Numbered from the stretch's first letter, positions 1 through 57,575 are shown. The stretch is DNA of 57,575 bases from an uncultured virus (IMG/VR IMGVR_UViG_3300035670_000052) (IMGVR_UViG_3300035670_000052:62001-119575); one strand, 5' to 3'. Notes: generated from the letters alone by a model not told the origin. Made by a program: numbers and translations.

Positions 1-2
1 TT

Positions 3-359
3 CCATATTCTAGCGTAAGTGAACAAAATTCTTTCAGTGGAACAATCAGTGATAAAATTAGTGATGCTGTTGGAAAAATGAATGAAATGGGATCTGCATC
101 ATTGGGATCTCAAGATCAAGGATACTCTTCTATTCGTAAAGAATATTCTAAATTTTACAATTTTGTAAAAGGTGGTAATGATAGCTTGAGTTCTCTTCGT
201 AGAGAAACAATGTTTATCAACATTTTGCAAGGATTGCATCCTCTTGAAGCTGAAATACTTTGTTTGGTTAAAGATAAGAAATTAGAAACAAAATATAAAA
301 TTACAAAAGAAATTGTTTCACAAGCTTACCCAGATATTATTTGGGGTGGAAGATCTTGA
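3..359 (+). CDS. Conserved T4-like cyanophage hypothetical protein (5' truncated by window edge)
   Basis: Frame is open from position 3; C-terminus RRETMFINILQGLHPLEAEILCLVKDK resembles a common cyanomyovirus protein. Confidence 0.7.
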   Translation, partial: PYSSVSEQNSFSGTISDKISDAVGKMNEMGSASLGSQDQGYSSIRKEYSKFYNFVKGGNDSLSSLRRETMFINILQGLHPLEAEILCLVKDKKLETKYKITKEIVSQAYPDIIWGGRS

Positions 360-700
360 GGAAAGAATTAGTAAAAACTAAGGAGGAACTTGATGTTGTG
401 GAATGGACAACTGAAGAAAAAACAAATTTACCTCCTAAGTATGGATGTCAGATTTTAGTTGAAAATGCCTCATATGAAGAACAAAGAGATACTTCTTTTC
501 CTACTGATGCACATTTAGTATATTACATTGTAAATGAAAAATCCTATGTTGATGTGTGCAGGGGAACTAGAGTAAAAATTTTTGATTTGTATTATGATAA
601 ATTTGGTTCTGGTGCAATCAAAAAAATATATTGGGGATATGGGAGAGTTAATCCTAAAATTTGGGGATATAAAGCACCCGAAAAGAAAAAAAGAAAGTAA
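341..700 (+). CDS. Conserved cyanophage hypothetical protein (start uncertain)
   Basis: 119-aa ORF with motifs IFDLYYDKFG and WGYGRVNPKIWGY. Confidence 0.7.
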   Translation: MGWKILRKELVKTKEELDVVEWTTEEKTNLPPKYGCQILVENASYEEQRDTSFPTDAHLVYYIVNEKSYVDVCRGTRVKIFDLYYDKFGSGAIKKIYWGYGRVNPKIWGYKAPEKKKRK

Positions 701-760
701 TTTTCCAAAAGCTGGAAAAAAAATTCGCCAAAATTTTTTCGCACGAAGGTTTTTTAAAAT

Positions 761-776
761 TGTAACATCTTATACA
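761..776. promoter_or_regulatory. NtcA-type binding site TGTA-N8-TACA
   Basis: tGTAacatcttaTACa matches the extended cyanobacterial NtcA consensus and lies just upstream of the -35 box. Confidence 0.6.
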
Positions 777-784
777 TAAAAAGC

Positions 785-813
785 TTGCTATATAGATTGA
801 ATAGGGTTATAAT
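785..813 (+). promoter_or_regulatory. Sigma70-type promoter
   Basis: TTGCTA-N17-TATAAT; predicted start about 820, directly before the riboswitch-like RNA. Confidence 0.8.
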
Positions 814-823
814 AATCCTCTAA

Positions 824-863
824 CGTTCATCCCTTTGGGACGGAAGTAAGCCGACTCGGAACG
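824..863 (+). ncRNA. Glutamine riboswitch-like aptamer 1 (glnA / Downstream-peptide family)
   Basis: P1 CGTTC...GAACG, P2 TCCC-TTT-GGGA, conserved CGGAAGTA junction; upstream of a YRG peptide gene. Confidence 0.75.
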
Positions 864-866
864 GAT

Positions 867-1035
867 CGTTCATCTATGGAAACACTCATTCTGACATGCT
901 TACAAGCACACTTAATTGCTGGGAGAGTTCATCAACAGAACATTTCCAAACAGGTAAAGAATGATTTAATTTGGGAAATAAAACAGATCTCTCCAAAGGA
1001 GTGTAAAATAGACGCAAAAGCCGACTGAAGGAACG
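867..1035 (+). ncRNA. Glutamine riboswitch-like aptamer 2 with about 130-nt insertion in the P2 loop
   Basis: CGTTCA-TCTAT(873-877)...ATAGA(1008-1012)-CGCAAAAGCCGACTGAAGGAACG mirrors aptamer 1. Confidence 0.65.
876..1028 (+). CDS. 50-aa small protein encoded within aptamer 2
   Basis: METLILTCLQAHLIAGRVHQQNISKQVKNDLIWEIKQISPKECKIDAKAD*; below the ORF-track cutoff. Confidence 0.6.
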   Translation: METLILTCLQAHLIAGRVHQQNISKQVKNDLIWEIKQISPKECKIDAKAD

Positions 1036-1067
1036 CTCTTTAACCTAAACCATTAAGGAGAAACCTA

Positions 1068-1202
1068 ATGTCTAAAGTCGTATATCGCGGTGTCGAATAT
1101 GATACCGAAGTTCGTCGCCAGCAACAGCAGGCACAACAGCAACCCCAACAATACAACGAAACCTATCGTGGTGTTAAGTTTGTGAAGGAGGGGCAAAAAT
1201 GA
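1068..1202 (+). CDS. DUF4278-like YRG-motif peptide (44 aa)
   Basis: MSKVVYRGVEYDTEVRRQQQQAQQQPQQYNETYRGVKFVKEGQK*; two YRGV motifs; AAGGAG SD; downstream of a glutamine riboswitch as is typical for this family. Confidence 0.8.
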   Translation: MSKVVYRGVEYDTEVRRQQQQAQQQPQQYNETYRGVKFVKEGQK

Positions 1203-1300
1203 ATACTTACTTCGTTCGATATTTAAAAAGAAAAGCAAAGAAGGAACAACTCCTTCATAATGCACAACTGAATATGGCAAAGCAACCACAAATTGCTTGA
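1199..1300 (+). CDS. 33-aa basic peptide
   Basis: MNTYFVRYLKRKAKKEQLLHNAQLNMAKQPQIA*; ATGA overlap with the upstream gene and GGAGG SD. Confidence 0.6.
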   Translation: MNTYFVRYLKRKAKKEQLLHNAQLNMAKQPQIA

Positions 1301-1303
1301 TTT

Positions 1304-1332
1304 GGGAGGGGACTTGATCCCCTCTTTTTTTT
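1304..1332 (+). terminator. Rho-independent terminator
   Basis: GAGGGGA-cttga-TCCCCTC followed by a T run. Confidence 0.8.
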
Positions 1333-1363
1333 ATGCTAAAATGAATTGAAGTAACTATAAAGT

Positions 1364-1516
1364 ATGGACAAAGAAAAACTAAAACTTATTGTTCGTAATC
1401 TTGAATTACTGATTGATTCTTTGAAAGTAGAAATTTACTCTGATACTTCTGCATCTAAAGCACCAAAAAGAGTTATTGATGATTATGACGAAATTTTCGA
1501 GGAATATGACAACTAG
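1364..1516 (+). CDS. Conserved cyanophage hypothetical protein (50 aa)
   Basis: MDKEKLKLIVRNLELLIDSLKVEIYSD...DDYDEIFEEYDN*. Confidence 0.65.
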   Translation: MDKEKLKLIVRNLELLIDSLKVEIYSDTSASKAPKRVIDDYDEIFEEYDN

Positions 1517-1676
1517 TAGAGCAAAAAAACTGGTTAAACTTCTGGAAAGAATGTTGAAACAAGATCATCTATTTTCAGAAGAGCAACTGGTAGAAATCAA
1601 ACAACAAATGCGAGTAGTAAAACAAGAACTTGCAGAATTTGAGACACAAACATCAAAAGGATTTGGAAAGAAATGA
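1506..1676 (+). CDS. Conserved cyanophage hypothetical protein
   Basis: MTTSRAKKLVKLLERMLKQDHLFS...SKGFG; overlaps both neighbours. Confidence 0.65.
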   Translation: MTTSRAKKLVKLLERMLKQDHLFSEEQLVEIKQQMRVVKQELAEFETQTSKGFGKK

Positions 1677-2425
1677 AACCCATTAAAGCAAAAGACCTTC
1701 TTGAACTGGATAAAAGACTTGAAGTTGTAAAACTTCAGGGATACCCAATCCCAGAACAAGTTATTTGGCAGGCAGGAAAGGGCGATTATTCTGAAGTTCC
1801 GATTCATAATGTTCCAGTTCCCAACCATCATGAATGTGGTCAGTGGATTGTTGAACAATTGTTAGCTAATGAGAGGGGGCATTGGGGTCCAATTGAGCAC
1901 CCTGGCATTACTTTTTCTTGTGCTGGATTTGTTCATAATGTTATCGTTCAGGCAAGAACTCATCGTATCGGAACCAGTTGGGATGTTCAGTCTCAGCGTT
2001 ACACTGGAAAACGTGTTCTTAAAGTTGCCAAGCGTGAACTCCATGTTGAGGAAGTCTTCTACGTGCGCCCTCAGGGGTACTACACTAACCGTAAGGGTAA
2101 GAAGTATGAATGGGCCGAAGAGCACCGACAACGCAAGTTAGAGCGCATTTTGAGTGAGTGTGAGGAGTATGCTGATTACTATGAGCAGGGTATGTGTGAA
2201 GAGCATATTCGGGATTATCTTCCTCAGGCAATTCGTCAGAACTTTGTAGTCTCATTTAATCTTCGTTCAGTTCTTCACTTTATGGATCTTCGTTCTAAAC
2301 TTGATGCTCAAATTGAAATTCAAGCACTTTGTGATGCAATTGCTCCCGAACTTCAAAAATGGTCTCCTAATGTTTGGAGGTATTATGAAGAGAAGCGTCT
2401 TCACAAGGCACGTTTGAGTCCATAA
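1673..2425 (+). CDS. thyX: FAD-dependent thymidylate synthase
   Basis: GHWGPIEH, QARTHR-x-SWDVQSQRY ThyX motif, NLRSVLHFMDLRS..DAQIEI. Confidence 0.95.
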   Translation: MKPIKAKDLLELDKRLEVVKLQGYPIPEQVIWQAGKGDYSEVPIHNVPVPNHHECGQWIVEQLLANERGHWGPIEHPGITFSCAGFVHNVIVQARTHRIGTSWDVQSQRYTGKRVLKVAKRELHVEEVFYVRPQGYYTNRKGKKYEWAEEHRQRKLERILSECEEYADYYEQGMCEEHIRDYLPQAIRQNFVVSFNLRSVLHFMDLRSKLDAQIEIQALCDAIAPELQKWSPNVWRYYEEKRLHKARLSP

Positions 2426-2428
2426 ATA
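2421..2428 (+). promoter_or_regulatory. T4-like late promoter
   Basis: CATAAATA in the intergenic position. Confidence 0.6.
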
Positions 2429-2452
2429 TTTTTGTGTTGATTTTGTAACTTT

Positions 2453-2695
2453 ATGGCAATATATCCAATTATTAACAAAGAGACTGGTGAGAAAAAAGTC
2501 ATTGAGATGAGTGTTAATGATATTATGCAGTGGTATAAAGACAATCCTGAATGGAAAAGGGATTGGTCTGAAGGATGTGCTACTCCAGGAGAAGTTGGTG
2601 ATTGGAGGAATAAACTAACCTCCAAGCATCCTTCGTGGAATACCGTCCTAGAAAAAGCATCAAAAGCACCAGGTTCAACTGTTAAGAAACTCTAA
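2453..2695 (+). CDS. Conserved cyanophage hypothetical protein upstream of phoH
   Basis: MAIYPIINKETGE...WYKDNPEWKRDWSEGCA; syntenic position. Confidence 0.75.
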   Translation: MAIYPIINKETGEKKVIEMSVNDIMQWYKDNPEWKRDWSEGCATPGEVGDWRNKLTSKHPSWNTVLEKASKAPGSTVKKL

Positions 2696-2696
2696 T

Positions 2697-3449
2697 ATGG
2701 CAAGAAGAAAAAGAACAGAGCAACCAATCGGAGTTGGTCTTACTACTCGTCAAACAAAGCGTAAAAAAACATTGAGTTCTGAATATCTAATTGATATAGA
2801 ACCACTTACAGAAAATCAAAGAAAACTTTTTGAATCTTATTCGGAACAAAAGCATATAGTTGCTTATGGTTGCGCAGGAACAGGTAAAACTTTTATCACA
2901 CTTTACAATGCTTTATGTGAAGTTTTGGATGAAAGATCTCCATATGAAAAAATTTATTTGGTTCGTTCATTAGTTGCTACACGGGAAATTGGCTTTCTTC
3001 CTGGTTCATATGATGATAAGTCAGATATTTATCAAATTCCCTATAAGAATATGGTAAAATATATGTTCCAACTTTCAAGCGATGCGGAGTTTGAGATGCT
3101 CTATGGAAATCTCAAATCGCAGGAAACGATTAAGTTCTGGTCAACTTCTTTTCTTCGTGGAACAACATTAGATAATGCAATTATCATCGTGGATGAGTTT
3201 CAAAATTGCACAATGCATGAATTGGATTCTATTATTACTCGTGTCGGTGAAAGTTCAAAAATTATGTTTTGTGGAGATGCAACCCAATCCGATTTGCAAA
3301 AAACAAACGAGCGAAATGGTATCATAGATTTTATGACAGTATTGCGAAAAATGCCATCTTTTGATATAATTGAGTTTGGTGTAGACGATATTGTTCGTTC
3401 TGGACTTGTTAAAGAATACATTGTTGCAAAAATGGATGCTGGTTTTTGA
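2697..3449 (+). CDS. phoH: PhoH-like ATPase
   Basis: GCAGTGKT Walker A, IGFLPG, FLRGTT, IIVDEFQN, GDATQSD. Confidence 0.95.
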   Translation: MARRKRTEQPIGVGLTTRQTKRKKTLSSEYLIDIEPLTENQRKLFESYSEQKHIVAYGCAGTGKTFITLYNALCEVLDERSPYEKIYLVRSLVATREIGFLPGSYDDKSDIYQIPYKNMVKYMFQLSSDAEFEMLYGNLKSQETIKFWSTSFLRGTTLDNAIIIVDEFQNCTMHELDSIITRVGESSKIMFCGDATQSDLQKTNERNGIIDFMTVLRKMPSFDIIEFGVDDIVRSGLVKEYIVAKMDAGF

Positions 3450-4129
3450 TGTTTAATCATATTGATATTGAACTCCCACAGTTGGAGCGTGAAACAATCG
3501 ATGGCGTAAGATATTACAAAGTCCCTGACGCAGAAGAACTTCTCCGACTGGTCTCCATCACTTCGGTGACCAGTCATTTTAATAAAGAAATTTTTGTTAA
3601 ATGGCGTAAAAAAGTCGGTGAAGAAGAAGCAGATAAGATTACTCGGCAGGCAACTAGTCGGGGAACTGATATGCATACTTTAGTTGAGCATCTTTTAAAA
3701 AACGAAGACCTTCCATCAGTTCAACCTCTTTCTGAGTTTTTATTTAAAATTGCAAAACCAGAACTCAATCGTATAAATAATATTTACGCCCTTGAGGGGT
3801 CCCTATATAGTAAGCAACTGGGAATCGCGGGAACAGTTGATTGTATTGCCGAATATAATGGTGAGTTAGCGATAATCGACTTTAAGACTTCTAAAAAACC
3901 AAAACCACGTGAGTGGATTGAGCATTATTTTGTTCAGTGTATGGCATATGGATGTATGCTTTACGAATTGACTGGAATTTCAGTCAAAAAACTTGTAATC
4001 ATTATGGCTTGCGAAAATGGAGAATGTATCGTTTATGAAGAATATGACAAATCAAAATACATCAAACTACTCACCCAATATATTAGAAAGTTTGTTAGAG
4101 ATAAATTGGAACTCTATGGAAACGAATAA
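3446..4129 (+). CDS. PD-(D/E)XK exonuclease
   Basis: RGTDMH, IAGTVDCIA, IIDFKTS, YFVQ..AY motifs. Confidence 0.9.
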   Translation: MMFNHIDIELPQLERETIDGVRYYKVPDAEELLRLVSITSVTSHFNKEIFVKWRKKVGEEEADKITRQATSRGTDMHTLVEHLLKNEDLPSVQPLSEFLFKIAKPELNRINNIYALEGSLYSKQLGIAGTVDCIAEYNGELAIIDFKTSKKPKPREWIEHYFVQCMAYGCMLYELTGISVKKLVIIMACENGECIVYEEYDKSKYIKLLTQYIRKFVRDKLELYGNE

Positions 4130-4376
4130 AGAATTAGAAAAAGCAATAGAAAATAAATTTTTAACACCTTCTAAGTTTGCTCTTGAAATTGAAAAAATTG
4201 TTGCTGAAGAAAATTTTAACTATATTGATGCAATTGTTCATTATTGCGAAATCAATAATCTTGAAGTAGAATCAGTTACGAAACTCATTTCAAAACCTTT
4301 GAAAGAAAGATTAAAGTGGGACGCAACTCGTCTTAACTTTATGAAAAAAACTTCGAGAGCACGACTTCCACTATGA
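4116..4376 (+). CDS. gp33: Late transcription coactivator gp33
   Basis: FALEIEKIV...YIDAIVHYCE...KLISKPLKERLK; between the exonuclease and gp59. Confidence 0.85.
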   Translation: METNKELEKAIENKFLTPSKFALEIEKIVAEENFNYIDAIVHYCEINNLEVESVTKLISKPLKERLKWDATRLNFMKKTSRARLPL

Positions 4377-4963
4377 GTCCTTTTGAGACATATCAAACTT
4401 ATCTTTCTATGAAAAGTCATTTTACTAATAGTAAATATGACTTTTTTAAATATGGGGGTAAATCTAGAGCAACCGTTACTTCTTTTAACAAACGGCGCGA
4501 TAAATATTTTTTTGAGAAGACAAGTCGCAAGTATTCTGATAAAGAAGTCGTAGATTTTTTAGTATCAAACTTTGTAGCATCGGATTCCCCTAGCAACTTA
4601 TGGATTGGAGAAATTATCAATTCTGGAGAAAGGACCTACGCAGATTGGATGCGGAGACAGCAGAGTTTGACTTACTTGTTCAAAGAACAATCAACGGAAT
4701 TGTTCTCCGAAAGCGAATTGGAAACTGTGTTCAACTGCTCCAAAGGACATCCTATAGTCCTCAAAAGATTTCTAAGCGGGAAATTATCACCAGAAACATT
4801 CGTAATTTACGACAAAATATTTTCAATCGTAAAAGATTTTGACAAGAAACTGTTGGATCCCGTATGGGAAACTGTTAGTTTAAAGATTAAAAAGTATTCT
4901 TCGTTTCTAAATATTGATGTATTTCAGTACAAAAAAATTTTAAGGGAAATCATAGATGAGTAA
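4373..4963 (+). CDS. gp59: Helicase loader gp59
   Basis: YLSMKSHF..SKYDFFKYGGK...FNKRRDKYFF; T4 synteny 33-59-32. Confidence 0.9.
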   Translation: MSPFETYQTYLSMKSHFTNSKYDFFKYGGKSRATVTSFNKRRDKYFFEKTSRKYSDKEVVDFLVSNFVASDSPSNLWIGEIINSGERTYADWMRRQQSLTYLFKEQSTELFSESELETVFNCSKGHPIVLKRFLSGKLSPETFVIYDKIFSIVKDFDKKLLDPVWETVSLKIKKYSSFLNIDVFQYKKILREIIDE

Positions 4964-5288
4964 CTTTTTTGACTCCGATATTATTCAAGACGAATTGAAA
5001 GAAATCAATAAGTTGCAAGAAGAGATTTACGGTAGTATTCTCACTTTTGGTGGAATGACCCGCGAAACAAAACTGGAACATATTGAAAAACTTGAAATCT
5101 TGTTAGAAAAACAAAGAGTGATGTACACTAGATTATCCCTTTCAGATGATCCAAAGGCGGTCGAAATGAAAGAGAACCTACGCAAATCAGTTGCACTGAT
5201 GGGTTTCCCACCAGAAACTGATATGAATATATTATTCTGTAGTATGAATAAAACAATCGAATCTCTCAAGCAATATATTGACCTCTGA
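4956..5288 (+). CDS. DUF1825-like protein
   Basis: FFDSDIIQDE...LLEKQRVMYTRLSLSDDP. Confidence 0.75.
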   Translation: MSNFFDSDIIQDELKEINKLQEEIYGSILTFGGMTRETKLEHIEKLEILLEKQRVMYTRLSLSDDPKAVEMKENLRKSVALMGFPPETDMNILFCSMNKTIESLKQYIDL

Positions 5289-5306
5289 GAGCATCTTTGC
5301 TATAAT
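5278..5306 (+). promoter_or_regulatory. Sigma70-type promoter for gp32
   Basis: TTGACC-N17-TATAAT. Confidence 0.75.
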
Positions 5307-5349
5307 ATCTAAGTAAATCACTCGAATCCAATTTATCCGAGGTAATCTA

Positions 5350-6279
5350 ATGGGCTTTGCCGATCTTAAAAAACAATCTAAACTGGGCTCTCTGACCGCC
5401 AAACTGGTCAAAGAAGTCGAAAAAATGAATACCACCAATAGTTCTTCTGACGAACGTGTATGGAAGTTAGACGTAGATAAAAGTGGTAATGGTTTCGCAG
5501 TAATTCGTTTTCTTCCTGCTCCTGATGGGGAAGATCTTCCGTTTGTAAAGCTTTATAGCCACGCATTCCAAGGCACTGGTGGTTGGTATATTGAAAACTC
5601 CTTAACCACTATCGGCCAAAAAGATCCAGTTTCTGAATATAACACTCAACTCTGGAACAATGGAACTGATGCTGGTAAAGAATTAGCGCGTAAGCAAAAG
5701 CGCAAATTAACTTATATTAGCAACATTTATGTTGTGAAGGATCCTGCTAATCCCGAAAACGAAGGTAAAGTCTTTCTCTTTAAGTACGGTAAAAAAATCT
5801 TTGACAAACTGACTGCAGCTATGCAACCCGAGTTTGAAGATGAAGAAGCAATTGATCCTTTTGACTTCTGGCAAGGTGCCAACTTCAAGTTGAAGGCAAA
5901 AAATGTTGCTGGTTATCGTAACTATGATTCCAGCGAGTTTGCAAATCCCGCTCCTATGCTGGACGATGATGATGCAATGGAAGCGGTATGGAAGAAGCAA
6001 TATTCACTTGCCGAACTAGTTGCTGCCGATCAGTTCAAGACTTATGATGAACTGAAAAAGCGTCTTGATTCTGTTCTTGGTTCTAAGTCTTCTGTTCGTT
6101 TAGATGAAGAAGTTGAGAATGAGGAAGAGTATTCTCGTGGTTCTGTGAAGGAACTTGATGATGATCTTCGTTCAGAACTTAACAATCTGAAACCTACTCG
6201 ACGTGCTTCTGCACCTGTGGAGGAAGATGAGGATGATGATGCCCTCAGTTATTTTGCAAAACTTGCATCAGACGATTGA
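5350..6279 (+). CDS. gp32: Single-stranded DNA-binding protein gp32
   Basis: GNGFAVIRFLPAP, WYIENSLTT, GANFKLK, acidic C-terminal tail. Confidence 0.97.
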   Translation: MGFADLKKQSKLGSLTAKLVKEVEKMNTTNSSSDERVWKLDVDKSGNGFAVIRFLPAPDGEDLPFVKLYSHAFQGTGGWYIENSLTTIGQKDPVSEYNTQLWNNGTDAGKELARKQKRKLTYISNIYVVKDPANPENEGKVFLFKYGKKIFDKLTAAMQPEFEDEEAIDPFDFWQGANFKLKAKNVAGYRNYDSSEFANPAPMLDDDDAMEAVWKKQYSLAELVAADQFKTYDELKKRLDSVLGSKSSVRLDEEVENEEEYSRGSVKELDDDLRSELNNLKPTRRASAPVEEDEDDDALSYFAKLASDD

Positions 6280-6285
6280 TTTTGT

Positions 6286-6310
6286 GCGGGGGGGGAAACC
6301 CCCCTTTCTT
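6286..6310. terminator. Terminator between convergent genes
   Basis: G-run GAAA C-run hairpin flanked by T-rich sequence. Confidence 0.65.
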
Positions 6311-6962
6311 ATATTAAAGTATTTCTAGTATTTTCGGTGCGAATTAATTTTTCATCAATGTATTGTGACGATTGATCATACAATAATGAAGTTCTCATAT
6401 CTTTAACTACTTGTTTTAAATAACCAGGTTTAAGAACATATATTGTCCTTTTTTTATTATTTTTTTCCACCTCATATTCATAATTTGATATTCCAATAAC
6501 TGGTGGTGGACTAATAACTGCTAATCTATTAGATGGATCTGGTATAGTAAAATTTGAATCTACAGTTTTACCTTTTGGTAAAATTAATCTATTGTTTGAA
6601 TCTAACACTTCTATAGTTTCGTAATGATGAATTGAATTTAATTCATTTCCATATTTTTCTAGACAATATTCATATAGATCTTTATCAGATAGTGGCCATT
6701 GATCTCTTATATTTGTTATTCCAGCACTAATTAAGATAACCCAATCATATTGAGTGCTATTATATAATTCCTTAGCTACTAAATCTGGTCTAGAACCATC
6801 TGGAATTTGGTATTTGTAAAATATTGTAAATACATTTTGAAGGTCATCTCTAAGTTTAGCCCTACGAAATAAATTTTTAACAGTTACATACTCGTCAGAT
6901 GAAACTCTGGAAGATAATGGTGATTGATATTCTAAATTTGGAAGTTCTCTAAAGTAAGACAT
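6309..6962 (-). CDS. gp53: Baseplate wedge subunit gp53
   Basis: MSYFRELPNLEY, RPDLVAKELY...DWVILI, NYEYE..N.KKRTI. Confidence 0.9.
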   Translation of the reverse strand: MSYFRELPNLEYQSPLSSRVSSDEYVTVKNLFRRAKLRDDLQNVFTIFYKYQIPDGSRPDLVAKELYNSTQYDWVILISAGITNIRDQWPLSDKDLYEYCLEKYGNELNSIHHYETIEVLDSNNRLILPKGKTVDSNFTIPDPSNRLAVISPPPVIGISNYEYEVEKNNKKRTIYVLKPGYLKQVVKDMRTSLLYDQSSQYIDEKLIRTENTRNTLI

Positions 6963-7876
6963 TAGTAACCTACCCCTTCTTTTCCTTCTTCTTCATTATA
7001 ATCTTCAGCATATACAACAGATAGTTCTTGAAAAGCTAATGATAGTTGTAAATGTACTGGAGTTGCATCTGGATATGTTGCATACATTCCAGAAGCTGTA
7101 TAATTAACTCCCATATTAATAAGAGCACAAGGTTTAAATCTATTTAAAAATGGATGATTTCTTCCACCACTCATGTATGAAAGTAAAAAAACGTTTGGAG
7201 ATTTAACAAAAAATCCTCCGCCAGAAGATTCTGCAGAACCTTTACTTGCACTCATATTTTGTTTAAAAATTCTAATAATATTTTTTACTATTTCAGATTC
7301 TTCTTTTGATCTTGGAATCAAATCATATGTAAATTGGAATGGTGTTCTAATTGTTACTCCACCAAATAACAGTTCAACATTTTGGTTTACAACAGCACCA
7401 GTTGCTCTTGATACCAATTGATTAATATCAGCACTTCCATTTAAAAGAGTTTGTACAGCTAATCCTGCAAAAGTTGTTGATGCAGCTTTTTGACCCGTTG
7501 CATCAGTTACTGCTCCAGATATTTTATCTAAAGCTCCTTGAACTGCTTTTAGTCCTGTATTAAAAGGATTTGAGGATGTTATTACCTTCTCAGTACCACT
7601 CAACAATCCTCCAGCAAGAGAATTTAAACTATTTTCTCCCCAACTAGCAGAATTTGAATCGCTAATATTTTGTGGTATTGGTAAAATAATTGTTTGCAAT
7701 AATACTTTATTATTTTTTATAGATTGGTCTGCGCTACCCAAAGCAAATCCAGAACCCTGTTGTCCCAATCCAGGAGGAACATACTGTACAATTTCGATTT
7801 TAAGATAATCATCCCTTTCCCCTATATTTTTAAGAGGATACCTCAATTGTTGTGGTGGCGAGGAATTTGGTGCCAT
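6962..7876 (-). CDS. gp48: Baseplate tail tube cap gp48
   Basis: IILPIP.NISD.NSASW, NQNVELLF.G...R.FQF, FKPCAL..M.VNY. Confidence 0.88.
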   Translation of the reverse strand: MAPNSSPPQQLRYPLKNIGERDDYLKIEIVQYVPPGLGQQGSGFALGSADQSIKNNKVLLQTIILPIPQNISDSNSASWGENSLNSLAGGLLSGTEKVITSSNPFNTGLKAVQGALDKISGAVTDATGQKAASTTFAGLAVQTLLNGSADINQLVSRATGAVVNQNVELLFGGVTIRTPFQFTYDLIPRSKEESEIVKNIIRIFKQNMSASKGSAESSGGGFFVKSPNVFLLSYMSGGRNHPFLNRFKPCALINMGVNYTASGMYATYPDATPVHLQLSLAFQELSVVYAEDYNEEEGKEGVGY

Positions 7877-7889
7877 TCTTTTTTGTAAT

Positions 7890-7897
7890 TATTTATT
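7890..7897 (-). promoter_or_regulatory. T4-like late promoter
   Basis: AATAAATA on the minus strand upstream of gp48. Confidence 0.55.
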
Positions 7898-8453
7898 ACC
7901 TATTTGTAATAAATCTTGCATATGGTAATTCTCTTAAAGAAGAAAATTCATATAAAGAAACTGGAAATAAAGGACTTGCAACTTCTGGATAGGTATACTG
8001 TCTTATTTTACCCCAATGATAATTAAATCCAAAAAACCCGTTTTCGGTTTTGTTTCCAGCCAATATTAGAGGATGGCGATCATAAACTATCTTTGGTGTT
8101 TTTGCATAATAAACAAAAGTATAATACTTACCAGAAGAAATGGTATTAGATTCTTTTTCCGATAAAGCTTCTATAATTGCATCCATAAGTTCTTCTGGAC
8201 TTTCAGTTCCATATAAACTGTTAACCAATCTTTGAATTCTATTTTCTGGTTTATTTTGGATTTTTGGATTTGCATTTTTATAATCCGTATCATTTTTAAT
8301 AATTTCAATTAATTTTTCTTTTGATAACTTAGAATATCCAGTAGTTTTTCCTTGACCAGATTCTCCAATATAGTAAATTGTATGGTTCTTTGCAATTTCA
8401 ACTAACTCATTTTTTGTGTATTGCTCTAAAGGCTTTTCGTATCCTGATATCAT
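7896..8453 (-). CDS. DNA end protector gp2-like protein with N-terminal helical extension
   Basis: GKYYTFVYYAKTP...YDRHPLI...GFFGFNYHW; located between gp4 and gp48. Confidence 0.65.
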   Translation of the reverse strand: MISGYEKPLEQYTKNELVEIAKNHTIYYIGESGQGKTTGYSKLSKEKLIEIIKNDTDYKNANPKIQNKPENRIQRLVNSLYGTESPEELMDAIIEALSEKESNTISSGKYYTFVYYAKTPKIVYDRHPLILAGNKTENGFFGFNYHWGKIRQYTYPEVASPLFPVSLYEFSSLRELPYARFITNR

Positions 8454-8890
8454 TTAATGATTCCTAATTCGTCTTCTGTAAAAATTTTAAATTCCCAATT
8501 TCTATCCTCACAAAATTCTTTAGCAGCTTTCCATTTTTCTTGGTTCTTAGCCCATTCAGTGACTTCAAAAATATATCCTTTTGTTTTTCTTTTTTGCGGA
8601 ATTGGTTCTATTGTTTGCTTTTTAGGTTTTATCTCAATAATATATTTTTTAATTTTTCCATTTGATTCTTTTACTTTAACATAAAAGTCTGGGAAGTATC
8701 TATGAATTTTTCCATCTAAAGGTGAGCGATATGGTAATGCAATTTCTTCACTTCCCCATTCAAGAACATTTTGATTCAAATCGCAATACTTCATAAATTT
8801 TCTTTCCCACAATGATCTATAACAAATATTTGTTGGATCACCCTTGTATTTTTGTGGATAAGTAGGTTTATATTTTCCCTTATATGACAT
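8450..8890 (-). CDS. gp4: Head completion nuclease gp4
   Basis: KYKGDPTNICYRSLWERKFM, HRYFPDF, IEIKP, FKIFTE. Confidence 0.93.
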   Translation of the reverse strand: MSYKGKYKPTYPQKYKGDPTNICYRSLWERKFMKYCDLNQNVLEWGSEEIALPYRSPLDGKIHRYFPDFYVKVKESNGKIKKYIIEIKPKKQTIEPIPQKRKTKGYIFEVTEWAKNQEKWKAAKEFCEDRNWEFKIFTEDELGIIK

Positions 8891-8929
8891 CTAAATAGTT
8901 AATAACTAAAACTACCTTAAGGTATTTAG
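8891..8929. promoter_or_regulatory. Pair of divergent late promoters
   Basis: CTAAATA on + (8891-8897) and on - (8923-8929) between divergent late genes. Confidence 0.55.
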
Positions 8930-8930
8930 A

Positions 8931-9752
8931 GTGTCATATCCTCGTAGAATATCCGATATTAAACCTCTTTTTACAAATCTTGCCCAAACATCTCACTATG
9001 AAGTTCAATTCGGGGGTCTTAGTAGAGAATTATTGGCTTATCTTGCGGTAAGAGGAGTTGATGCTGGATTTATATATCGCGATGCGGGGCTTTTGTGTTC
9101 TTCCACAAGTATTCCAACATTTCAACTTGGATCTGGTGAAATTTATAATCACATTGGAGTTCAAGAAAAATTTGCATATTCAAAAAATTATTCACAAGTG
9201 AGTATGGAATTTTATGTTGACAACGATTATAAAATAATAAAATTTATGGAACATTGGATGGAATTCATTAGTAGTGGATCTCATAATCCAATAGATGGGG
9301 TTTCTCCTCCAGTTGGTCAAGAGTCATCAGCTTATTTTGTTAGGATGCAATATCCATCATATTATAAATCTGATTCAACAAAACTTATAAAATTTGAACG
9401 TGATTATTTTAGCGAAATAGAATATAACTTTATTGGACTTTTTCCACTGAGCATATCTTCAATGCCTGTTTCTTATACTGCTTCAAATATATTGACAATG
9501 GGTGTCACTTTTCAATTTGATCGATATATTGCTGGAAGAAAAACAAGTGACTCTATATATCAGAGCACTGATAATAATAAACAAGCTACTCAAATACAAA
9601 CACAACAAGATCCAGGAAAAGAACCTCTTGTTCCAATTTCTCCTGGTGCTGCTGGAGCAGGTGGTGTTAGATTTGTAAGAAGAGGATCTACTCCTTATGA
9701 AACTGCATCTGAACAATATTTTGATATTCAAGGAACACGCAGAGCTCCATAA
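8931..9752 (+). CDS. Tail tube / baseplate-tail tube initiator (gp54/gp19-like)
   Basis: GTG start; LAQTSHYEV, FYVDNDY..IKFMEHW, YNFIGLFPLSI. Confidence 0.75.
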   Translation: MSYPRRISDIKPLFTNLAQTSHYEVQFGGLSRELLAYLAVRGVDAGFIYRDAGLLCSSTSIPTFQLGSGEIYNHIGVQEKFAYSKNYSQVSMEFYVDNDYKIIKFMEHWMEFISSGSHNPIDGVSPPVGQESSAYFVRMQYPSYYKSDSTKLIKFERDYFSEIEYNFIGLFPLSISSMPVSYTASNILTMGVTFQFDRYIAGRKTSDSIYQSTDNNKQATQIQTQQDPGKEPLVPISPGAAGAGGVRFVRRGSTPYETASEQYFDIQGTRRAP

Positions 9753-9755
9753 ATA
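9748..9755 (+). promoter_or_regulatory. T4-like late promoter
   Basis: CATAAATA upstream of gp26. Confidence 0.6.
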
Positions 9756-9780
9756 ATCATACTGAACTTTGCAGGTTATT

Positions 9781-10500
9781 ATGCCTTTACCAAAAATTTC
9801 TACACCAACATATGAGTTGGAAATACCATCATTAAAAAAAACGATTAAATATAGACCTTTTCTTGTTAAAGAAGAAAAAATCTTAATCATTGCAATGGAA
9901 AGTGAAGATACAAAACAAATTGCCGAAGCGGTAAAAACAGTAATTGGAAATTGTATTCTTACACGAGGAATTAAAATTGAAAATCTGGCAACATTTGATA
10001 TTGAATACCTCTTCTTAAATATTCGTGGAAAATCAGTAGGAGAAAATGTTGATATTTTGATTACTTGTCCGGATGATGGAAAAACACAAGTTCCAGTGAG
10101 TATTAATTTGGATGAAATAAAAGTACAAATTGGAAAAGATCATTCTAGAGATATAAAGCTTGATGATAAATTAATTCTTCGAATGAAATATCCATCCATG
10201 GAAGAATTCATTAAAAGTAATTTTTTAAATGAAAATAGTATTAGTGTAGATGATACTTTTGATTTAATATGTTCATGTATTGAGCAAGTTTATGATGAAG
10301 AAGAATCATGGGCAGCATCTGATTTTACAAAAAAAGAACTTGTTGAATTTTTGGAGCAATTAACTTCAAATCAGTTTAAATTAATTGAGAAATTTTTTGA
10401 AACAATGCCAAAACTTTCTCACACTTTAACAATTAAAAATCCAAATACAGAAAATGAAAATACAATCGTATTGGAGGGTTTATCAAGTTTTTTCGCCTAG
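9781..10500 (+). CDS. gp26: Baseplate hub assembly protein gp26
   Basis: MPLPKISTPTY, YRPFLVKEEKIL, FDIEYLFLNIRGKSVGE, FFETMPKL. Confidence 0.92.
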   Translation: MPLPKISTPTYELEIPSLKKTIKYRPFLVKEEKILIIAMESEDTKQIAEAVKTVIGNCILTRGIKIENLATFDIEYLFLNIRGKSVGENVDILITCPDDGKTQVPVSINLDEIKVQIGKDHSRDIKLDDKLILRMKYPSMEEFIKSNFLNENSISVDDTFDLICSCIEQVYDEEESWAASDFTKKELVEFLEQLTSNQFKLIEKFFETMPKLSHTLTIKNPNTENENTIVLEGLSSFFA

Positions 10501-10502
10501 CG

Positions 10503-10676
10503 ATGGCGCATGAAAATCTTGCGTCATACTATAAAACAAATTTTGCTTTAATTCAGCATCATAAATATTCTTTGACAGAATTAGAAAATATGATACCTTG
10601 GGAAAGGGAAGTTTATATTTCTCTTCTCCAGCAGTATATTGAAGAAGAAAACCTAAAGAATCAAACGAATGGCTGA
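10503..10676 (+). CDS. gp51: Baseplate hub assembly catalyst gp51
   Basis: 57 aa, not in the ORF track: MAHENLASYYKTNFALIQHHKYSLTELENMIPWEREVYISLL. Confidence 0.88.
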   Translation: MAHENLASYYKTNFALIQHHKYSLTELENMIPWEREVYISLLQQYIEEENLKNQTNG

Positions 10677-12417
10677 GGTTGATTTAAATTCGGTTGCTAC
10701 TGCTGGGGTTGATCCAATTACAGGATCTCCTTTATCTAAAGAAGTGCGTCAAGCAATATTTAATAAAACAAGAATTTCTAGCTCAGCCTTCACATCAGAT
10801 AGTAGATTTGTATCACAATATACTCAAGATAATAATAAAAATTTAGAACTTATTGAAAATAATAGGCAATCATTAATAACTCTTGATTCACAGATTCAAA
10901 ATTTAAATCAACAAATTGTAAATTTAAATTCTGGATTAGATAAAATTTCTACATTATTGCAGGAAGATAGTTTTGCCGACCAAAAGAGAATTAATGATCA
11001 ACTTGAAAAAGAAAGAAGATATGCCGAACAAAAAATAAGAATTGGAAAAGAGAATGAAGTTGAAAATAAAATACAATCTGCTGTTTTACTTCCAGTACAA
11101 AGGATAGCACCAAAGGTTGAAAATATTTTTGATAATACTAAACGAGCATTATTAATTCTTTTTAGTGGATGGTTAACAAACGAAATAGTTAAATTATTTG
11201 ATGCAAAGCAAAGAGGAGATACTGATAGTCTAAGAGATATTAAAAATAATATCTTAAAACATTTAGGTATAGCTGGAGGAATTTTATTAGCTATTAATGG
11301 TGGATTTAGTGTTATTATTAAAACAATGGGAACCGTTATTACAAAGGTATCATCATTAATTGGGAAAACAATTACCGCACCATTTAAAGCAACTGCAGAT
11401 GCTGCAAAAAGTATTTTTAAAAAATCTCCAAAAACAAGCAATATTAAAGGAGAGGCTTCTGCTACGGAAAGAAGTATTGCATCATCTGCGGAAAAGGGAA
11501 TTGGAAGTAAAGTCTTATCAGGAACTGGAAAGGCATTAACATCAGTTGGTGGTGCAGCTCTTACTACATTTTTTGGAGTTTCTGAGTTTAAAGAAAGAAA
11601 GTCTGAAGGACAAACAAATATTGAAGCTGGCGCCGGAACTGCTGGAAGTTTATATGGTTCTAGTCTTGCAACTGGATTTGCATCTAAATTACCGTTACCT
11701 CCTATCATTAAATTTCCATTGATGATTGGTGCTGGAATTGGTGGATGGATGGGAGGTGGAAAACTAGTAGATACTTTTACTGGTGCAAATCAACCAAAAT
11801 TATCTGAAGATGTAAAAAGCACATCTCCACCACCTTTACCTCAACCAAAATCATCTAAAGAAGCTTCCGTTACTTCTATTATTCCACCGTTATCATCAAA
11901 AGAAAATAATGCACCTCAGGTTATTCAACCTTCAACAAATCAATTGAGTGCAACTAAAATTCAACCACAAACTCCATTGGCATCAGAAGTTGCTAATTTT
12001 TCTTTTGGAATTGATAAATCTAATCAAATTAACACAAATTTTGAAGGACTTGAAAGTTCTTTCACTTCAAAAAATCAACCTCAAGAAATTGAAAATGTAA
12101 GCAATAATAATAAGTTATCTCAATCATTCTTTGAAACTCAATCTCAAACTTCTAAAAAAGATGATAATAAATTTAGTGCAAATATAGAACCTTTGCAAAT
12201 TAATAATATACCAAAACAAGCTCCTAATATTGGAACTTTACCGGAGCCAAAGCCAAACGTTATTGTTGCACAAAGTTCTCAACCAAAAAATCAAATGCCA
12301 ATTCAATCATCCTCACAAAGTGATGAAAGTGTAACTGATATTCCATTGATAAAATCATCAAATCCAGATAATTTTTATATATTATATTCACAATTAAATT
12401 ATAACGTGGTAACGTAA
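10669..12417 (+). CDS. Putative tape-measure/baseplate hub protein (gp29-like position)
   Basis: Coiled coil plus Gly/Ala-rich hydrophobic helices; directly follows gp26/gp51. Confidence 0.55.
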   Translation: MAEVDLNSVATAGVDPITGSPLSKEVRQAIFNKTRISSSAFTSDSRFVSQYTQDNNKNLELIENNRQSLITLDSQIQNLNQQIVNLNSGLDKISTLLQEDSFADQKRINDQLEKERRYAEQKIRIGKENEVENKIQSAVLLPVQRIAPKVENIFDNTKRALLILFSGWLTNEIVKLFDAKQRGDTDSLRDIKNNILKHLGIAGGILLAINGGFSVIIKTMGTVITKVSSLIGKTITAPFKATADAAKSIFKKSPKTSNIKGEASATERSIASSAEKGIGSKVLSGTGKALTSVGGAALTTFFGVSEFKERKSEGQTNIEAGAGTAGSLYGSSLATGFASKLPLPPIIKFPLMIGAGIGGWMGGGKLVDTFTGANQPKLSEDVKSTSPPPLPQPKSSKEASVTSIIPPLSSKENNAPQVIQPSTNQLSATKIQPQTPLASEVANFSFGIDKSNQINTNFEGLESSFTSKNQPQEIENVSNNNKLSQSFFETQSQTSKKDDNKFSANIEPLQINNIPKQAPNIGTLPEPKPNVIVAQSSQPKNQMPIQSSSQSDESVTDIPLIKSSNPDNFYILYSQLNYNVVT

Positions 12418-12418
12418 T

Positions 12419-14410
12419 ATGGCTATATCTGATTCCCTTAGAATTTCTATACTATCCTCACAAAATGTAGGTAGATCTGTTAGTCAATCAAAATCACAAT
12501 TATTAAGATCAAATATTTCTTTAAATAAAATATCTCAAGTTATATCAAATAATACCAAACAAAAAGAAAGTATTGCGTATAAATCAAATATTTTAGATTT
12601 AAAAAGGAGAGAAGCATCTAAAAGAAAAGAAATAGAAGATAGAATTGAAGCTTCTAATGTTACTACAAATGCATTTTCTTATTCTGCTCGTTCTATAGTT
12701 AATTCTACTTCTGGTGGTCCACTAAAACGTTTAATTTCATTTCTTGGTTTTATAACTGCTGGTTGGCTAGTTGAAAATCTACCAACAATTATTTTTACCG
12801 GAAAAGAATTTATTTCCAGAGTATTAAAACTTTCTAATTTAATAACATCTTTTGTAAGTAATACATTTTCAATTATTACTAATTTTGGTTATTTACTTCA
12901 AAGCGTATCTTCAAATATTTTATCTCTTGATTTTACTGATAAATCAGAAAAAATTAAAAATTCATTTAATGAATTGAATTTATCAATAGAATCTGTAAAT
13001 AATGATATAATAAACGCTTATAAGTTATTAACCGCTCCACTTACACAATCTTCTGATGTTGAAGAAGAGGCTCCCGATTCTTTATACCCACAACCATATC
13101 AACCACCAGGACAACAATCTTCTTCTGGATCTGGTGGTTTTGGTGGATCCGGTCTTTCAAAAGGCACTCAAATCGCAAAGAGATTGCAAAAAGATCTAGG
13201 ACTTAAAGATTATCAAGCCTCTGCGGTTGTTGGAAATTTATTACAAGAAAATACCAATCTAGTTCCAGATTTACTTGAAGGTAGTAAAAAAGGTCTTTTA
13301 ACTGATGCGATGAGAAAGGGTATTGGGTATGGATGGGCACAATGGACAGATCCTGGTAGACAAAAAGAATTATATCAACTTGCTCAAAGTATGGGAGTCG
13401 ATCCTTCTAAACAACCTTTAACTGATGAAATTAATTATGCGATGTTAGTTAGAGAACTTCCAAGATATGATAGTGGTGGTAGATTTCGCAATTCAAAGAG
13501 CATAGAAGAAGCATCGAATTGGATTTTATTTCAATATGAAAATCCTGCAGATAAAAGTGCTAGGGAACAAAGTGAAAGAATTAATGATAGTAAAAAAGTT
13601 TTTCAAACATTAAAATCTGCCCCATCATCAACTATATCACAAACACCAACAGCACCACCAAGACCAATATCTACTGGAACAATGAATTTGATTCCACAAA
13701 CTGGAGCGGGTGGTTTTATTCAAGGTGGTTCTGGATCAAATGAAATGAGCTATGCTACACATTTTCATTTAGATTATAAATCTAAAACAAATGATCCATC
13801 AATTCTTTCTAGAATACGTGAAGTAGCATTCCATGCAGTAAAATCAATGTTTGCTAGAGGATCTACTGTTTATTTTGGAAACTTAGGACAGTTTGCATCT
13901 AAAAATGATATTGCTCTCAAAAATCAAATTATGGCAGAGCAAAAAGCTCATGGAGCTAGAAGCACTATGTCTGTTGATATACAAGAGCAAAATCGATCAA
14001 TTCAAAGAACTTTTCCATCTCAACCAGGCTCTGCATCAAAGTTCCCTTTTCAGGTTGGAGCTGTTTATTGGAGAGGTGGATATGGAAGAGAAGCAGAAAT
14101 TATAGGAAGTGGTGGAATAACAGTATCTCATGGTGCTGCTGGTTCTAAAGGTGTAGAAAGTTTTCCTACATCTAGAACAACAAAACCAGATTTATATCCC
14201 ACAGTAAAAACAGAAATACCTAAAACTATAACTCCAGAAAGACAGGGACAACAAGTTTTAATTGTAGATGTTCCTTCTTCAGATCAACAAGTAAAACCAC
14301 AAACACAAATGGTGAGTAAAAAAGAACAATATTCTCAAGAAATTGATGAGATTTATTTGTTAAATAAATTTATAAAACAGAAATTTTTGCTAGAATTAGC
14401 TTATCTATAA
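12419..14410 (+). CDS. Virion protein with phage tail lysozyme domain
   Basis: QASAVVGNLLQEN...GYGWAQWTDPGRQ...YENPA (Phage_lysozyme2-like). Confidence 0.8.
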   Translation: MAISDSLRISILSSQNVGRSVSQSKSQLLRSNISLNKISQVISNNTKQKESIAYKSNILDLKRREASKRKEIEDRIEASNVTTNAFSYSARSIVNSTSGGPLKRLISFLGFITAGWLVENLPTIIFTGKEFISRVLKLSNLITSFVSNTFSIITNFGYLLQSVSSNILSLDFTDKSEKIKNSFNELNLSIESVNNDIINAYKLLTAPLTQSSDVEEEAPDSLYPQPYQPPGQQSSSGSGGFGGSGLSKGTQIAKRLQKDLGLKDYQASAVVGNLLQENTNLVPDLLEGSKKGLLTDAMRKGIGYGWAQWTDPGRQKELYQLAQSMGVDPSKQPLTDEINYAMLVRELPRYDSGGRFRNSKSIEEASNWILFQYENPADKSAREQSERINDSKKVFQTLKSAPSSTISQTPTAPPRPISTGTMNLIPQTGAGGFIQGGSGSNEMSYATHFHLDYKSKTNDPSILSRIREVAFHAVKSMFARGSTVYFGNLGQFASKNDIALKNQIMAEQKAHGARSTMSVDIQEQNRSIQRTFPSQPGSASKFPFQVGAVYWRGGYGREAEIIGSGGITVSHGAAGSKGVESFPTSRTTKPDLYPTVKTEIPKTITPERQGQQVLIVDVPSSDQQVKPQTQMVSKKEQYSQEIDEIYLLNKFIKQKFLLELAYL

Positions 14411-15741
14411 TGTCAATAAAAAGATCAGTATTTGAAGGGTTTATTTTAGAATCAAACGATCAGAAAAGAACAGTTGATATTACTTCTGGTGCAATTGTTT
14501 TTGAATATTTTGAAGATATTTTTTCACCAACAATTACTGCAAAAGTAAAAGTAGTTAATACTGGAAACGTAATACCTTCTGAAAAAAATTCTGATGGTGT
14601 TAAACAATCAATTTACAATGGCCTTCCTCTTCGTGGTGGTGAAAGGTTGTCTATAAAAATATCTGGTAACAGTGAAAAAAATCCAGGATTAGATTTTTCA
14701 AAAAAAGTTGAAGATTATTTTTATGTATCAAGTATTACAGATGTAATTTCAGAAACGCAAAAAGAAAGTTTTACGTTACATTTAGTTTCTAGAGAAGCAA
14801 TTACCAACGAAACATCTAGAATTCCAAAAAAATATCCTACATCATCAAGTATTGATACTTCAGTTAGAAAAATATTAACAGAATATTTAAAAACTAATAA
14901 ATTTGGAATAATTGATAAAACATCCAATAAGTATGGATTTATTGGCAATATGCGAAAACCATTTACGATTTTAATATGGCTAGCATCAAAATCTGTACCA
15001 GTATCATCTGGGGATGGTACTGCAGGATTTTTATTCTACCAAACAGTAGATGGATTTCAATTCAGATCAATTGATGGATTGATTGACCAAGAACCAAAGG
15101 CAATTTACACATATAGTGAAGCTACAGTTACATATGATTCCGAAAATACAAAAAATGATAATGATTTTAAAATATTAAATTATATTGTTGATAGGAATCA
15201 AAATTTAATTGAAAAATTAAGAACCGGGACGTATTCGAGTCAAAGATTATTTTTTAATCCATTGGACTTTAATTTTTCAAACAGTGTATTTAAATTAAGT
15301 GATTATATCAAAAAAACAAATAATCTTGGATCAGAAATAAAATTGCCGAAAATTTCAAATAGTTCCAACATTGGTCTAGGTGATATTCCAACAAGAATTA
15401 TGAGCCAAATTATTGATATTGGTATTATGGATCCTGATGTTTCTACCAAACCAAATGCAGATCCAGGAAAATATCAATCTCAAGCCTTAATGAGATACAA
15501 TATTTTATTTACTCAATCTTTAAGTATCATAGTACCATCAAATACTAATTTGAGAGCAGGTGATATTATTGAATGCAATTTCCCAAAAATTTCTGAAAGT
15601 GATTCAAAAGAATATGATCCAGAAACAAGCGGTCTATATATGATAAAAGAATTATGCCATCATTTTGATGTTGAAAGATCATATACATCAATGAAACTTG
15701 TTAGAGATACTTTTGGACCAAAATCGAACACAAAAAAATGA
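14410..15741 (+). CDS. Baseplate hub protein (gp27-like)
   Basis: YFEDIFSPTITA, LPLRGGE, GFLFYQT.DGFQFRSID, SGLYMIKELCH; upstream of gp5. Confidence 0.7.
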   Translation: MSIKRSVFEGFILESNDQKRTVDITSGAIVFEYFEDIFSPTITAKVKVVNTGNVIPSEKNSDGVKQSIYNGLPLRGGERLSIKISGNSEKNPGLDFSKKVEDYFYVSSITDVISETQKESFTLHLVSREAITNETSRIPKKYPTSSSIDTSVRKILTEYLKTNKFGIIDKTSNKYGFIGNMRKPFTILIWLASKSVPVSSGDGTAGFLFYQTVDGFQFRSIDGLIDQEPKAIYTYSEATVTYDSENTKNDNDFKILNYIVDRNQNLIEKLRTGTYSSQRLFFNPLDFNFSNSVFKLSDYIKKTNNLGSEIKLPKISNSSNIGLGDIPTRIMSQIIDIGIMDPDVSTKPNADPGKYQSQALMRYNILFTQSLSIIVPSNTNLRAGDIIECNFPKISESDSKEYDPETSGLYMIKELCHHFDVERSYTSMKLVRDTFGPKSNTKK

Positions 15742-17891
15742 TAGATCAATCATTACTTCAAAGTAATTTTATAGGAAGAGATGGATTTAAATGGTGGGTT
15801 GGACAAATTCCACCAATTGATTCTAATGGAAAGCAGTCAAATGGTGGCGGTTGGGGAAATAGAACAAAGGTTCGTATTTTTGGTTATCACCCTTACAATA
15901 CCACTGACCTTTCAAATGATGATCTTCCATGGGCTCAGATTCTTTTACCAACGACCTCTGGATCTGGTGGAGCAAATTATGCAGTAAATCCAAAACTTAG
16001 ACCTGGGGATGTTGTTTTTGGCTTTTTTCTTGATGGAGATAATGCACAAACTCCAGTAATTATTGGTTGTTTTGGTAGAACTGATCAAGTACCAAGTAAC
16101 GAATTTATAGCCCCATTTGTACCCTTTACTGGTTATACTAATAAAGTTTCTAGACCTAATGGATCTTTATATCCAAGTGAAGCAAGTGAAGATAATACTA
16201 AAGCTCAAAAATCCCCAAGAGATGTTCCCCCTTCGGTTATTGAAAAAATAAATTCCACAAAAGAAACTAAGGATGAGATTCCTTATTTTACTGGAGTTGG
16301 AAAAAAGATTGTATTTGCAAATACTTGCGATGATACTGCAATTAAAGGAATAATATCAGAAGTTACAAATTTATTAGATAAAGTACAAAATGGGTTAAGT
16401 AAAGTATTAAATGTTGCAAATGAAATAAGTCGTTCTGTTGAAAAAATAGTTTCAATTGCAAATAATATTGTTGGACAAATGTTCAATTCTCTTTATAATG
16501 CTTTAATACCAGTTCTTCAGAAAGGTCTAGATTTATTATATAAACAAGTTTATGCAAAAGTTCTTGCATTAACTTCAAATCCAATCGCAGCTCATTTAGC
16601 TGGAGTAGCAGCTCAAACTGCAATGGTTCCACCTGTTAAAACTCTAGAGCAAGCAATTCCTTGCGTAGCATCAAATGTTGTTAATGCTCTTGGTGGAGTT
16701 GTAAAAGATCTTTTAAATTCTGTTTTAAAAAATGTTGAAAATTTTGTTACATGTGTGGGTACTCAATTTGCAGGGACACTTATTAATCAAATTATAGAAA
16801 GCATTATGAGTGGTCTTTCGGGAGCTTTAAATGGTGTATCCAAAATATTATCTCCAGCATTTAATATTGTAAGTTTTTTACGTAGTGGAATTGATATTAT
16901 TAAATCAATTGGAGGATTATTTGATTGTAATCAATCCAAAACCAAATGTTCTGGTTTAGTCAAAGAATGGACAATTGGAAAAGGTGCAAAAAGTAGTGAA
17001 AATGAAAATGATTTGTTCAATAAAATAGTAAATGATATGAATGTTTCGGGATCTATTGGTCAAATTGATTTTGACCCATTTAATAAAGTAAGGAATGCAT
17101 CATTATATGATCCATTGGGATCATGTTATGTTGGAGAACCCATTTCTTGTGGTCCCCCTAAAGTTAAAATATTTGGTGGTGGTGGTTCAGGTGCAGTAGC
17201 CACTGCAATTTTAGGATCTTTTGCCAATAATATTTTGGGTGACGGTACAATTACTAGTCAAAGAACCGCCAGTATTATAGGAGTTAGACTTGACAATCCA
17301 GGTTCTGGTTATAGATACCCTCCTTTTGTAGAATTTGTTGATAATTGTAATCAAGGTTATGGTGCTGTTGCCAGATCATTAATAAATGAAAATGGGGAAA
17401 TAACTCAAATTTATATGGTTTCTGAAGGTGAGAACTATCCAGTTGGTGAAATTAATATAGACTCTTCTTCTCCTATTGCAGAAACAGATCCACAATATAA
17501 TACTTATGGCGTTATTAAAGTTTCTGTTGTGGATGGTGGTAGAGAATATTCGGCTATAGATTTTGGCACAGATGATTATGGAAATGTTTATAATTTAACA
17601 ATAGATGAAGAGACAGGTTCTATAATTAGTGCTGAGCCAGAATTACGACCATTAGTTAATCCTGAAGATTCTGGAGTTCCTTTACCAAATTCCCAATCCC
17701 CAGAACAAACTGTTATTAGAACTTTAATACCTTCGGAAGGTAGAGAAATAAATACTAATATAATATCAGATTTACCAGTTATAACAGTTAAATCTAAAAC
17801 TGGGGTTGGGGCAGTATTAAAGCCAATTATTGGTCAGATTTCAAATTCTCCTCAAGGAGAACTCAAAATAGTTGTTGATTGTGTAACATAA
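15738..17891 (+). CDS. gp5: Baseplate hub/spike protein gp5 (N-terminal OB fold)
   Basis: WWVGQI, RTKVRIFGYH, DDLPWA, VFGFFLDGDNAQTPVI. Confidence 0.85.
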   Translation: MIDQSLLQSNFIGRDGFKWWVGQIPPIDSNGKQSNGGGWGNRTKVRIFGYHPYNTTDLSNDDLPWAQILLPTTSGSGGANYAVNPKLRPGDVVFGFFLDGDNAQTPVIIGCFGRTDQVPSNEFIAPFVPFTGYTNKVSRPNGSLYPSEASEDNTKAQKSPRDVPPSVIEKINSTKETKDEIPYFTGVGKKIVFANTCDDTAIKGIISEVTNLLDKVQNGLSKVLNVANEISRSVEKIVSIANNIVGQMFNSLYNALIPVLQKGLDLLYKQVYAKVLALTSNPIAAHLAGVAAQTAMVPPVKTLEQAIPCVASNVVNALGGVVKDLLNSVLKNVENFVTCVGTQFAGTLINQIIESIMSGLSGALNGVSKILSPAFNIVSFLRSGIDIIKSIGGLFDCNQSKTKCSGLVKEWTIGKGAKSSENENDLFNKIVNDMNVSGSIGQIDFDPFNKVRNASLYDPLGSCYVGEPISCGPPKVKIFGGGGSGAVATAILGSFANNILGDGTITSQRTASIIGVRLDNPGSGYRYPPFVEFVDNCNQGYGAVARSLINENGEITQIYMVSEGENYPVGEINIDSSSPIAETDPQYNTYGVIKVSVVDGGREYSAIDFGTDDYGNVYNLTIDEETGSIISAEPELRPLVNPEDSGVPLPNSQSPEQTVIRTLIPSEGREINTNIISDLPVITVKSKTGVGAVLKPIIGQISNSPQGELKIVVDCVT

Positions 17892-18446
17892 ATGGCAGAA
17901 AGACCTAAGCAAAATTGGGAAGCTAGAGACATTTCTAGTTTTGGACCAAAATTTAGAGTAGATATTAATAACCCCCAAATGGGTTATAATAGTACAAATG
18001 TTTATGCTTTTTATGGTGTAACAGATGGAAATGATATAAATTTTTCTGGAGTTACGGAAGCAGGAAATTATAGAATTTATAATGATAGGTACATTGAAAT
18101 TATTGCAGGAAATAAAGAAAGTAGCGATGGAGTAGATATTGTAATTGCAGGGATGAATGGAGATGTTACTATTACTGCAATGAGAAATGGTGCGGTTAGA
18201 ATTAAAGGAAAAACTATAATGATAGACGCAGATGAAGATGTAGATATTAAAGCAGGTAGAAATATTACAGCTTCATCTGGATCAGGAAGAATATTAATGA
18301 AAGGTAATAAAATTGACACAAGTGCATTAACTGGAAATGCTATAAAAGAAACTTTTGGAATGCAAGTATTTTCAAAGAGTTTTGTTGGTGGCGATATTGT
18401 TGACAAAGCATTCAATGTTGCAACTACTTTTTTGAAGGGAAATTAA
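17892..18446 (+). CDS. gp5 C-terminal-like beta-helical spike protein
   Basis: Repetitive beta pattern GDVTITA.NGAVRIKGKTIMIDADEDVDIKAG; follows gp5. Confidence 0.55.
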   Translation: MAERPKQNWEARDISSFGPKFRVDINNPQMGYNSTNVYAFYGVTDGNDINFSGVTEAGNYRIYNDRYIEIIAGNKESSDGVDIVIAGMNGDVTITAMRNGAVRIKGKTIMIDADEDVDIKAGRNITASSGSGRILMKGNKIDTSALTGNAIKETFGMQVFSKSFVGGDIVDKAFNVATTFLKGN

Positions 18447-18447
18447 T

Positions 18448-21400
18448 ATGGAAAGGGATATTGAAGTATTTGGTAATGAAGTTTATTTCAATGAAAGAGT
18501 AACTTTTTATAAAAATAATTTTCAATCTTCAAAATATCAACTTTCTGAAATATGGGAATCTGAAAATGAAATTCTTCCTGAAGGATCTTTAGGTGTAGAA
18601 TCTGACACAAACTTTTTTAAGTTTGGAGATGGGGCTACTAGATGGAATGATTTGCCATATGCCTCAACAAACAGTATTCAAGGAACTCAAGGACTTCAGG
18701 GAGTAGGATATCAAGGATCACAAGGTCTTCAAGGAAATCAAGGTATTTCTGGAGCTTTTGCCGGAAAAGGAGACCAAGGTACTCAAGGTCTACAAGGATC
18801 TCAAGGTCTACAAGGATCTCAAGGTCTACAAGGATCTCAAGGATCTCAAGGATTACAAGGATTACAAGGAAACCAAGGAAACCAAGGAAATCAGGGATTA
18901 CAAGGAAACCAAGGATTCCAGGGTGGTCAAGGTTTACAAGGTTTTGCAAATCAAGGATCACAAGGTAATCAAGGTCTTCAAGGGAATCAAGGAATTCAAG
19001 GAGTTCAAGGATTCTTAAGTAACTTCCAAGGAACGCAAGGTATTCAAGGTTCTCAAGGATTTCAGGGGTTACAAGGTAATCAAGGAACACAAGGTAATCA
19101 AGGAATTCAAGGTAGGCAAGGAACTCAGGGTAATCAAGGTCTTCAAGGGAATCAAGGAATTCAAGGACTTCAAGGACCTTTAAGTAACTTTCAAGGAACC
19201 CAAGGTAATCAAGGGACACAAGGACTACAAGGACTACAAGGACGCCAAGGTCTACAAGGGTCAATTGGTTCTCAAGGAACTCAAGGATTCCAGGGAATAC
19301 AGGGTAATCAAGGTCTTCAAGGACTTGATGGTGCTTTTGCCGGTCAAGGTGTCCAAGGTCTTCAAGGAATACAAGGTCGTCAAGGTGCTCAAGGATTAGC
19401 AAATCAAGGAGTGCAAGGAAGAATCGGTTCTCAAGGATTCCAAGGAATTCAGGGTCGTCAAGGTGCTCAGGGTCGTCAAGGAACACAGGGACCTTTAAGT
19501 AACTTCCAAGGAACTCAAGGAGCTCAAAGTTCTCAAGGAACCCAAGGACTTCAGGGTAATCAAGGAACTCAAGGATTCCAGGGAATACAGGGCAATCAAG
19601 CTTCACAGGGACGCCAGGGATCTCAGGGTTTAAGTACTCAAGGTTCTCAAGGTATTCAGGGTCGCCAAAGTGCTCAAGGTTTACAAGGATTACAAGGACG
19701 CCAAGGATCTCAAGGATCTCAAGGATTACAGGGTGATCAAGGTACTCAAGGTAATCAAGGACTGCAAGGTAATCAAGGACTTCAGGGTAATCAAGGTAAT
19801 CAAGGATTGCAAGGCAATCAAGGACTTCAGGGTAATCAAGGAAACCAAGGACTCCAGGGTAATCAAGGTGTTCAAGGTAATCAAGGTCTTCAAGGTAGCC
19901 AAGGTACTCAAGGTAATCAAGGACTCCAAGGTAATCAAGGACTCCAAGGACTGCAAGGCAATCAAGGACTTCAGGGTAATCAAGGAAACCAAGGGCTCCA
20001 GGGTAATCAAGGTTTACAAGGTAACCAAGGTTTACAAGGACTCCAAGGTTTACAAGGACTTCAAGGTCGCCAAGGTGGTCAAGGAGTTCAAGGAAATCAG
20101 GGACTGCAAGGAAATCAGGGATTGCAAGGAAATCAGGGACTTCAAGCTAATCAGGGTCTTCAAGGTCTTCAGGGACTTCAAGCTAATCAGGGTCTTCAAG
20201 GTCTTCAGGGTCTTCAAGGTCTTCAGGGTCTTCAAGGTCTTCAGGGTCTTCAAGGTTCTCTAAGTAATTTCCAAGGAACTCAAGGACTTCAAGGTAATCA
20301 AGGTCTTCAAGGACCTCAAGGACTTTCTGGAGAATTTGCTGGACAAGGAACGCAAGGAACGCAAGGACTCCAAGGTTCTCAAGGTTTACAAGGTCTTCAA
20401 GGTTTACAAGGTCTTCAAGGACCTTTAAGTAATTTCCAAGGAACTCAAGGACTTCAAGGACCTTTAAGTAATTTCCAAGGAACTCAAGGTAATCAAGGTC
20501 TTCAGGGGCTTCAGGGGCTTCAAGGGCTTCAGGGGCTTCAAGGACTTCAGGGTAATCAAGGATTGCAAGGAACTCAAGGTAATCAAGGTCTTCAGGGTCT
20601 TCAGGGTCTTCAAGGATCCTTAAGTAACTTCCAAGGAACACAAGGTAACCAAGGTGCTCAAGCAACTCAGGGTGCTCAAGGAACTCAAGCAAATCAAGGA
20701 ATGCAAGGTCTTCAAGGACCTTTAAGTAACTTCCAAGGAACTCAGGGAAATCAAGGTGTTCAAGGTAATCAAGGTCTTCAAGGTAACCAAGGTACTCAAG
20801 GTAATCAAGGCTTACAAGGTCTTCAAGGATCACAAGGTCTTCAGGGAATGCAAGGTAGTCAAGGACTTCAAGGACCTTTAAGTAACTTTCAAGGAACCCA
20901 AGGTAATCAAGGGACACAAGGACTACAAGGACTACAAGGACGCCAAGGATCTCAAGGATCTCAAGGATTGCAAGGTAATCAAGGAAATCAAGGGCTTCAA
21001 GGGCGCCAAGGTTCTCAGGGAACACAAGGACTTCAAGGTTCTCAGGGAACACAAGGACTTCAAGGTTCTCAGGGAACACAAGGTTTACAAGGTATTGGAA
21101 TTCAAGGTCCACAGGGAACTCAAGGAACTCAAGGACTTCAAGGTCTTCAAGGTATACAAGGATTACAGGGATTGCAAGGAATTCCAGGCTCAGGAATTAT
21201 TTTTATTCAAGATGAAAACGATCTAGATAAAACTTTTTATCCTTCATTTTTAGAACAAACAAGTGGAACAACAAGCACAGAATATGTTTCTTCTGAAAAA
21301 TTAGTTTTCAATCCTTCTTCTGGAAGTATTGGTATAGGCACAAGTATTATTACAAATACACTTACTGTTGCAGGAACAGCTACTGCAACCTCATATTTTG

Positions 21401-24400
21401 GAGAGGGAGTTAATCTTGTCGGTATTGTAACCCAGTTAGTTCCTGGAATTGGTATTGACATTACTAGCACACAAAATCCAGGAAAGGGTGTAGTCAAGGT
21501 AGATGCATACAGACCTGTTGGTAAAACAATATACGTATCTCAAAATGGTGATGATAATAATACTGGATTAGCAGAAAATTATCCAAAGAGAACTATAAAA
21601 GCTGCAGCTTCTGTTGCCTTATTTGGTGATACAATTAAAGTTTTCCCCGGATCATATGTAGAAGATAACCCAATTGTATTATCAAAAACAGTATCAGTTG
21701 AAGGCACTGAACTTAGAAACTGTGTAGTTACTCCAAGAAATTTAAATCAAGATTTATTCCATGTTAATAATGGTTGCCATATTACTGATGCGAGTTTTAT
21801 TGGCGCTCCCATGACAAATGGAGCTGCTGCTGTTGCTCTTCAACCATTGTCAGGAGTTGCGACTGATAGATTTTTTGATGCGGCAAGAATGATTCGTTTT
21901 AATTTGGATTATATTGCTCAAGAATCTGTTGGATTCTTGACAAGTGGATTTAGTGGATTTGCAGGTAGTCATAGGGAGCAAGATGCAGCTAAACTTATTG
22001 ATTCTAACTTAAATTATATTTCAAGCGAAGCAGTCGGATTCTTAACATCTCCTTCTGGATATAACTTTACTTTAAACAATAGTGATTATACCAACTGTAG
22101 AGAGGATATTGTCAGCATTATGCAGGCAGTTTCTTATGATTTGAAAGCAAATAGTAATCGCAAATCAATCGGAGCAGGTTATTCTTACTTTAATAACTCG
22201 GGTGGATTAATTCATATTACTGGAGTTGGTGTTTCTGAGGCAACTATTGCCACACTCGATTATGCAGCTGGAATTGCAACTTATATTATCAATAATCAAA
22301 CACCTCCAATTTCTTATCAGGGAGTGGGTAATAGTATACCACAAGTTAAAAATCTTTCAGTAATTCAAGTAGAAGGTGGGTGTGTAGGTGTAGGTACGAC
22401 TATTGGACAATTAGTTGGAATTGTAACTAATATGATTGGTGCAGGAACGACATTAAATGCACCTTCAGTGAGATATGGAGTTACATTAGAAAGTCAAGAT
22501 TGTGCTGACGATATTAAGAGTATATGGAAGTGTATAATTTTTGATATTACTAGAGGAGGAAATTCAAAATCTGTTTCGGCTGGAAGTGCATATTATGATG
22601 AGGAATGGAATTTGAAATCTGGAATCTTAAAAAATCCAGATGAAGTTAAACAAACTATAGCTACTATAGATTATTCTTTTAACGTCGCAAGAGCAATAAT
22701 TAACAATTGCTCTTGGGGAGGATATCCCGTAGGTCTAGGGACAATAGTTGTAAATGCATCATATAATGAAAATACAGGCATTACTACAATAACTGCAATA
22801 AATCATGGATTATCAAATAATGACCCAGTTAAAATTGTTGGTTTAGGGTTTACTTGTCCATCAGGTCCAGGTACAATAATATATCCTAGCGGAACTTATG
22901 GTTATGTCTTCCCTGTAAAAAATGTTTTAAATTCTGATACTTTTGAAGTAGTTGTTGGACAATCTACATTACCACACACGTATGTTTCTGGTGGAACTGC
23001 TCAAAAGTATACTAGTTTCCAAACAAAATTTACGCAAGTTAAAGATCTTGCAATGCAAGTTGATTCTGAAACTGGATTTAATAATGTAATTACTTCTTGT
23101 TCGGATGTTGCATCTGCACTTAAAACATGTATAGGTATAGTAACTTCTATTGTTGGATTTGGTTCAACTGCATTTTCATATGTTGGATTTAATACAACAT
23201 ATCCTGGAAATAGAGGTAAGGGATTTGATACTATTGTTGGTGTTACAAGCGCATTGTATGAAGAAACATCTGGAAAGACTACAATTAAAGCTCCTGGACT
23301 ACCAGTCAAGGTTGGCGATTTAATTGAAGTTAGAAATCTCACATTCTCTTGTTCATCTGGGGGACCAACATTAACACAAAAATTCCCATCAGGTTATTAT
23401 GGATATGAATTTTATATTACTAAAATTAATCAAGATGAGTCATTTGAAATTTACACTGGAGTAAGTACTATTCCTCATACATATGTTTCTGGTGGTTATG
23501 TCATAAATCGTACAATAGGCGTCACAACTGCTCAATATGATAATATCACAGGAATTACTACAATTACTGCACCTGGTTTAATTGTTAAGACAGGGGATAT
23601 AATTACGTTAAGAGATTTAGAATTCTCATGTTCAAGTGGTGCGGGAACAACTACTTTGTATCCTACAGGAAATAGAGGATATGCTTTTGAAGTTTTATCT
23701 ACAGTCAATGAAAAAGATACTTTTACTGTAAATGTAGGATCATCAACTATTCCGCACAATTATGTTTCTGGAGGAGTTGTTATTCCACCTTACTCTAAGG
23801 GTGTTGGTCCAATCACACAAGGTCCATATGTAAGAAATTGCACCAACTTTATAGCAGATAGTATTGGAATGAAAGTTGATGGTTTCTCTGCTGAGCCAGG
23901 AGATCAAGATGATATCGGTGTTACTGGAACAATGAGTGTTGACTCATACACCCAATATAATCAAGGTGGTATTGGAGTTTCTATCACAAATGGTGCATAT
24001 ACCCAATTAGTTTCTATCTTTACAATCTGCGATGACATTGGAATCTTTACAAAGTCTGGTGGACAGTGTGATATTACAAACTCAAATTGTTCTTTTGGTA
24101 ATTATGGTCTAGTATCAGATGGTGTTGGCGATTACACTACTAAGTCAATATATAGATTTACTGGAGAAGTTGTTGAGGACACTGAAGAAGAAACAGCAAC
24201 GGTTGTTATTTCAGGAGTCGGTACTTATAGACCTTATGATGGTCAAGCAATATATTTTGGAGAACTATACTATCAGGTAAATACAATTAATGTTACCAAT
24301 GGTGGAAATGGTTACAATCCAGATAATCCACCAGTGGTTACAATTAGTTCTCCTGAAGGACCTAATGGAATTACTGCAGAAGCATCCGCAAATGTTAATG

Positions 24401-24912
24401 AATTTGGTCGCATATCATCAATTGATATCATCAGTAATGGTAGCCAATATTTAAATCCACCGTCAATTACTATAGATGGTAATGGAGGAGCCACTGCAGA
24501 AGCTGTTATGTATCCACTATACTACAGCATTGAATCCGCTTCACTCCCTTCAGCAGGAATTTCAACGGTGGTTCTGACACAAAATCTAAATAGTATTATT
24601 GGAGCAGGAACTACTGTTTATTTTTCCAGATTAAGTCTCCAAATTGCCACCTCAATATCACTTGAATGGGTTGGTTCTGGTACAAATATCAACACAGCAA
24701 AACCAGCATTAGGTGGAGTTACGATTCAAGCAAATGAAGTCGATAAGAGAAATGGTGGTCAAGTTGTTTATACAAGCACAAACCAAGCAGGTAACTTCCA
24801 AATTGGTGAAGGTATTGTTATCAACCAGCTTACTGGAACTATTAGTGGAAGATCCTTTAGTCAAAGTTTGTTAAATACAGTAACACCATTGATTATTGCT
24901 TTAGGTAGATAA
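18448..24912 (+). CDS. Giant collagen-like tail fibre (Mtd_N-like, Gly-X-Gln repeat, beta-helix-like domain)
   Basis: EGSLGVESDTNFFKFGDGATRWNDLPY; about 830 aa of G-X-Q; TIYVSQNGDDNNTG...TIKAA. Confidence 0.8.
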   Translation: MERDIEVFGNEVYFNERVTFYKNNFQSSKYQLSEIWESENEILPEGSLGVESDTNFFKFGDGATRWNDLPYASTNSIQGTQGLQGVGYQGSQGLQGNQGISGAFAGKGDQGTQGLQGSQGLQGSQGLQGSQGSQGLQGLQGNQGNQGNQGLQGNQGFQGGQGLQGFANQGSQGNQGLQGNQGIQGVQGFLSNFQGTQGIQGSQGFQGLQGNQGTQGNQGIQGRQGTQGNQGLQGNQGIQGLQGPLSNFQGTQGNQGTQGLQGLQGRQGLQGSIGSQGTQGFQGIQGNQGLQGLDGAFAGQGVQGLQGIQGRQGAQGLANQGVQGRIGSQGFQGIQGRQGAQGRQGTQGPLSNFQGTQGAQSSQGTQGLQGNQGTQGFQGIQGNQASQGRQGSQGLSTQGSQGIQGRQSAQGLQGLQGRQGSQGSQGLQGDQGTQGNQGLQGNQGLQGNQGNQGLQGNQGLQGNQGNQGLQGNQGVQGNQGLQGSQGTQGNQGLQGNQGLQGLQGNQGLQGNQGNQGLQGNQGLQGNQGLQGLQGLQGLQGRQGGQGVQGNQGLQGNQGLQGNQGLQANQGLQGLQGLQANQGLQGLQGLQGLQGLQGLQGLQGSLSNFQGTQGLQGNQGLQGPQGLSGEFAGQGTQGTQGLQGSQGLQGLQGLQGLQGPLSNFQGTQGLQGPLSNFQGTQGNQGLQGLQGLQGLQGLQGLQGNQGLQGTQGNQGLQGLQGLQGSLSNFQGTQGNQGAQATQGAQGTQANQGMQGLQGPLSNFQGTQGNQGVQGNQGLQGNQGTQGNQGLQGLQGSQGLQGMQGSQGLQGPLSNFQGTQGNQGTQGLQGLQGRQGSQGSQGLQGNQGNQGLQGRQGSQGTQGLQGSQGTQGLQGSQGTQGLQGIGIQGPQGTQGTQGLQGLQGIQGLQGLQGIPGSGIIFIQDENDLDKTFYPSFLEQTSGTTSTEYVSSEKLVFNPSSGSIGIGTSIITNTLTVAGTATATSYFGEGVNLVGIVTQLVPGIGIDITSTQNPGKGVVKVDAYRPVGKTIYVSQNGDDNNTGLAENYPKRTIKAAASVALFGDTIKVFPGSYVEDNPIVLSKTVSVEGTELRNCVVTPRNLNQDLFHVNNGCHITDASFIGAPMTNGAAAVALQPLSGVATDRFFDAARMIRFNLDYIAQESVGFLTSGFSGFAGSHREQDAAKLIDSNLNYISSEAVGFLTSPSGYNFTLNNSDYTNCREDIVSIMQAVSYDLKANSNRKSIGAGYSYFNNSGGLIHITGVGVSEATIATLDYAAGIATYIINNQTPPISYQGVGNSIPQVKNLSVIQVEGGCVGVGTTIGQLVGIVTNMIGAGTTLNAPSVRYGVTLESQDCADDIKSIWKCIIFDITRGGNSKSVSAGSAYYDEEWNLKSGILKNPDEVKQTIATIDYSFNVARAIINNCSWGGYPVGLGTIVVNASYNENTGITTITAINHGLSNNDPVKIVGLGFTCPSGPGTIIYPSGTYGYVFPVKNVLNSDTFEVVVGQSTLPHTYVSGGTAQKYTSFQTKFTQVKDLAMQVDSETGFNNVITSCSDVASALKTCIGIVTSIVGFGSTAFSYVGFNTTYPGNRGKGFDTIVGVTSALYEETSGKTTIKAPGLPVKVGDLIEVRNLTFSCSSGGPTLTQKFPSGYYGYEFYITKINQDESFEIYTGVSTIPHTYVSGGYVINRTIGVTTAQYDNITGITTITAPGLIVKTGDIITLRDLEFSCSSGAGTTTLYPTGNRGYAFEVLSTVNEKDTFTVNVGSSTIPHNYVSGGVVIPPYSKGVGPITQGPYVRNCTNFIADSIGMKVDGFSAEPGDQDDIGVTGTMSVDSYTQYNQGGIGVSITNGAYTQLVSIFTICDDIGIFTKSGGQCDITNSNCSFGNYGLVSDGVGDYTTKSIYRFTGEVVEDTEEETATVVISGVGTYRPYDGQAIYFGELYYQVNTINVTNGGNGYNPDNPPVVTISSPEGPNGITAEASANVNEFGRISSIDIISNGSQYLNPPSITIDGNGGATAEAVMYPLYYSIESASLPSAGISTVVLTQNLNSIIGAGTTVYFSRLSLQIATSISLEWVGSGTNINTAKPALGGVTIQANEVDKRNGGQVVYTSTNQAGNFQIGEGIVINQLTGTISGRSFSQSLLNTVTPLIIALGR
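18678..21183 (+). repeat. 9-bp period coding repeat (CAAGG-NNNN) encoding Gly-X-Gln
   Basis: Directly visible in the sequence. Confidence 0.95.
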
Positions 24913-24913
24913 A

Positions 24914-25276
24914 ATGGCAGCAGTAGCACTTAATAAATTCAGAACAATTAGAGTTGGTATAACCACCAATAATGTAGGAATATACACTTGTCCAATTGGT
25001 GTTGCTTCCATTGTTATTTTGTCTCAAGTTACAAATATTTCAACTGGAGCCGCAACAAGTACATACACTGTTACTGCTTATCATTCTCGCTCAAAGGAAG
25101 CTCCAAATACAGATTATAAATTTGCAAATGCGGTCCCAATTCCACCAAATGATAGTTATACTTTAGTTTCTGATGGAAGATTGGCATTAGAAACTAATGA
25201 TGTAATTAAAGTTCAGAGCAATGCAAATGGAGCATTAACTTTGCTTTTAAGTGTTTTAGAAACTGCAAAACAATAA
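24914..25276 (+). CDS. Small fibre-associated structural protein
   Basis: LNKFRT...IYTCPIG...GRLALETND; lies between two fibre genes. Confidence 0.65.
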   Translation: MAAVALNKFRTIRVGITTNNVGIYTCPIGVASIVILSQVTNISTGAATSTYTVTAYHSRSKEAPNTDYKFANAVPIPPNDSYTLVSDGRLALETNDVIKVQSNANGALTLLLSVLETAKQ

Positions 25277-25285
25277 TTAAGATTT

Positions 25286-28200
25286 ATGGTAAGATATAAT
25301 TCTGGAAGAGTAAGAAAATTTGATCAAACAGGTATAACCTCAGATCGATATCAATTTTTGGGTTTAGAGCAAGCAGAACCAGATTTAGGTGATCCTATAG
25401 TTGGAGTATCTTCTGTCATCGCAAATCCAGCTCCTCCAGGAGATCAATATGTATTAGCGGCAGTTGATGGGCAAGTTGGAAAAAGATATTGGTTAAAAAG
25501 TACCAATCTTGTAGGAATTGGATCCACAGGAACTCAAGGAACTGCTGGTCCTCCTGGATCACAAGGAGTTCAAGGCTCACTCAGTAATTTTCAAGGAACT
25601 CAAGGTAGGCAAGGAACTCAAGGTAATCAAGGTCTTCAAGGGAATCAAGGAATTCAAGGAGTTCAAGGATTCTTAAGTAACTTCCAAGGAACGCAAGGCA
25701 ATCAAGGTTCTCAAGGAACTCAAGGTAATCAAGGTCTTCAAGGAACACAAGGTAATCAAGGTCTTCAAGGAACTTCTGGAAATCAAGGTTCTCAAGGTCT
25801 ACAAGGAAATCAAGGAGTTCAAGGTGTTCAGGGATTTTTAAGTAATTTCCAAGGAACACAAGGAAATCAAGGTTCTCAAGGTCTACAAGGAAATCAAGGT
25901 ACTCAAGGTCTACAAGGGTCAATTGGTTCTCAAGGAACTCAAGGATTCCAGGGAATACAGGGTAATCAAGGTACTCAAGGTCTACAAGGGTCAATTGGTT
26001 CTCAAGGAACTCAAGGATTCCAGGGAATACAAGGAAATCAAGGTCTCCAAGGTAATTTTGGTAATCAAGGAGTACAAGGAGCACAAGGATCTCAAGGAGT
26101 TCAAGGACCTAATGGATCTTTTGGTGCGAAAGGTGATCAAGGAGTGCAAGGTCTCCAAGGGTTACAAGGAACATCAGTTCAAGGGTCTCAGGGTGCTCAG
26201 GGAGTTTTAAGCAATTTCCAAGGAACTCAGGGTAATCAAGGTATTCAAGGTTCTCAAGGAATGCAAGGAGCTCAGGGAGTTCAAGGATTCTTGAGCAATT
26301 TCCAAGGAACTCAGGGTAATCAAGGTCTTCAAGGGAATCAAGGAATTCAAGGAGTTCAAGGATTCTTAAGTAACTTCCAAGGAACGCAAGGTATTCAAGG
26401 TTCTCAAGGTTCTCAAGCAACTCAAGGTGTTCAAGGAGCACAAGGTTCAATTGGTCCTCAAGGATTTCAAGGACTTCAAAGTTCTCAAGGAATGCAAGGT
26501 AATATTGGTAATCAAGGTGGACAAGGACTTCAAGGTTTACAGGGAACCCAAGGATTTAGTGGATCCACAGGTTCTAAAGGAGATCAAGGTGCTCAAGGTC
26601 TTCAAGGATTACAGGGATCACAGGGTAATCAAGGATTATCAAATCAAGGACCTCAAGGTCCTCAAGGTTCTCAAGGTTCTCAAGGATTACAAGGTTCTCA
26701 AGGAACACAAGGGTTTACTGGAGGTGAAGGAAGACAAGGAGCTCAAGGACCCCAAGGTGTTCAAGGATTAAGTGGAGGTGAAGGAAGACAAGGAGCTCAG
26801 GGACCCCAAGGTGTTCAAGGTGTTCAAGGTCTTCAAGGTTTTAGTGGTAATGTCGGATCAAAGGGTGATCAGGGCGCTCAAGGTGTTGGAGCACAGGGTA
26901 CTCAAGGTCTTCAAGGTTTCAGTGGTAGTATTGGTGGAAAAGGTGACCAAGGAGCACAAGGGATTCAAGGTGTTCAAGGTCTTACTGGAATTTCACCATT
27001 AACATCAGCAAGTCTTGCTGTCATTGATGCCGCAGTTTCTTCTACAATCAATTTGGGATCTGGAGCAAGACTATCAACGGTTGCTAGTGTCAGTGCAATG
27101 GCAACCAGAACTGAAGTTCCTGGTTCAACTTCAATTGTAGTGTTTGATGGAAATGGAAATAGATCTGCAACAACTGCAGGAAAATATTATTTGTCTGCTG
27201 TTTCCAAATTGTTCTATTGGGTAAATCGTGGTGGTGGTGGATGGGGAGATGACCCAGCTGGTACTACAGTTGAATTGCAGTTTTCTTATGATGGTTCTAC
27301 AGGATGGACAGCTTTAGATCAAGTTACAACTTCAATAGTATCTTCCAATAATACTTGGATTCAAAGAGAAATTATATTGTCTAATTTTTCAGGATCTCAA
27401 TATTATAATGGTGTTTATCTAAGATTTGTTCAATCTCCATTATCAAGATCTAGTAATGTTGATACTTGGGCATTTACTTCCGTAATTTATCAAGCAGGAT
27501 CTGCAGGTGGTGGTGGTTCTACATCCACAGGATCTAATTCTTTGGCAGTCATGGATGTTTCATCAACATCTACAATTTCTCTTCCATCATACCCAAGCAC
27601 ATCAGGTGTAAGACTAACCACAGTTAGTGGCGTTACTGGAATGACATCCAGAACTGAAGTTCCTGGTTCAACTCCAATTGTAGTATTTGATGGAAATGGA
27701 ATTGCAAATTCCACAAGAACAGTAACATTACCAAATAGGGTTTATTTGTCAACTGTTAATAAACTTTATTATTGGGTTATTAAAGGTGGTGGTGGATGGG
27801 GTGATGAACCTTTTGATACTTTGTCATTACAATATTCTTATGATGGTACTAATTGGTTAGGTACTATTGATTCTACAGCTTATCAAGATATTTTATCTAC
27901 AAATACATGGACTCAAAAGTCTGTAACAGTTCCTGCAGCCGCCAAATATTATAATGGTGTTTACTTAAGATTTTCGCAACCTGGTTATAATACATCTAGT
28001 ACTTATAGAAGTTGGGCTATAACTTCTATTATACCTGATTTTGGTGCTGCTGGTGGGGGAAGTTCTGGTGGATCAACTTCTCTTGCTTTAGTTGATTTAT
28101 CATCTTCAAATAATTTTGATTTTCCAACCCCTCAGCCTGGAGCTAGATTAACAACAGTTTCCGCTGTTACTGGAATGGCAACCAGAACTGAAGTTCCTGG

Positions 28201-30160
28201 TTCAACTCCAATTGTAGTATTTGATGGCAATGGTTTTTATGGTTCAACTAGAACAGCTACAATTAAAAATAAAGTATTTCTTGCTAACGTTGATAAAGTT
28301 TATTATTGGGTTATTAAAGGCGGTGGTGGATGGGGCGATGAACCTTTTGATACTTTATCATTACAATATTCGATTGATGGAACTGCTTGGTCAGCTACTA
28401 TTGACTCTACAAATTATTCAGATATTTTATCTACAAATAGTTGGACTCTAAAGTCTGTAACAGTTCCTGCAGGTGCCAAATATTATAATGGTGTTTACTT
28501 AAGATTTTCACAACCTGGTTATAATACATCTAGTGTTTATAGAAGTTGGGCATTTACTTCAGTTTTATTTGATTTAAACAGTATATCTTCATCAGGATCT
28601 GGAAAATCTACATCATTTGCTTTGATGGATTTATCATCTTCATCTAATATTATTTTCCCAACTCCTCAACCTGGAACTAGATTAACGACAGTTGGTAGTG
28701 TTACTGGAATGGCAACCAGAACTGAAGTGCCATCTTCAACACCAATTGTGGTATTTGACGGTAATGGTTTTTATGGTTCAACTAGATGGGTTTCAATACC
28801 AAATAAAGTCTTTTTAGGTGGTATGTCCAGACTATATTATTGGGTAAATCGTGGTGGTGGTGGATGGGGAGATACCCCCTATGACACTTTATCATTACAG
28901 TATTCAATTGATGGAACTACTTGGTCAGCCACTATTGATTCAATTTCACAAACAACTAGTTATGATGGTACAAGTGAAATTTCAAGTAATCAATGGACTT
29001 TAAGAGAAGTTGATATTCCACAAGGAGCCAAATATTATAATGGTGTTTACTTAAGATTTTCACAATCTACTTATAATACATCAAATGTATATTATACTTG
29101 GGCAGTAACTTCAATAGTTGCAACTATTAACGAATATGATCAATCTTATACACCAAGTACACTTAGTTTAATTGATCTCTTAAATCAAGATACTTTTAAT
29201 CTGACAAAACCACGTACAGCTGCAAGAATAACTACAGTTAGTGGTGTTGCTGGAATGGCAACCAGAACTGAAGTGCCATCTTCAACACCAATTGTGGTAT
29301 TTGGTGAGGCTGACTTATATCCTGGATTTTATGGTTCATCAAGAACATTAACAAATAGATCGAAAATTTTCCTCTCTAATGTTAATCAAGTTCAATTTTA
29401 TGTTAATAAAGGTGGATCTAATGGGGCTCAAACATGGGGTGATGAACCATTTTCATCATTATTTTTACAATATTCCGCCGATGGAATTACTTGGTCTACA
29501 CTTTATGAAGTAGTAAGGACTACAGTATCACCAAATACATGGACTCTTCAAACTGTCACAGTTCCAGCGGGAGCAAAATACTACAATGGAGTTTTCTTAA
29601 GATTCTCCCAACAATCTTATAATGCATCTTCTTCATATTACACATGGGCAGCTACATCAGTAGTGGCACTTCCATCATCTGGAACTTCTGGAACTATTAG
29701 TTATTCTGACGATACAACAACAAACAGTACATATTATCCATCCGTAATTTCCGCAACTAGTGGTGGTTCTTTAAGAATTTCTTCCACAAAACTAACATAC
29801 AACCCTTCAACTGGAAGACTTTCTTCAAGTAGTGTTTCTGACTCTAAAGGAGACTTAAGAACAATTCCAGTTAATGTGAAAAGTACTGGATATACACTAG
29901 TGCTTTCTGATGCTGGTAAGATTATATCAACATCTTCTGGAATAACAATTCCTACTAATGTCTTTAGTAGTGGAGATGCTATTAGTGTATTTAATAATTC
30001 AGCATCAACACAAACAATAACTGCAAGTTCCGTTACGATGTATTTTCCTGGTTATTCTTCAGCTTTTGGATCTATAACATTGGATGCGAGAGGTGTATGC
30101 ACAATTCTTTGTGTATCATCTAATGTTTTTGTAATTTCTGGTGCAGGATTGATACCATGA
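25286..30160 (+). CDS. Collagen-like tail fibre with five reelin-like repeats
   Basis: G-X-Q region, then five units of about 175 aa with VVFDGNG / LQYSxDGxxW / YYNGVYLRFSQ / WAxTS. Confidence 0.8.
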   Translation: MVRYNSGRVRKFDQTGITSDRYQFLGLEQAEPDLGDPIVGVSSVIANPAPPGDQYVLAAVDGQVGKRYWLKSTNLVGIGSTGTQGTAGPPGSQGVQGSLSNFQGTQGRQGTQGNQGLQGNQGIQGVQGFLSNFQGTQGNQGSQGTQGNQGLQGTQGNQGLQGTSGNQGSQGLQGNQGVQGVQGFLSNFQGTQGNQGSQGLQGNQGTQGLQGSIGSQGTQGFQGIQGNQGTQGLQGSIGSQGTQGFQGIQGNQGLQGNFGNQGVQGAQGSQGVQGPNGSFGAKGDQGVQGLQGLQGTSVQGSQGAQGVLSNFQGTQGNQGIQGSQGMQGAQGVQGFLSNFQGTQGNQGLQGNQGIQGVQGFLSNFQGTQGIQGSQGSQATQGVQGAQGSIGPQGFQGLQSSQGMQGNIGNQGGQGLQGLQGTQGFSGSTGSKGDQGAQGLQGLQGSQGNQGLSNQGPQGPQGSQGSQGLQGSQGTQGFTGGEGRQGAQGPQGVQGLSGGEGRQGAQGPQGVQGVQGLQGFSGNVGSKGDQGAQGVGAQGTQGLQGFSGSIGGKGDQGAQGIQGVQGLTGISPLTSASLAVIDAAVSSTINLGSGARLSTVASVSAMATRTEVPGSTSIVVFDGNGNRSATTAGKYYLSAVSKLFYWVNRGGGGWGDDPAGTTVELQFSYDGSTGWTALDQVTTSIVSSNNTWIQREIILSNFSGSQYYNGVYLRFVQSPLSRSSNVDTWAFTSVIYQAGSAGGGGSTSTGSNSLAVMDVSSTSTISLPSYPSTSGVRLTTVSGVTGMTSRTEVPGSTPIVVFDGNGIANSTRTVTLPNRVYLSTVNKLYYWVIKGGGGWGDEPFDTLSLQYSYDGTNWLGTIDSTAYQDILSTNTWTQKSVTVPAAAKYYNGVYLRFSQPGYNTSSTYRSWAITSIIPDFGAAGGGSSGGSTSLALVDLSSSNNFDFPTPQPGARLTTVSAVTGMATRTEVPGSTPIVVFDGNGFYGSTRTATIKNKVFLANVDKVYYWVIKGGGGWGDEPFDTLSLQYSIDGTAWSATIDSTNYSDILSTNSWTLKSVTVPAGAKYYNGVYLRFSQPGYNTSSVYRSWAFTSVLFDLNSISSSGSGKSTSFALMDLSSSSNIIFPTPQPGTRLTTVGSVTGMATRTEVPSSTPIVVFDGNGFYGSTRWVSIPNKVFLGGMSRLYYWVNRGGGGWGDTPYDTLSLQYSIDGTTWSATIDSISQTTSYDGTSEISSNQWTLREVDIPQGAKYYNGVYLRFSQSTYNTSNVYYTWAVTSIVATINEYDQSYTPSTLSLIDLLNQDTFNLTKPRTAARITTVSGVAGMATRTEVPSSTPIVVFGEADLYPGFYGSSRTLTNRSKIFLSNVNQVQFYVNKGGSNGAQTWGDEPFSSLFLQYSADGITWSTLYEVVRTTVSPNTWTLQTVTVPAGAKYYNGVFLRFSQQSYNASSSYYTWAATSVVALPSSGTSGTISYSDDTTTNSTYYPSVISATSGGSLRISSTKLTYNPSTGRLSSSSVSDSKGDLRTIPVNVKSTGYTLVLSDAGKIISTSSGITIPTNVFSSGDAISVFNNSASTQTITASSVTMYFPGYSSAFGSITLDARGVCTILCVSSNVFVISGAGLIP
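25529..26990 (+). repeat. Second Gly-X-Gln coding repeat
   Basis: Directly visible; shares exact blocks with the first repeat. Confidence 0.95.
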
Positions 30161-30816
30161 GTATTCAGCAACTATTTTTTTCAGGTGGATTTAGTTTACA
30201 ATTACCTGATTTTATTTCTTCTGGATCAAAATTACCTGTTTATGGAACAAGTGGTGGTTCCTACCCTCCTCCTGGATGGGTTGGTGTTCAAAATGCTTCT
30301 GTTGATGATGGTTGGTTATCTATTTTTCTTCCATTTACATTTTATATTGCTGGAAATGGATACACTACAACCTATATAAGTTCAAATACCTATCTTACAT
30401 TTGGTTCTGGATCTGCCAGTTTTAGCGGATTATCTGCCTCAAATCCAGCTCTTCCAAAATTTATGTTTGGTGCTTTCGATAACTCTTTTCAAAGAGTTTC
30501 TAGATTCACTAGTGGAACCGATTATCAAAGAATTCGTTATGAAGGAACTGCCTCTACTATTGGTACTGTAGGTTCTCCAAATATTGTTCTTGAAATTACG
30601 TTATTTAATCCAGAAAATTATGGTGGATTAAATGTTCTCGAATTATTAACAGGGGATCATAACAGAACAGGAGGAGTAAGTCTTGTGGCAAATTCATCTA
30701 CAGCATACGCTACATATACTCAATCTCCTTTTAGAAGTTATGTATTTGTAGGAAATAGCAATGGAACATCATGGAAAATTTATACAGATTATTATGTAAA
30801 TAACACTGATTATTAA
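30157..30816 (+). CDS. Putative fibre-tip protein with NIDO-like motif
   Basis: MSIQQLFF start; DDG...LPFTFY..G..YTTTYISSNTYLTFG. Confidence 0.55.
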   Translation: MSIQQLFFSGGFSLQLPDFISSGSKLPVYGTSGGSYPPPGWVGVQNASVDDGWLSIFLPFTFYIAGNGYTTTYISSNTYLTFGSGSASFSGLSASNPALPKFMFGAFDNSFQRVSRFTSGTDYQRIRYEGTASTIGTVGSPNIVLEITLFNPENYGGLNVLELLTGDHNRTGGVSLVANSSTAYATYTQSPFRSYVFVGNSNGTSWKIYTDYYVNNTDY

Positions 30817-30831
30817 GCTAACTAGCACCTC

Positions 30832-30860
30832 TTGACAACCCTTCACAGATGCTATATAAT
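30832..30860 (+). promoter_or_regulatory. Consensus sigma70 promoter
   Basis: TTGACA-N17-TATAAT. Confidence 0.85.
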
Positions 30861-30885
30861 ACTCAGGTAATCAATCAAAGACCAA

Positions 30886-31071
30886 ATGAAAACCGAAGAG
30901 TTCTTGAGTCGTTGCGTTGTCGATACTCTTGCACGTAAATTTTACCTATATTCTAGTGAAGGTTCAGAACGAATCGTAGAATGCGAGAATGTTGACCAGT
31001 TTATGAACGTACTGGAAGTTGTGCGCACTCAGGTAAGTGAAGATTGTCTTGCATACACCGATCCTCTTTAA
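30886..31071 (+). CDS. Conserved cyanophage hypothetical protein
   Basis: EEFLSRCVVDTLARKFYLYSSEG...DQFMNVLE. Confidence 0.7.
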   Translation: MKTEEFLSRCVVDTLARKFYLYSSEGSERIVECENVDQFMNVLEVVRTQVSEDCLAYTDPL

Positions 31072-31074
31072 GAA

Positions 31075-31248
31075 ATGGAAGTTTTCACTGTAGATGAATT
31101 TCAAGAACATTTTGATAAACTCATGGAAAGAGTCGAAAATGGTGAACATCTAGGTATAATCAACGAAAACGGCCAGGCGACAGTGATGATGCCATACGAT
31201 GATGACCTTATACGAATACACACTGAATTAAACAACGAAGCATCTTGA
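31075..31248 (+). CDS. Phd/YefM antitoxin-like small protein (57 aa)
   Basis: MEVFTVDEFQEHFDKLMERVENGEHLGIINENGQATVMMPY; Phd N-terminal pattern. Confidence 0.6.
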   Translation: MEVFTVDEFQEHFDKLMERVENGEHLGIINENGQATVMMPYDDDLIRIHTELNNEAS

Positions 31249-31273
31249 CAAAGAGTTCCAGATCCTCTATAAT
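31245..31273 (+). promoter_or_regulatory. Consensus sigma70 promoter for the tRNA cluster
   Basis: TTGACA-N17-TATAAT. Confidence 0.85.
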
Positions 31274-31285
31274 TGATCTGTTCAA

Positions 31286-31373
31286 GCGAGTGAGACTTGG
31301 TAGTCAGAGGAGTCTTATAAACTCTTTCCGCCAGATTAGCGGCTTTGACCTGGTTCGAATCCAGGCACTCGTA
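31286..31373 (+). tRNA. tRNA-Ile(TAT) with long variable arm
   Basis: Acceptor GCGAGTG/CACTCGT, D arm GAC-TTGGTA-GTC, anticodon arm GGAGT-CT-TAT-AA-ACTCT, T arm CCTGG-TTCGAAT-CCAGG. Confidence 0.8.
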
Positions 31374-31375
31374 TC

Positions 31376-31426
31376 TGCTTACCCATTTTGTAGTGGGTTT
31401 TAGAGGGTAAGCAACAGTAAACCTAC
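31376..31426 (+). ncRNA. Putative H-type pseudoknot between the tRNAs
   Basis: Stem 1 TGCTTACCC/GGGTAAGCA; stem 2 GTGGGTTT/AAACCTAC. Confidence 0.45.
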
Positions 31427-31430
31427 TTGA

Positions 31431-31514
31431 AAAGCGGTGACGTAACTGGTAGCCGTATCAGACTTAAAATCTGCTGGGAGTATTCCCGTGGGGGTTCGAT
31501 TCCCCCCTCGCCCT
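31431..31514 (+). tRNA. tRNA-Leu(TAA) with defective acceptor stem (possible pseudo-tRNA)
   Basis: D arm ACG/CGT, anticodon CAGA-CT-TAA-AA-TCTG, variable arm GGGA/TCCC, T arm GGGGG-TTCGATT-CCCCC; 5' AAAGCGG pairs poorly with CTCGCCC. Confidence 0.65.
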
Positions 31515-31545
31515 ATAAAATAAATATAAGATATGGGAAATCCCA

Positions 31546-31851
31546 ATGTCTTATCGTATTGATCACGCATACTGCTGGTACAACAATGGCAGTATGATTG
31601 TGAAGATGTATTTTATCAATCATATACCTTTTACATTTGATGAACTTCCAGATGGTCATTTGTACGATCAAGATCTTTGTAGATTAGCAGATCAACAATG
31701 CACATTTGAACCGGAAGATTTGTATAAAAATTCATTCTATTTAATAGATGAAGAAGTACATCCATGTTTTTTTCCAGTTGAGTTAGAAAATCCTGAAGAT
31801 CTTCCAGATAACCTTGAATATGATTATGGTGAAGAAGACTTGACTAACTAA
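31546..31851 (+). CDS. Conserved cyanophage hypothetical protein
   Basis: IVKMYFINHIPFTFDELP...SFYLIDEEVHPC; preceded by AATAAATA. Confidence 0.75.
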   Translation: MSYRIDHAYCWYNNGSMIVKMYFINHIPFTFDELPDGHLYDQDLCRLADQQCTFEPEDLYKNSFYLIDEEVHPCFFPVELENPEDLPDNLEYDYGEEDLTN

Positions 31852-31886
31852 ATAAAACATAGAATTACTACAGCTAATATAATACA

Positions 31887-34800
31887 ATGCCTCTTAATAA
31901 GTTAGAGAATTTTATTAAGAATACAGAAGGTCGTATTCTTTATGTAAATCCAAATGATCTTGATTCAACTGATTCGATTACTAATCAAGGAAATTCACTT
32001 GCTCAACCGTTTAAGACTGTACAAAGAGCTCTTTTAGAATCAGCAAGATTTTCTTATTTGAGAGGTTATAATAATGATCTTACTGAAAAAACTACAATTT
32101 TACTTTTTCCAGGTGAACATTTAATTGACAATAGACCTGGTTATGCAATTTATGATAATGATCCCCTTGGTGCATATGCGGTTCCCCCAACTGGTGGTGT
32201 TGGAGTTCCTGCACCACAAACTTTATCATTAGAACTAGATTCAGTATTTGATCTGACTGATCCAGACAATATTCTTTACAAATTTAATAGTGTATATGGT
32301 GGTGTTATTGTTCCTCGTGGCACTTCAATTGTCGGTCTTGATTTAAGAAAGACTAAGATTCGTCCAAAATATGTCCCAAATCCAACCGACCCAAGTGCAA
32401 CTAATTCTGCAATTTTTAGAATTACTGGTGCTTGCTATTTTTGGCAATTATCAATCTTTGATGGTGATGAAAGTGGATTAGTTTATACAAATCCAACATA
32501 TTCTACCAGTATATATCAATCTACTCCTACGTTTTCTCACCACAAACTAACTTGTTTTGAATATGCGGATGGTGTAAATCCTGTTGGTTCTTATGAATTA
32601 ACAGATCTTGATATGTATTATAGTAAGCTCTCGAATGCTTACAATACTTATAGAAATATTGATGCAAAATATCCTTCTGAACCATTAGGATTTTCGAAAA
32701 AAGCCCCAGAATGGGAAATTGTTGGTGCATTCGCATCTGATCCTATTGATATTACTGGATTATTTTCGGGCAATGGTACAACTGCCGGAGCTAGAGTTAC
32801 TGTAACTACCGCGTTTGAACATAATTTAAATTCCGGAACTCCAATTAAAATTCGTGATGTTTCGGAAGGAACTTATAATGTTTCAACAAAAGTACAAGAA
32901 GTTTTAAGTCCAACTCAATTTACATATCTCTTAACCTCATTTCCAATCAATTTAGATGCAAATCCAAGTGTATCTGGTGCAACAGTTACTGTCGAAACGG
33001 ATACTGTCTCTGGTGCTTCTCCATACATTTTTAACTGCTCTTTAAGATCAGTATGGGGTATGAACGGAATGCACGCTGATGGGTCAAAGGCATCAGGCTT
33101 CCGTTCCATGGTTGTTGCACAGTTCACCGCAGTATCACTACAAAAAGATGACCGTGCATTTGTAAAATATAATAATGTAGCAAGAGCATATGAAGGTGTT
33201 ACCATTTCTCCAGTATCAGGAGCAGCTTTATCATCTGGCTCTTCTCAAACTGATGCAGAATTGGTTTATCACTTAGATCAAAACGCAATATATCGAAATG
33301 GATGGGAAACTAGCCATATTAAAATTTCCAATGATTCCTTTATTCAAATCGTATCTGTTTTTGCAATTGGTTTTAATAAGCATTTTGATGTTCAAAGTGG
33401 TAGTGATGCATCTATTACAAACTCCAACTCTAATTTTGGTCAAATTTCATTAAATGCTGAAGGTTTTAAAAATGCTGCCTTTGGCAAAGATAATAAAGCA
33501 TTTATTACATCAATTATACCTCCCAGAAATATTGATGAATTTGATGAAGACATTATTGAATGGCTTTCTTTAGATGTTGGCATTACAACTGCATATGGTA
33601 ATGATACTACTGATACCTCTAGACTTTACCTTTATGGTTTTACTGCCAAAGATAGTCTTCCAGTTAGCTTAACACAAGGATATCGTGTCGGTGCTCGTAA
33701 AAATGATATCTTATATCTTTCATATAATGGGGTAGAATATAATGCTAAAATATACATGGAGGATCCTAGTGGTGTTGGATTAATTAGTGCTGAAAAATCA
33801 TATTCAGTAATAGGATCTCCATCAAATAATATTTTTACTTTAAATACTCCTTTAAATTTATTAACAACTGGAGAAAAAGTTGTTATTAATAGTGAAGATG
33901 GAGATCTGCCCGAAAATATAACAGAGCATATTCCATATTATGTCATTAAAATTAATTCAACTCAAATCAAATTAGCAACATCATATACTAATGCAATTTT
34001 AGACAACCCAATTACTGTTTATGGTGGAACAAATCTAATCATCAAAAGTAGGGTGTCTGATAAAAATGCTGGTGAATATGGTTCTCCTCTTCAATATGAT
34101 GATACCTATCAAAATTGGTATATAAAAGTTGCAGAAGATAATCAAATATATAATCTTCTCAATACAATTGGTGTTCAAACACTTACAGAAACTACAGATT
34201 TAAGTTATATAAAAAGAGTTTCTGATGGAAGAGCTCTTGATGAAAAATTATATAAAGTTAGGGTAGTTATTCCAAAAGAATTTGCAAATGCAAAAAATCC
34301 AGAATCTGGATTTGTTTTGCAAGAATCAAGTTCAACTGGTGCTAGAAATTCTGCAGATTTTAGTCGTACTACAATATCAACAAGTGATTATGACTATAAG
34401 AAAAACCCAAGATTTATTGAAAAATGTACATTACAAGATAATACAGTAACAGTCACTACAGAACTTCCTCATAATTTAAAAGTTGGGGATATTGTAATTA
34501 TTAAATATGTAACTGACACTATTAATACTACTGGAGATCAAACTTTAGGATACAATGGTTATTTTAAAGTTACGACTATCCCAAATATAATGAGTTTTCA
34601 ATATGATATTGTAGATATAAAAGGAAAGTCACACTCTCCTGGAGTTTTTACTAATGATGTAACAAATAGAACAACAACATTACCAAGATATGAAAGAAAT
34701 GATTTAAAATCAAATATATTCATTTATAGAAATCAAGTAATTTCTCCATATATTGAAAACAGCCAAGATGGAATCTACCATCTTTATCTACTGAATGCAA

Positions 34801-37800
34801 GCAATACAGTCTCAACAGAGTTTACAAATTTACAATACAGTCAAAATAGTGTTGATTTATACCCCCAATTAGATAGAGATAATTTCGATTCTAACCCAGA
34901 ATCTTCTATTACATTTGCCAAGAGAAATCCAATTGGTGATATTGTAACAAATGATCTTAAAAGAAGTGTTACTAGAGAAACTGTTGATAAATTACTAAAA
35001 GATTTTGGAAAAGGATTGAGAATTTCTAATGTTTCTAGTACATCATCTTCCGCAACGATTACAATTGATCGTGATCATTTGTTAGGCGGAATAGTTGGAT
35101 ATTCTGCTTTAACTGGTGGAAGTGGTCATACTCCAGGAACTTATTATAATGTAAAATTATATAATGATCTTGCCTTATCTGAATGGAATGGTGCAACAGC
35201 AAAAGTTACAGTTTCAGGTTCTGGATCTGTTACAAATGCTGAGATAATTGCAAACGGTTCTGCATATACAAATAATTCAACTTTATATTTTGACAGTTTA
35301 AAAATTGGTGGATCTGCAAGTGCAAGAATTACAGTTTCAACTTCTGGAATTTCTACAAGTATAGGTGATGTTGTACAAATTGCTGGAGCTGGCACTACAA
35401 CTTCAAATCAATATTATAGGATTACTTCATTACCAGCAACAAATCAAATAGCAGTTGCAAGAACATCTGGTGATGCTTCTATTGCTTCTGGTCAATATGC
35501 ATTAGTTATTGGCCCATCAGTAAAAATTAGTAGCACATCATACACATCAAATACAGGTCTTTTAACAGTTAATTCATCATCTGCACACGGATTATTGGCT
35601 GGAAATAGATTTAGAATTATTGATTCATCAAATAATAATCTTGGTGACTATGTTGTAAATGAAAGAATTAGCTTAACTTCATTTACAGCTTTTACATATA
35701 AATCTATTTCTGCATCAAATGGATTTATTTTAAAACATGGCTTATCAGCTAATAATGGAGTTTCTGATACTAGAGGTGAAAACTTAGGTGTAAGAGGAAT
35801 TCCATTATATGCAAATGAGTCATTAAAACTTCAAAATTCAATTACAACAGATACTGTAATTGATGTATTACCATCTACGGTTGGAATAACAACAATTGCA
35901 GGAAGATTCCCATTAGGATCTTATATTCAAATTGATAATGAAATTATGAGAATCACTACTTCTGGTAGTGAAACTACATTTGGTGTTATCAGAGGTTCTT
36001 TGGGAACACGTCAAGAAGATCATGATGCAAATTCTATAATTCGTAAAATTGAACCAATAGCAGTAGAATTTAGAAGACCTTCAATTTTACGTGCATCTGG
36101 TCACACATTTGAATATATGGGATTTGGACCTGGCAACTATTCAACGGGTCTTCCGCAAGTTCAAATACGTGCTCTTACAGATAGAGAGGAATTTCTTTCA
36201 CAAGCACAAGAAAGATCTTGTGGTGCTGTAATTTACACTGGAATGAATAATAAAGGTGATGTTTACAGTGGTAATACAAAAACTATTGCATCTAGTGGTG
36301 AGATTATTTCTTATGACATTCCAAAACCAACAGTAACTGGACAAGATCCTACAAAATTAAGTGTTGTATTTGACGAAGTTACTGTTAAAGAAAGATTATT
36401 GGTTGAAGGTGGTGCATCTGCAACTGTTCTTTCCCAATTTAACGGACCTCTTACACTTAATGGGCAACTTAGAGTTAAGGCAAAAGCAACATTTAGTAGA
36501 CAAGTAAAAATTTCAAATACTACACCATCAACCAACAAATTTACTGGTGCTTTGATCATCAATGGTGGTGTAGGAATTCTTGAAAATATAAATGTTGGTG
36601 GAATTGGTTCATTCTCAAATTCTCAAGATTCAACTACTATTGCCAACGGATCTATAGTTACAAATGGTGGAGTTGGAATTGAAAAAAGACTTAATGTTGG
36701 CGGCGCAGTTGGATTTACAAGTACTACAGACTCGACAAGTGGATCAACTGGAGCATTTGTGATAACTGGTGGTGTTGGAATTGGCAAAAACTTAAATGTT
36801 AGTGGAATTACAAATGCTGAAAACAGCACCGATTCCACATTAATTTCAAATGGATCTTTAACCGTTCAAGGTGGAGTTGGAATTAGAAAAAGACTTAATG
36901 TTGGTGGTGCTGTTGGATTTACAAGTACTACAGATTCCACATCCACAACTTCTGGCGCATTAATTGTAACTGGTGGTGTTGGAATTGGTAAAACAGTATT
37001 CATTGGTGGTAGTTTAAATGTTGCATTAACTAGATCTACAACTCTTGGTGGAACATTGAGTGTTGTTGGAAATACAAATTTGAGTGGAACATTGGGTGTT
37101 GCAGCTGGTCAAGCAACTGATCTTGGCGGAACATTAAATGTTGATGGTGCCACAACATTGCAAAGCACATTAGATGTTACTGGAAGTTCAACATTTAATA
37201 GTAATACCACAATTAATGGAATATTAGATGTAAACTCTGGTGCCACTATTGATAATATCAGAATTGGAATTGCAAATGACAATACAATTGACACAAGCAC
37301 TGGTGGATTAACATTAGATTCTTCGAGTGGTACAACTACAATCAGCGATAATACTACTATAACAGGAACTCTTGATGTTTCTGCAAATATAACTGGAAGT
37401 AGTGCTATCAGTGCTACTGGTAATATTAGTGCTGGTAATAGATTAATTGGACAACTTCAAAGATCAGTCAGAATTGTGGGGTCTGGGGTCGATTCTACAT
37501 TTAACAATAGCAGTGATGTTACAGTTACCCTACCAGACAAAACTAAAATAACAGTTTCTGGAAGCACAGATCCTGGTATTTCAAATGGATTTAGGGAAAA
37601 TATGACTGCAACCAGACAGGGTGATGCAGATACTTTGATGTTTAGGGGAATCAATGGTGGAACTTCAGTAGGAAGTGGTGGACTCACATGTGCTGGTGAT
37701 ATTATTGCATTTGCTTCTGATGAAAGATTAAAAACTAATATTGAGCCAATCGAAAATGCGGTTGATAAGGTACTCAAACTCCGTGGATTTACATATAACT

Positions 37801-38015
37801 TTAATGAAATTGGAGAAGAACTTGGATTTGATGCATCACTAAGACATGCAGGTGTATCCGCACAAGAAGTTCAAGAAGTTCTTCCAGAAGCAGTTTGCCC
37901 TGCTCCTGCAAGCGATGAGTATCTGACAGTTAAATATGAAAAACTTGTACCACTTCTTATTGAAGCAATTAAAGAATTAAGAGCAGAAATAAATGAGCTG
38001 AGGAGATCTAAATAG
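31887..38015 (+). CDS. Large tail fibre/structural protein with C-terminal peptidase S74 (intramolecular chaperone) domain
   Basis: MPLNKLENFIKNTEGRILYVNPND; GGVGI repeats; SDERLKTNI...AGVSAQEVQEVLPEAV...VKYEKLVPLLIEAIKEL. Confidence 0.85.
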   Translation: MPLNKLENFIKNTEGRILYVNPNDLDSTDSITNQGNSLAQPFKTVQRALLESARFSYLRGYNNDLTEKTTILLFPGEHLIDNRPGYAIYDNDPLGAYAVPPTGGVGVPAPQTLSLELDSVFDLTDPDNILYKFNSVYGGVIVPRGTSIVGLDLRKTKIRPKYVPNPTDPSATNSAIFRITGACYFWQLSIFDGDESGLVYTNPTYSTSIYQSTPTFSHHKLTCFEYADGVNPVGSYELTDLDMYYSKLSNAYNTYRNIDAKYPSEPLGFSKKAPEWEIVGAFASDPIDITGLFSGNGTTAGARVTVTTAFEHNLNSGTPIKIRDVSEGTYNVSTKVQEVLSPTQFTYLLTSFPINLDANPSVSGATVTVETDTVSGASPYIFNCSLRSVWGMNGMHADGSKASGFRSMVVAQFTAVSLQKDDRAFVKYNNVARAYEGVTISPVSGAALSSGSSQTDAELVYHLDQNAIYRNGWETSHIKISNDSFIQIVSVFAIGFNKHFDVQSGSDASITNSNSNFGQISLNAEGFKNAAFGKDNKAFITSIIPPRNIDEFDEDIIEWLSLDVGITTAYGNDTTDTSRLYLYGFTAKDSLPVSLTQGYRVGARKNDILYLSYNGVEYNAKIYMEDPSGVGLISAEKSYSVIGSPSNNIFTLNTPLNLLTTGEKVVINSEDGDLPENITEHIPYYVIKINSTQIKLATSYTNAILDNPITVYGGTNLIIKSRVSDKNAGEYGSPLQYDDTYQNWYIKVAEDNQIYNLLNTIGVQTLTETTDLSYIKRVSDGRALDEKLYKVRVVIPKEFANAKNPESGFVLQESSSTGARNSADFSRTTISTSDYDYKKNPRFIEKCTLQDNTVTVTTELPHNLKVGDIVIIKYVTDTINTTGDQTLGYNGYFKVTTIPNIMSFQYDIVDIKGKSHSPGVFTNDVTNRTTTLPRYERNDLKSNIFIYRNQVISPYIENSQDGIYHLYLLNASNTVSTEFTNLQYSQNSVDLYPQLDRDNFDSNPESSITFAKRNPIGDIVTNDLKRSVTRETVDKLLKDFGKGLRISNVSSTSSSATITIDRDHLLGGIVGYSALTGGSGHTPGTYYNVKLYNDLALSEWNGATAKVTVSGSGSVTNAEIIANGSAYTNNSTLYFDSLKIGGSASARITVSTSGISTSIGDVVQIAGAGTTTSNQYYRITSLPATNQIAVARTSGDASIASGQYALVIGPSVKISSTSYTSNTGLLTVNSSSAHGLLAGNRFRIIDSSNNNLGDYVVNERISLTSFTAFTYKSISASNGFILKHGLSANNGVSDTRGENLGVRGIPLYANESLKLQNSITTDTVIDVLPSTVGITTIAGRFPLGSYIQIDNEIMRITTSGSETTFGVIRGSLGTRQEDHDANSIIRKIEPIAVEFRRPSILRASGHTFEYMGFGPGNYSTGLPQVQIRALTDREEFLSQAQERSCGAVIYTGMNNKGDVYSGNTKTIASSGEIISYDIPKPTVTGQDPTKLSVVFDEVTVKERLLVEGGASATVLSQFNGPLTLNGQLRVKAKATFSRQVKISNTTPSTNKFTGALIINGGVGILENINVGGIGSFSNSQDSTTIANGSIVTNGGVGIEKRLNVGGAVGFTSTTDSTSGSTGAFVITGGVGIGKNLNVSGITNAENSTDSTLISNGSLTVQGGVGIRKRLNVGGAVGFTSTTDSTSTTSGALIVTGGVGIGKTVFIGGSLNVALTRSTTLGGTLSVVGNTNLSGTLGVAAGQATDLGGTLNVDGATTLQSTLDVTGSSTFNSNTTINGILDVNSGATIDNIRIGIANDNTIDTSTGGLTLDSSSGTTTISDNTTITGTLDVSANITGSSAISATGNISAGNRLIGQLQRSVRIVGSGVDSTFNNSSDVTVTLPDKTKITVSGSTDPGISNGFRENMTATRQGDADTLMFRGINGGTSVGSGGLTCAGDIIAFASDERLKTNIEPIENAVDKVLKLRGFTYNFNEIGEELGFDASLRHAGVSAQEVQEVLPEAVCPAPASDEYLTVKYEKLVPLLIEAIKELRAEINELRRSK

Positions 38016-38037
38016 TTTTATTATTTGATTTTATATC

Positions 38038-38736
38038 ATGTTAAAATATAATACTGCTCAGATTTTTCCAACAACAATTTATGTTGGAGATATGGAAAAT
38101 CACGAAAAATATAAAGAAGAATTTTATAAATTATATCATAAATTTGATTACGAAGTTACGTCAGAAAATAATACTGTTAGTGAGGAATGTGGTAATCCAT
38201 TAATTCATTTAGAAGAAAGTTTAGAACCACTTTTTTCTGAGGTAACTTCTCATGTAAAAAATTATATTCATAACGTTTTAAATTTAAGGGATTTATTTGA
38301 TGTAACAATAACTAAAACATGGCTATCAAGAGCTAGAGAAATTAAAGATGAAATACCTTGGCATATACATTCAACAAGTCATATTTCTTTTACATATTAC
38401 TTAAATACCCCTACAAATTCACATACAATAACTTTTTCTAATCAACATGAGCCAAATAGCTTATTTTTGGGTATGTCAAAATTTAATGAGGAAAAAGAAA
38501 AAAGATTTGTAGATTTTTATAATGAAAATAATGCAACGACATTTTTTATTACCCCCGAAGAAGGAAAGATTGTTTTATTTCCAAGTAAACTAGTACATTC
38601 AACAAAATCCAAATCCGAAGAATTTAGTGGAGAAAGATTAGCAATAGTTGGAGATATTTCATTAATACTGAGAGAAGAGTATCTTTCATTTTCTATGGGG
38701 TATGTAAATGAAAAATATTGGAAAAAATTCAAATGA
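38038..38736 (+). CDS. Putative 2OG-Fe(II) oxygenase (TIGR02466-like)
   Basis: WHIHSTSHISFTYYL, PEEGKIVLFPSKLVHS, ERLAI. Confidence 0.85.
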   Translation: MLKYNTAQIFPTTIYVGDMENHEKYKEEFYKLYHKFDYEVTSENNTVSEECGNPLIHLEESLEPLFSEVTSHVKNYIHNVLNLRDLFDVTITKTWLSRAREIKDEIPWHIHSTSHISFTYYLNTPTNSHTITFSNQHEPNSLFLGMSKFNEEKEKRFVDFYNENNATTFFITPEEGKIVLFPSKLVHSTKSKSEEFSGERLAIVGDISLILREEYLSFSMGYVNEKYWKKFK

Positions 38737-38768
38737 AAAATAAATAATAAAAAACTCATAATAAACCA

Positions 38769-39767
38769 ATGGCATTACAATCTACTGGACAAATTTCTTT
38801 CAGTGATATAAGTAAAGAATTTGGAACACCTACTAGAAGAAACCTTGGTGCTTATAGAGTTAGTGAAAATTATGGGTCTCTAACAAATCTTCCTCTTGCA
38901 GAAGGAATACCTCAAAGTGGTGAAATAAAATTTAGTGATTTTTATAACAAAAGACTTAACATTGTTATCGTATTTGGAGGAGGGAGTCGCCTTACTGCAA
39001 GAACATATTATAATGCAAATGCTGTTAATGTTGTTGGAAAATTTAGAACAAGACCATCAAGCAGTTCTGGCTGTAGAATTTTAATAAATTTGGCATCCGG
39101 AACTTATTCATCAATTAATTGGAGTAGAAATTATTGTGCATTTAAGACAGGTGGATGGGATACTGATACAACGTTAAGATTAATCATTGCTTCGGGAGCT
39201 GGTGTCTATGGTTCTGGTGGTGATGGGGGTAGAGGACAGTTTAGTGTATCCGATGGTGGGGATGGTTCTAGTGCATTGGGAATAGAGTATCCAACTACAA
39301 TAATTAATGATGGATATGTTCAATGTGGCTATGGTGGTGGAGGAGGAGGTGGATTTGGAACTTCCGACCCAGATAAAAATACAAGAGACTTTGGGGCACC
39401 GGGTGGTGGTGGAGGAGGAGGTGCAGGAATTCCTGCTGGGCGAGGTGGCTCGGCAGGTGGTGGTGGATATAATACTAATGGGGCAAGCAGAGGAAATAGT
39501 GCAACACAAACTATTGGTGGATCAGGTGGTGGGGGAGGAAGCGGAGGCGGAGCAAGTGGAGGTCGTGGTGGTGATGGTGGAGGGACAAATAATGGAGGAG
39601 GTCAAGGAGGTAATCGTGGAGATGGAAATATAACTGGAGGTGAAGGAAGAGCTGGTCAAGCAGGAGCAAATGGATATGGAATTATTATTGGACCTAGTGG
39701 TTCTATAGTTTCTTTAACTGGCGCCGGAACAGTTTTAGGTGGTCAAACTAACGGCACAGTTCTATAA
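38769..39767 (+). CDS. Glycine-rich tail fibre adhesin (gp38-like)
   Basis: MALQSTGQISFSDI..EFG N-terminus, extensive polyglycine motifs; late promoter AATAAATA upstream. Confidence 0.7.
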   Translation: MALQSTGQISFSDISKEFGTPTRRNLGAYRVSENYGSLTNLPLAEGIPQSGEIKFSDFYNKRLNIVIVFGGGSRLTARTYYNANAVNVVGKFRTRPSSSSGCRILINLASGTYSSINWSRNYCAFKTGGWDTDTTLRLIIASGAGVYGSGGDGGRGQFSVSDGGDGSSALGIEYPTTIINDGYVQCGYGGGGGGGFGTSDPDKNTRDFGAPGGGGGGGAGIPAGRGGSAGGGGYNTNGASRGNSATQTIGGSGGGGGSGGGASGGRGGDGGGTNNGGGQGGNRGDGNITGGEGRAGQAGANGYGIIIGPSGSIVSLTGAGTVLGGQTNGTVL

Positions 39768-39791
39768 TAAATATTTTTTTTATTGATCAAT

Positions 39792-40364
39792 ATGAGAAAT
39801 CATGATAATTTTTTAGGAATATATGAAAACTGCTTTGATAGTGAATACTGCAAAAAATTTATAGAGCATATAGATTTGCTAGAAGAACGTAGTATTGTTT
39901 TACCGACGCCAGAATTAAATCATAGAGTTGATGACCATGGTGTATTTTTTTCTCATGATTATAATTTAAAATCATGGAGTTGGTTGGGTGAATCATTTTT
40001 ACCAAAAATTCAACATCATGTTCAAAATTATATGGAAAAATATTCAATTTTGATGAAAAGTCGCTTTTTAATGCACGATATAAAAGCAAAAAAAATAGAT
40101 TGTGGTGGAGGATTTCATGAATGGCATTATGAAAACAGTTGTTTTGCCGCATTAAATCGAATTTTAGTTGTACAATTATATCTTAATACAATTGAAGAGG
40201 GTGGAGAAACAGAATTTTTATATTTAAATAAAAGAGTAAATGCCGAAGAAGGAAAAATATTGATATTTCCTGCAGGGTTTACGCACACTCATAGAGGCAA
40301 TCCACCAATAAATCAAACTAAATACATAGTTACGACATGGGTACTGTTGCAGGAGGATAAATGA
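39792..40364 (+). CDS. 2OG-Fe(II) oxygenase (prolyl-hydroxylase-like)
   Basis: GGFHEWHYE, LYLNTIEEGGETEF, FPAGFTHTHRGNPP, KYIVTTW. Confidence 0.9.
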   Translation: MRNHDNFLGIYENCFDSEYCKKFIEHIDLLEERSIVLPTPELNHRVDDHGVFFSHDYNLKSWSWLGESFLPKIQHHVQNYMEKYSILMKSRFLMHDIKAKKIDCGGGFHEWHYENSCFAALNRILVVQLYLNTIEEGGETEFLYLNKRVNAEEGKILIFPAGFTHTHRGNPPINQTKYIVTTWVLLQEDK

Positions 40365-40708
40365 ATTTAATTTTTAAAATTGTAGAATATCTTGAAGAAA
40401 CAGATCAAATTATTATTAAATTTAGCAGACAAAATTCACCAAAGCCAATAGATGAATATCCTCCAGTAGCAATTGATTGTTGTAATATTGATCAAAGTGA
40501 TTATCACCAATTTGTATGTTCAATTATGAGATATGGTATTGATATTGTTTTGAAACAAGAAGAAGAAGAACCCACTCTTCTAGAAAATGTCCCATCCGAA
40601 CTTTTAGAATCTACAAATGCTAAAGATCATGTTAATCGTATTATTTCGTTAAGTGCAATGGAATTGGTGGCATCTTCATATAGAATGAATAAAATTAAAT
40701 TAGATTAA
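40361..40708 (+). CDS. Hypothetical protein
   Basis: 115-aa ORF with ATGA overlap. Confidence 0.65.
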   Translation: MNLIFKIVEYLEETDQIIIKFSRQNSPKPIDEYPPVAIDCCNIDQSDYHQFVCSIMRYGIDIVLKQEEEEPTLLENVPSELLESTNAKDHVNRIISLSAMELVASSYRMNKIKLD

Positions 40709-40720
40709 AATAAAAAAATT

Positions 40721-41332
40721 TTGAATGTGATAAAAAAATTTTCTGGTAAAGATACGAATATTATTGTTACCAGGTATGACGAAGGTTTATCTTGGATTAA
40801 ACCTTATCTTGAGTATTCGATTATTTACAATAAGGGTAAAGATGATCTCAAATATCCATCATTTAAATTGCCTAATATTGGTTTAGAGCATCATAGTTGG
40901 GTTTATCATATTGTAAATCATTATGATAATTTACCGAATTATCTAATTTTTTTGCAAGGAAGTCCACATTATCATTTTATAGGTAATGTGGAAAGATTTT
41001 TGGATAGATTTTTAGATTTGGATAGAAGAAAAAATATTCAAACAGAAGACTTTGAATATATACCTCTCACAGACTGGTACACAACAGAACCCATAAATTA
41101 CACAGAGGTAGTTGAAACTTATCAAGAACTTTTTGGCACAATTCCCCACTTTAAACATATTGAGTATGCAACTTGTGGACAGTTTTGCATATCTTCGAAT
41201 AGAATTAAACATTATCCAAAAAGTTTTTATGAAAAATACTTAGCCATCTTTGAAAGAAAAAATAATATTGATTACGCATATACTGCGGAGAGAATGTGGT
41301 CTTTATTTTACTCTCAAAAATATCTTAAATAA
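40721..41332 (+). CDS. DUF3431-like protein
   Basis: IIVTRYDEGLSW, IIYNKG, LPNIGLE.HSWVYHIVNHYDNLP..LIFLQGSP, GQFCIS..RI, AERMW. Confidence 0.75.
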   Translation: MNVIKKFSGKDTNIIVTRYDEGLSWIKPYLEYSIIYNKGKDDLKYPSFKLPNIGLEHHSWVYHIVNHYDNLPNYLIFLQGSPHYHFIGNVERFLDRFLDLDRRKNIQTEDFEYIPLTDWYTTEPINYTEVVETYQELFGTIPHFKHIEYATCGQFCISSNRIKHYPKSFYEKYLAIFERKNNIDYAYTAERMWSLFYSQKYLK

Positions 41333-41354
41333 ATAGTTCTAAAACCAATATAAA

Positions 41355-43613
41355 ATGGCAAATTATACAAAGTCATTTAATTTTAGAAATGGTGTTCAGG
41401 TTGATGACACCAACTTTATAGTAAATGCCAATGGATTGGTTGGAATTGGAACCAGCATTCCAAGAGAAATTTTAGATGTTCATGGAAATACTAAGATCGT
41501 TGGTCTACTTTCTGCGACTCGTATTTACACTGAAGATATTAACGTATTAAGAAGTGGTTCTAATAGTTTAACCGTAGGTATTGTATCAATTTCTTCTGGA
41601 ATTATAACAGCAACTTCTGGAATAATTACATATTATGGTGATGGTGGAAATTTAATTAACTTACCAACGTCACAATGGATAGATGTTGATAGTGGATTTG
41701 GTTATACTAGCATATATGCATCAGGAAATGTTGGTATAGCAACAACATTTCCAAATTATACCTTGCAAATTGGAGGAAATCCTTCAATTCATAATGGTAT
41801 CGGAATTAATTCAAGAGGATCAATAGTAGCAACTGGTATTGTAACTGCAAATAAATTTGTTGGAATAGGATCAGATTTAACTTTATTAGATGCATCCAAC
41901 ATTTCTTCTGGAACTTTAAGCAACTCCAGATTGCCATCAATTATCAGTGTAGGTGGTAGTATAAGTGCAGGAACTGGAATATATGGCGACACATTAAATA
42001 TTGCTGGTAATATTACTGCAAATGATATTAGTGCAGATGGTAATTTACTTACAAATTTAAACGCTACTAGTATTTCTTCTGGAACTCTAAACAACTCCAG
42101 ATTGCCATCAGATATTACTGTTTCTGGCACAATTACTGCAGCATCTCTTAGTGGATCTGGAACTAATATAACAGCAATTAATGCGAGTAATATTTCATCT
42201 GGAACTTTAAATAATTCAAGATTACCATCTAATATTAATATTTCGGGAATTATTACTGCAACTAGAATTAATGGAAGTACATTAACATTATCACAAAATA
42301 TTAATGCACCTAGTGGTATTGTAACTGCAAATAAATTTATTGGAATAGGATCAGAATTAACTTTATTAGATGCATCCAACATTTCTTCTGGAACTCTAAA
42401 CAACTCCAGATTGCCATCAGATATTAGTGTTTCTGGGACTATAACAGCATCTAATGGATTTGCTGGAAATATTGCTGGAAATGTAACCGGAAACGTTATT
42501 GGTGATTTAACTGGAACGGCATCTTTAGCTAATAATCTTACTGGTTCTCCAGCTATTGTAGTAAGTAATATTAATAGCAATTTTTCTAATTTGGGTGTTT
42601 CTACATTAACAAGTGCTTATGTTCAAAATAGTATTGGAGTTGGTACACTTTCTCCAAATGCAACTGTTCATATTAGAAAAACATCAAGTCCAACATCACT
42701 TCAAATAACTAGTGATGCCGATGAATCCTACATTACAATAGGAAGTTCAGAATCTAGATTGGGAAGTAATGGTGAAATTAAATATGGAAACATAAGTGGA
42801 ATATATCCATATAGTTCTTCAAAAACCTTAGATATTATAAACTATTCTTTAGGAAATATCAATCAATATTTACATTTAGGAACACTACCAGGAATTGGAA
42901 CTGGAAACTTTAATTGGATTTATGGTCAAACCAACAATATTTTGTTGACACTGACCTATGAAGGTAAAATGGGAATTGGTGTCACAGATCCAATCAATAC
43001 ATTTGAAGTTGTTGGCACTTCAACAGTGACTAATAACTCATACGTTGGAAATGATTTTTCAGTAAGTGGAAATGCAACAATTGGTGGAAATTTAACAATC
43101 AATGGTTCTTTATCTTCTCAAGGAGCTATAAATTCGGATGTTGCAGGAACCCTTACTGGAAATGTTAATTCCACTAGTGGAATTTCTACATTTAATGATG
43201 TAAATACAATTTCTTTAAATGTAACTAATTATGTTGGAATAGGAACTACTACCGATGGTGGAACACCTTTAAAAATAAACAAAGGTGTTAATGCAAGATC
43301 ATTTATAGTATCTACAGATGGTTCAATAGGAATACAAACAAGTGAAATTCAAGACAATACAATTTTAACTGCAATTAGTGGTTCTTCTGTATTTTTATCA
43401 GTTGGTGTTGGTACAACTGCTTTACGTTCATCTGCAGATTTTGCAAATGCTGGTGGACCTGCGGGTATTAATTATAATTTTATGATTCTTCCAAAAGTTA
43501 CTACAACTGAAAGAGATAATTTCACAGGTGTAACTAATGGATCAATAATTTATAATACCACGACCAATAAATTCCAAGGATATGCTGCTGGTTCTTGGAT
43601 TGATCTTCATTAG
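41355..43613 (+). CDS. Tail fibre/virion structural protein
   Basis: KSFNFRNGVQVDD, VGIGT motifs, four NASNISSGTLNNSRLPS repeats, IIYNTTTNKFQGY..W C-terminus. Confidence 0.8.
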   Translation: MANYTKSFNFRNGVQVDDTNFIVNANGLVGIGTSIPREILDVHGNTKIVGLLSATRIYTEDINVLRSGSNSLTVGIVSISSGIITATSGIITYYGDGGNLINLPTSQWIDVDSGFGYTSIYASGNVGIATTFPNYTLQIGGNPSIHNGIGINSRGSIVATGIVTANKFVGIGSDLTLLDASNISSGTLSNSRLPSIISVGGSISAGTGIYGDTLNIAGNITANDISADGNLLTNLNATSISSGTLNNSRLPSDITVSGTITAASLSGSGTNITAINASNISSGTLNNSRLPSNINISGIITATRINGSTLTLSQNINAPSGIVTANKFIGIGSELTLLDASNISSGTLNNSRLPSDISVSGTITASNGFAGNIAGNVTGNVIGDLTGTASLANNLTGSPAIVVSNINSNFSNLGVSTLTSAYVQNSIGVGTLSPNATVHIRKTSSPTSLQITSDADESYITIGSSESRLGSNGEIKYGNISGIYPYSSSKTLDIINYSLGNINQYLHLGTLPGIGTGNFNWIYGQTNNILLTLTYEGKMGIGVTDPINTFEVVGTSTVTNNSYVGNDFSVSGNATIGGNLTINGSLSSQGAINSDVAGTLTGNVNSTSGISTFNDVNTISLNVTNYVGIGTTTDGGTPLKINKGVNARSFIVSTDGSIGIQTSEIQDNTILTAISGSSVFLSVGVGTTALRSSADFANAGGPAGINYNFMILPKVTTTERDNFTGVTNGSIIYNTTTNKFQGYAAGSWIDLH
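41834..42419 (+). repeat. About 106-bp near-identical direct repeat within the fibre gene (41834-41939 and 42314-42419)
   Basis: Only a few substitutions between the copies; offset 480 bp. Confidence 0.85.
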
Positions 43614-43616
43614 TAC

Positions 43617-43645
43617 TTGACATAAGATTAAAAACCATATAGACT
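43617..43645 (+). promoter_or_regulatory. Sigma70-type promoter
   Basis: TTGACA-N17-TAGACT. Confidence 0.6.
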
Positions 43646-43685
43646 ACCTTTGTCCTGGTTGAAGATAAGACTTAGCTTTCTTTAA

Positions 43686-43742
43686 GACACTTTAGAAACC
43701 GTCCACTACAACCCCGTCAAGGGGATTTTTTATTGCTATAAT
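43686..43742 (+). promoter_or_regulatory. Early promoter repeat copy 1 (divergent)
   Basis: GACACTT..AACCGTCCAC, hairpin CCCC/GGGG plus T run, TATAAT 51 bp from GACAC. Confidence 0.6.
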
Positions 43743-43765
43743 ATCAAGACAGTCAACCAAACATC

Positions 43766-44998
43766 ATGTTTCAACTTCGTCCCCACCAACAACGTGGTCT
43801 TGATGCCATGATCAAACATCTTAAAGGTCAATTGGTCATGCCCACGGGTTCTGGTAAGACTCCTACGATGATCTTTGATGCTAAAAATCAATTTGACAAT
43901 CATTACGGAGAAACTCTGATCGTTGTAGTTGCTCCGCGTATTCTACTTTCTGAACAACTTTCTAGTGAGTTTCTTGAGTTTATCGATAATGCTTCCGTGA
44001 TGCATGTTCACACTGGTGAAACCCATCATTATAGTAGTACTAGTCCAAGTGCAATTCGTTCCTGGGTAGATAACACCAGGGGACATAAGATTATTTTTAC
44101 AACTTATAATTCTCTTTGCCGTATTCAAAAGGCAGACATTCATGTGAATACGATTTACTTTGATGAAGCACATAATAGTGTTAAGAAGTCATTCTTTGAG
44201 TCAACTGAATATTTTTCAGGGAATGCAGATCGTTGTTATTTCTTCACTGCTACACCAAAACACAGTGCAACGATTTCTAAACCTGGAATGAATGATTCTA
44301 GGGTTTATGGGCAGGTGATCTGTAATGTTTCTGCACCAGAGTTGGTTGATGCTGGATTTATTCTTCCAGCTAAAGTTTCAGTTCAAAAAATTGATCTGGT
44401 GCGTGATAAAGATTATGGTGCTGAGCGTGACTGTATGACTCTTCTTGACACGATTATCAATGAAGATCATATGGATAAAGTTTTGGTTGCGGCGCCGAAT
44501 ACTAAGGTTTTGATGCGTATGCTTGCGGAAACTGAATTCATGACCGAAATTCAGTCTTATGGCTATGATGTGATGTGGATTACTGCAAAGTACGGTGCAT
44601 TCATCAATAACAAAAAGGTTTCGCGTGAGGTATTCTTCGATACCTTGACTGCATGGGGTAAAGATTCTGATAAAAAATTCATAATTCTTCACTACAGCAT
44701 TCTGTCAGAAGGGATCAACTGCCCTGGGTTGACATCCTGCATCATGATGCGTAATATGGATGTGATCCAGATGTGTCAGACCATTGGTAGAGTGATTCGC
44801 CTGCATCCAAACGATTCCAAGCGCATTCAAGCTGGAGAGATCGCCTCAGGGGATCTTCAGAGCTACTCCAAGGCATTTGGAATGATTCATGTACCAGTTT
44901 ATGCTAATACTGGTATTGCCACCGCTAAGCGCCTTCAGAGCGTCGTTGACACTGTTTTTACACAGGGTCAACCTGCAATTTCTACAATCAAACTCTAA
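43766..44998 (+). CDS. SF2 DEAD/DEAH-box helicase (ResIII-like)
   Basis: LRPHQ, MPTGSGKT, FDEAH, FTATP, LSEGIN, QTIGRVIR. Confidence 0.92.
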   Translation: MFQLRPHQQRGLDAMIKHLKGQLVMPTGSGKTPTMIFDAKNQFDNHYGETLIVVVAPRILLSEQLSSEFLEFIDNASVMHVHTGETHHYSSTSPSAIRSWVDNTRGHKIIFTTYNSLCRIQKADIHVNTIYFDEAHNSVKKSFFESTEYFSGNADRCYFFTATPKHSATISKPGMNDSRVYGQVICNVSAPELVDAGFILPAKVSVQKIDLVRDKDYGAERDCMTLLDTIINEDHMDKVLVAAPNTKVLMRMLAETEFMTEIQSYGYDVMWITAKYGAFINNKKVSREVFFDTLTAWGKDSDKKFIILHYSILSEGINCPGLTSCIMMRNMDVIQMCQTIGRVIRLHPNDSKRIQAGEIASGDLQSYSKAFGMIHVPVYANTGIATAKRLQSVVDTVFTQGQPAISTIKL

Positions 44999-45019
44999 TT
45001 TTTAACAGGAGATCTTATT

Positions 45020-45163
45020 ATGTTTTGTGAAGTTAAGCTTTACGTTGCTGGTAAAATTTTTTACGAAACTGTGATTGCTCGCGACTATGCGGAAGCCAGG
45101 CTTGTTGCAAAAACACGCAATCCAAATGCTACAATTATGGGTGTAACTGCTGTGGTTCGATGA
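45020..45163 (+). CDS. Small conserved cyanophage protein (47 aa)
   Basis: MFCEVKLYVAGKIFYETVIARDYAEARLVAKTRNPNATIMGVTAVVR*; AGGAG SD. Confidence 0.7.
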   Translation: MFCEVKLYVAGKIFYETVIARDYAEARLVAKTRNPNATIMGVTAVVR

Positions 45164-45387
45164 ACATTCAAAATGAAGGTATTTTAGATCCTGTTCCTGG
45201 TGAACCTAATGGGTTTGTCTCAAAAAATGGAGAATGGGCGGCAATTCCTTGGGGAAAGAAGTTCATTATTGTTTATAAGGGGCAACAAGTTCACACTGCA
45301 AAAAACTACAATTCTGCTAAATCTTACATTCAAAAGTCCACAAAAGGTTCATCGGTTTCAACTTTGGATCAATTTTTGTCCGAGTAA
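45160..45387 (+). CDS. Hypothetical protein
   Basis: ATGA-coupled ORF. Confidence 0.7.
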   Translation: MNIQNEGILDPVPGEPNGFVSKNGEWAAIPWGKKFIIVYKGQQVHTAKNYNSAKSYIQKSTKGSSVSTLDQFLSE

Positions 45388-45409
45388 ATACACATAATGC
45401 TTTAATTCA

Positions 45410-45643
45410 ATGACACCTTCCTACTACTTTTGGTTTTTTGCCTTTGCTGTAATTGCTTACTTTATTGTGACCGATAATAGTGTTGCAATTGCAGTGAATC
45501 TTATTTCTAAATTAGTAGGAATTTGGTTTGAAAAGAAAAAATGGTGGTTGCTTCACAATCCTCGTAATCCTGTGATAAAATATCTAATGTGGCGTCATGC
45601 TCTGAAACTTGCCAAAGAAATTGAAAAGGAATTTAAACAATGA
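45410..45643 (+). CDS. Hypothetical membrane protein
   Basis: N-terminal hydrophobic helix; HNPRNP motif. Confidence 0.7.
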   Translation: MTPSYYFWFFAFAVIAYFIVTDNSVAIAVNLISKLVGIWFEKKKWWLLHNPRNPVIKYLMWRHALKLAKEIEKEFKQ

Positions 45644-45825
45644 AACCTAACTTTCGCAAAGTATTGGAGATGGCACTTGAAGAAGGTGTCCGTTATGGTT
45701 ATTCTCGTGCTCATAAACACGTAGAAAATCCAACAGAAGGTGCTATTATTGATAATATTGTGGAGCAAGTTATGAATTCTTTGTATGAGTGGTTTGATTT
45801 TGAGGATAATAATGAACCTAATTAA
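45640..45825 (+). CDS. Hypothetical protein
   Basis: ATGA-coupled; LEEGVRYGYSRAHKH. Confidence 0.7.
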   Translation: MKPNFRKVLEMALEEGVRYGYSRAHKHVENPTEGAIIDNIVEQVMNSLYEWFDFEDNNEPN

Positions 45826-46123
45826 TTTTAAACATCGTAAAACATTAATTAAATATAATCATCGTGAAGATTTTGGACACGATTGGTACGTTCAAATTTT
45901 AAATATCAAACGATGGAGTTTACTCCAAGTATCTGTAAGTTGGAATGATTATCCATCTTGGCCTTATCTGCAGATCAAATCTGGAACTGGTGATGTTCTA
46001 GATTTTTTGTTCTGGGTTTATAAGTTTGGAATTGATGTGACTCTGATTGGTAGAACTTGGAGTTGGGACTATTTGGATGAAATAGATGAAGAAGGAGAAG
46101 ATAATGAAGGAATTTCCCGATAA
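45812..46123 (+). CDS. Hypothetical protein
   Basis: Overlapping ORF in a tightly packed run. Confidence 0.65.
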   Translation: MNLINFKHRKTLIKYNHREDFGHDWYVQILNIKRWSLLQVSVSWNDYPSWPYLQIKSGTGDVLDFLFWVYKFGIDVTLIGRTWSWDYLDEIDEEGEDNEGISR

Positions 46124-46292
46124 ACTTAATTTGGATATAATGTGGACGGTGGCAACATCGTCCAGTATTGAAACTGGCACAAGACCCCAATACGGGTTTG
46201 CCAAACTGCTGTATGATTACCTCACAGACAACGATCCCTATGGACTCTGTAATGACTTTAAAAGAAAAGAAAGCACTCCTGAAGAAACTTGA
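46104..46292 (+). CDS. Hypothetical protein
   Basis: AGGAG SD; packed run. Confidence 0.6.
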   Translation: MKEFPDKLNLDIMWTVATSSSIETGTRPQYGFAKLLYDYLTDNDPYGLCNDFKRKESTPEET

Positions 46293-46536
46293 AACTGCCT
46301 ACAACACGTGTTTTGATTGTGGGAAGAAGTATGGAGTATATTCTGTAGGATGCTCCTCTGTTTATGAGTCAAAGTGTGGTGTGTGCGATGAAATCAAACC
46401 CATTACTGAAACTAGGGATTTTGCTTACTTTATTACTGGTATTCGCAAACTGAAACTTGAGATCCAAAATGAGAAAAGTAACCGTAAAACCGAAAAGCAA
46501 AAAGGCGAAGAACAGACTCTGCAATGTGATGGGTAA
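46252..46536 (+). CDS. Zinc-ribbon-like hypothetical protein
   Basis: CFDC...CGVC pairs. Confidence 0.65.
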   Translation: MTLKEKKALLKKLETAYNTCFDCGKKYGVYSVGCSSVYESKCGVCDEIKPITETRDFAYFITGIRKLKLEIQNEKSNRKTEKQKGEEQTLQCDG

Positions 46537-46663
46537 TAATCCCATTTGCATTGTAGAGCAAGACAAAGGAGATGGTATGTTGTTTCTCGCATCAGAGAAT
46601 CAAAAATACTTTTTCTGGGTAAACATCAACGACTTTTGGGAATGTGATTGGGAGGTTATTTAA
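46469..46663 (+). CDS. Hypothetical protein
   Basis: MRKVTVKPKSKKAKNRLCN; packed run. Confidence 0.65.
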   Translation: MRKVTVKPKSKKAKNRLCNVMGNNPICIVEQDKGDGMLFLASENQKYFFWVNINDFWECDWEVI

Positions 46664-46947
46664 TGAGTTTTTCTAAAACTGTTTCTGTTTTTGCTGCTCT
46701 TGCAAGTATCTTTGCTGCTGGTGCTACTGGTTGGAAACTTGCAGATTCACAAAAAGAAGTTCCTTTGAGTCCATTAGACCAAAAGGTTATGGAGTTGGAA
46801 AAGAAACTTGACCAAGCACAACAACCCCAAGTTGTTCCAGAACCTGTAATTCTTCCTACCCCCCAACCTCAACTGCCTCAAACATCTCAAACCCCTCCTC
46901 CTCAACTGCCTCCTCCTGCTCCTGCTCCAGAAAATGTCACTCCTTGA
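46663..46947 (+). CDS. Secreted or membrane-anchored protein with proline-rich tail
   Basis: Hydrophobic N-terminus, coiled coil, Pro/Gln-rich C-terminus. Confidence 0.65.
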   Translation: MSFSKTVSVFAALASIFAAGATGWKLADSQKEVPLSPLDQKVMELEKKLDQAQQPQVVPEPVILPTPQPQLPQTSQTPPPQLPPPAPAPENVTP

Positions 46948-47125
46948 TACTCTCAATTACCTTATACAAGACCAAGAAGGAGACCTTCAATGTTATGAAT
47001 GGGATATTAGGGAAGAACTCAATCACGAAGTTAATGATGTTGATTGGTATACTGAACAATACGACCTCACAAAACAAAGAATAGAAGACCTCAAACAAAT
47101 CAAAATCATTATTGAAAATCAATGA
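46934..47125 (+). CDS. Hypothetical protein
   Basis: Packed run. Confidence 0.6.
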   Translation: MSLLDTLNYLIQDQEGDLQCYEWDIREELNHEVNDVDWYTEQYDLTKQRIEDLKQIKIIIENQ

Positions 47126-47559
47126 AAACCTACAATCTCACCATCACTGAAAAGCAGGCACGAGCACTTGTAGATGCTACTGATTTGCTTCAAAGAGTTC
47201 AATTGGGTCAGTGGAGGGAAATTCAAGATAATCTTCCTCTTCAAAAACCAATTGATTATACAGAATTTCACCAGGATATGAAAATTATTGGAGCAATTCT
47301 ATCCAAACATATGATTGATGGTATTGATGGTGGTGCTTCCTCACTTGGAGTAGGACATCAAGACCTTCCAGAAAGTAATGGTATTCTTTATGACCTTCAT
47401 CGGGTCATTCGCAGGAAACTTTCTGTGGAACGAGCAGTAGAGCAGGGTATTATTGAGAATGAAAATGTTTCCAGAAATGAAATGCCTATCACAGTGGATT
47501 TTGATTTACCTATGAAGTGGGGAACCGAACCACTTGCTAAACTGGAAAGGGTCAGTTGA
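47122..47559 (+). CDS. Hypothetical protein
   Basis: 145 aa; stop codon lies inside the promoter repeat. Confidence 0.7.
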   Translation: MKTYNLTITEKQARALVDATDLLQRVQLGQWREIQDNLPLQKPIDYTEFHQDMKIIGAILSKHMIDGIDGGASSLGVGHQDLPESNGILYDLHRVIRRKLSVERAVEQGIIENENVSRNEMPITVDFDLPMKWGTEPLAKLERVS

Positions 47560-47606
47560 GAAACTGGCACAGGGTATCTCCACAGGTGCCCTTTTTGCCG
47601 TATAAT
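47551..47606 (+). repeat. Early promoter stem-loop repeat copy 2
   Basis: GTCAGTTGAGAAACTGGCAC-AGGGTATCTCCACAGGTGCCCTTTTT-TATAAT. Confidence 0.85.
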
Positions 47607-47627
47607 AATTTCAGTTCAAACAAACCA

Positions 47628-47798
47628 ATGGACGACCAACACACTCTCAACGTGCAGATCGCTGACACGCTTGAGAAGATCCAACACATCAATCCTGTGT
47701 TGTATGGTTTCTGGTATAGTAAGTTGTATCCTCCTCATGGCGACACCAAACACTGGACTACTGAAACTCTTGTCCATTTAAACAATCTTTTAAAATGA
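47628..47798 (+). CDS. Hypothetical protein
   Basis: MDDQHTLN; first ATG after the repeat leader. Confidence 0.6.
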   Translation: MDDQHTLNVQIADTLEKIQHINPVLYGFWYSKLYPPHGDTKHWTTETLVHLNNLLK

Positions 47799-47968
47799 TT
47801 AGAGCAATCCTTAATCAAGTTCCAGTTAAATATGGATCTTATACTGCTGAAGGTAACAAGATCCGCCGAACATTCTCCAACGGTTTCAGTTACATCGTAG
47901 AAGAATGTAACTCACCAGAGGAAGCACAACGCATCGTCAGTGATCTCAACTATCTTACAAGCAAATGA
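47795..47968 (+). CDS. Hypothetical protein (57 aa)
   Basis: MIRAILNQVPVKYG...; ATGA overlap at the 3' end, fills the gap between neighbours. Confidence 0.6.
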   Translation: MIRAILNQVPVKYGSYTAEGNKIRRTFSNGFSYIVEECNSPEEAQRIVSDLNYLTSK

Positions 47969-48252
47969 CTGAAACCAAAACCTATCCCTACCTCAAATAC
48001 ATTCCTCATTTTGTTGCAATTCGGTTGATTGTGCTTGGTCCCTTTGCGATTGCACAAGCAACGGCAGAGTTCATCTCCAACTCTCTGGATAAATTTACAT
48101 ACAAACTTGATAAACTTCTTCCATCACCTTATATTGAAAAGCAAGTAGAATGGGATCAGTTGCCCAAACAAAATCAAGAAGCGATTGAGTATCTTGCAAA
48201 AAAGCGTGATACTACCAAAGAACGAATTCTTATTCAAACTGTGAAACCATGA
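47965..48252 (+). CDS. Hypothetical protein
   Basis: ATGA-coupled. Confidence 0.65.
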   Translation: MTETKTYPYLKYIPHFVAIRLIVLGPFAIAQATAEFISNSLDKFTYKLDKLLPSPYIEKQVEWDQLPKQNQEAIEYLAKKRDTTKERILIQTVKP

Positions 48253-48488
48253 CTAAACAACTACCACAAAAAACACACGCAGAGACACTAATTAAGGTCA
48301 CAGAAGAATACACTCTACGACCCAAAACAGGTGATCGTGCTCGTGTATGTATTGCTACTCTTCAATATCTACTGGACAACTTTGCTTACAATGTTGAGTA
48401 TGATGCTGATGGTTGGGGTGGTTCTGTTAAATGTGTAGAAACTGAAGACATTGAACATCTTATTTACCAACTGCAAAAACTGAAATGA
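48249..48488 (+). CDS. Hypothetical protein
   Basis: ATGA-coupled. Confidence 0.65.
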   Translation: MTKQLPQKTHAETLIKVTEEYTLRPKTGDRARVCIATLQYLLDNFAYNVEYDADGWGGSVKCVETEDIEHLIYQLQKLK

Positions 48489-48661
48489 ACTACCTCTGCC
48501 TACTTGATGGTGTTGTAGAATACGCCAGCACAGATCTCTACCAATTCAATCATTATCGTATGATGTATTACGAAGACCACAAAGATGCTGATGTAGAGTA
48601 TCTTGTGCTAACTGATGAAGAGTATAATGCTATGTTCCCTGTAGAGGAGGATGAAGAATGA
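48485..48661 (+). CDS. Hypothetical protein, paralog of 49521-49700
   Basis: MNYLCLLDGVVEYASTDLYQFNHYRMMY...; ATGA overlaps at both ends. Confidence 0.7.
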   Translation: MNYLCLLDGVVEYASTDLYQFNHYRMMYYEDHKDADVEYLVLTDEEYNAMFPVEEDEE

Positions 48662-48942
48662 GCGGCGGACACTTCAACGATTGCGGATACGAATACTATA
48701 ATGTCTCACAGTTTGCTGATGAACTTGAAGCAGAAGTTCGTAACAACTTTGAGAAGGATGAGTATGGTTATGCCTATGAGTATCCCCCAGAAGTTTGTGA
48801 GTATCTTTTAGAACAGGTGCCCAAAATGCGTAAGATGGCAGAGATTATGAGGGCGGTGGATTACTTATACAGCGGCGACCACGGTAGCGATAGTTTTATG
48901 GAAAGGGTGAAAGAAGTAGAAGAGAAATATAAGGACACTTGA
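48658..48942 (+). CDS. Hypothetical protein (MSGGHF family)
   Basis: MSGGHF...DYLYSGDHG; ends KDT* inside the repeat. Confidence 0.75.
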   Translation: MSGGHFNDCGYEYYNVSQFADELEAEVRNNFEKDEYGYAYEYPPEVCEYLLEQVPKMRKMAEIMRAVDYLYSGDHGSDSFMERVKEVEEKYKDT

Positions 48943-48989
48943 AGAACTGGCACAGGGCATCTCCACAGGTGCCCTTTTTGCCTTATAAT
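48933..48989 (+). repeat. Early promoter stem-loop repeat copy 3
   Basis: GGACACTTGAAGAACTGGCACAGGGCATCTCCACAGGTGCCCTTTTT..TATAAT. Confidence 0.9.
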
Positions 48990-49011
48990 ACTCTTATAAG
49001 CAATCAAACCG

Positions 49012-49278
49012 ATGGACTACGAAACTGAAATCATAGATGGACGCAAAGCAGTTGTCCGTCATTTCTTCAAATCACACGAAATTCAAGTTGGTTCTCGTTG
49101 GGCACGGGCAGATGGTTCTAAAGGTTTTGTGACCGTTGAAGGTCTCAATTCTTATGGGAGCACAGACCCTTGGTATGAAGTAGTTTATTCTTGGGAAGAA
49201 AATGGTGTGAAGAAAATCTGGCAAAAAGAAACTTTTGCCTTTCAATGTCGTTATTGTTTGATTATTGAGGACACTTGA
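49012..49278 (+). CDS. Hypothetical protein (single-gene cassette between repeats 3 and 4)
   Basis: Ends EDT* inside the repeat. Confidence 0.75.
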   Translation: MDYETEIIDGRKAVVRHFFKSHEIQVGSRWARADGSKGFVTVEGLNSYGSTDPWYEVVYSWEENGVKKIWQKETFAFQCRYCLIIEDT

Positions 49279-49325
49279 AGAACTGGCACAGGGCATCTCC
49301 ACAGGTGCTCTTTTTGGTTTATAAT
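49269..49325 (+). repeat. Early promoter stem-loop repeat copy 4
   Basis: Nearly identical to copy 3. Confidence 0.9.
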
Positions 49326-49348
49326 ACTCTCATACACACAGACACCTG

Positions 49349-49519
49349 ATGACTTTTCTATCTGGACTTGAAACTTACTTTCTGTTTTTTATTGGAGTTT
49401 ATGCGGTAAATCAGGTTTGGAATTTCTTTACAAAAGAACGAACCCAAATTCAAATCTTCACCGAAGCACTTCTTTGGGCAGGAGTTTGGATTGTTTTTGA
49501 TAAAATCGTTGGTATTTGA
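49349..49519 (+). CDS. Small two-helix membrane protein (56 aa)
   Basis: MTFLSGLETYFLFFIGVYAVNQVW...ALLWAGVWIVFDKIVGI*. Confidence 0.6.
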   Translation: MTFLSGLETYFLFFIGVYAVNQVWNFFTKERTQIQIFTEALLWAGVWIVFDKIVGI

Positions 49520-49520
49520 A

Positions 49521-49700
49521 ATGTCTCTCAATTATTTGTGCCTTGTTGATGGTGTCGTAGAATACGGCAGTACAGACCTCAACCAATTCAATCATTATCG
49601 TATGTTGTATGCCGAAGACCACCAAGATGCTGATGTAGAGTATCTTGTGCTGACTGATGAAGCATACAACGAAATGTTCCCTTGTGAGGATGAAGAATGA
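49521..49700 (+). CDS. Hypothetical protein, paralog of 48485-48661
   Basis: NYLCLVDGVVEYGSTDLNQFNHYRMLY. Confidence 0.7.
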   Translation: MSLNYLCLVDGVVEYGSTDLNQFNHYRMLYAEDHQDADVEYLVLTDEAYNEMFPCEDEE

Positions 49701-49978
49701 CTAACGAAGAACTCCCAGTATCAAACGAATTCATCACATTTGTGAGAATTCGACTTGACCACGAACAAAAACAACAATTCCGTCGTTATCTAAATCTCCA
49801 TTATCTTGGTGATGTGAATTGTAATGAGTATGATGAGAATATGAAAATTGTTCCCAAATACCCAGAGAAAGAAACACAAGAGTTCAAAGATGCTATGTGG
49901 AGAGCAGATATGTCAGTAGATTATCAAGTCAAAGTAGTTTATGATGTAAATGGTCAATGTAAATTGGAGTTGCTATGA
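49697..49978 (+). CDS. Hypothetical protein
   Basis: ATGA-coupled. Confidence 0.65.
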   Translation: MTNEELPVSNEFITFVRIRLDHEQKQQFRRYLNLHYLGDVNCNEYDENMKIVPKYPEKETQEFKDAMWRADMSVDYQVKVVYDVNGQCKLELL

Positions 49979-50142
49979 TTGACCTCAAAAGATATAAAAT
50001 CACTATTACTGTCACCACAAGAGATAGTGCTTTTGATACAAAAATTGGAGACCCTATTTGGCATCTCCTTGATATTGAAAATGGAGAACGACTTGATAGT
50101 GTTTCTTTACCTGTTGAATTACCTTTGATTAATTATGAATAA
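49975..50142 (+). CDS. Hypothetical protein (55 aa)
   Basis: MIDLKRYKITITV...; fills the gap, GGAG SD. Confidence 0.55.
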   Translation: MIDLKRYKITITVTTRDSAFDTKIGDPIWHLLDIENGERLDSVSLPVELPLINYE

Positions 50143-50398
50143 ACTCTTTCAATACGATAAAAAAGTTTGGGAAAATGATGAAACTGACCGCACTTGGCAG
50201 TTCGGTGTCATCAACAATCGTTCATTACTTTGGGTGAATTATGAAAATCCCAGTAGTTTAGTTCATAGTAATGGTGGATTTCACATCATGCTCTCATTTC
50301 TTACTTCTTCTTCTCTTTTTGGAGTAGATTTTCAAGTTGGTAAGATTGGTTTGAGTTTTAACTTTTTCACAGAATACTTTGATGGGTGGGATGACTAA
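50135..50398 (+). CDS. Hypothetical protein
   Basis: Packed run. Confidence 0.65.
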   Translation: MNKLFQYDKKVWENDETDRTWQFGVINNRSLLWVNYENPSSLVHSNGGFHIMLSFLTSSSLFGVDFQVGKIGLSFNFFTEYFDGWDD

Positions 50399-50598
50399 TG
50401 TTTAACTTCAAAGAGGACTGGGAAGAACCAACTCGTAAGGCAATTCAAAAAATGCTGACTTATAAGGGATACATTCCATCCAAAGACCTCAACGAGTATC
50501 AGTATCAAACCTATCTTCAAGTAGCATCACCATACGAACTTGAAAAGGACATTATCACCGAAAAAACGATGCTTAAAGTAAATGATGAAGAATTATGA
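50398..50598 (+). CDS. Hypothetical protein
   Basis: TAATG overlap. Confidence 0.6.
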   Translation: MFNFKEDWEEPTRKAIQKMLTYKGYIPSKDLNEYQYQTYLQVASPYELEKDIITEKTMLKVNDEEL

Positions 50599-50828
50599 TT
50601 AAAATCTATTGTGTGGTTGATAATGTTGATTTGGGTTATCACGTTCTGTGTGCTTCCACTTCCAAGGATAAAGCACAAGTAGCATTAGATATAAAGATTA
50701 AACAAAAATATGATTATGCTATTAAACAACAAGTGCTTCGTGGATTTGATTACGAGAAAGCAAAAGAAAAAGTAGATGAATGCTTCTGGACTCCTTATGA
50801 AATTATTGAGATTGAGGTGGAAGAATGA
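50595..50828 (+). CDS. Hypothetical protein
   Basis: ATGA-coupled. Confidence 0.65.
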   Translation: MIKIYCVVDNVDLGYHVLCASTSKDKAQVALDIKIKQKYDYAIKQQVLRGFDYEKAKEKVDECFWTPYEIIEIEVEE

Positions 50829-51064
50829 ATAAGGACGCATACTACGACTGGATTGATGAAAACGACACATATCCAGAACATTCTCATAAGTGGATAGTGG
50901 GACTTTATAACAAATATGAAGGTGTAGAGGGACTTCATAGATACTTTGGAGTTTTTGAAACCAAAGAAGAAGCAAAAGTATTCGCAGCAGATTATAAAGA
51001 CAAATATACAAAACCAGGATTTATTTCAAGTATAAGAGTGTTCCCTTTGTGTGAGGTATTATGA
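50825..51064 (+). CDS. Hypothetical protein
   Basis: ATGA-coupled; YFGVFETKEEA AP2-like motif. Confidence 0.65.
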   Translation: MNKDAYYDWIDENDTYPEHSHKWIVGLYNKYEGVEGLHRYFGVFETKEEAKVFAADYKDKYTKPGFISSIRVFPLCEVL

Positions 51065-51261
51065 CCAACCCTGATTACCGAATTGAAGAATGCTTTGATT
51101 TTGATTGTATGACTACTTACTATGTTATTCAAAGATATAATGTTGTTCAAGCAGAGTATGTTCTTCACTCAACAAAAAGATTTGGACAACTTATGCAAGC
51201 AAAAGAGGCAATTAGGATGTTAAGGAGATACAAAGAACCAATTTATCATTATATGGAGTGA
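51061..51261 (+). CDS. Hypothetical protein
   Basis: ATGA-coupled. Confidence 0.6.
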   Translation: MTNPDYRIEECFDFDCMTTYYVIQRYNVVQAEYVLHSTKRFGQLMQAKEAIRMLRRYKEPIYHYME

Positions 51262-51264
51262 GAA

Positions 51265-51441
51265 ATGACAAAACTCTACAATCGTCCTATGAATTTCTTT
51301 GAGAAACTTTCTGCTGGGTATTATTGGTTTGGTGAATGTTGGAGTGAGTGGTGCTATACTATGAGAAGTGAAGACGGAGAGTTCTTTAACTATCTTCAAA
51401 GTGATTATGTCCGTTATGAACAGGATATGTATTATGACTGA
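51265..51441 (+). CDS. Hypothetical protein (58 aa)
   Basis: MTKLYNRPMNFFEKLSAGYYWFGECW...; GGAG SD. Confidence 0.6.
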   Translation: MTKLYNRPMNFFEKLSAGYYWFGECWSEWCYTMRSEDGEFFNYLQSDYVRYEQDMYYD

Positions 51442-51607
51442 TTGGTTGTCTGGTTTTAGAGAAGAAATCAAACAAATTAGAGAAGACAACAAACAAATTA
51501 GAAAGGAAGTTGAAAGATTGCGAAAAGAAAATGAAGCACTTCGTTCCATTACTCCTAAAAAATTATTAGAGATTGTGGAAAAATCTGTAAAGGAGGACAC
51601 TTTCTAA
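51434..51607 (+). CDS. Coiled-coil hypothetical protein
   Basis: MTDWLSG...; ends EDTF* inside the repeat. Confidence 0.6.
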   Translation: MTDWLSGFREEIKQIREDNKQIRKEVERLRKENEALRSITPKKLLEIVEKSVKEDTF

Positions 51608-51651
51608 ACTGGCACAAGACCTCACCACAGACCCTGTGGATGCCCTATAAT
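51595..51651 (+). repeat. Early promoter stem-loop repeat copy 5
   Basis: GGACACTTTCTAAACTGGCAC...CCACAG-ACC-CTGTGG...TATAAT. Confidence 0.8.
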
Positions 51652-51676
51652 ACTCTCATACACAAAGGAACTCCAA

Positions 51677-51961
51677 ATGCTTGATGCTTTTACTGATTAT
51701 CCTATTCCATCTTATGGTGATGTTGCGGGAGAAAAAGCACCTATTCGTAGAGCAAAAATCTTGACCTACGATAGAAATAAGTATTGTGATGTGCTTGTCT
51801 ATCAAGTAGATAAAGATGGAGATTTGAGAGGAACTGTTGTTAATTTTAAGCAGTTTTATCTTTATAAAAATGAAGCACGACTTGATGATGGCATTCCATT
51901 CACTGATGAAGAACTGAAAACTCTTCCTTGGACTAAAATAAGTTCTCCTCATTCCATTTGA
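51677..51961 (+). CDS. Hypothetical protein, duplicated at 54603-54878
   Basis: MLDAFTDYPI...YDRNKYCDV. Confidence 0.75.
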   Translation: MLDAFTDYPIPSYGDVAGEKAPIRRAKILTYDRNKYCDVLVYQVDKDGDLRGTVVNFKQFYLYKNEARLDDGIPFTDEELKTLPWTKISSPHSI

Positions 51962-51988
51962 TATAATGACCTCATACACAAAGGACTG

Positions 51989-52195
51989 ATGACTAACACC
52001 GCATACCAAATCTGGGAAACATTCAAAGCAGAACTTACACAACCAGCAACAGATGATATGAAAGAAGCATTAGCATCTTCTATTCGTGTGATTTCTTCTC
52101 TCATTTATAGAGATGGAGTGCTTGCAGATGAACCTTGGCATTTTTATATTGCTCAAGAACTAAATGAATATGCTGATGAGGTGGAGGCACTATGA
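51989..52195 (+). CDS. Hypothetical protein (...EAL* family)
   Basis: Ends ADEVEAL*. Confidence 0.65.
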   Translation: MTNTAYQIWETFKAELTQPATDDMKEALASSIRVISSLIYRDGVLADEPWHFYIAQELNEYADEVEAL

Positions 52196-52398
52196 CTGAA
52201 AGAGCACAACAGATTATGGATGTTTTCTATAAGGACGAAGATTTGGATGGTGATTTTATTCCAGATAAAATTGTTGTTGCGAATGTTCTTCGTAAATTGA
52301 ATAGTATTTTTGCTGAAGAAGGATATGGTGGTGATGAATTTTCTTGGCGTGTTTTTAGTGAAATTATTGATATAATTGATGAATTGGAGGCACTCTAA
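52192..52398 (+). CDS. Hypothetical protein (...EAL* family)
   Basis: MTERAQQIM...IDELEAL*. Confidence 0.65.
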   Translation: MTERAQQIMDVFYKDEDLDGDFIPDKIVVANVLRKLNSIFAEEGYGGDEFSWRVFSEIIDIIDELEAL

Positions 52399-52613
52399 TG
52401 ATTTTAGATGAAGAAATCCGTGAACTTGCTAACACCTATGGGTTTGATAGACACATATGTAAAACAACACACGACATTTACTGGGAATGTGATGAAAAAG
52501 ACTTCTTGAAGTTTGCCCGAGAACTTTATGATGAGGGTTATACTAAAGGTTTTAAAGTAGGGCACGATGCTGGTTGGGAATTAAATGAAGAAGTATCACG
52601 CAGAGGATTATGA
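52398..52613 (+). CDS. Hypothetical protein
   Basis: TAATG overlap. Confidence 0.65.
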   Translation: MILDEEIRELANTYGFDRHICKTTHDIYWECDEKDFLKFARELYDEGYTKGFKVGHDAGWELNEEVSRRGL

Positions 52614-52780
52614 CTGAAAGAGCAAAAAAGATTATGAAAGCATACGAAGCAGAGGATACATACAACTTTCCAAATGATGGAGTTGCTGCTGCTCTCCGTA
52701 AGGTTGTAGAAGAACTCAAGTATATCGGTATTACTGAAAAGAACATCCTTGAACTTGCTGATGAATTGGAGGCACTATGA
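52610..52780 (+). CDS. Hypothetical protein (...EAL* family)
   Basis: MTERAKKIM...ADELEAL*. Confidence 0.65.
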   Translation: MTERAKKIMKAYEAEDTYNFPNDGVAAALRKVVEELKYIGITEKNILELADELEAL

Positions 52781-52965
52781 TTACTCTTGATACACTAAAA
52801 GATAGTGTTTATTCTCTTCATCTCACAATAGAGCAGGATGAACAAGTTATGGATATTATAGAAACTGCTTATCGTCTTGGATGTGAAAATGGGTATGATG
52901 AAGCAGGAAGAATATATGCTCCAATTATTGATAAACTTATGACTTCTGTGGAAGAACTGAAATGA
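52777..52965 (+). CDS. Hypothetical protein
   Basis: ATGA-coupled. Confidence 0.6.
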   Translation: MITLDTLKDSVYSLHLTIEQDEQVMDIIETAYRLGCENGYDEAGRIYAPIIDKLMTSVEELK

Positions 52966-53183
52966 AAAACTTTGATGAACTTGATTGGATAGTTTTGTCT
53001 GTATTCTTTATTATAATCGTTGCTGCTACTTCTATCACTTATAGTGAGCAACAACAACGAGCACTCTTTCAACAAACATACAATAAGAACTTGGAGTGTC
53101 GTCAAGCACTCAAAAATAATACAAAAAGTTTTGTTAATGAGATTTGTGGTCCTATTCCTGTGATTGGAGATTTTGTGAAATGA
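52962..53183 (+). CDS. Small membrane-anchored protein
   Basis: N-terminal TM helix, two Cys. Confidence 0.65.
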   Translation: MKNFDELDWIVLSVFFIIIVAATSITYSEQQQRALFQQTYNKNLECRQALKNNTKSFVNEICGPIPVIGDFVK

Positions 53184-53380
53184 ACGATGAAAGTGTGATT
53201 GGAACAGTTTGTCTTGGTATTCTCGCAACTATTGGTGTTGCATTTCTTTTAGGCACTCGGTTTGGTTTTGATGATGGTGTTGTAGAAGGGAAGAATGAAG
53301 GTATTGTGTATTGTGTAGAGAAACCCAAAGAGTGTAAGATTGCTTATGATTACCTGAAACTTCAAGAGAAACAGAAATGA
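53180..53380 (+). CDS. Small membrane-anchored protein
   Basis: TM helix, YCVEKPKECK. Confidence 0.65.
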   Translation: MNDESVIGTVCLGILATIGVAFLLGTRFGFDDGVVEGKNEGIVYCVEKPKECKIAYDYLKLQEKQK

Positions 53381-53661
53381 ACCAAATACTACAAGGTTGG
53401 AAAATGGTTCTCAAAGATTATCGGCACTGGAAAATGATACTCAAATATCCTTATGATGCTTTTGATTGTGCTGTTTTCTTTGGTAATCTTGCTCAACCAC
53501 CAAACTCACTTGATGATTATATCAAAGAATTGAAAGAACTTGACCCAGATTGGGAAAAAAATTATTATGATAATCTCTGGGTTCTTTATGATGATATTGG
53601 GGAACGAATGAACGAAACAGATAAGTTGCTTGAAGAAGTTGATGAGGTATTGAAAAAATGA
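53377..53661 (+). CDS. Hypothetical protein
   Basis: ATGA-coupled. Confidence 0.65.
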   Translation: MNQILQGWKMVLKDYRHWKMILKYPYDAFDCAVFFGNLAQPPNSLDDYIKELKELDPDWEKNYYDNLWVLYDDIGERMNETDKLLEEVDEVLKK

Positions 53662-53867
53662 CTAAATGCACCTGTTCTTACATCCAAATAGGATACAAAA
53701 CCTCCAACACCAAAAACCTCAATCCAGATTGCCCTCTTCACGGAACTGATAGTGTGTGGTATAATAGTCCAGAACAAGTCAAAAAAAGAGATGAAAGGTC
53801 TCAACGACTTCGGGAACTTTATGATGCTGCTCGCAAAGCAAGAGAGAATGTAAATGAGAAACTATAA
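53658..53867 (+). CDS. Hypothetical protein, possible metal binder
   Basis: CTC...NPDCPLHG. Confidence 0.65.
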   Translation: MTKCTCSYIQIGYKTSNTKNLNPDCPLHGTDSVWYNSPEQVKKRDERSQRLRELYDAARKARENVNEKL

Positions 53868-54150
53868 GTTGGAAAAACTCCAAAATGGAGAAACATTCAT
53901 CACAAGTGAGAAAGGAAACTCTATGGTTCCTCTTATTCATTCGGGACAAGAACATAAATTATCTCCCGCATCTGTTGAGGATGTAGAAGTGGGAGATATT
54001 GTTTATTGTAAGGTGAATGGAAAGTTTTATACTCATCTGGTAAAAGCAGTAGATGCGAATAAAGGTTGTTTGATTGGGAATAATCGTGGTAGAATAAATG
54101 GATGGACTAAAAGTGTTTATGGAAAAGTGGTGGAGGTTTTAACAAAATGA
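53854..54150 (+). CDS. Peptidase S24/S26-like domain protein
   Basis: GNSMVPLI.SG...VEVGDIVYC....THLV. Confidence 0.7.
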   Translation: MRNYKLEKLQNGETFITSEKGNSMVPLIHSGQEHKLSPASVEDVEVGDIVYCKVNGKFYTHLVKAVDANKGCLIGNNRGRINGWTKSVYGKVVEVLTK

Positions 54151-54338
54151 TGGAACCAACTTGGTATATTTTGTATGATGGGCAAAGTGTAGATGGTAGA
54201 GGAAATGCAAAGTATATTGGAAGAACTACTGATTTAGAGAAAGCAAAAGAACATTATAATAAGTGCCATAACAATCCTTATAGTACTGGTTATGTAATGT
54301 TTTACACAGACACTGAAGCACACCGAATGTTTTTGTGA
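54147..54338 (+). CDS. Hypothetical protein
   Basis: ATGA-coupled, GGAGG SD. Confidence 0.6.
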   Translation: MMEPTWYILYDGQSVDGRGNAKYIGRTTDLEKAKEHYNKCHNNPYSTGYVMFYTDTEAHRMFL

Positions 54339-54345
54339 GGTCACA

Positions 54346-54546
54346 ATGATTGAGATGAGAATTGTAGAACACGAACTGGGAATGAAACCAGATATTCAGT
54401 ATCGTTTTGTGATTTCTACTGATGATGCTTCTGTTCCTTTTATGAATACATCTATGAACTTAATTATGCCAAATAGTTTTGTTTGGAGTGAATGGAAAAC
54501 TGCCGAATGGGTAAAAGCAGAGACACTTGAAGAACTGTCACAGTAG
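54346..54546 (+). CDS. Hypothetical protein
   Basis: WSEWKT motif; ends inside repeat 6. Confidence 0.6.
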   Translation: MIEMRIVEHELGMKPDIQYRFVISTDDASVPFMNTSMNLIMPNSFVWSEWKTAEWVKAETLEELSQ

Positions 54547-54577
54547 GCATCCAGAGTGGTCTGTGATGACTTATAAT
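54521..54577 (+). repeat. Early promoter stem-loop repeat copy 6
   Basis: AGACACTTGAAGAACTGTCAC...TATAAT at 50 bp. Confidence 0.8.
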
Positions 54578-54602
54578 GTTAGGACAAACAAAGGAACTCC
54601 AA

Positions 54603-54878
54603 ATGCTTGATGCTTTTACTGATTATCCTATTTCATCTTATGGTGATATTAATCCACCTATTCGTAGAGCAACAATCCTGACTTATGATAGAAATAAGTA
54701 TTGTGATGTGCTTGTCTATCAAGTAGATAAAGATGGAGATTTGAGAGGGACTGTTGTTAATTTTAAGTGTTGTTATCTCTATAAAAATGAAGCACGACTT
54801 GATAAAGGCATTCCATTCACCGATGAAGAACTGAAAACTCTTCCTTGGACTAAAATAAGTTCTCCTCATTCTATTTGA
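54603..54878 (+). CDS. Hypothetical protein, duplicate of 51677-51961
   Basis: Near-identical DNA with a 9-nt indel. Confidence 0.75.
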   Translation: MLDAFTDYPISSYGDINPPIRRATILTYDRNKYCDVLVYQVDKDGDLRGTVVNFKCCYLYKNEARLDKGIPFTDEELKTLPWTKISSPHSI

Positions 54879-54907
54879 TATAATACTCTCATACACACAG
54901 AAACCTG

Positions 54908-55102
54908 ATGACTTCCACAATTCCTGCTTGTAAAGATTGTAAGCACTTCCAAGAAAGTCCTGATGAGATGTTTAGCACTTGTGCTCTTTATCAGTATGAG
55001 CAAATTGATTACTTCAACAGCAAAGTGAGTGAGTATAATTGTCTTGCTCTTGCTATGAGGGATAGAGAAAAATATTCTGGACTTGTAGGAGACCCACAAT
55101 GA
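54908..55102 (+). CDS. Cys-rich hypothetical protein
   Basis: CKDCKHF...C. Confidence 0.6.
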   Translation: MTSTIPACKDCKHFQESPDEMFSTCALYQYEQIDYFNSKVSEYNCLALAMRDREKYSGLVGDPQ

Positions 55103-55266
55103 TTGAAATCCAAAAGAACTACAAACTCACACTCACAGAGCAACAAGCAAAAGAACTCTATGAATTTTTGAGAGGAGCAAAGGATTGTGGTCATCTATCT
55201 ACTGACCGAGATTTGGTGCTTGTCTATCACGAACTCAAAAAACTCTTTGATAGTGGAATACGATGA
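55099..55266 (+). CDS. Hypothetical protein (55 aa)
   Basis: MIEIQKNYKLTLTEQQAKELY; ATGA overlaps at both ends. Confidence 0.6.
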   Translation: MIEIQKNYKLTLTEQQAKELYEFLRGAKDCGHLSTDRDLVLVYHELKKLFDSGIR

Positions 55267-55481
55267 AGAACTACCGCATCAAAAAAGAAACTTATGGTGA
55301 TACTACAAAGTATTATCCACAAGAGAAATTTTTGTGGTGGTGGTATAATCTCTTTGCTTTTGATGTTTATTTTGATGGTGGATATGATACTCTGGAAAAA
55401 GCACAGAAAAACTTGTGTATCTACTGTAGGGGAACTATGGTAGAATATATTAACTTTAACCCTAATGAGGATTGTAAATGA
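55263..55481 (+). CDS. Hypothetical protein
   Basis: YYPQEKFLWWW motif. Confidence 0.65.
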   Translation: MKNYRIKKETYGDTTKYYPQEKFLWWWYNLFAFDVYFDGGYDTLEKAQKNLCIYCRGTMVEYINFNPNEDCK

Positions 55482-55819
55482 CTGCTGATTACAAACAACT
55501 TGCTCAAGAACTTTACAGGGTACTCAACAGATTTAGATGTTGGTCCCCAGAAATAGATGATGTTATCTCAAAATACGAATACGCAACAACCAGAGGAACT
55601 GGACGAACCACTGCTCTCTATATGAAAGCAATCACAGAAGCACTTGAAAATCCTGGTAAGAGTGTGGAGTTTATTGACCATTATCCTCATACTTTTCTTA
55701 GTGCTAAAAGTCACGGAAGCAATCTGGCAAATATTATTATTAAACTGGGATATGATATTGCGGTTACTGTTCCTTCTGGAGATGGAAGAGTGTTTCTTTA
55801 CAATAAGTTTGGACAATAA
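55478..55819 (+). CDS. Hypothetical protein with P-loop-like motif
   Basis: RGTGRTT. Confidence 0.65.
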   Translation: MTADYKQLAQELYRVLNRFRCWSPEIDDVISKYEYATTRGTGRTTALYMKAITEALENPGKSVEFIDHYPHTFLSAKSHGSNLANIIIKLGYDIAVTVPSGDGRVFLYNKFGQ

Positions 55820-55877
55820 GGACACTTACTAAATTGGCACAAGGGCACTTGAAATCAGGTGCCTTTTGTCGCATAAT
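55820..55877 (+). repeat. Early promoter stem-loop repeat copy 7
   Basis: GGACACTTACTAAATTGGCAC-AAGGGCACTTGAAATCAGGTGCCTTTT-CATAAT. Confidence 0.85.
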
Positions 55878-55900
55878 ACTTCTATACACACAGAAGACTG

Positions 55901-56194
55901 ATGACTGCTGAACGCATTACAATCAAAGAAAGCAAAGATTTTTGTTACTATGGTGAGTTTTATGGTTCAATAGACAAAATCATTTCCACACTCCAAAGGT
56001 GCAAAGAACAGGGTTGGGAAGGTATTGATTATGATTATGATTATGGGAATGGAGGAAAAGACTACTATGTCTACAAAACCCGACTTGAAAATGATGAAGA
56101 GTATGAAAAGAGAGTGAAACAAGAAGAGCAACAAAAAGAAAATCGTCGTAAACAATATGAACAACTCAAAAAGGAGTTTGGTAAGGACACTTGA
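55901..56194 (+). CDS. Hypothetical protein (single-gene cassette between repeats 7 and 8)
   Basis: RLENDEEYEKR...YEQLKKEFG; ends KDT* inside the repeat. Confidence 0.75.
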   Translation: MTAERITIKESKDFCYYGEFYGSIDKIISTLQRCKEQGWEGIDYDYDYGNGGKDYYVYKTRLENDEEYEKRVKQEEQQKENRRKQYEQLKKEFGKDT

Positions 56195-56242
56195 AGAACC
56201 GTCACAAGGGCACTTGAAATCAGGTGCCTTTTGTTGTATAAT
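56185..56242 (+). repeat. Early promoter stem-loop repeat copy 8
   Basis: GGACACTTGAAGAACCGTCAC-AAGGGCACTTGAAATCAGGTGCCTTTT-TATAAT. Confidence 0.85.
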
Positions 56243-56265
56243 GACTTCATACGCACAGAAACCTA

Positions 56266-56541
56266 ATGAAAGTATTTTCTTTATACTACAACGATGAGTT
56301 CGTAGCATCTTTTCCCACAAAAGAAAGTGCTATTTTCTATGGTAAGCAATTCTATGAGGATGGATGGTCTTGTAATATTGTAGAAGAGTATTTGAGTAAA
56401 TCTCCACTACTTTATAGCACTCCTTATACTCCTCTCACAAATCCAAATCCTATTCCTTATACAATTCCTCCTATAGTTTCAAAACCACCTGCGAAGTATC
56501 CTGACACTTATCCTCATATCTATTGTGATGGAACCAAATGA
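56266..56541 (+). CDS. Hypothetical protein with proline-rich tail
   Basis: First ATG after the repeat leader. Confidence 0.65.
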   Translation: MKVFSLYYNDEFVASFPTKESAIFYGKQFYEDGWSCNIVEEYLSKSPLLYSTPYTPLTNPNPIPYTIPPIVSKPPAKYPDTYPHIYCDGTK

Positions 56542-56909
56542 AATGTAAATACTGGGATTGTGGGTTCTGTTATGCACCAGTAGATGTAGAAACCAACGCA
56601 ACTCAAGGTGGATGTTTTGAACCAGAATATTGCCCTTATAAGAAATCACAAATGACTAATCAACAACTCCCTGATATTATTGAAATCGGTGGTGTAAAAT
56701 ACCAACGAGTAGAAGAACCAAAACCACAGACACTCTTTGAGATTATCCGTGAGTGGTGTGATGATGATAATCAACCAACTTGCGAAGAACTTGTGAGTAG
56801 GATTGAGACGGGATGGTTGCCTAATGAAGGTTGCCACGAACTAAACAGTAATGATTATTGTGAGGGTTGGAATGATTGCATAGAACATCTAAAAGAGAAC
56901 CTCAAATGA
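56538..56909 (+). CDS. Hypothetical protein (Cys-rich N-terminus, GVKYQRVEEPKPQTL module)
   Basis: ATGA-coupled. Confidence 0.65.
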   Translation: MKCKYWDCGFCYAPVDVETNATQGGCFEPEYCPYKKSQMTNQQLPDIIEIGGVKYQRVEEPKPQTLFEIIREWCDDDNQPTCEELVSRIETGWLPNEGCHELNSNDYCEGWNDCIEHLKENLK

Positions 56910-57112
56910 CTGAAATACCAGAACCAAAAAAGTGGAGTGAGACTTACGATAAAGAACTCACACTTGAAGAACTATTTCAACTGATTGGTGATGTTGAGTG
57001 GAACTTAAAGGATTATATTTGGGAACTTAAACAAGAAGTTGAAGAACTAAAAAAATTAGCACACTTTCACGACGATATGTATACTGAAAAAGGTGAATTG
57101 ATTAGAAAATGA
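56906..57112 (+). CDS. Hypothetical protein
   Basis: ATGA-coupled. Confidence 0.6.
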   Translation: MTEIPEPKKWSETYDKELTLEELFQLIGDVEWNLKDYIWELKQEVEELKKLAHFHDDMYTEKGELIRK

Positions 57113-57570
57113 CTGACGAACAAGGAAACTTGGAATGGGAAGAACTACGACTTCAAATAGAACAAAAAGCAAAAGAAATTGGAGACATTGTGAACATTCT
57201 TGAACGAAGGAGACAAAAACTTAAAGAAATCAACGACACAAACAAAGCAGTAGAGAACAAACGGAAAGAAAATCTTATTAGTGACCTACAATCCAAAAAC
57301 TGGTATGTGAATATGAGGGAATTTATGTATCCAAAGGTGGAAGTGGTTGATGATGAAATTGTTACGATTAATGGTGTAAAGTATCAACGAGTAGAAGAAC
57401 CAAAACCACAGACACTTTTTCAGCATTTGAATTCTTTTGGTATTGTTGGTGCTGAAGGCATCTGTAATATTGTAAGAGGTTGGTTGATTGACAACACAGT
57501 AATTGAAACTGAAGATGCTGAAAAGGTTACATTTACTATTCATAAAGAACAATTACAAACACCAAAATGA
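57109..57570 (+). CDS. Hypothetical protein (coiled coil, GVKYQRVEEPKPQTL module)
   Basis: ATGA-coupled. Confidence 0.65.
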   Translation: MTDEQGNLEWEELRLQIEQKAKEIGDIVNILERRRQKLKEINDTNKAVENKRKENLISDLQSKNWYVNMREFMYPKVEVVDDEIVTINGVKYQRVEEPKPQTLFQHLNSFGIVGAEGICNIVRGWLIDNTVIETEDAEKVTFTIHKEQLQTPK

Positions 57571-57575
57571 CTAAC

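Follow-up and report, generated by a model that had tools for sequence, protein, structure and literature searches.

A small protein gene nested in a hairpin of a two-unit glutamine riboswitch leader in an uncultured virus related to T4-like cyanophages

The window analysed here, a stretch of 57,575 nucleotides, forms part of a 119,575-base IMG/VR virus record, and is related to the freshwater and estuarine T4-like cyanophages S-SRM01, DSL-LC02 and DSL-LC03 of the Kyanoviridae. On the plus strand, positions 785–1334 make up one compact unit in which a promoter-like site, a leader, a gene for a YRG peptide, an overlapping ORF and a terminator-like hairpin follow one another. Our analysis confirmed that 822–1036 is a two-unit glutamine riboswitch leader and that a small gene is nested in the first hairpin of its unit 2. 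The features of the compact unit are the following:

785–813, plus strand: sigma-70-like promoter just 5' of the leader (TTGCTA, 17-nt spacer, TATAAT; 10 of 12 consensus positions, a consensus match only)
822–867, plus strand: unit 1, a glutamine sensor (RF01739 in Rfam; score 36 bits, cut-off 35)
867–871, plus strand: 5' strand of the ligand-site helix of unit 2 (CGUUC), invariant in 48 of 48 aligned loci and complementary to 1031–1035
873–877, plus strand: 5' strand of the unit 2 hairpin (UCUAU), which pairs with 1008–1012 and holds the A and the U of the nested start codon
876–1028, plus strand: nested ORF of 50 codons plus UGA, for a predicted two-Cys helical hairpin protein
882–887, plus strand: 5' side of the hairpin stem extension (ACACUC, codons 3–4), which pairs with 999–1004 in the MFE and centroid fold
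999–1004, plus strand: 3' side of the hairpin stem extension (GAGUGU, the Glu and Cys43 codons), which pairs with 882–887
1008–1012, plus strand: 3' strand of the unit 2 hairpin (AUAGA), the paired partner of 873–877
1013–1030, plus strand: linker and junction of unit 2 (CGC, then AAAAGCCGACUGAAG), invariant or nearly so in 48 loci
1031–1036, plus strand: 3' strand of the ligand-site helix of unit 2 (GAACG) and C1036, whose partner is G843 of unit 1
1036–1060, plus strand: Shine-Dalgarno-sequestering hairpin, in which CUCUUUAA at 1036–1043 pairs with UUAAGGAG at 1053–1060 (8 bp, MFE and centroid of 815–1075)
1068–1202, plus strand: YRG gene with its own Shine-Dalgarno, for a 44-aa peptide with two YRG motifs (DUF4278-like, IF17-like)
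1199–1300, plus strand: third small ORF, 33 aa, the ATG of which overlaps the YRG stop
1304–1334, plus strand: intrinsic-terminator-like hairpin (1304–1326) and T run that close the unit

Further downstream a 250-aa ORF at 1673–2425 takes the position that in S-SRM01 belongs to an annotated thymidylate synthase (L001, from 1448 on), so that the riboswitch operon is flanked by nucleotide-metabolism genes in several relatives. The neighbourhood of P-RSM6 (L006) holds a manA RNA at 1057–1242 (RF01745, 188 bits), directly 3' of the riboswitch operon and 5' of a transaldolase gene.

In unit 1, CGUUC at 824–828 is paired with GAACG at 859–863; between them lie a short hairpin with a 3-nt loop (830–840) and the linker CGG (841–843), of which G843 is the linchpin base, and G864 stands directly 3' of the 3' strand. 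The initial annotation had described aptamer 2 as the frame of aptamer 1 with a longer loop. The difference in loop length holds, 130 nt against 3 nt, but unit 2 is not a simple second copy, the junction halves being split between the two units. All its coordinates were correct (CGTTCA 867–872, TCTAT 873–877, ATAGA 1008–1012, ORF 876–1028), as was its reading of the two ends of the gene: the ATG (876–878) starts inside TCTAT and so overlaps the 5' stem strand, and the TGA at 1026–1028 sits in the conserved junction, in GAC-TGA-AGGAACG, of which GAACG (1031–1035) is the closing strand. Positions 1013–1030 read as the codons Ala-Lys-Ala-Asp-stop, and codons 46–50 of the nested gene together with its UGA double as conserved sensor core. 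The whole nested gene is enclosed by the hairpin helix (873–877/1008–1012, extended by 882–887/999–1004). Its AUG is without a Shine-Dalgarno and lies, together with the 20 nt 5' of it, in or between three sensor helices.

This layout recurs in viruses. Scanning viral contigs with a 24-base pattern of the unit-2 junction returned at least 119 loci, and the pattern-scan loci, six phage records and the window made up the 126 sources of a loop survey in which the stem was assignable in 121. Loop length at these 121 loci is bimodal among the matches listed, with 53 short loops of 1–26 nt and 68 long loops of 128–185 nt; P-RSM6 was counted as short by the script and by eye is long, with an intact annotated 62-aa ORF. 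Among the matches listed, an ORF starts at the stem ATG, 3–5 nt into the stem strand, in each of the 68 long loops, and in 67 of them the ATG-to-TGA ORF ends at the junction TGA. The 68th (L072) has the same stem ATG, but its stop is a TAA inside the 3' stem strand. In S-SRM01 the junction TGA is replaced by GGA and the ORF is five codons longer. Nesting of an ORF from stem to core is far above chance expectation. A second nested class (L139, 345–575) was also observed, in which the unit-2 junction is 3 nt shorter and the protein ends in D-A-N-D. As loci of this type are invisible to the junction DNA pattern, the layout is commoner than the pattern scan shows. Within the genomes of 185,579 species the junction pattern was found at only 8 loci, and since all 8 lie on MAG or single-cell contigs, nothing points to the presence of the motif in a cyanobacterial chromosome.

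The content of the hairpins varies between relatives. RNA-library contigs from fresh waters (X15, X17 and X18) have the 130-nt loop swapped for a 20-nt or 8-nt hairpin within near-identical flanks, indicating that long- and short-loop forms share habitats. The hairpin of unit 1 also encloses a gene in 32 of 117 viral loci, and in P-SSM4 (L135, 148–371) there is a gene in both hairpins. These unit-1 genes belong to a related family of two-Cys proteins, the N-terminus of which often resembles a signal peptide, and end either at a stop inside the stem or in G-R-K from the unit-1 linker. At one locus (L105) the unit-2 ORF is a member of a subfamily whose other members were seen in unit 1, as though cassettes could pass from one hairpin to the other. 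As either hairpin can take a gene cassette, the sensor cores may serve as recombination anchors for small-gene swaps.

Covariation of TCTAT with ATAGA had been proposed as a check on the hairpin, and the stem is indeed conserved around the gene: across 66 unique long-loop sequences with 12 stem types (among the matches listed), 330 of 330 cells are paired, a count for which the script picked the 5' strand by demanding at least 4 of 5 pairs. Pairs 3–5 of the stem vary on both sides, and 0 of 1000 strand shuffles reach the observed pairing. The pairs were counted by script as the MAFFT alignment (A2), in which the ATGs are aligned, puts the 5' strand out of register. The stem extension shows compensatory variants in relatives, or forms with the stem a continuous 14-bp helix. 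Duplexes of the loop ends reach −7.0 kcal/mol for cognate ends compared with −4.8 for non-cognate and −4.1 for shuffled ones, in samples that are phylogenetically non-independent. RNAalifold, run on a codon-based alignment the 3' end of which is misaligned by the longer S-SRM01 ORF, did not predict the hairpin.

The interior of the loop evolves as coding sequence. Coding-type selection, the second check proposed for the loop, is specific to the frame of the ORF: in 20 equal-length sequences pN/pS is 0.23 in frame and 0.95 and 2.25 in the shifted frames, and the differences per codon position (0.37/0.19/0.52) are highest at the third. The interior codons of 35 sequences of the window's class give a mean pS of 0.677 and a mean pN of 0.277, and the dN/dS of the nested ORF has a median of 0.246 over 320 pairs, 99.4% of which are below 1. 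Among the matches listed, the frame of the ORF is the only one that is open in all 66 unique ORFs, the five others being closed in 65, 66, 66, 54 and 66 of them, the lengths of the long loops (128–185 nt) all keep the frame, and no long-loop ORF shows a frameshift or an internal stop, either of which the initial annotation had named as speaking against the gene. The fold z-score of 865–1037 is only −0.43, that is, the loop interior is without unusual structure. Taken together, frame-specific selection, invariant cysteines, a confident fold prediction and the unremarkable structure of the loop lead us to reject the reading of a spurious ORF; judged by its pattern of substitution, the nested ORF is a genuine protein gene. 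RNA-library contigs from other studies contain the whole unit 2 and ORF of a relative (855–1037, 87% alike, 24 differences) and also bridge 948–1106; these are assembled contigs only, which cannot prove transcription, and the parts that they leave uncovered carry no meaning.

The AlphaFold2 model of the nested protein is a two-helix hairpin with a pLDDT of 86, and Cys8 and Cys43 are invariant among 63 aligned proteins, despite identities to the window protein of 11–88%. Family members nested in a hairpin are 49–66 aa long. A profile search returned 835 protein clusters (90% identity) at E≤0.001; among the best 120 of the 835, 119 end in the junction-encoded D-A-x-x-D (115 in DAKAD or DAKVD), one reads through, and 119 have exactly two cysteines. 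An exhaustive HMMER search yielded 319 representatives at 50% identity, the best 150 of which include 146 small proteins: 61 carry the 5-codon junction end, 45 the 4-codon 'DAND' end, 3 read through and 37 are otherwise ended. Four long Q/T/S-rich repeat proteins returned by the HMMER search were discarded as compositional, since only repeated partial stretches of the profile match them; three have 0–4 Cys and the fourth (556 aa) is Cys-rich. The DAND-ending proteins are nested in the same manner, around the shorter junction.

By tblastn the family was found in 17 phage records, among them P-SSM4, P-SSM7, P-RSM3, P-RSM4, P-RSM6, P-SSM3, P-TIM40, S-TIM4 and metaG-MbCM1; it is found also in S-SRM01, DSL-LC02 and DSL-LC03. 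In the phage records its members are annotated as hypothetical proteins (T4-GC 430). A match to phrog_504 was obtained for 47 of the 63 aligned family members (best E 5e-25), the match of the window's own protein being weak (E 9.7e-4, 19.8 bits). For the nested protein, Pfam gave no match, ESM Atlas no usable match, Foldseek against the PDB nothing at E≤0.001, and BFVD uncharacterised cyanophage proteins only; the NCBIfam model LicT was rejected at 16.9 bits against a cut-off of 300. One of the 37 otherwise ended proteins is a free-standing homologue on a 114-kb viral contig (L137, 401–556); a GAGG Shine-Dalgarno of its own precedes it and sensor flanks are missing, which indicates that the protein can exist without need of the riboswitch.

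Rfam, searched with 700–1350, has no RF01739 match to unit 2 (865–1036) even at E≤10 (the cut-off is 35 bits), and its other weak matches in that region (miRNA, L20 leader and others) were set aside as far below their own cut-offs. Insert-free phages have the same unit-2 frame with a loop of 2–12 nt. In two of them, with the same core and junction as in the window, unit 2 scores 33.5 bits (S-CREM1, 642–698) and 35.4 bits (P-TIM68, 712–758) against RF01739, and the S-CREM1 record has both units annotated by its authors as a single glnA riboswitch. We built a covariance model (R1) from 40 insert-free unit-2 sequences; in their alignment (A3) the share of paired cells is 99%, and of the five hairpin pairs four vary on both sides. 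R1 matches the window's unit 2 with 33.3 bits (E 9e-9), anchoring its 5' strand on the internal GAGUUCAUC at 926–934, not at 867–873, with a 77-nt skip. The internal GAGTTCATC at 926–934 (codons Arg-Val-His) mimics the sensor 5' strand, and only 5 sources have the motif at that place; we therefore read the anchoring as an artefact of the insertion-length penalty, and the mimic as probably due to chance.

The bases expected of a ligand site are in place in unit 2. Its ligand-site helix is paired (867–871/1031–1035), G1014 and G1030–G1031 are present, and all of these are invariant in 48 loci; the available text of PMC6698751 describes roles in the ligand site for the linker G and for the GG before AACG. 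Unit 2 also has a hairpin with covariation directly after CGUUCA. The type-I junction, on the other hand, is divided, with the 5' half in unit 1 (CGGAAGUA) and the 3' half in unit 2 (GAAGGAACGC). Unit 2 does not combine the two E-loop halves with a P3 hairpin; it holds only the GAAGG half (unit 1 only GAAGUA), and the P3 of the model aligns to gaps or non-pairs.

The linchpin is divided in the same manner. According to the accessible parts of PMC6698751 and PMC6212724, it joins, over a long range, the last base of the three-base CGN linker to the one that directly follows the 3' strand. Within the units of the window these bases are G843/G864 and C1015/C1036, neither of which is a standard pair, and across the units they form G843:C1036 and G864:C1015. 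The first cross-unit pair is standard in 48 of 48 aligned loci (C:G in 25, G:C in 23) and in 67 of 67 unique loci counted by script, the second in 46 of the 48, and the within-unit pairs in 25 of 48 each; as the two linchpin states largely track two clades, these counts represent few independent events. Since a linchpin C stands opposite a C within unit 2, this unit may not be a self-sufficient aptamer, and the exchange of partners suggests that units 1 and 2 form one interdependent fold. All four helix strands are invariant, which is compatible with a nested or with a swapped side-by-side topology. The type-II model RF01704 scores 17.6 bits at 821–869, below its cut-off of 33, and unit 1 of P-RSM6 scores 33.1 bits against the same model.

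On the output side, the YRG peptide matches phrog_5049 at E 3e-13 and Pfam PF14105 at E 0.001 (19.8 bits, below the cut-off of 25.3), and a YRG-type gene lies downstream in 59 of 64 long-loop loci among the matches listed. The window's peptide has a glutamine-rich run (1116–1160; 11 Gln in 44 residues) that marine relatives do not have, a curious feature behind a glutamine sensor. By eye, the 33-aa ORF is similar to the C-terminal half of the YRG protein of S-CREM1, which is longer and fused (L005, 725–871), and the YRG gene thus seems to be split in the window. C1036 is the cross-unit linchpin base and also the first base of the hairpin that sequesters the Shine-Dalgarno; of 50 loci with C at this position, 45 have an MFE structure in which the YRG Shine-Dalgarno is paired. 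For the type-I glutamine riboswitch, the available text of Klahn 2018 (PMC6212724) reports an ON switch and postulates the melting, by glutamine, of a helix in which the ribosome binding site is paired with the bases that follow the linchpin C.

Based on our data we think it likely that this leader, with its genuine nested gene, represses that gene when it folds and at the same time frees the YRG Shine-Dalgarno, so that opposite outputs would arise from one nitrogen signal. With a gene inside the sensor hairpin, folding of the sensor and translation of the gene should compete on one mRNA, and it is the overlap of codons with helices that led us, as it had led the initial annotation, to propose that the nested ORF and the YRG gene control each other. 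In the fold stabilised by glutamine, three helices would bury the nested AUG together with the 20 nt on its 5' side, and folding would thereby repress the nested gene. By analogy with the type-I switch, the same fold would pull C1036 from the sequestering hairpin into the linchpin pair, and the YRG Shine-Dalgarno would be freed. Without glutamine, or as long as transcription has yet to cross the 130 nt that lead from the AUG to the strand with which it pairs, ribosomes could start on the nested gene and, once on it, would hold the sensor open. One leader would then yield two opposite outputs from one nitrogen signal. It is conceivable that the two genes are linked in a further way: a ribosome at the stop (1026–1028) would cover the 3' strand of the ligand site and the start of the sequestering hairpin, so that nested translation might switch the YRG gene on, and coupling by the terminating ribosome might replace reciprocity, blurring the 'opposite outputs'. 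A more specific version of the proposed switch, an interlocked double sensor whose exchanged halves close round a translated gene, with the nested protein made at low glutamine and the YRG peptide at high glutamine, is one that we put forward tentatively and regard as somewhat doubtful.

Other explanations of the layout deserve weighing. The loop could be a tolerated parking place in a crowded genome, the gene being translated and the sensor working with no useful mutual control between them. A protein family that also occurs free-standing, that sits in the unit-1 hairpin at 32 of 117 loci and in both hairpins of P-SSM4, and that is absent from close relatives with nearly identical flanks and a 12-nt loop does, when these cases are seen together, resemble a swappable cassette. 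A mere passenger, however, would hardly be expected to fill the loop as exactly as the ORF does in 68 of 68 loci among the matches listed, with its AUG 3–5 nt into the stem and its end in the core or stem, and among the same matches no nested ORF has a Shine-Dalgarno of its own or an in-loop spacer, unlike the free-standing copy; a ribosome could neither start nor finish without opening the sensor helices. We consider this explanation unlikely.

Quite improbable, in our judgement, is that the nested ORF acts in cis, its translation opening the sensor and the sequestering hairpin to drive YRG while the peptide itself is minor. The geometry would suit such a device, as the nested stop lies 36–69 nt (median 40) 5' of the YRG start and 8 nt before the sequestering strand (1036–1043), and the S-SRM01 ORF is longer, its stop falling where that strand ends; leader ORFs that reshape sensing leaders are known, such as mgtL in the mgtA leader (PMC12360218, in its available text). 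Strong purifying selection on the amino-acid sequence, the two invariant cysteines with a confidently predicted fold, and the free-standing homologue all point to a functional protein and argue against it. That there is no gene at all, the insert being a structured RNA extension with an accidental ORF or unit 2 an aptamer broken by the insertion and decayed, is in our view scarcely credible: the ends of the insert do pair beyond the 5-bp stem and Rfam does miss unit 2, yet the fold z-score of 865–1037 is as low in magnitude as −0.43, variation is highest at the third codon position, pN/pS is frame-specific, and the ORF-bearing loci keep the invariant core and the covarying stem. The reading that we favour remains a nested gene repressed by the folding that frees the YRG Shine-Dalgarno.

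The leader shares with the type-I glutamine riboswitch (RF01739; the Synechocystis gifB/IF17 leader, as presented in the accessible part of PMC6212724) the CGUUC/GAACG helix, the hairpin after CGUUCA, the CGN linker, the long-range linchpin pair and the GAAGUA and GAAGG junction halves, and like the gifB/IF17 leader it is the 5' leader of a DUF4278-type gene, with a ribosome binding site that can be masked by a helix 3' of the linchpin base. Unlike that riboswitch, it has no P3, its junction halves are split over two units, its linchpin is complementary only across the units, and one of its hairpin loops is 130 nt long and holds a gene. The CGC linker, the GGAACGG 3' strand and the association with a YRG peptide recall the type-II riboswitch (Downstream-peptide motif, RF01704), for which a two-piece aptamer described in the available text of PMC6698751 shows that the 5' and 3' halves need not join in the usual order; the window's leader gives weak type-II matches only, and the P2 pseudoknot helix of type II was not found in it. 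Some glnA RNAs are tandem, as noted in the accessible part of Weinberg 2010 (PMC2864571). Like these and like tandem glycine aptamers, the leader has two sensor units in series with one expression platform; unlike tandem riboswitches, its units are apparently interdependent, since they exchange their linchpin partners, and a gene can lie in the one hairpin or in the other.

ORFs are also placed in the peripheral loops of group I and group II introns, where the RNA core must still fold. These intron-loop ORFs promote the splicing or the mobility of the RNA that carries them and are not known to share codons with the catalytic core, unlike the nested gene, whose last five codons and stop are sensor core. 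With mgtL in the Salmonella mgtA leader (PMC12360218, in its available text) the layout has in common an ORF in a ligand-sensing leader and an interplay of translation and folding, which for our leader is a proposal. It differs in that mgtL is a short regulatory uORF placed in the expression platform, whereas here an aptamer helix encloses the nested ORF, which encodes a conserved protein of 49–66 aa that is subject to purifying selection and has a free-standing homologue. The proteins of PHROG 504/T4-GC 430 (e.g. PSSM4_169.3 and PSSM7_205) are of the same family as the nested ORFs, with 47 of 63 matching phrog_504; they are catalogued only as hypothetical, and the riboswitch around the gene is unmarked in the records examined. 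Searches of full-text literature returned no paper that describes a gene housed in the hairpin of a glutamine riboswitch, and the available portions of PMC2864571, PMC6212724, PMC6698751, PMC9964418, PMC9004378 and PMC12379486 do not describe the nested-gene layout.

Riboswitch aptamers are treated as non-coding, and in this leader the conserved core of one consists of five codons and a stop. The two ends of the gene build the aptamer helix, so that the same bases stand under selection for RNA structure and for protein together. The layout would provide an example from nature in which translation and ligand-dependent folding compete on the same mRNA. As RNA scans miss the second unit, the number of riboswitches counted in cyanophages is an underestimate. 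If the interlocked switch is true, a phage could steer host nitrogen assimilation both ways from one transcript of ~500 nt. The layout may also link a widespread protein family (835 clusters at 90% identity, with members in phages such as P-SSM4) to nitrogen sensing during infection. The hosts concerned are the main picocyanobacteria of oceans and lakes, and P-SSM4, one of the phages in which the gene is carried, has long been studied.
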